Shown: in pieces, positions 1 to 12,063 of the stretch
How the letters are laid out: every line of letters starts with the position of its first letter
Numbering within the stretch: position 1 is the first letter of the stretch
Source: Gemmatimonadota bacterium
GTDB taxonomy: Bacteria; Gemmatimonadota; Gemmatimonadetes; Gemmatimonadales; GWC2-71-9
Reading direction: 5' to 3'
Assembly: GCA_039590195.1 (NCBI GenBank)
Contig: JBDHFY010000209.1
Span: 1 to 12,063 of the forward strand
Length of the DNA: 12,063 nucleotides
Program-made: the position numbers and the translations under genes
Notes under the pieces: model-generated
Seen by the model: the letters and a program-made list of their open reading frames with translations, nothing else
What the model was told of the DNA's origin: nothing
Databases searched by the model: none

Positions 1-52
1 GTTTTGACGGCGGAACGTTCGTATGGCGGGTCGCAGTGTATGCGCGGGAGGA

Positions 53-88
53 GTAGGGTGTAGGGTATAGGGTGTGGGGTGTTGGGGT
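53..88 (+). repeat. Five tandem G-rich heptads, GTAGGGT GTAGGGT ATAGGGT GTGGGGT GTTGGGGT, containing four or more GGG runs (a canonical G4 motif on the + strand)
   Basis: Read directly in the sequence at 53-88. A second run, GGGTGGGGTGGGG, lies at 153-165. No ORF covers the region. Confidence 0.6.
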
Positions 89-311
89 TTGCTCGACCAC
101 GCCACCCGTGCCTTTGACGATTGCCGCTCCATCCGTACGTTGATGGCTAACTGGGTGGGGTGGGGAAACCTCTGTGTTCTCTGGGATCTCTGTGGCAAGA
201 ATCGCCGAAGGTAGTCCGCGTCAGAAAATTAGGCGACTTGTCTACCGTTGGCGCCACCATGAAGCGGGTTCATCCGCGGCTAAACAACCCCACCGCCATT
301 CCCGGCTGGAC

Positions 312-1763
312 CTATGCCAGCTTTGCAGCTGTGGCAGTGGAAGAGTCGTGTACCCCGTCGCCAACGTCCGCCACCGGAAGCCATAGTGTAAAAGTGCTGC
401 CGGACCCCGGGTGTGATTCGACAGTAATCCGTCCAGATTGAAGCTCGGCCAGGAGGCGCGCGATGGTGAGGCCGAGCCCAGCACCACCATGCGCCCGGCT
501 CCGCGAGGCCTCCAGTCGACAGAAGCGATCGAAGATCCTCTCGGTGTGTTCCGGCCCGATACCGGGGCCGGTGTCCCTCACTTCGACGCCGCCGAGATCG
601 TTCGTCCGTCTGACGGCGATGCTCACCGCACCCTCCGCCGTATACCGCACGGCGTTTGAGATGAGATTGAACAGCACGTGCCTCGTGCGGTCCGGATCGC
701 CGACCACCTGAAGCGGGCCGTTCATATCTCCTTTGATCTCGAGTTCCCGGCTCTCCGACATGGCCACCGCGATCTCGTACACTTCTGCCGCCACTTCCGT
801 CAGATCGAACGGCCGGCGGTCAACCGACAGCTGACCGTTCTCGCCTCTTGCGATGAGCAGCAGGTCCTCCACCATCTTATTGGTCCGCTCGATTTCCTTC
901 TCGATGGCACCGAGGGCCTCGCGCATCTCAACACCGCTGCGTCCTTCTGCCTGCGCCCACTGCGCCTGGGCGCGAATGTGGGTGAGCGGTGTGCGCAGCT
1001 CGTGACTCGCGTCGCCCGTGAACGCATCCAGGGCCTGGTGCGCCCGCTCCACCCGCTCGAGCATCCGGTTGACGCTGTCCGCAAGCTCGGTCACCTCGGC
1101 CTGGCCGGTAGGCGTGTCCACTCGGAGATCCAATTCCTCGGGCCCGATGGCCCGCATAGTGGCGCCTACCTGTCGAAGCGGGGAAAGCGCAGCCTGCACC
1201 GAGCGGCGAGCCCTTCGCCGGGCAAGAAGCGCTGTCACCGGGACCAGGATCGCCGCGGCGGTCAGCAGCAACAGCAGACCGGCGGCGAGCGTTGCCCGGC
1301 TAGCCACCACGTAGATATCAAAGCTATCGGACTTGCGATGGAGCATAACGTACCGCCACCTGGCGCGGTCGCTGATCTCTGCGAGCAGCAGGTCGCGCAT
1401 GGCGTCGGGCGAGGCGGGTCCAATGCCCTCGATGCGCCTGGCCGGCATGTCAGGAGAAAGGAAATACAACTCGCGCATGTCGTCGGCACCGGCTTCTCTG
1501 GTGATGGCAAAGGCGTGCGTCATCCCGACGAGCTGATCGGCGAGCATGGCCGGTGCCACAGTAGTCGGTTCCCCTGCGGGATCCGCGTAGAGGCCGAGCA
1601 ACGATTCGATGACGTCTGCCGTGTGTTCCAGCGACCGCCGCAGCCCGAATTCCGAGACGGCGCCGAAGACGACGATCACCAACAGGGCGTAGCCTGCCAC
1701 TGCTCCCCACACTGTCCGGTTGAACCCGGCCACGAGCTGCGCCTCCAGACGTCGCTCAGTCAT
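312..1763 (-). CDS. Sensor histidine kinase: two TM segments flank a periplasmic sensor domain of about 130 aa, followed by HAMP, HisKA and HATPase_c domains
   Basis: The ORF 312..1943 is trimmed to the ATG at 1763 (MTERRLEAQ...), which overlaps the RR stop as ATGACTGA. The H-box reads ASHELRTPLT and the G-boxes read GPGIGPE and GGAGLGLTIA. Two hydrophobic segments flank the periplasmic region. Confidence 0.85.
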   Translation of the reverse strand: MTERRLEAQLVAGFNRTVWGAVAGYALLVIVVFGAVSEFGLRRSLEHTADVIESLLGLYADPAGEPTTVAPAMLADQLVGMTHAFAITREAGADDMRELYFLSPDMPARRIEGIGPASPDAMRDLLLAEISDRARWRYVMLHRKSDSFDIYVVASRATLAAGLLLLLTAAAILVPVTALLARRRARRSVQAALSPLRQVGATMRAIGPEELDLRVDTPTGQAEVTELADSVNRMLERVERAHQALDAFTGDASHELRTPLTHIRAQAQWAQAEGRSGVEMREALGAIEKEIERTNKMVEDLLLIARGENGQLSVDRRPFDLTEVAAEVYEIAVAMSESRELEIKGDMNGPLQVVGDPDRTRHVLFNLISNAVRYTAEGAVSIAVRRTNDLGGVEVRDTGPGIGPEHTERIFDRFCRLEASRSRAHGGAGLGLTIARLLAELQSGRITVESHPGSGSTFTLWLPVADVGDGVHDSSTATAAKLA

Positions 1764-2439
1764 CCTCGCGCTCCAAGCGATATCCGACACCGCGGACGGT
1801 GGTGATGGGCGCGCGGCGTCCGCCGAAGGAGAGCTTCTTCCGCAGATAGTTGATGTACACGTCCACCACGTTGGTCTCCGTGTCGAACTGGTAGTGCCAC
1901 ACTGCCTCGGCGATGCGGGAACGGGAAACTGTCCGTCCGGCATGCCGCATGAGAAACTCCAGGAGCGCCAGCTCTCGCTCGCTCAAATCCACGATCCGAC
2001 CGCTGTGAGTCACCTGCCGGTGATGGGGGTCGAGCGTGAGATCGCCCACCACCATGAGCGCCTCCTGATGCCGGAGCGCCGCTCGGCGGATCAAGGCATG
2101 AACCCGAGCTAGGAGCTCCGAGAGGTCGAACGGCTTCGTTAAGTAGTCGTCGGCGCCCGTCTCGAGGCCCTCCACTCGCGATTGCAACTCCTCACGGGCA
2201 GTAAGCATCAAGACTGGCGTGTGCACCGACCGCTCGCGAAGCTCTGCCACGACACTGAACCCGTCCCGCACAGGCAACATGAGATCCAACACGATGCATG
2301 CGTAGTCGCGGCTCAGCGCGCGCTCGAGTGCCCTTTCGCCGTCCTCGGCTTCATCGACGGCGTATCCCTCTTCACAAAACGCTTTCTTGAGAAACCGCCT
2401 GAGGGGCCGGTCATCCTCGACCAAGAGAAGTTCCATCAC
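1756..2439 (-). CDS. OmpR/PhoB-family response regulator (REC domain plus winged-helix DNA-binding domain). The C-terminal motif VDVYINYLRKKL resembles the heavy-metal CusR/CzcR/CopR subgroup.
   Basis: The protein is 227 aa, with the acidic pocket LLVEDD, D at LDLMLP, a conserved T in LMLTAR and K in YLTKPF. The C-terminal winged helix has RELALLEFLMRHAGRTVSR ... VDVYINYLRKKL. It lies upstream of, and overlaps, the HK gene. Confidence 0.9.
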   Translation of the reverse strand: MMELLLVEDDRPLRRFLKKAFCEEGYAVDEAEDGERALERALSRDYACIVLDLMLPVRDGFSVVAELRERSVHTPVLMLTAREELQSRVEGLETGADDYLTKPFDLSELLARVHALIRRAALRHQEALMVVGDLTLDPHHRQVTHSGRIVDLSERELALLEFLMRHAGRTVSRSRIAEAVWHYQFDTETNVVDVYINYLRKKLSFGGRRAPITTVRGVGYRLEREDD

Positions 2440-2496
2440 AACAACCTAAGGCCGAGTGGGGGAAAACGGCAGGGTTGGGTCGAAGAGACCGACACT

Positions 2497-2512
2497 ATTA
2501 GAGCGTTCTAAT
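2497..2512. promoter_or_regulatory. Perfect 6-4-6 palindrome ATTAGAgcgtTCTAAT, a candidate response-regulator box in the RR/lipoprotein divergent intergenic region
   Basis: Read in the sequence. It sits in a locally AT-rich intergenic stretch 58-73 nt upstream of the RR ATG (2439), on the other strand. Heavy-metal RR boxes (CusR/CopR type) are similar 6-4-6 palindromes. Confidence 0.3.
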
Positions 2513-2523
2513 GTTCGCTGGGG

Positions 2524-2550
2524 ATTAGAGGAGAATGAGAAACTTCTAAT
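2524..2550. promoter_or_regulatory. Second pair of ATTAGA / TCTAAT hexamers, inverted with a 15-nt spacer
   Basis: ATTAGA is at 2524-2529 and TCTAAT at 2545-2550. This gives four copies of the same hexamer within 55 bp. Confidence 0.22.
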
Positions 2551-2684
2551 AACACACTCAAGGCCCTCCTCCCTCCGGGGCCGTCCCTCTATACTGCGTC
2601 GCGCTTTCATGAGTCAATCGCCATGCCCGATGGGGCTATGATGCCCCGCGCTTCGTACGACGGCCAACCCAAGGAGGAGATTCC

Positions 2685-3437
2685 ATGCGCAACAACGTCT
2701 TTGCCGTGCTCACGATCTCGGCAGTCCTTGTAGGATGCAACGAGAGCATGTCGAGCCTCACCGACCCCGACATGCAGGCCGCCGCTTCGAGCGGCGTCGA
2801 GAACGCCGCGGATGCAGCGGCGCGAACGTATGAGGTCACGATCGAGAACCTCACCGGCAGCCAGCCGTTTTCCCCCGGCATCGTGGCCACGCACACACGG
2901 CAGGAACATGCGTTCCAAGTCGGTGAGTTTGCCAGCGAAGGCATCCGCTTGATCGCCAAGACCGGCTCGCCCGGCACTGCTTTGGCCGAGCTTGGCGGAG
3001 TTCCAGGTGTCGACCAGGTCGTGTCGACAGGGTCCCCGGTGGGTTGCGTCGGATGCTCTGGTCCCCCCAGCACGCTGACGATCCCGATCGAAGCCCGGGC
3101 CAACGCAAACCGCCTGTCGGTGGCGGTCATGCTCATCTGCACGAATGACGGCTTCGTAGGACTCGACGGCGTGCGGTTGCCGGGTGGCTTCAAGCCGGTG
3201 ACATACATGGCCTCCGCGTACGACGCCGGCACCGAGTTGAACGACGAGCTATCGACCAGCATCGTCGACGCCTGCGGCGCCATCGGTCCGGTGGATTTCC
3301 CGGGCGACGGAGACAGCCGGACCGCGACCTCAGAGCCCATCTCACACCACGCGGGAATCCAAGGCGTCGGAGATCTCTCCGCTGCTCATGGCTGGACGGA
3401 TCCGGTGGCCAGGATCACGGTGAGGCGAGTGAAGTAG
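2685..3437 (+). CDS. Secreted lipoprotein with a spondin_N-like (reeler/spondin) domain
   Basis: There is a strong SD (AAGGAGGAG) 7 nt before the ATG. The signal peptide carries a lipobox (LVGC-N). The motifs YEVTIENLTGSQPFSPGIVATH ... FASEGIRLIA ... LSVAVMLICTNDGFVGLDGVRL match the Spondin_N pattern as I remember it. Confidence 0.7.
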   Translation: MRNNVFAVLTISAVLVGCNESMSSLTDPDMQAAASSGVENAADAAARTYEVTIENLTGSQPFSPGIVATHTRQEHAFQVGEFASEGIRLIAKTGSPGTALAELGGVPGVDQVVSTGSPVGCVGCSGPPSTLTIPIEARANANRLSVAVMLICTNDGFVGLDGVRLPGGFKPVTYMASAYDAGTELNDELSTSIVDACGAIGPVDFPGDGDSRTATSEPISHHAGIQGVGDLSAAHGWTDPVARITVRRVK

Positions 3438-3452
3438 GGAGAAGGGAGAGGG

Positions 3453-3664
3453 GAGAAGGGAGAAGGCCCCACCCAACTCCCCGGCCCCTGCTGCCAGCTG
3501 CCTGCGACCAGACGTGAGAGGCCAGCCCGGGGCGCAAGCCCGGGGTTTTCATGTGAGCCACAGATGAACGCGGGTTCGCGCGGATGCGGTTTGAGTTATC
3601 AGAGCTGGCAGCCGGCCGCTGGCAGCTGAGGCGGTGGTTGCGGTGCGGGGCCTTCTCCCTTCTC
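3453..3664. repeat. An 18-bp perfect inverted repeat (GAGAAGGGAGAAGGCCCC at 3453-3470 and its reverse complement at 3647-3664) flanking 176 bp between convergent genes. The right arm overlaps the permease stop codon.
   Basis: Read in the sequence. The left flank also carries a 14-nt direct repeat, GGGAGAAGGGAGAG/GGGAGAAGGGAGAA, at 3437-3464. Inside are CTGCCAGCTGCC / GCTGGCAGCTG sub-palindromes. Confidence 0.55.
3525..3549 (+). terminator. Candidate intrinsic terminator: a 6-bp all-GC stem CCCGGG / CCCGGG with a 7-nt loop (gcgcaag), followed by GTTTT
   Basis: Positions 3526-3531 pair with 3539-3544 and the T-run is at 3546-3549. It lies 88 nt downstream of the lipoprotein stop. Confidence 0.4.
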
Positions 3665-4844
3665 ACTCTTCTCGTAGCGTCGCAGCCGGATCGACTCCCG
3701 CGGCCCGTCGCGCCGGAATGACACAGGCAAGGAGCGCCGTCGCCACAAGACCGACCGTGACGCCTGCAAACGTCACCCCGTCCGTAGGGGAAACCTCGAA
3801 CAGCATGCTCGCCATGAACCGCGTGAGGGCAAGCGCCCCTCCAACACCGATGGCGATACCCAGAACCACGAGCCGCATTCCCCGTCCGACGATGAGGCGC
3901 AGGACGGACTCCGGACCCCCTCCCAGGGCCATGCGGATACCGATGTCCCGGGTGTGCTGCTGCACGAAATACGACATGACACCGTAGATGCCGATGGCGG
4001 CGAGCAAAAGCGCCACGGTGGCGAAACCGGCGATCATCGCCAGGAAGTTCCGCGGCGAATCCAATGCGCTCTCCATCAGTTCTTCCATCGTAGCAACTTC
4101 AGAGAGCGGCAACGTAAGATCCAACTCACGCACGATTGCGCGGACGGCAGGCACAACGGAGAGCGGATCGGTGGCGGTGCGCACAAACAGGATCCTGCTC
4201 CACCAGGTGTTTTGCAGTACCGGCTGGTAGATAGTCCCCCAGCCGGGATCGTCGAGTCCCATGTACTTCACGTCGCCCACCACCCCAATCACGGTCAACC
4301 AGGGACAGTCCGGACGGTTGCAGCCTCCAGAGTGAAGGCGCCTACCGATGGGATCCTCGCCGGGGAAAAAACGCCGCACCCATGCCTGATCCACAAGGGC
4401 CACCCGTGGCGCGCCGGGGCGGTCGCTCTCGTCGAACATGCGTCCTCGGATGAGCGGGATGCCAAGGGCGTGGAAGAACTCCGGCGACACGACAGGCCAC
4501 GGGGCTACCGGCTCGGCTTGCTCAGGCGGCGTCGGTTTATCCTCGAGGTTGAAATTGTTGATCATGCCGATGTAGTCCGGCGGTCTCGAGGAGCCCGAGC
4601 CCACGGCCACGACTCCAGGCAGCGCGCCGACGCGGTCCATGAGCTGTTCCCAGAAGGCGGCTTCCATCGCGGGCGCATCACTGTACGTTGCGCGGGGAAG
4701 AGAGATGCGCGCCGTGAGAAGATTGTCCCGATCGATCCCCGGATCGACGCGCTGCAATCTTGCAAAGCTCGTCAACAACAATCCCGCGCCGATCAAGAGC
4801 GGCACCGCCACCGCGAACTGGGACGCCACGAGCATGCGACGCAC
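3663..4844 (-). CDS. ADOP/MacB-like permease, C-terminal fragment: second MacB_PCD and second FtsX module. It is not an independent gene; the apparent MRRML start is a by-product of the duplication.
   Basis: ORF track 3663..4844. The sequence continues the upstream fragment once 14 bp are removed. Confidence 0.6.
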   Translation of the reverse strand: MRRMLVASQFAVAVPLLIGAGLLLTSFARLQRVDPGIDRDNLLTARISLPRATYSDAPAMEAAFWEQLMDRVGALPGVVAVGSGSSRPPDYIGMINNFNLEDKPTPPEQAEPVAPWPVVSPEFFHALGIPLIRGRMFDESDRPGAPRVALVDQAWVRRFFPGEDPIGRRLHSGGCNRPDCPWLTVIGVVGDVKYMGLDDPGWGTIYQPVLQNTWWSRILFVRTATDPLSVVPAVRAIVRELDLTLPLSEVATMEELMESALDSPRNFLAMIAGFATVALLLAAIGIYGVMSYFVQQHTRDIGIRMALGGGPESVLRLIVGRGMRLVVLGIAIGVGGALALTRFMASMLFEVSPTDGVTFAGVTVGLVATALLACVIPARRAAGVDPAATLREE

Positions 4845-6391
4845 AGCATGCGACGCACACGCTGCGCGCGCAGGCTCCCCGTGGCCGTGCGGCCGCTCGA
4901 GCCTAGAGTTCGCTCGAAATCAGAACGCGTCGCCTGCAGCGACGGAATCAAGCCAAACAACAAGCCGCTCGCCAGGGTAACGGCGATCGTGAACCACAGC
5001 ACCGGTCCGCTGAAGCCGATCTCGGCCGCGCGCGGTACGAAGGTGGATCCGCTGGCAGCCATAACGTCCACCGCAGCGAACGTCAGGACGAGGCCGAGAG
5101 CTGCGCCGCCCGCCGCAAGCAGTGCGCTCTCGGTCAACAGGTGCTGCAGAAGTCTACCGCGCGATGCCCCGAGCGCTGCCCGCACCGCCAACTCTCGGCC
5201 TCGTTGGGTGCCACGGGCCACCAACAGGTTCGCAGCATTCGTCGATGCGATGAGCAGCACGAATCCAACAGCGCCAAGGAGAACAAGCAAGCGCGCACCA
5301 ACGTCTCCAATCACGAACGCGTGAAGGCTCTCGACTCCGTACGTGACGGTGGAGTCAGGGTAGGACGATTTCCAAATGGGGAAGATGCGCTCGTTGATTG
5401 CTCTCAGTTCCTCTTCAGCGACACCAACCTCGGCATCGGGTCGCAAACGACCGAGCACTCGCAGAGAAAACGGCCCCTTCCGCGGTGGCGGCTGCATCTG
5501 CAGGATCGGGAACACCTCGCGCCGCGCCTCGAGGGGGCCAGCGTTCGGCGGAAGCACCCCAACCACGGTGTAGTCGTTGCCGTCGAGCCTTATGAGGCGA
5601 CCGATGGCTTCCGGGTCGCCACCGAGTCGTTCACGCCAAAAGCGGTGCGCGAGAACCGCCGTGCTCTCTGCGCCGAGTACGGCGTCGGCTGGGACGAACG
5701 TACGACCATGGAGCGGCATGATGCCCAACAGGGGGAAGTAAGCGGGTGTCACGAACATGACGAAGATCCGTTCAGCTACCTCGTCTTGGTTGAACGTCGC
5801 CGCGGAGTTGCGGTACGCGGCCACACTCTCGAACGTGGTCTGCTGCTCGTCGATGGCTTGATAATCCACCACCGAGAGCGGCCAGCGGTTGGGCGGGGAG
5901 TCCGTATAGATGCGCACGACTCGCCCGGGTTCAGAATAGGGAAGTGGCTTCAACAACACCGCGTGCACCACACTGAAGACCGCTGCGGTGCCGCCGATTC
6001 CAAGACCCACAGTCAATAGGATCGTGAGGCTCAAGCCGGGAGTCTTGATCAGACTTCTCGCACTGTGGCGAACGTCCCGCAACACATGGCGGATCGTTTC
6101 TCCGAAGCCCCCCGATCGGAGGACGCCCGATGTGGCGCTTGGTCGTGTGAGCTTGCCTGCGCCGAGCCGGTCGGCCAGCAGTCGAATCGGATACTGCATC
6201 GCTTGACGACGATACCAGGCGGCGGCAGCCTCATCACCGTCGCGGACGCGGCGGCGGTCAAAGAGCTCATCGAGGTCGTTCAACACCGCGAAACGATCCT
6301 CCCGGCTCAACAACAGTCTGAGAACCCACCGCACCAGCAGAGGAAGACGGGGGTTCTTCTCTCCGGACGAAGACCGAGGGGTCATGGGCAT
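4793..6391 (-). CDS. ADOP/MacB-like permease, N-terminal fragment: prefix domain, first MacB_PCD and first FtsX module, up to the frameshift
   Basis: ORF track 4793..6427. The start is trimmed to the ATG at 6391, which is coupled to the padR stop. Its last 18 codons, after the duplication, are out-of-frame read-through. Confidence 0.6.
   Translation of the reverse strand: MPMTPRSSSGEKNPRLPLLVRWVLRLLLSREDRFAVLNDLDELFDRRRVRDGDEAAAAWYRRQAMQYPIRLLADRLGAGKLTRPSATSGVLRSGGFGETIRHVLRDVRHSARSLIKTPGLSLTILLTVGLGIGGTAAVFSVVHAVLLKPLPYSEPGRVVRIYTDSPPNRWPLSVVDYQAIDEQQTTFESVAAYRNSAATFNQDEVAERIFVMFVTPAYFPLLGIMPLHGRTFVPADAVLGAESTAVLAHRFWRERLGGDPEAIGRLIRLDGNDYTVVGVLPPNAGPLEARREVFPILQMQPPPRKGPFSLRVLGRLRPDAEVGVAEEELRAINERIFPIWKSSYPDSTVTYGVESLHAFVIGDVGARLLVLLGAVGFVLLIASTNAANLLVARGTQRGRELAVRAALGASRGRLLQHLLTESALLAAGGAALGLVLTFAAVDVMAASGSTFVPRAAEIGFSGPVLWFTIAVTLASGLLFGLIPSLQATRSDFERTLGSSGRTATGSLRAQRVRRMLCVACSWRPSSRWRCRS
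4831..4858. repeat. Perfect 14-bp tandem duplication (AGCATGCGACGCAC twice) inside the permease gene, causing a +14 frameshift
   Basis: Read in the sequence: 4831-4844 is identical to 4845-4858. Confidence 0.9.
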
Positions 6392-6720
6392 CACACCTCG
6401 TCCAACACCGTTTCCACGCCTTCCCACAGGCGAGCCAGTTGGCGGCGAGATTCCTTGAGCCGCCGTATCGCATCCGGGGTCAGCTTGAAGTAGCGCCGGA
6501 CGCGACCGGTCTCTTCACCGGCCTGACCGTCGAACCGCGACGTCAACAGGCCCTTCTTTTCCAGACGTCGCAGCACGATAAACACGGCGGCCTGGGCCAC
6601 CTCCCGGCCGGTGCGTTCCTCCAGCTCTTCCACGACGGGGACGCTGTAGGCTTCGCCACCGAGGCGAAGAACGGTGAGGAGGACCTGGTGCTCGAAATCG
6701 CCGAGGTTTTCTCGTGCCAT
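6391..6720 (-). CDS. PadR-family transcriptional regulator
   Basis: The ORF 6391..6759 is trimmed to the ATG at 6720 (MARENLGDFEHQVLLTVL...), which has a GGAG SD 4 nt upstream. The winged HTH reads ...AAVFIVLRRLEKKGLL...RRYFKLT. Its stop TGA overlaps the ATG of the downstream permease. Confidence 0.85.
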   Translation of the reverse strand: MARENLGDFEHQVLLTVLRLGGEAYSVPVVEELEERTGREVAQAAVFIVLRRLEKKGLLTSRFDGQAGEETGRVRRYFKLTPDAIRRLKESRRQLARLWEGVETVLDEV

Positions 6721-6728
6721 GGGAACTC

Positions 6729-6743
6729 CACTAACATTGTTAG
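6729..6743. promoter_or_regulatory. Perfect palindrome ACTAACA-t-TGTTAGT (7-bp arms) abutting the padR SD, around the predicted transcription start: a candidate PadR autoregulatory operator
   Basis: Read in the sequence. Related copies are at 6776-6788 (TAACAaTGTTA), 6824-6831 (AACATTGT) and 6846-6853 (ATAACAAT). Confidence 0.4.
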
Positions 6744-6745
6744 TA

Positions 6746-6774
6746 CTATGATACGCCACCTAAGGGTGGATGTC
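6746..6774 (-). promoter_or_regulatory. Sigma70-type promoter for padR and the permease: -35 TTGACA (6774-6769), a 17-nt spacer, and -10 TATCAT (6751-6746). The spacer itself contains the palindrome CCACC-taag-GGTGG.
   Basis: The minus strand reads TTGACAtccacccttaggtggcgTATCAT. This places the transcription start just before operator A. Confidence 0.5.
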
Positions 6775-6775
6775 A

Positions 6776-6788
6776 ATAACAATGTTAG
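6776..6788. promoter_or_regulatory. Second operator-like palindrome, TAACA-a-TGTTA, immediately upstream of the padR -35
   Basis: Read in the sequence. It shares its half-site with 6729-6743. Confidence 0.35.
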
Positions 6789-6808
6789 TCAGATGCGGCC
6801 GAGTTGGC

Positions 6809-6837
6809 CTTGACATCGCCTCGCCAACATTGTACTA
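6809..6837 (+). promoter_or_regulatory. Possible promoter for the GntR operon: TTGACA (6809-6814), a 17-nt spacer, and a weak -10 TACTAG. An inverted repeat TATAGaaCTATA (6858-6869) lies in the 5' UTR.
   Basis: The -35 hexamer is perfect and the -10 is a poor match. This is the only AT-rich stretch upstream of the TTG start at 6884. Confidence 0.25.
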
Positions 6838-6883
6838 GTTCACCATAACAATAGTGATATAGAACTATAGAGGACGAAGCACC

Positions 6884-7258
6884 TTGGAATTCTCCATCGA
6901 CCCGAAGAGTGGGGTCCCGTTTTACCGGCAGATCATCGAGCAGGTGAAGTTCGCCCTGGCGGGTGGCGGCTTGGAGCCGGGAGAGCGGCTGCCGACGGTA
7001 CGGCAGCTCGCGGTGGATCTCTCGATCAATCCGAACACGGTCATTCGCGCGTACCGGGAAATGGAGATCGAAGGCGTCCTCGAAACGCAGCAGGGGTCCG
7101 GGACCTTTGTGGGTAACCAGCCGCCAGAAATCGACGCCCTCGAGCGGCGGCGGATGCTCGACCAGATCCTGACAGACCTCCTGGCCCGCGCCTCGGCGTA
7201 CGGGCTCACCCTCGACGAGGTGCTCGAGGGGCTGCGCCAGCGAAAGGAGGAGTCCTGA
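6884..7258 (+). CDS. GntR-family transcriptional regulator of the YtrA subfamily (short C-terminal domain)
   Basis: It is 124 aa with a TTG start and an AGGA 9 nt upstream. The HTH reads GERLPTVRQLAVDLSINPNTVIRAYREMEIEGVLETQQGSGTFV. The short C-terminal tail is typical of YtrA regulators, which usually control adjacent ABC transporters. Confidence 0.85.
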   Translation: MEFSIDPKSGVPFYRQIIEQVKFALAGGGLEPGERLPTVRQLAVDLSINPNTVIRAYREMEIEGVLETQQGSGTFVGNQPPEIDALERRRMLDQILTDLLARASAYGLTLDEVLEGLRQRKEES

Positions 7259-8403
7259 TGAGCTCAGCATCCAAGCCCCCCCCTCCCAGCATCCACAAGG
7301 CGCTACTCCAACTGTCCCTCGAAAGATTTGCCGCGGGAAGCAGGGCGGACTTTCGATTCGCGCCTCTCAACGTCCTACTGCTTGTCGCGATCTTCGTGAT
7401 CGGACTGGTGGTGCACCTGAACACCTATGCATTCACCATGAATGCCGTGCTGCTCTCGCTCGGGTCGGCGCTCGCCCTGGCCCTGCTCATACGAATGACC
7501 CAGGTGTGGGAGGCGGTCGTCATCCTCGGTACGGCGGACTGCCTGCTCATTTACCTCAAGATGCGCCCCGACAGCGAGATCCTGCTCGTAAGCGCTGTGG
7601 TGGCGCTTCTTGTCGCCCCGGCGATTCAAATCGCCTACCAGTGGGAACGGGCTGTGTTGCTGCGATTCGGCAAGTTTCGCGGACTTCGCAAGTCTGGTCT
7701 TTTCGGCATGGTCCCGGTCATCGACAAGGTTGCCCAGTTCGTCGACCAGCGGGTTCGTGTCAGTGACTTCAGGGCGGAGACGACGCTGACCGCCGACACG
7801 GTGCCGGTCAATGTCGATGCCATTGCGTTCTGGATGGTGTGGGATGCTCAGAAGGCTGTCCTCGAGGTCGAGCACTTCGACGATGCAGTGTTGCTCTCAG
7901 CCCAGACCGCATTGCGCAACGCCATCGGGAAGAACGACCTCGCAGTGCTGTTGTCCGAACGCGACCGGCTGGGCCACGAGATTCAAAAGGTGCTCGACGA
8001 GAAGACCAGCGGCTGGGGTGTCACGACGCAAGCCGTCGAGATCCGCGACATCATCATCCCCAAGGGTCTCGAGGACGCCATGTCGCGTCAGGCCCAGGCG
8101 GAACGGGAACGACAGAGCCGCATCATTCTCGGCACGGCGGAGACGGAGATCGCGGAGAAGTTTGCCCGCGCGTCGGACCACTACCGTAACAACCCCGTCG
8201 CCCTCCATCTGAGGGCGATGAACATGGTCTACGAGGGACTGCGGCAGAAGGGCTCCATGATCATCGTTCCCTCCACCGCGGTCGAGACCATGGGCCTTGG
8301 GGCCCTCGGCGGGTTAACGGCGTTCGGCCGCGAGGGCTCACCCCAAGCGCAACCGGCACGCTCCGAGCCCGAAGGGACTGATGAATCCAGTGTCGAACCG
8401 TAA
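7258..8403 (+). CDS. SPFH/band-7 (stomatin/QmcA-like) protein with an N-terminal multi-TM extension of about 115 aa and an acidic disordered C-terminal tail
   Basis: There is a strong SD (AAGGAGGAG) and the ATG overlaps the GntR stop as TGATG. The SPFH core (YQWERAVLLRFGKF...VDAIAFWMVWD...LSERDRLGHEIQKVLDEKTSGWGVTTQAVEIRDIIIP...AQAERERQ) aligns along QmcA/stomatin. Three to four hydrophobic helices precede it. Confidence 0.85.
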   Translation: MSSASKPPPPSIHKALLQLSLERFAAGSRADFRFAPLNVLLLVAIFVIGLVVHLNTYAFTMNAVLLSLGSALALALLIRMTQVWEAVVILGTADCLLIYLKMRPDSEILLVSAVVALLVAPAIQIAYQWERAVLLRFGKFRGLRKSGLFGMVPVIDKVAQFVDQRVRVSDFRAETTLTADTVPVNVDAIAFWMVWDAQKAVLEVEHFDDAVLLSAQTALRNAIGKNDLAVLLSERDRLGHEIQKVLDEKTSGWGVTTQAVEIRDIIIPKGLEDAMSRQAQAERERQSRIILGTAETEIAEKFARASDHYRNNPVALHLRAMNMVYEGLRQKGSMIIVPSTAVETMGLGALGGLTAFGREGSPQAQPARSEPEGTDESSVEP

Positions 8404-8469
8404 CATGCAAACGCTGTGCAACGGCGGACACACCGCTGTTGCCGTTGAAACTTGTGAGGAGCTGGACCA

Positions 8470-8655
8470 ATGAAACCGTCTGCGATCGTAACACTGATCT
8501 TCCTGTGCCTCGTGGCCGTCATCCACCTGGTGCGTTTCGTATTCCAGGTGAACATCACCGTCGACGCTGTCGTCGTACCGATGTGGGCCAGCCTGGTTGC
8601 GTTCTTCGCGTTGGGGGCGCTGGCCCTGTGGTTGTGGCGTGAGCAACGGGCGTAA
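8470..8655 (+). CDS. Small membrane protein of 61 aa with two predicted TM helices
   Basis: A GAGGAG SD lies 8 nt before the ATG. Codon third positions are GC-rich. It has two hydrophobic helices and ends in WLWREQRA. Confidence 0.5.
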   Translation: MKPSAIVTLIFLCLVAVIHLVRFVFQVNITVDAVVVPMWASLVAFFALGALALWLWREQRA

Positions 8656-8694
8656 CCACACAACGCCCAATAAGAACGCTGACACGTCCGCGTC

Positions 8695-8919
8695 ATGTCA
8701 TCCATTATCGCGTCCTGCACCCGTCCGGTCATCGCTCGCGTCCTAGAGCGACGCGACGGCCGGCGCACAGATCGGCCGGCATCCGTTTCCGTTTTGCTCG
8801 GCGGCCTGTTGCTCCTCCTCTGGGGCTACTTCACGTACGTCGACTGGCCCGTCGCATGGCCGGCGCCAATCCGTCCGATCGTCAAGGCCATCGGGTGGAT
8901 CTGGATGGCCATGGACTAG
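8695..8919 (+). CDS. Small membrane protein of 74 aa, with a basic N-terminus and one or two TM helices
   Basis: Third-position GC is very high, consistent with coding. The TM helix is VSVLLGGLLLLLWGYFTYV. Its stop lies 5 nt before the ATPase ATG at 8925. No clear SD is present. Confidence 0.35.
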   Translation: MSSIIASCTRPVIARVLERRDGRRTDRPASVSVLLGGLLLLLWGYFTYVDWPVAWPAPIRPIVKAIGWIWMAMD

Positions 8920-8924
8920 CGATC

Positions 8925-9935
8925 ATGTTCCTGACGCTTGGGGTCCCGCCACATGCTCAACCGGAGCGCACGACGAGACACACGGAGAACTCGAACGTCG
9001 TACTGCGGCTGAGCGGTCTCCGGAAGGCCTATGGAGATCTCGTTGCGGTCGACGACCTGTCGTTGGACGTCCTCCGCGGCGAAGTCTTCGGTTTTCTAGG
9101 GCCCAACGGCGCCGGCAAGACGACCACCATCAGCATGATCTGCGGCCTGCTGAAGGCCGATCGCGGCGAGATCGCGATCGGCGGCCGTCCTCTCGAGGAC
9201 CATTACCGGGAATGCAAACGCATGATGGGCCTCTGCCCCCAGCACGTGGTCGTCTGGGAATCCCTGACATGCCTCGAACAACTAGAGTTTGTTGGGCGCC
9301 AGTACGATCTGCGCCGAGGTGCGGCGCGCAAGAAAGCCTTGGAGTTGCTGGACACGCTCGGTCTCAGCGACAGAAAGAACAAGCTCGCCAAGACGCTCTC
9401 CGGCGGCATGAAGCGCCGGTTGAACATTGCCCTGGCACTCGTTCACGATCCGGAGATTCTCATCCTCGACGAGCCGCAGGCCGGCCTCGACCCACAGAGT
9501 CGTATCCTCATCAGAGAATACATCCGGTCGCTGGCCAACCGCATGACGGTGATTCTCACGACCCACGAGATGGATGAGGCGGATCGTCTCGCCGATCGGA
9601 TCGCCATCATCGACCACGGCCGGCTCCTGGTGCTCGATACACCTGATTGCCTCAAGAGTCAGATCGGCAATGGCGATGTGCTGGAGATTCACATCCCCGA
9701 TGCAGGAGCGGACGAGGTAAACCGCCTCCGGCATGCCCTTCCGGAAGAGCTACGTAACCTGTCCATCGAACAGGGGACCTTGCGGCTCGTAGGCGTGGAC
9801 GTTCTCAATGCGGTGCCGACGTTGATCGAAGAATTGCGCAAGGTCAACCTAGAAGTCCACCAGGACATCACGGTTCGCAAAAAGACGTTGGAGGATGTGT
9901 TCATCACGTTGACCGGCAGGAGGTTGCGGGAGTGA
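8925..9935 (+). CDS. ABC transporter ATP-binding protein of the ABC-2/DrrA-NatA type, with a C-terminal accessory domain of about 100 aa
   Basis: Walker A is GPNGAGKTT, the Q-loop is LCPQ, the signature is LSGGMKRRLNIALAL, Walker B is ILILDEP and the H-loop is TTHE. The start at 8925 is chosen because it abuts the upstream small ORF; an alternative ATG at 8856 is in frame. Confidence 0.85.
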   Translation: MFLTLGVPPHAQPERTTRHTENSNVVLRLSGLRKAYGDLVAVDDLSLDVLRGEVFGFLGPNGAGKTTTISMICGLLKADRGEIAIGGRPLEDHYRECKRMMGLCPQHVVVWESLTCLEQLEFVGRQYDLRRGAARKKALELLDTLGLSDRKNKLAKTLSGGMKRRLNIALALVHDPEILILDEPQAGLDPQSRILIREYIRSLANRMTVILTTHEMDEADRLADRIAIIDHGRLLVLDTPDCLKSQIGNGDVLEIHIPDAGADEVNRLRHALPEELRNLSIEQGTLRLVGVDVLNAVPTLIEELRKVNLEVHQDITVRKKTLEDVFITLTGRRLRE

Positions 9936-11107
9936 GATTAGCCAGTCTCTTCAAAAAGACGATGATTGAGAACCTGCGGGACTGGAAGGTGTTGATCCTC
10001 ACGTTGACCTTTGCTCCGTTCTTCGTGGTCCTGATGTACTTCTACTTCGGCGAGGCCGCTACCACTCCACACCGAGTCATCGTGGTCAATCACGACGAGG
10101 GAGCGACAACTGCCGACGGCGACGCCTTCAACGGGGGGCAGGCGTTGATCGTCGAGATGGAGAACGCCAGCTACCCCGAGGGCAGGAGCGTATTGGAGGT
10201 GCGCCGGGAACGGGACATAGAGATCGCCCAGCAACGCCTGAAGAACAAATCCGTTGATCTGGTCGTGGAGATCCCGCCACAGTTCTCGCGGATTCTTCAG
10301 GATCACAAGCAGGGACGCCGACCGCCTGCCGCGGTCGTCACCACTTACGGGGATCCGGCCAACGCCAAGTACATCATGGCCGCGGTCTGGAGCGACATGA
10401 TCACTTACGAGTATTCCGGAGTGGTGACAGGCGCGACCAATCCGGTCGAGCTTCAGGCACACACTGTGAGTGGCGTCGAATCATTGAACGACTTCGAGCT
10501 CTATGTTCCCGGCTTGCTCGCTCTCGCTCTGATGATGCTGATGTTCACCGCCGCCGCGTCCCTTATAAAGGAAAAGGACAAAGGCACCATCATTCGCCTG
10601 CGCATCTCGAATATGACCACCTTCGAGTGGCTCACGGCGGTCAGCTTGACCCAGATCATCCTCGGCATGCTCGCCTTGGCGCTCACCCTCGTGACGGCCG
10701 TGGCACTGGGATACGAGACCTCCGGGTCACTGGCCGCTCTGACGGCGGTCGGTCTGCTGTCGAGCCTAGCCATCATGGCCGTCGGGCTCGTGGTCGCGGC
10801 CTCGCTCAGAACGATCTTCGATCTCATGACCATCGGCAGCTTCCCGTTCTTCATCCTGATGTTCTTTTCCGGCGGGATGTTCCCACTTCCCCAGCTGCGG
10901 TTGTTCACCGTAGCCGGCCGTGCGGTGAACGCCAACGACCTCCTCCCCACCACACACTCGATATCGGCCCTGGGCAAGATCCTCAACTTCGGAGCAGGGT
11001 TGGGCGACGTGCTATTTGAGCTGGCGGCCATTGCCGTGCTGACCCTGCTCTTCTTTGCCGGCGGAACGTGGCTGTTTACGAAGCGGCATATGCAGGCTGC
11101 CGCCTAG
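9932..11107 (+). CDS. ABC-2 family permease: TM1, an extracytoplasmic domain of about 150 aa, then five TM helices (NatB/ABC2_membrane_3-like)
   Basis: The GTG start overlaps the ATPase stop as GTGA, with an AGGAGG SD 7 nt upstream. The topology is read from the hydrophobicity pattern. Confidence 0.85.
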   Translation: MRLASLFKKTMIENLRDWKVLILTLTFAPFFVVLMYFYFGEAATTPHRVIVVNHDEGATTADGDAFNGGQALIVEMENASYPEGRSVLEVRRERDIEIAQQRLKNKSVDLVVEIPPQFSRILQDHKQGRRPPAAVVTTYGDPANAKYIMAAVWSDMITYEYSGVVTGATNPVELQAHTVSGVESLNDFELYVPGLLALALMMLMFTAAASLIKEKDKGTIIRLRISNMTTFEWLTAVSLTQIILGMLALALTLVTAVALGYETSGSLAALTAVGLLSSLAIMAVGLVVAASLRTIFDLMTIGSFPFFILMFFSGGMFPLPQLRLFTVAGRAVNANDLLPTTHSISALGKILNFGAGLGDVLFELAAIAVLTLLFFAGGTWLFTKRHMQAAA

Positions 11108-11114
11108 GTTGACC

Positions 11115-11603
11115 ATGGGACAGACCGTGAACGAAGCGATTGCGAAGCTTGGTGGAACGGACCGCGACGATGAGGCTGCGGCCCGCTCCTGGCGCCGGTC
11201 ACCGACAATCTCCTGGGTAAGCCTGTGCCTTGCCGTGGCGTTACACGTGGCGGACGAGGCCGCCAATGATTTCCTCTCCGTCTACAATCCGAGCGTGCTT
11301 CGCATCAGGGAACGACTACCATTTCTTCCACTGCCCACTTTTACCTTTGAAGTCTGGATCGCCGGGTTGGCCACTGCCGTCGTCGTGGCCCTGGGCCTCT
11401 CACCCTTCGTATCCCGGCGGAAGAGTTGGATGCGAGTCATGGTCGTGATCCTTTCGGCCCTGATGATTCTCAACGGTCTCGCGCACCTGGCGGGGTCCAT
11501 ACGAACGGGCAGCGTGATGCCTGGCACCCTCTCGTCCCCGATCCTTCTCACCGCCGCCGCTTGGACGTTGTCCCAAGCATGGGCGGGCTGGAATCCACGG
11601 TGA
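11115..11603 (+). CDS. Membrane protein of 162 aa with about four TM helices and a conserved-looking ALHVADEA motif (possibly related to the HXXEE domain)
   Basis: The ATG lies 7 nt after the permease stop. The hydrophobic helices are read from the sequence. Its function is unknown. Confidence 0.55.
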   Translation: MGQTVNEAIAKLGGTDRDDEAAARSWRRSPTISWVSLCLAVALHVADEAANDFLSVYNPSVLRIRERLPFLPLPTFTFEVWIAGLATAVVVALGLSPFVSRRKSWMRVMVVILSALMILNGLAHLAGSIRTGSVMPGTLSSPILLTAAAWTLSQAWAGWNPR

Positions 11604-11706
11604 CTTTGCGGTGGTCTCGACTTCTCCAGTGGGCGTGGAGACCCCCACTGGACACCGAGTGGCCTGGCTGTTATGTGTACTCAAGCCACCGAACGGGAGC
11701 GAGACC

Positions 11707-12021
11707 ATGACAGCGCCACCCCCCTCAGCTTCCACGGACCTCCAGACCATCCCAGGTGTCGGGCCCAGTATCACCAAGGACCTGCACGACCTGGGCATCC
11801 GCCAGGTGCAGGACCTCCGTTGCGCTGATCCGGAACGGCTGTACGAGCGGCTCTGCATCCAGCACGGGGCCATGATCGACCGTTGCGTCCTCTACGTCTT
11901 CCGGTGCGCCGTCTACTTCGCGAGCCACGAAGAACACGATCCGAATCTCCTCAAGTGGTGGAACTGGAAGGACGAAGCAGGGTCCACGCCAATCGCTCGC
12001 GGACGGATATCGCTGCTCTAA
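11707..12021 (+). CDS. Small HhH-domain protein, Cdd1 / pathogenicity-locus / McrB-like family
   Basis: The ORF 11611..12021 is trimmed to the ATG at 11707, which has a GGGAG SD 7 nt upstream. The motifs are LQTIPGVGPSITKDLHDLGIRQVQDL...PERLYERL...CVLYVFRCAVYFAS...DPNLLKWWNWKD. Confidence 0.6.
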   Translation: MTAPPPSASTDLQTIPGVGPSITKDLHDLGIRQVQDLRCADPERLYERLCIQHGAMIDRCVLYVFRCAVYFASHEEHDPNLLKWWNWKDEAGSTPIARGRISLL

Positions 12022-12063
12022 CCCTCCGCCCTCCTGTCCCTCGCGGTGAGGGAATCACCGACT

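What the first reader, a model, noticed from the sequence alone, without database searches (positions are those of the whole stretch)
3663..6391. ADOP-type permease inactivated by a perfect 14-bp tandem duplication
The two large minus-strand ORFs 4793..6427 and 3663..4844 are halves of one ADOP-family permease. ADOP stands for acidobacterial duplicated orphan permease, a tandem MacB_PCD plus FtsX architecture of about 900 aa. They are separated only by a frame change. At exactly the junction, AGCATGCGACGCAC occurs twice in tandem (4831-4858). Deleting one copy gives the in-frame sequence QRVRRMLVASQFAVAVPLL, the conserved segment expected at this position. Three explanations are possible: (a) a genuine recent pseudogenisation, (b) a slipped-strand on/off switch, or (c) an assembly or sequencing artefact. 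The gene heads an operon with its own PadR regulator, so inactivation would leave an orphan regulator.
Basis: seen in the sequence. Interest (0 to 1): 0.7.

Follow-up and report, generated by a model that had tools for sequence, protein, structure and literature searches.

The report
Split ADOP permease: probable assembly artefact
A perfect 14-base tandem duplication does split an otherwise ordinary, well-conserved membrane permease gene in this metagenome scaffold, but it is more likely a local assembly error than a biological inactivation or switch.

Summary
AGCATGCGACGCAC occurs twice in tandem at 4831-4858. It is the only perfect tandem duplication in the window, and about 4.5e-5 would be expected by chance. 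Removing one copy fuses ORFs 4793..6427 and 3663..4844 into a 904-aa protein. That protein matches the ADOP model TIGR03434 end to end (866 bits, cutoff 622). Three syntenic relatives (84-87% nt identity) carry one copy, so the duplication is private to this scaffold.

"Inactivation" is doubtful. dN/dS against relatives is about 0.14 in both halves, and there is no second lesion. The relatives come from Bohai Sea sediment metagenomes assembled with IDBA-UD without curation, and the window probably does too. IDBA-UD is reported to make local errors that no read supports. Each sister scaffold has its own private lesion in otherwise conserved genes:
- a 92-nt deletion and a perfect 20-bp duplication;
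- a 74-nt and a 19-nt deletion;
- a 35-nt deletion in PadR.

Microhomology at these lesions is 0-3 nt. Between two near-identical scaffolds, mismatch density changes at two of the lesions.

Best reading: a scaffold-join artefact (about 0.65). A real, very recent frameshift is second (about 0.25). A slipped-strand switch or a functional split is unlikely. Only read mapping can decide. Interest is low.

The parts
4831..4844 (-). Copy 1 (on the + strand) of the perfect 14-bp unit AGCATGCGACGCAC. In gene sense it reads GTGCGTCGCATGCT and encodes (V)RRML.
4845..4858 (-). Copy 2 of the 14-bp unit, identical to copy 1. Base 4859 continues the period by one base. Relatives L001, L002 and L007 have only one copy here, in diverged form.
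4793..6391 (-). ADOP permease, 5' part: about 100-aa N-terminal prefix, TM1, MacB_PCD, then FtsX TM2-4. After ...QRVRRML it runs out of frame through a 16-aa tail (CVACSWRPSSRWRCRS) to a stop at 4795-4793. The ATG at 6391 overlaps the PadR stop.
   Evidence: TIGR03434 positions 2-422, 403.5 bits; JGI gene call P0016
3663..4844 (-). ADOP permease, 3' part: TM5, second MacB_PCD, then FtsX TM6-8. The ORF opens at a GTG inside the second copy of the repeat. JGI and NCBI called it from the ATG at 4835 (P0122, 390 aa).
   Evidence: TIGR03434 positions 418-803, 452.1 bits
6391..6720 (-). PadR-family regulator, 109 aa. It is the first gene of the PadR-ADOP operon.
   Evidence: PF03551, 35.2 bits against a cutoff of 27; start fixed by alignment with L001, L002 and L007
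6731..6788 (-). Promoter-like TTGACA-17-TATCAT (6776..6748) bracketed by two CTAAC-N3-GTTA(G/T) palindromes (6776-6788 and 6731-6743). It is the likely autoregulated PadR operator/promoter.
   Evidence: operator function is inferred

Best explanation
The gene is an ordinary, intact PadR-coupled ADOP-family duplicated permease of a marine-sediment Gemmatimonadota population. The 14-bp tandem duplication that splits it is most likely a local assembly error made when two contig pieces were joined in an uncurated short-read (IDBA-UD) metagenome scaffold. If two pieces truly overlap by 14-15 bases and are abutted without the overlap being merged, the result is exactly a perfect tandem copy. The same imprecise joining gives small deletions where a short real gap is closed.

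Shown here: the duplication, the single gene, its conservation, and its absence from relatives. Inferred: that the window comes from the IDBA-UD data set, and that the duplication arose at a join.
For: 1. The two copies are identical and there is no other lesion. Both halves keep full-length, collinear matches to TIGR03434.
2. dN/dS is 0.144 against L001 and 0.137 against L002, low in both halves (0.10-0.17), at dS about 0.56-0.59. The gene has therefore been under purifying selection for essentially all of its history.
3. L001, L002 and L007 have one copy.
4. Provenance. L002 is scaffold M8-44_Bin_129 of a Bohai Sea Gemmatimonadota MAG. Those metagenomes were assembled with IDBA-UD v1.0.9, scaffolds of at least 2 kb were sent to IMG and MAGs to NCBI (PMC12345210; PMC11316326). 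The window contig and the L001 and L002 contigs are each recorded in both JGI/IMG and NCBI.
5. Chen et al. [quoted passage not shown]
6. Every sister scaffold carries its own private lesion of under 100 nt in otherwise conserved genes:
   - L002: -92 nt and a perfect 20-bp tandem duplication in the ADOP gene;
   - L001: -74 nt in the ADOP gene and -19 nt in the neighbouring Spond_N gene;
   - L007: -35 nt in PadR.
   That is 6 lesions in about 25 kb of comparable sequence. Taken as real, this rate would imply that about a quarter of genes are broken, which does not fit dN/dS of about 0.1.
7. Microhomology at the six lesions is 0-3 nt, so replication slippage is not indicated.
8. L001 and L002 differ by only about 1% in the gene core, yet each has different lesions. 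Their mismatch density changes at the -92 and -74 lesions: 7 mismatches in the 36 nt to the left of -92, then 1 in 1,500 nt; 22 in 590 nt up to -74, then 0 in the 114 nt beyond it, a stretch that includes the +20 duplication. This is what joins between separately assembled blocks would produce.
9. Both perfect duplications are 14 and 20 bp. From memory, unverified, IDBA-UD's default minimum k is 20, so overlaps of this size would go undetected.
Against: - No reads are available, so the defining test (no read supports the junction) was not run.
- That the window itself comes from the IDBA-UD Bohai data set is inferred from its dual JGI and NCBI provenance and from its nearest relatives. It was not shown.
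- There is no identity step at the window's own junction against L007, although L007 is too distant for this test to be sensitive.
- No Ns flank the duplication, whereas one published type of IDBA-UD join error has Ns between the duplicated sequence.
- De Bruijn assemblers do not normally invent repeats shorter than k inside contigs, so the explanation needs a scaffolding or local-assembly step.
- The error rate implied here (about 1 per 4 kb) is far above the 13 per 1.13 Mb quoted for a well-covered genome.
Confidence: 0.65

Rival explanations
1. A genuine, very recent 14-bp tandem duplication in this population, fixed or at high frequency. It frameshifts the ADOP gene in the cytoplasmic loop before TM5. 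The result is a null or crippled permease, or a young pseudogene, with PadR left intact.
For: The duplication is in the deposited sequence and is far beyond chance. It is derived, since relatives have one copy. Identical copies and the lack of any second lesion fit a very young event. Repeats shorter than k normally have to be present in reads to appear in a de Bruijn contig (general knowledge).
Against: dN/dS of about 0.14 in both halves shows no relaxation of selection. Only 1 nt of microhomology flanks the unit. The same class of private lesion appears in each sister scaffold from the related assemblies, at an implausible density for real biology. The likely assembler is reported to make such errors.
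Confidence: 0.25
2. A reversible slipped-strand on/off switch: gain or loss of one 14-bp unit toggles expression of the permease, as in phase variation by tandem duplication.
For: A perfect tandem duplication can in principle revert precisely by slippage or recombination. The frame is restored exactly by losing one unit. Known precedent, from memory: spontaneous tandem duplications in pneumococcal cap3A cause reversible capsule phase variation.
Against: There are only two copies. Relatives have no repeat tract and their single copies have diverged in sequence (GTGCGCCGAGTACT in L001 and L002, GTGCGCCGCATGCT in L007), so nothing is conserved as a switch. The other lesions in relatives include irreversible deletions. 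No second assembly of this population exists in the collections searched that could show copy-number variation.
Confidence: 0.04
3. Gene fission tolerated by function. The duplication falls at the boundary between the two MacB-like modules and repeats the VRRML codons. Module 1 (TM1-PCD-TM2-4) and module 2 (TM5-PCD-TM6-8, starting from an internal GTG or ATG) are therefore both complete and could assemble as a heterodimer.
For: The junction is at residues 512-516, between TM4 (464-482) and TM5 (521-539). The halves cover TIGR03434 positions 2-422 and 418-803, each with a MacB_PCD and an FtsX domain. MacB-type permeases work as dimers of such 4-TM modules (established knowledge). JGI and NCBI gene callers predicted both halves as genes.
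Against: No Shine-Dalgarno or promoter-like site lies ahead of the internal GTG or ATG. There is a 52-nt out-of-frame overlap with the upstream ORF. The C-half would keep only about 5-9 residues ahead of TM5. Among the best 120 hits, every protein apart from the window's own half (P0016) and one truncated 702-aa protein (P0089, not examined) is a fused protein of 765-913 aa.
Confidence: 0.03
4. Programmed ribosomal frameshifting (-1 or +2) across the overlap restores a full-length protein.
For: A 52-nt overlap between the two frames exists.
Against: The overlap contains no slippery heptamer or homopolymer (sequence read directly). The arrangement is absent from all relatives, which are simply in frame.
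Confidence: 0.01

Closest known systems
ADOP family duplicated permease (NCBIfam TIGR03434), usually paired with a PadR-type regulator
   Same: The repaired protein matches the whole model (positions 2-803 of 803, 866 bits against a cutoff of 622). It has two MacB_PCD and two FtsX domains and about 8 TM segments. No ABC ATPase lies in the operon, and a PadR gene is translationally coupled upstream.
   Different: As deposited, the gene is in two frames and each half alone scores below the family cutoff. The host is Gemmatimonadota rather than Acidobacteria. The PadR does not reach the cutoff of the acidobacterial PadR paralog model TIGR03433 (30 bits against 102).
MacB / FtsX-type (type VII) ABC transporter permeases, e.g. 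E. coli MacB (NF007826), LolCE, YbbP
   Same: Each half has the 4-TM plus periplasmic core domain module. There are weak but significant matches to the MacB, YbbP and LolCE models.
   Different: The two modules are fused in one polypeptide and there is no fused or adjacent nucleotide-binding domain. The scores are far below those families' cutoffs.
Local assembly or scaffolding errors in IDBA-UD metagenome scaffolds (Chen et al. 2020, PMC7111523; corrected with ra2.py, e.g. PMC5220378)
   Same: A short lesion that breaks a gene at one point of an uncurated scaffold, with duplicated sequence at a join. There are many such private lesions in sister scaffolds, and the likely assembler is the same.
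   Different: The published description of duplicate-at-join errors has Ns between the copies, and here there are none. Lack of read support, which is the defining criterion, could not be tested.
Phase variation by reversible tandem duplication within an ORF (pneumococcal cap3A; recalled from memory, not checked here)
   Same: A perfect short tandem duplication inside a coding region causes a frameshift that precise loss of one copy would reverse.
   Different: There is no evidence of alternating alleles, no conservation of the site in relatives, and no phenotype.

Membership tests
ADOP family duplicated permease (TIGR03434) | Full-length match to the family model above its curated cutoff | tested here: met
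   The repaired 904-aa protein scores 866.4 bits (cutoff 622.3) in one stretch over profile positions 2-803 of 803. As deposited, the halves score 403.5 and 452.1 bits, both below the cutoff.
ADOP family duplicated permease (TIGR03434) | Tandem duplicated architecture: (TM, MacB_PCD, FtsX) twice, about 800-900 aa | tested here: met
   Pfam finds two stretches each of PF12704 and PF02687, one of each per half. Hydropathy shows 4 + 4 TM-like segments.
ADOP family duplicated permease (TIGR03434) | 'Orphan': no cognate ABC ATPase gene in the same operon | tested here: met
   The neighbours are PadR upstream and a convergent Spond_N gene downstream. The only ABC_tran gene (8856-9935, + strand) sits with its own ABC-2 permease in a separate, oppositely oriented unit.
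PadR-family regulator (PF03551) / acidobacterial PadR paralogs (TIGR03433) | Score above the curated cutoff | tested here: met
   PF03551 scores 35.2 bits against a cutoff of 27, so this is met. The narrower TIGR03433 scores 30.2 bits against 101.8 and is NOT met. It is a PadR-family protein but not a member of that paralog set.
Decaying pseudogene | Relaxed selection (dN/dS approaching 1) and/or several independent disabling lesions | tested here: not met
   There is a single lesion. dN/dS is 0.14 overall, 0.16-0.17 in the N-half and 0.10-0.12 in the C-half, against L001 and L002. A lesion too young to leave a trace is not excluded.
Slipped-strand contingency (phase-variable) locus | A repeat tract kept at the site in relatives, with copy number varying between close relatives or reads | tested here: not met
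   L001, L002 and L007 each have one copy with diverged sequence and no tract. Read-level heterogeneity cannot be tested with these tools.
Naturally split MacB-like half-permease pair | Close homologues encoded as two genes that end and start at this point | tested here: not met
   Among the best 120 hits, all are single proteins of 765-913 aa except the window's own half (P0016, 506 aa) and one truncated 702-aa protein (P0089, not examined). L001, L002 and L007 read through the junction in frame.
Programmed ribosomal frameshift | Slippery site in the overlap and conservation of the two-frame arrangement | tested here: not met
   No slippery heptamer is present in 4793-4858. Relatives are in one frame.
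Local assembly error (IDBA-UD type) | The consensus at the site is not supported perfectly by even one read | not testable with these tools
No independent assembly of the same population was found.
Local assembly error (IDBA-UD type) | The same class of private, short, gene-breaking lesion recurs in other scaffolds of the same assemblies, at block boundaries | tested here: met
   The lesions are -92 and +20 (perfect duplication) in L002, -74 and -19 in L001, and -35 in L007. L001/L002 mismatch density changes at the -92 and -74 lesions. The assembler is documented for the L002 data set.

The most novel reading that the evidence does not exclude
The lesions are real. In that case the PadR-ADOP operon of these Bohai Sea Gemmatimonadota is a hotspot of recurrent, independent frame-breaking indels. 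There are four in the permease, one in PadR and one in the neighbouring Spond_N gene, across four closely related populations. They would be young enough to leave dN/dS untouched. This pattern would point to repeated selection for loss of a surface-exposed permease (for example as a phage or toxin target), or to end-joining-type repair scars. The 14-bp duplication would be the one reversible member of the set.
Probability: 0.06. Interest if true: 0.45.

Novelty: not a real feature. Interest (0 to 1): 0.1.

Why it matters
It matters mainly as a caution. The gene is a routine member of a large, functionally uncharacterised permease family, and the "inactivation" is probably not biological. Uncurated IDBA-UD scaffolds in IMG and NCBI can carry short duplications and deletions that split genes into false "halves" and inflate pseudogene or phase-variation calls. 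Here the JGI and NCBI annotations did call two genes. If reads were to confirm the duplication, it would still be only a young loss-of-function allele of one ADOP paralog. It would become moderately interesting only if the parallel lesions in related populations were also real.

Tried and rejected
- Two scans of metagenome contigs both returned nothing, not even the window or L001. One used flanks with a variable gap to capture 1-3 copies. The other used a 32-mer that is invariant among the window, L001 and L002. That collection therefore does not hold these scaffolds.
- Exact look-ups of the window's own gene calls P0016 and P0122 found no contig on record.
- A look-up of the window's PadR protein found only a 787-bp ENA contig (L008). 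It is 88% identical at the DNA level and stops short of the junction.
- A 220-aa query centred on the junction returned no fragment above 73% identity. The returned list appeared limited to proteins of at most about 385 aa.
- Cluster look-ups showed that this population's gene was assembled only once.
- I looked for IMG sample identifiers in the supplements of the two Bohai Sea papers and found none.
- A sliding-identity test for a strain switch at the window's junction was uninformative, because the nearest relative is 13% diverged.
- Antisense ORFs across the region have no Pfam hits and were dismissed as high-GC shadow ORFs.
- No inverted repeat or internal promoter of note lies at the junction.
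- Programmed frameshifting and a natural two-gene arrangement were considered and rejected (see membership tests).
Full report
**1. Observation.** The + strand reads ...GCCACG AGCATGCGACGCAC AGCATGCGACGCAC ACGCTG... The two identical 14-mers are at 4831-4844 and 4845-4858, and the period continues one base to 4859. A scan for perfect tandem duplications with units of 8-30 bp found no other in the window. The chance expectation for a 14-bp one in 12,063 bp is 4.5e-5. Removing one copy joins them into an open frame of 904 aa from the ATG at 6391. The junction then reads ...GSLRAQRVRRMLVASQFAVAVPLLIGAG....

**2. What the gene is.** The repaired protein matches NCBIfam TIGR03434 (ADOP family duplicated permease) in one stretch over profile positions 2-803 of 803. 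It scores 866.4 bits against a cutoff of 622.3. It has two MacB_PCD and two FtsX Pfam domains.
- As deposited, the N-half covers profile positions 2-422 (403.5 bits) and the C-half positions 418-803 (452.1 bits). The five shared positions are the duplicated VRRML. Neither half reaches the cutoff alone.
- Hydropathy puts the junction (residues 512-516) in the cytoplasmic loop between TM4 (464-482) and TM5 (521-539). That is the boundary between the two MacB-like modules.
- About 100 N-terminal residues precede the ADOP core and give only a weak match to "permease prefix domain 2".
- Antisense ORFs over the region have no family hits.

**3. Context.**
- Upstream lies a 109-aa PadR-family gene at 6720..6391 on the minus strand (PF03551, 35.2 bits against 27). 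Its start was fixed by alignment with relatives.
- The PadR stop overlaps the permease ATG (TGATG). PadR therefore heads the operon, not the permease.
- Ahead of PadR is a near-consensus TTGACA-17-TATCAT (6776..6748). Two CTAAC-N3-GTTA(G/T) palindromes bracket it. This is probably the autoregulated operator/promoter.
- No promoter-like or Shine-Dalgarno-like site precedes the internal GTG (4844) or ATG (4835).
- Downstream are a convergent Spond_N gene (2685-3437, + strand) and a response-regulator/histidine-kinase pair. Upstream on the other strand are GntR, Band_7, and an ABC ATPase with an ABC-2 permease. The permease has no ATPase of its own, as the ADOP name implies.

**4. Provenance and relatives.**
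- The window is a whole 12,063-bp scaffold held by both JGI/IMG and NCBI. Both sources called the halves as separate genes: P0016 and P0121 for the N-half, P0122 for the C-half.
- The closest relatives are syntenic scaffolds. L001 (IMG 3300041077, 6,719 bp) is 84-85% identical at the DNA level. L007 (same IMG sample, 12,395 bp) is 86.6% identical over window 334-6577. L002 (5,949 bp) is 89% identical to the repaired protein over its best segment. It is scaffold M8-44_Bin_129_scaffold_276931 of a Gemmatimonadota MAG.
- The M8-44 MAGs come from Bohai Sea coastal sediment (PMC11316326). Those metagenomes were assembled with IDBA-UD v1.0.9. Scaffolds of at least 2 kb were submitted to IMG and MAGs were deposited at NCBI (PMC12345210).
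- The L001 and L002 contigs are also present in both JGI/IMG and NCBI. That the window belongs to the same data set is an inference from this shared pattern and from its nearest neighbours.

**5. The duplication is derived and private.** L001 and L002 have one copy, reading GTGCGCCGAGTACT in gene sense. L007 has one copy, reading GTGCGCCGCATGCT. Alignments show exactly a 14-nt gap opposite the window. L007's permease is intact in one frame and 90.7% identical in protein sequence. More distant orthologues at 53-75% identity are single proteins of about 800-910 aa. The locus is therefore not a natural two-gene arrangement, and nothing like a repeat tract is conserved at the site.

**6. Selection.** Nei-Gojobori estimates on the repaired alignment give:
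- window vs L001: dN/dS 0.144 (N-half 0.164, C-half 0.115) at dS about 0.56;
- window vs L002: dN/dS 0.137 (N-half 0.173, C-half 0.098) at dS about 0.59;
- L001 vs L002: dN/dS 0.086.

The gene has been under purifying selection in both halves. If the lesion is real, it is extremely young.

**7. The unexpected result.** The sister scaffolds are also "broken", each in a different way.
- L002 lacks 92 nt in the TM1 region (window coordinates about 6083-5992). It also carries a perfect 20-bp tandem duplication, GCGTAATTCCGGCGCGGCGC twice, near the 3' end of the same gene.
- L001 lacks 74 nt (window coordinates about 3847-3774), which scrambles the last TM segments. It also lacks 19 nt in the neighbouring Spond_N gene. 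That gene is intact in L002.
- L007 lacks 35 nt inside PadR (window 6578-6612), which splits PadR into two small ORFs.

All six lesions are private to one scaffold, shorter than 100 nt, and flanked by only 0-3 nt of microhomology. They sit in genes that are otherwise conserved.

L001 and L002 are about 99% identical across the gene core, yet they carry different lesions. Their mismatch density changes at two of the lesions:
- 7 mismatches in the 36 nt to the left of the 92-nt deletion, then 1 in the next 1,500 nt;
- 22 mismatches in 590 nt up to the 74-nt deletion, then none in the 114 nt beyond it, a stretch that includes the 20-bp duplication.

Six gene-breaking lesions in roughly 25 kb of comparable sequence would, if real, mean about a quarter of genes are broken. 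That cannot be reconciled with dN/dS near 0.1.

**8. Interpretation.** The pattern fits imprecise joining of separately assembled pieces. Abutting two pieces that truly overlap by 14 or 20 bases gives a perfect tandem duplication. Closing a short real gap gives a deletion without microhomology. Chen et al. 2020 (PMC7111523) describe local assembly errors that lack support from even one read. [quoted passage not shown] Such errors are routinely repaired with ra2.py in curated work (PMC5220378). My recollection that IDBA-UD's scaffold step appends contigs using an estimated distance without verifying the overlap, and that its default minimum k is 20, is unverified. I put the artefact reading at about 0.65.

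**9. Rivals.**
- *A real, very recent duplication (about 0.25).* This remains possible because repeats shorter than k normally have to be present in reads. No Ns mark a join, and the window's membership of the IDBA-UD set is inferred.
- *A reversible switch (about 0.04).* This has no support beyond reversibility in principle.
- *A tolerated fission into two complete half-permeases (about 0.03).* The lesion sits exactly at the module boundary and repeats VRRML, which makes this geometrically attractive. However, the C-half has no translation signals and there is no fissioned relative.
- *Programmed frameshifting.* This is excluded by the lack of a slippery site and by the in-frame relatives.

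**10. What could not be done.** No reads were available, and no second assembly of the same population was found. Two metagenome scans found nothing. Exact look-ups of the window's own gene calls found no contig. The only contig with the identical PadR protein is 88% identical in DNA and too short to reach the junction. A junction-centred protein search found nothing above 73% identity. Cluster listings show a single assembly of this allele.

**11. Verdict.** The sequence observation is right, and so is the single-gene reading. The gene is an ordinary ADOP permease with its PadR partner. The "inactivation" is most likely a local assembly error and at best a very young frameshift allele. Interest is low. 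The useful outcome is the warning about short duplications and deletions in uncurated IDBA-UD scaffolds, together with a simple read-mapping test that would settle the question.

Noticed in passing
L002:3203-3242 (equivalent to window ~3725): A second perfect short tandem duplication (GCGTAATTCCGGCGCGGCGC twice, 20 bp) sits in the orthologous ADOP gene of the Bohai Sea MAG scaffold. It is frame-breaking, private to L002, and absent from L001, L007 and the window.
   Followed up: yes
L002:949/950; L001:3651 and 4534; L007:4427/4428: There are private deletions with no or minimal microhomology: 92 nt (ADOP, L002), 74 nt (ADOP, L001), 19 nt (Spond_N gene, L001) and 35 nt (PadR, L007). Each breaks an otherwise conserved gene.
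   Followed up: yes
L001 vs L002, window-equivalent 6136-3660: The identity between these two scaffolds is a mosaic. It is about 95% to the left of the 92-nt deletion, 100% for about 1.5 kb, falls to about 93% up to the 74-nt deletion, then returns to 100%. Synonymous divergence differs tenfold between gene halves (dS 0.007 against 0.073). This suggests chimeric strain blocks or recombination.
   Followed up: partly
window 6731-6788 (- strand): A near-consensus promoter, TTGACA-17-TATCAT, is bracketed by two CTAAC-N3-GTTA(G/T) palindromes upstream of PadR. The palindromes are conserved in L007, and the proximal one also in L001 and L002. It is a likely PadR operator.
   Followed up: partly
window 4862-4873: A perfect 12-nt GC-rich palindrome, CTGCGCGCGCAG, lies 3 bases from the duplication. 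It is a conceivable site for a coverage drop or contig break.
   Followed up: no
L006:6827-6933 and ~8101: The 67%-identical orthologue is in a MAG labelled Acidobacteriota (MFD03804) and changes frame twice next to A4 runs. From memory, this resembles a long-read homopolymer indel error. It is a different error type from the window's lesion.
   Followed up: partly
L008 (ENA ERZ26800495 NODE_240120, 787 bp): This contig encodes a PadR protein identical to the window's over 109 aa, although its DNA is only 88% identical. That indicates strong purifying selection on the regulator.
   Followed up: partly
window 6083-6391 (residues 1-103 of the permease): An N-terminal extension of about 100 aa precedes the ADOP core. 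It gives only a weak match to NCBIfam 'permease prefix domain 2' (19 bits against a cutoff of 35). It is conserved in many of the 890-910-aa homologues and absent from the roughly 800-aa ones.
   Followed up: partly
window 1756-1943: The longest ORFs for the histidine kinase (312..1943) and the response regulator (1756..2439) overlap by 188 nt. In L007 the kinase is 481 aa and overlaps the regulator by only 8 nt, so the real kinase start is probably near 1760.
   Followed up: no
window 53-86, 3436-3466, 3007-3034: There are small imperfect tandem repeats: GTAGGGT x4.9 near the contig end, AGGGAGA x4.4 just after the Spond_N stop, and an 85%-matching 14-bp repeat x2 inside the Spond_N gene.
   Followed up: no
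one search hit list (e.g. P0126 and P0162 on one 185,851-bp contig): Many ADOP-like fragments of 200-385 aa lie on long contigs. Split or truncated ADOP gene calls therefore appear to be common in public MAGs generally.
   Followed up: no

Follow-up and report, generated by a model that had tools for sequence, protein, structure and literature searches.

The window analysed here is a stretch of 12,063 nucleotides from a Gemmatimonadota contig. Between positions 6884 and 11603 it carries a string of seven open reading frames, all on the + strand, and the coordinates given for them in an earlier note on this DNA were confirmed. The string begins with a GntR regulator of the YtrA subfamily (124 aa, 6884-7258), followed by a stomatin-type SPFH protein, or slipin, of 381 aa (7258-8403), two short ORFs of 61 aa (s61, 8470-8655) and 74 aa (s74, 8695-8919), an ABC ATPase of 336 aa (8925-9935), an ABC-2 permease of 391 aa (9932-11107) and an HXXEE-family membrane protein of 162 aa (11115-11603). 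The GntR and SPFH genes share 1 nt (TGATG); SPFH is separated from s61 by 66 nt, s61 from s74 by 39 nt and s74 from the ATPase gene by 5 nt. The ATPase and permease genes overlap by 4 nt (GTGA), and 7 nt lie between the permease and HXXEE genes. Profile searches with the families named in the earlier note matched PF00392, Band_7 and ABC2_membrane_3; NfeD was matched by none of the window ORFs.

No canonical + strand terminator was found between the genes of the string, with the caveat that the consensus may not fit the intrinsic terminators of these phyla; canonical terminators after the SPFH gene are rare in general (2-6 of 80 loci). The gap between SPFH and s61 holds a GC-rich hairpin (8418-8442, + strand), which folds with a 10-bp stem and no U-tract, is of uncertain role and is not kept in the closest relative, L004 (homologous loci are cited by L numbers). 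Together with a weak promoter-like site at 8679-8708, this hairpin could make expression of the accessory genes independent of the GntR promoter. In GC3 the ABC genes are like their neighbours, with no sign of recent arrival.

The regulator matches PF00392 with 59 bits, with a wHTH domain at residues 14-76 and a short C-terminal region of about 48 aa. Among NCBIfam models the YtrA-type regulators Rv1152 and PmtR match it best, and the closest solved structures (4HAM, 3NEU, 3BY6, 4R1H and 6SBS) are all short YtrA-type proteins. By length and best structural relatives the window GntR is YtrA-type, as the earlier note had supposed. The identity of the regulator among loci is 62-84%. In all 79 loci with upstream sequence (83 were fetched) the GntR gene lies immediately 5' of SPFH, and its stop codon overlaps the SPFH start (ATGA or TGATG) in 69 of the 76 unique loci. 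The earlier note had read the stomatin as inserted in a YtrA-ATPase-permease module, the whole forming a single scaffold-plus-exporter unit; the regulator goes with the SPFH gene instead, and the gene order and overlaps across loci show the core unit to be a two-gene, translationally coupled operon of a YtrA-type GntR and a stomatin-type SPFH protein. The pair and its predicted operator are kept in hundreds of genomes from several phyla, at protein identities of about 60-90% and with a host-locus GC ranging from 36 to 71%. The carriers are mostly uncultured bacteria, and the close homologues all come from uncultured MAGs, whose taxon labels may be partly unreliable. No description of a GntR-stomatin pair or of the window arrangement was found in the searchable literature, in line with the earlier note, which did not recognise it as a described system; the pairing of GntR with a four-TM stomatin is apparently undescribed.

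The operon promoter, read from the sequence, lies at 6810-6838 on the + strand, with a -35 hexamer TTGACA (6810-6815), a 17-nt spacer and a -10 hexamer TACTAG (6833-6838); it was missed by the consensus scanner because the -10 hexamer ends in G. Transcription is predicted to start at about 6845. A TTGACA / ~17 nt / TACTAt layout is also present 5' of GntR in most homologous loci. The predicted YtrA operator (6828-6867, + strand; window sequence cATTGTACTAGTTCACCATAACAATAGTGATATAGAACT) consists of repeated half-sites of the TTGTACTA / TAGAACA type spread over the -10 hexamer and transcription start. With a 40-nt PWM trained on 59 loci it scores 48.9 bits and is the single site in the window, where no further site of at least 12 bits was found outside the GntR promoter region and none lies before the ABC genes. 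In 75 of 79 loci a predicted operator of at least 20 bits lies 5' of GntR; no site of that strength was found away from GntR promoters in ~870 kb.

The SPFH protein matches Band_7 with 111 bits over residues 128-294. This domain is preceded by a K/R-rich cytoplasmic tail (residues 1-36) and four TM segments (37-54, 63-79, 84-100 and 109-125), and followed by a coiled coil and hydrophobic C-terminal segment (295-358) and a variable tail. Its PDB matches are PH1511 stomatin (1.5e-38), human stomatin (6e-36), QmcA (2e-25) and HflK (2e-8); the alignment with human stomatin reaches residue 339, through the coiled coil and the C-terminal segment, and these regions are 88-91% conserved. The multi-TM extension noticed in the first reading is shared by each of the 75 distinct homologues (occupancy 0.99, identity 65%), and the upstream SPFH start codon is fixed because its overlap with the GntR stop codon is conserved. 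The extension adds the 36-aa tail and three TM segments to a single-TM slipin, or two TM segments to the nearest 2-TM relatives. It has no Pfam match, and among 1.84 billion representatives only ~90 clusters are related to it, mostly fragments in which the match lies at or near the N-terminus. On this pattern of conservation the four-TM extension is genuine, conserved and specific to the clade of the window. AF2 confidently predicts four helices in it, with pLDDT block means of 68-90 over residues 31-130 and of 78-90 from residue 41. K/R-rich segments flank the extension on both sides, and hydropathy and charge predict an N-in/C-in topology with the SPFH domain in the cytoplasm. AF2 models the SPFH part poorly (mean pLDDT 53), so the case for cage formation is one of sequence homology.

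Downstream of the pair, the loci carry variable accessory membrane genes. The s61 gene encodes a two-TM membrane protein without a match in Pfam, NCBIfam or PADLOC. Homologues of 59-67 aa lie 3' of SPFH in L004, L007, L013, L068 (86 aa from an upstream start) and L016/17, and a further one precedes an ABC pair without SPFH in L121; the gene occurs in about six loci altogether. Its codon position 2 is the least variable, its GC3 is 0.81 and GAGGAG stands 8 nt 5' of its ATG, all of which fits s61 being a real but sporadic accessory gene. The s74 ORF was found elsewhere only in L004 (63% identity), with 17 synonymous and 27 non-synonymous codon changes between the two copies, indicating weak constraint. 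It is 31% identical (E=1e-7) to residues 11-82 of a 193-aa PF04191 protein that comes after SPFH in L039. Probably it is the remaining N-terminal part of a gene for a PEMT/ICMT-like membrane methyltransferase, cut off where the ABC pair starts. The two short ORFs, which the earlier note pointed out downstream of SPFH where an NfeD partner is lacking, are not conserved partners. The HXXEE protein (PF13787, 32 bits against a cutoff of 25) has orthologues of 59-67% identity directly after SPFH in L001/L069 and L112, and after s61 in L068; judged by this distribution, its gene is a recurrent accessory of the GntR-SPFH pair in the subclade of the window.

The ATPase is DrrA/NodI-like (ABC_tran, 114 bits; TIGR01188 drrA, 277 bits, under the cutoff of that model). 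Its start is ambiguous between ATG 8925, 5 nt past the s74 stop and the only start codon 3' of s74, and ATG 8856, which would overlap s74. The permease matches ABC2_membrane_3 (105 bits) and ABC2_membrane (59 bits) and has a large loop past TM1; ATPase orthologues (55-82% identity) always lie immediately 5' of it. This pair follows SPFH in just 3 of 72 loci, and SPFH lies upstream of permease relatives in just 1 of 41; in the others no homologue of the window GntR was detectable, and what stands before the ABC pair is a TetR regulator, an MFS transporter or other genes. ABC genes of one and the same orthologue group nevertheless come after the GntR-SPFH pair in L004, L073, L075 and L112, with three different junctions among them; the last three of these loci have neither s61 nor s74. 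On the SPFH tree, the loci with the ABC pair are polyphyletic. These distributions show that the exporter pair is a two-gene module of its own, which became part of the operon in a few lineages of Gemmatimonadota. The earlier note had allowed for a chance juxtaposition if SPFH and ABC genes were never conserved together elsewhere; because the pair recurs at three different junctions the link is not pure chance, but it is facultative.

Comparison with the SPFH1 slipins (E. coli QmcA-YbbJ, Pyrococcus horikoshii PH1511-PH1510) shows a common Band_7 core, coiled coil and hydrophobic C-terminal segment, and a soluble part that is likewise predicted to be cytoplasmic in the window protein. However, those slipins have one TM segment or a hairpin in place of four TM segments and a conserved 36-aa tail, and their operon partner is NfeD rather than a predicted YtrA repressor. 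NfeD is paired with 229 of 353 SPFH1 genes (PMC2636767). Its absence, as claimed in the earlier note, holds in the window and in the surroundings of those homologues that have Pfam-annotated contexts; it is not unusual in itself, since the same 2009 survey found an SPFH1 gene without NfeD in 50 genomes (PMC2636767). Parabacteroides distasonis, P. timonensis and other Bacteroidota carry a related gene pair (WP_009275952 and WP_009275953, annotated only generically), with the same GntR-slipin order, an overlap or ~5-nt gap, and identities to the window proteins of 50% (GntR) and 59% (slipin). It too lacks NfeD and has a variable downstream gene, and TTGTATA/TATACAA/TAGTACAA half-sites lie upstream, although these reach a modest 10.3 bits with the 40-nt operator model (best shuffle, 14.0). 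The Bacteroidota slipin, of 292-297 aa, has only two TM segments.

The YtrA of Sulfolobus acidocaldarius is encoded by the first gene of an autorepressed operon that also encodes a membrane protein; it binds a semi-palindromic site and extra half-sites over the transcription start, and has a tiny regulon (PMC6746942). Like the window, this operon and ytrGABCDEF of Bacillus subtilis place a short GntR gene first and membrane protein genes next (PMC6746942, PMC12772383), with a palindromic site and extra half-sites over the transcription start (in the window, by prediction) and a very small regulon. The partner in these YtrA operons is an ABC transporter or an uncharacterised membrane protein, whereas in the window it is an SPFH scaffold protein. 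In the MbrR-MbrAB bacteriocin defence of Streptococcus salivarius, the YtrA-type repressor MbrR governs ABC exporters, the flotillin MbrH and further membrane proteins, and is itself under the control of a membrane-associated partner that sequesters it (bioRxiv 10.64898/2026.02.18.706565). In the window, likewise, a gene for a predicted YtrA-type repressor stands alongside ABC exporter and SPFH-family genes. The roles are inverted, however. The Mbr system has the ABC ATPase as invariant neighbour and sequestering partner, with the flotillin separate and less conserved; in the window the place of the invariant, translationally coupled neighbour is taken by the slipin, and an ABC pair is seldom there. 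The two systems also belong to different phyla, and a slipin is not a flotillin.

Taken together, we consider it probable that the locus encodes a stomatin scaffold module of the membrane-stress type, which is autorepressed and has accessory genes that differ by lineage. It is possible, though unlikely, that the protein is a classical protease-modulator slipin like QmcA, HflK/C or PH1511, whose ring mainly regulates an FtsH or NfeD-type protease encoded elsewhere, the GntR being an ordinary ligand-responsive autoregulator without membrane sensing. The homology to stomatin, QmcA and HflK is in line with such a role, as is the remark in the SPFH1 survey that, where NfeD is missing, the slipin may work with a partner whose gene lies elsewhere (PMC2636767). 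However, no Pfam-annotated neighbourhood contains a protease or NfeD gene, the effector domain of YtrA regulators is reduced and no ligand is established for them, and the translational coupling to a regulator is without counterpart in known protease-linked operons. We also doubt that the exporter pair, possibly with the HXXEE gene, simply landed beside the GntR-SPFH operon with its own signals and no functional or regulatory tie. Rare linkage in both directions, the other regulators of the ABC pair elsewhere (e.g. TetR), the promoter-like site, the hairpin after SPFH and a PEMT-like remnant that could be a rearrangement scar would all agree with this; but three independent junction types with the same orthologue group are unlikely by pure chance, the spacing is tight (5, -4 and 7 nt) with no canonical terminator upstream, and the GC3 of the ABC genes matches that of their neighbours.

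It appears quite improbable that all seven genes form one dedicated machine, in which the extended stomatin would corral or gate the ABC-2 exporter and the small TM proteins would stand in for NfeD as adaptors. About 96% of GntR-SPFH loci are without the ABC pair and about 98% of ABC-relative loci are without SPFH and this GntR; the loci L073, L075 and L112 dispense with both short ORFs, s74 resembles a gene fragment, and no operator is predicted before the ABC genes. These points weigh against the tight one-strand spacing, the recurrence of the ABC group at three junctions, which suggests repeated selection for linkage, and the streptococcal precedent of a YtrA regulon joining ABC exporters with a flotillin. 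That the SPFH protein is the centre of an anti-phage or other conflict system is disfavoured as very improbable: the flanks are variable and the spread across phyla is wide and patchy, but GntR, SPFH, s61, s74, permease and HXXEE have no PADLOC match, the ABC protein has generic ATPase matches only, and no nuclease, toxin or mobile-element genes adjoin.

In the favoured reading of an autorepressed stomatin module, by analogy with characterised YtrA regulators, a GntR dimer would repress its own promoter through the half-site array over the -10 hexamer and transcription start, and a membrane or envelope signal would lift this repression. More speculatively, the slipin itself might control the repressor by sequestration, as MbrA does for MbrR. 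Once induced, the slipin may assemble into a ring or cage like that of stomatins, which would organise or protect a patch of membrane, and with four TM helices per subunit its membrane wall would be much denser than in single-TM slipins. The accessory genes of the window, including the exporter, would probably be co-transcribed by read-through and so come under common stress control.

The + strand carries the seven-gene string that the earlier note had described between 6884 and 11603. It consists of GntR (6884-7258), the SPFH protein (7258-8403), two small ORFs of 61 and 74 aa (s61, 8470-8655; s74, 8695-8919), an ABC ATPase (8925-9935), a permease (9932-11107) and a 162-aa membrane protein (11115-11603), with junctions of -1, 66, 39, 5, -4 and 7 nt. 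The start of the ATPase is ambiguous (ATG 8925 or 8856). All of the genes, s61 and s74 included, show GC3 > GC1 > GC2, as expected for genuine reading frames in sequence of 62% GC. An HMM family check of each protein returned the GntR, Band_7 and ABC-2 assignments, with no NfeD match (PF01957) among the window ORFs. The ATPase (PF00005, 114 bits) is DrrA/NodI-like, and the permease matches ABC2_membrane_3 (PF12698, 105 bits) and PF01061 (59 bits); as an ABC_tran ATPase paired with an ABC2_membrane permease through a 4-nt overlap, the two constitute an ABC-2 exporter. The membrane protein that follows belongs to the HXXEE family (PF13787, 32.1 bits against a gathering cutoff of 25, residues 37-150). 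Profile searches gave no family match for s61 or s74, and no Rfam family was found within the window. The component families (YtrA-type GntR, SPFH1/slipin, ABC-2 exporter, HXXEE) are known ones. A known anti-phage defence system was considered and dropped, as PADLOC-DB contains no match for GntR, the SPFH protein, s61, s74, the permease or the HXXEE protein, the ABC protein showing only generic ATPase similarity.

The GntR protein (PF00392, 59.2 bits against a cutoff of 27, winged helix at residues 14-76) is of the YtrA type, as had been proposed; it is 124 aa long, with a short C-terminal region of about 50 aa and no full effector-binding domain. Its best solved relatives are the YtrA-type structures 4HAM, 3NEU, 3BY6, 4R1H and 6SBS, which have 121-134 aa and align near end to end, and in NCBIfam it comes closest to Rv1152 and PmtR, both of them YtrA-type regulators. 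The core of the SPFH protein (PF01145 Band_7, 111 bits, residues 128-294) falls in the stomatin/slipin (SPFH1) branch. It matches the solved structures of PH1511 stomatin (1.5e-38), human stomatin (6e-36), QmcA (2e-25) and, far more weakly, HflK (2e-8), and homologues are named 'slipin family protein' in public sources. The alignment with human stomatin begins at residue 119, ends at 339-340 and takes in both the coiled coil and the C-terminal segment; the overall layout is that of a slipin, in which a membrane anchor (here enlarged to four TM segments) is followed by SPFH domain, coiled coil and C-terminal segment. NfeD, a typical but not universal partner of SPFH1 genes, accompanies 229 of 353 of them (PMC2636767). 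Here the partner is missing, as the earlier note held: PF01957 is absent not only from the window ORFs but also from the Pfam-annotated neighbourhoods of six comparison loci (L001-L003, L166-L168).

The comparison loci present a constant two-gene core followed by a variable tail, mostly of membrane-protein genes. When one genome per species was scanned, at least 551 genomes proved to encode a relative, and the best 80 loci were analysed; together with three found earlier, 83 loci enter the comparison. Their taxon labels, which may be imperfect, include Gemmatimonadota, Acidobacteriota, Latescibacterota, Planctomycetota, Myxococcota, Krumholzibacteriia and Bipolaricaulota; all close homologues come from MAGs. 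The GC content of the loci spans 36% to 71%, and the mean pairwise identity of the SPFH proteins is still 72%. In 79 of the 79 loci having upstream sequence, SPFH is immediately preceded on the same strand by a GntR homologue (62-84% identical), and the SPFH start overlaps the GntR stop (ATGA or TGATG) in 69 of 76. One MAG, CALAKE01, carries two distinct GntR-SPFH copies on separate contigs (L017 and L062).

A footprint common to the loci lies 5' of GntR: TTGACA, about 17 nt, and.ATTGTACTAt...aCTAgaACA.TAGt...cTAg..Ca. With a 40-nt weight matrix, sites of at least 20 bits appear upstream of GntR in 75/79 loci and nowhere else in about 870 kb. In these 75 loci the array of half-sites lies over the -10 hexamer and membrane-protein genes follow it; the footprint is comparative, and the operator is a predicted one. 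The sole window site (6828-6867, 48.9 bits) overlaps the -10 hexamer of a TTGACA-17-TACTAG promoter, with predicted half-sites TTGTACTA at 6830-6837 and ATAACAAT/TAGAAC; no second operator of 12 bits or more precedes the ABC genes or the PadR gene of the window. This layout, obtained here from sequence comparison, is like that of characterised YtrA regulators such as the YtrA of Sulfolobus, which heads an operon that also encodes a membrane protein, has a tiny repressed regulon, and binds a semi-palindrome with extra half-sites over the transcription start (PMC6746942).

The multi-TM extension that had been claimed for the N-terminus of the SPFH protein is genuine. Residues 19-105 are present in 75 distinct homologues with an occupancy of 0.99 and 65% identity to the window protein, compared with 88% for the SPFH domain and 91% for the coiled-coil/C-terminal region of the same proteins. 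A start-codon artefact (internal Met at 61, 80 and 102) is ruled out by this conservation and by the conserved stop/start overlap with GntR. Family-averaged hydropathy defines four hydrophobic segments (37-54, 63-79, 84-100 and 109-125), flanked by K/R-rich stretches (5.7 K/R ahead of TM1 and 5.5 past TM4); since these flanks lie on both sides, both termini and the SPFH domain are predicted to be cytoplasmic. AF2 modelling of the whole protein, from a 39-sequence alignment at 76-95% identity, bears out the four helices, with pLDDT block means of 68-90 over residues 31-130, but the remainder of the model is unreliable (mean pLDDT 53, poor outside the TM region), and Foldseek of this model against the PDB gave no match at E <= 0.001. 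Polar residues are conserved in or beside the membrane segments (H53, R79, Q82, W84, E85, R103 and a TAD motif at 92-94), and the tail ahead of TM1 contains the invariant motif S20-E22-F24...R29-A30-D31-x-R33-F34-x-P36 (SLExFAxxxRADFRFAP).

The extension has no Pfam match at E <= 0.1. As a query on its own it retrieves only 90 clusters from 1.84 billion representative proteins, mostly short fragments matching at or near the N-terminus, with no divergent or stand-alone relatives among them; a fused NfeD or other known domain is ruled out on these grounds. None of the plasmid records covers the extension, the plasmid-borne slipin matches all beginning at residue 123. As judged from its distribution, the four-TM extension is a clade-specific domain.

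The two small ORFs, which the earlier note had pointed to where an NfeD partner would be expected, are not constant companions of the SPFH gene: s61 is sporadic, and s74 recurs only in one locus (L004). Homologues of s61 have 59-67 aa (86 aa in L068, counted from a start further upstream) and two TM segments, lie 3' of SPFH in L004, L007, L013, L068 and L016/17, and vary least at codon position 2. An s61-like ORF also stands immediately before an orthologous ATPase-permease pair in L121 (4806-7140), with no GntR-SPFH nearby, so that s61 is not strictly bound to the slipin. On this comparative evidence s61 is a genuine but sporadic accessory gene. The constraint on s74, which is 63% identical in L004, is weak, with 17 synonymous and 27 non-synonymous codon changes. 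Its similarity (31%, E=1e-7) is to residues 11-82 of a 193-aa PEMT-family protein encoded after SPFH in L039 (3821-4399, in the order GntR-SPFH-PEMT-like). The best reading of this alignment is that s74 is what is left of a PEMT/ICMT-like methyltransferase gene, cut at the start of the ABC pair; it resembles a scar from the rearrangement by which the pair came in.

Other accessories follow SPFH elsewhere. The commonest, in 12 loci (L005, L008, L015, L024, L025, L028, L042, L043, L067 and others), codes for a lipoprotein-like product of some 520 aa that has a signal peptide, a lipobox-like Cys and no Pfam match. A two-TM DUF6868 protein of about 90 aa, found after SPFH in six loci of lower-GC hosts (among them L026, L032, L033, L046 and L047), is another small membrane accessory, unrelated to s61; further genes in this position encode other small 2-TM proteins and ECF sigma factors. 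A GC-rich hairpin (8418-8442, 10-bp stem, no U-tract) occupies the SPFH-s61 gap of the window; it is not kept in the closest relative, L004, and may be an attenuator or a stabiliser. No conserved terminator was seen after SPFH, a hairpin with a T-run occurring there in just 2-6 of the 80 loci.

The ABC-2 exporter accompanies the GntR-SPFH pair only now and then, as a passenger. Orthologues of the window-type ATPase and permease (58-82% identity) lie downstream of SPFH only in L004, L073 and L075, that is, in three of 72 unique GntR-SPFH loci whose downstream sequence reaches 600 nt or more. The reciprocal set comprises 80 metagenome loci encoding permease relatives (48-71% identity); the ATPase is immediately 5' of the permease in all 68 of those in which an ATPase was detected. 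Of the 41 permease loci in which 1.7 kb or more precedes the ATPase, just one (L112) has SPFH and GntR, and a homologue of the window GntR is undetectable in the remaining 40; the genes preceding the ABC pair in these loci include a TetR-type regulator (nine loci) and an MFS transporter. The window differs in two respects from the canonical YtrA-ABC module: regulator and ATPase are not adjacent, SPFH, s61 and s74 (1.67 kb) lying between them, and by the counts of 3/72 and 1/41 regulator and ABC genes are not co-conserved.

Where the combination does recur, the junctions vary. The order is (GntR)-SPFH-s61-s74-ATPase-permease(-HXXEE) in the window and L004, GntR-SPFH-HXXEE-ATPase-permease in L112, and GntR-SPFH-ATPase-permease in L073 and L075; L068 reads SPFH-s61-HXXEE and L069 reads GntR-SPFH-HXXEE. 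The ABC-bearing loci stand at three separate places on the SPFH tree, and L069, the sister of L112, is without the ABC pair; this scatter indicates that the exporter pair is an independent module, recruited downstream a few times. No compositional traces of a recent transfer of the pair were seen. The link, as read from gene order and the tree, is facultative, neither pure chance nor a core feature. Recurrence in a few loci, at several junctions, argues only weakly for the scaffold-plus-exporter machine proposed in the earlier note, and the counts in both directions speak against stomatin and exporter forming one unit.

The flanks of the string hold genes of other kinds. A histidine kinase and OmpR-type response regulator pair (- strand) and an adjoining secreted Spondin_N-domain protein (+ strand) lie within 312-3437 and are unrelated to the GntR-SPFH finding. 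On the - strand at 3663-6427, an ADOP-family duplicated permease (TIGR03434) is broken into the overlapping ORFs 4793-6427 and 3663-4844, with one peptide stretch readable in two frames near 4793-4844; either the gene is a frameshifted pseudogene or the assembly is wrong there. The permease adjoins a divergent gene for PadR, the usual partner of ADOP permeases, whose start is probably the Met near 6720 rather than GTG 6759 (- strand). A near-consensus promoter (TTGACA-17-TATCAT, 11/12 matches) is located at 6776-6748 (- strand), within the longer PadR ORF, and the palindrome TAGTACTA at 6741-6748 is similar to the GntR half-site, yet inside chance expectation. Downstream of HXXEE, a Cdd1-family gene (PF11731, helix-hairpin-helix; 11611-12021, likely start Met 11707) is probably outside the operon; the spacer of about 100 nt before its start is structured (fold z-score -1.97).

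The nearest annotated canonical slipin is that of Parabacteroides distasonis (L164, NZ_OY725779 91857-93120), whose gene overlaps an upstream gene for a 'GntR family transcriptional regulator'. This GntR is 50% identical to that of the window (E=4.5e-39), and the slipin, of 292 aa with two TM segments, is 59% identical over residues 107-358. TTGTATA-N7-TATACAA followed by TAGTACAA, with the same type of half-site, lies just upstream of the GntR gene, and the three best matrix hits of the locus cluster there; the score is a modest 10.3 bits, compared with 14.0 for the best shuffle. P. timonensis and two other Bacteroidota contigs (L166-L168) encode a GntR of 126-134 aa and then a Band_7 protein of 293-297 aa; the genes that follow differ, and none is NfeD. 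The slipin is a core gene of P. distasonis, present in at least 1000 contigs, among them a 5.46-Mb chromosome, and when it is used as a query the matches are almost all near-identical P. distasonis sequences.

The GntR-SPFH bicistron, its apparent translational coupling and the operator footprint are conserved across the loci compared, and the likely further steps can be proposed from what is known of the families. One or more YtrA dimers would bind the half-site array and repress the operon, and an envelope or membrane signal would lift the repression. The s61, exporter and HXXEE genes of the window are probably expressed by read-through, because the gaps are short and there is neither a canonical terminator nor a second operator. 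The slipin would build a ring like that of stomatin, QmcA or HflK, and with four TM helices per subunit the membrane wall would be far denser than in single-TM slipins.

YtrA regulators are, to our knowledge, without a real effector domain, and the sole mechanism we know to have been described to date is sequestration by a neighbouring ABC ATPase. In the MbrR/MbrA system, according to a recent preprint, a YtrA repressor is sequestered in this way and the regulon includes a flotillin (bioRxiv 10.64898/2026.02.18.706565). Compared with this YtrA-ABC paradigm, the roles of SPFH protein and ABC transporter are inverted here; by analogy, and speculatively, the invariant slipin neighbour could control the YtrA repressor as MbrA does MbrR. 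A fuller version, which we regard as improbable in its entirety, would make the YtrA-slipin pair a self-contained membrane sensor/responder, in which the slipin ring, on sensing a disturbance of lipids or envelope, would capture the YtrA repressor of its own operon at the membrane and later release it. The sensing parts would then be the four-TM domain and the conserved cytoplasmic tail (SLExFAxxxRADFRFAP).

SPFH proteins are ubiquitous membrane organisers with poorly defined roles in bacteria; YtrA regulators are very numerous, and their signal sensing is largely unexplained. In contrast to NfeD-paired SPFH1 slipins, the slipin described here has a YtrA repressor as its operon partner and adds a clade-specific four-TM domain. 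The impression that this is not a described system agrees with a full-text literature search linking GntR/YtrA with slipin/stomatin/SPFH, which gave no paper, and a 2009 survey of SPFH proteins makes no mention of GntR (PMC2636767).

The locus speaks for a YtrA-slipin module that is strongly conserved and translationally coupled, has a predicted operator of its own, extends from Gemmatimonadota to gut Parabacteroides and defines a stomatin subfamily with a four-TM membrane domain. It is a simple regulatory circuit that is testable in cultured P. distasonis, the Parabacteroides bicistron being a tractable model for the whole module, and it provides a test case for whether non-ABC membrane partners control YtrA repressors. 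If the slipin does capture the repressor, an SPFH scaffold would directly regulate a transcription factor, and the control of ligand-less YtrA regulators that have no adjoining ABC transporter gene would then have a general explanation.
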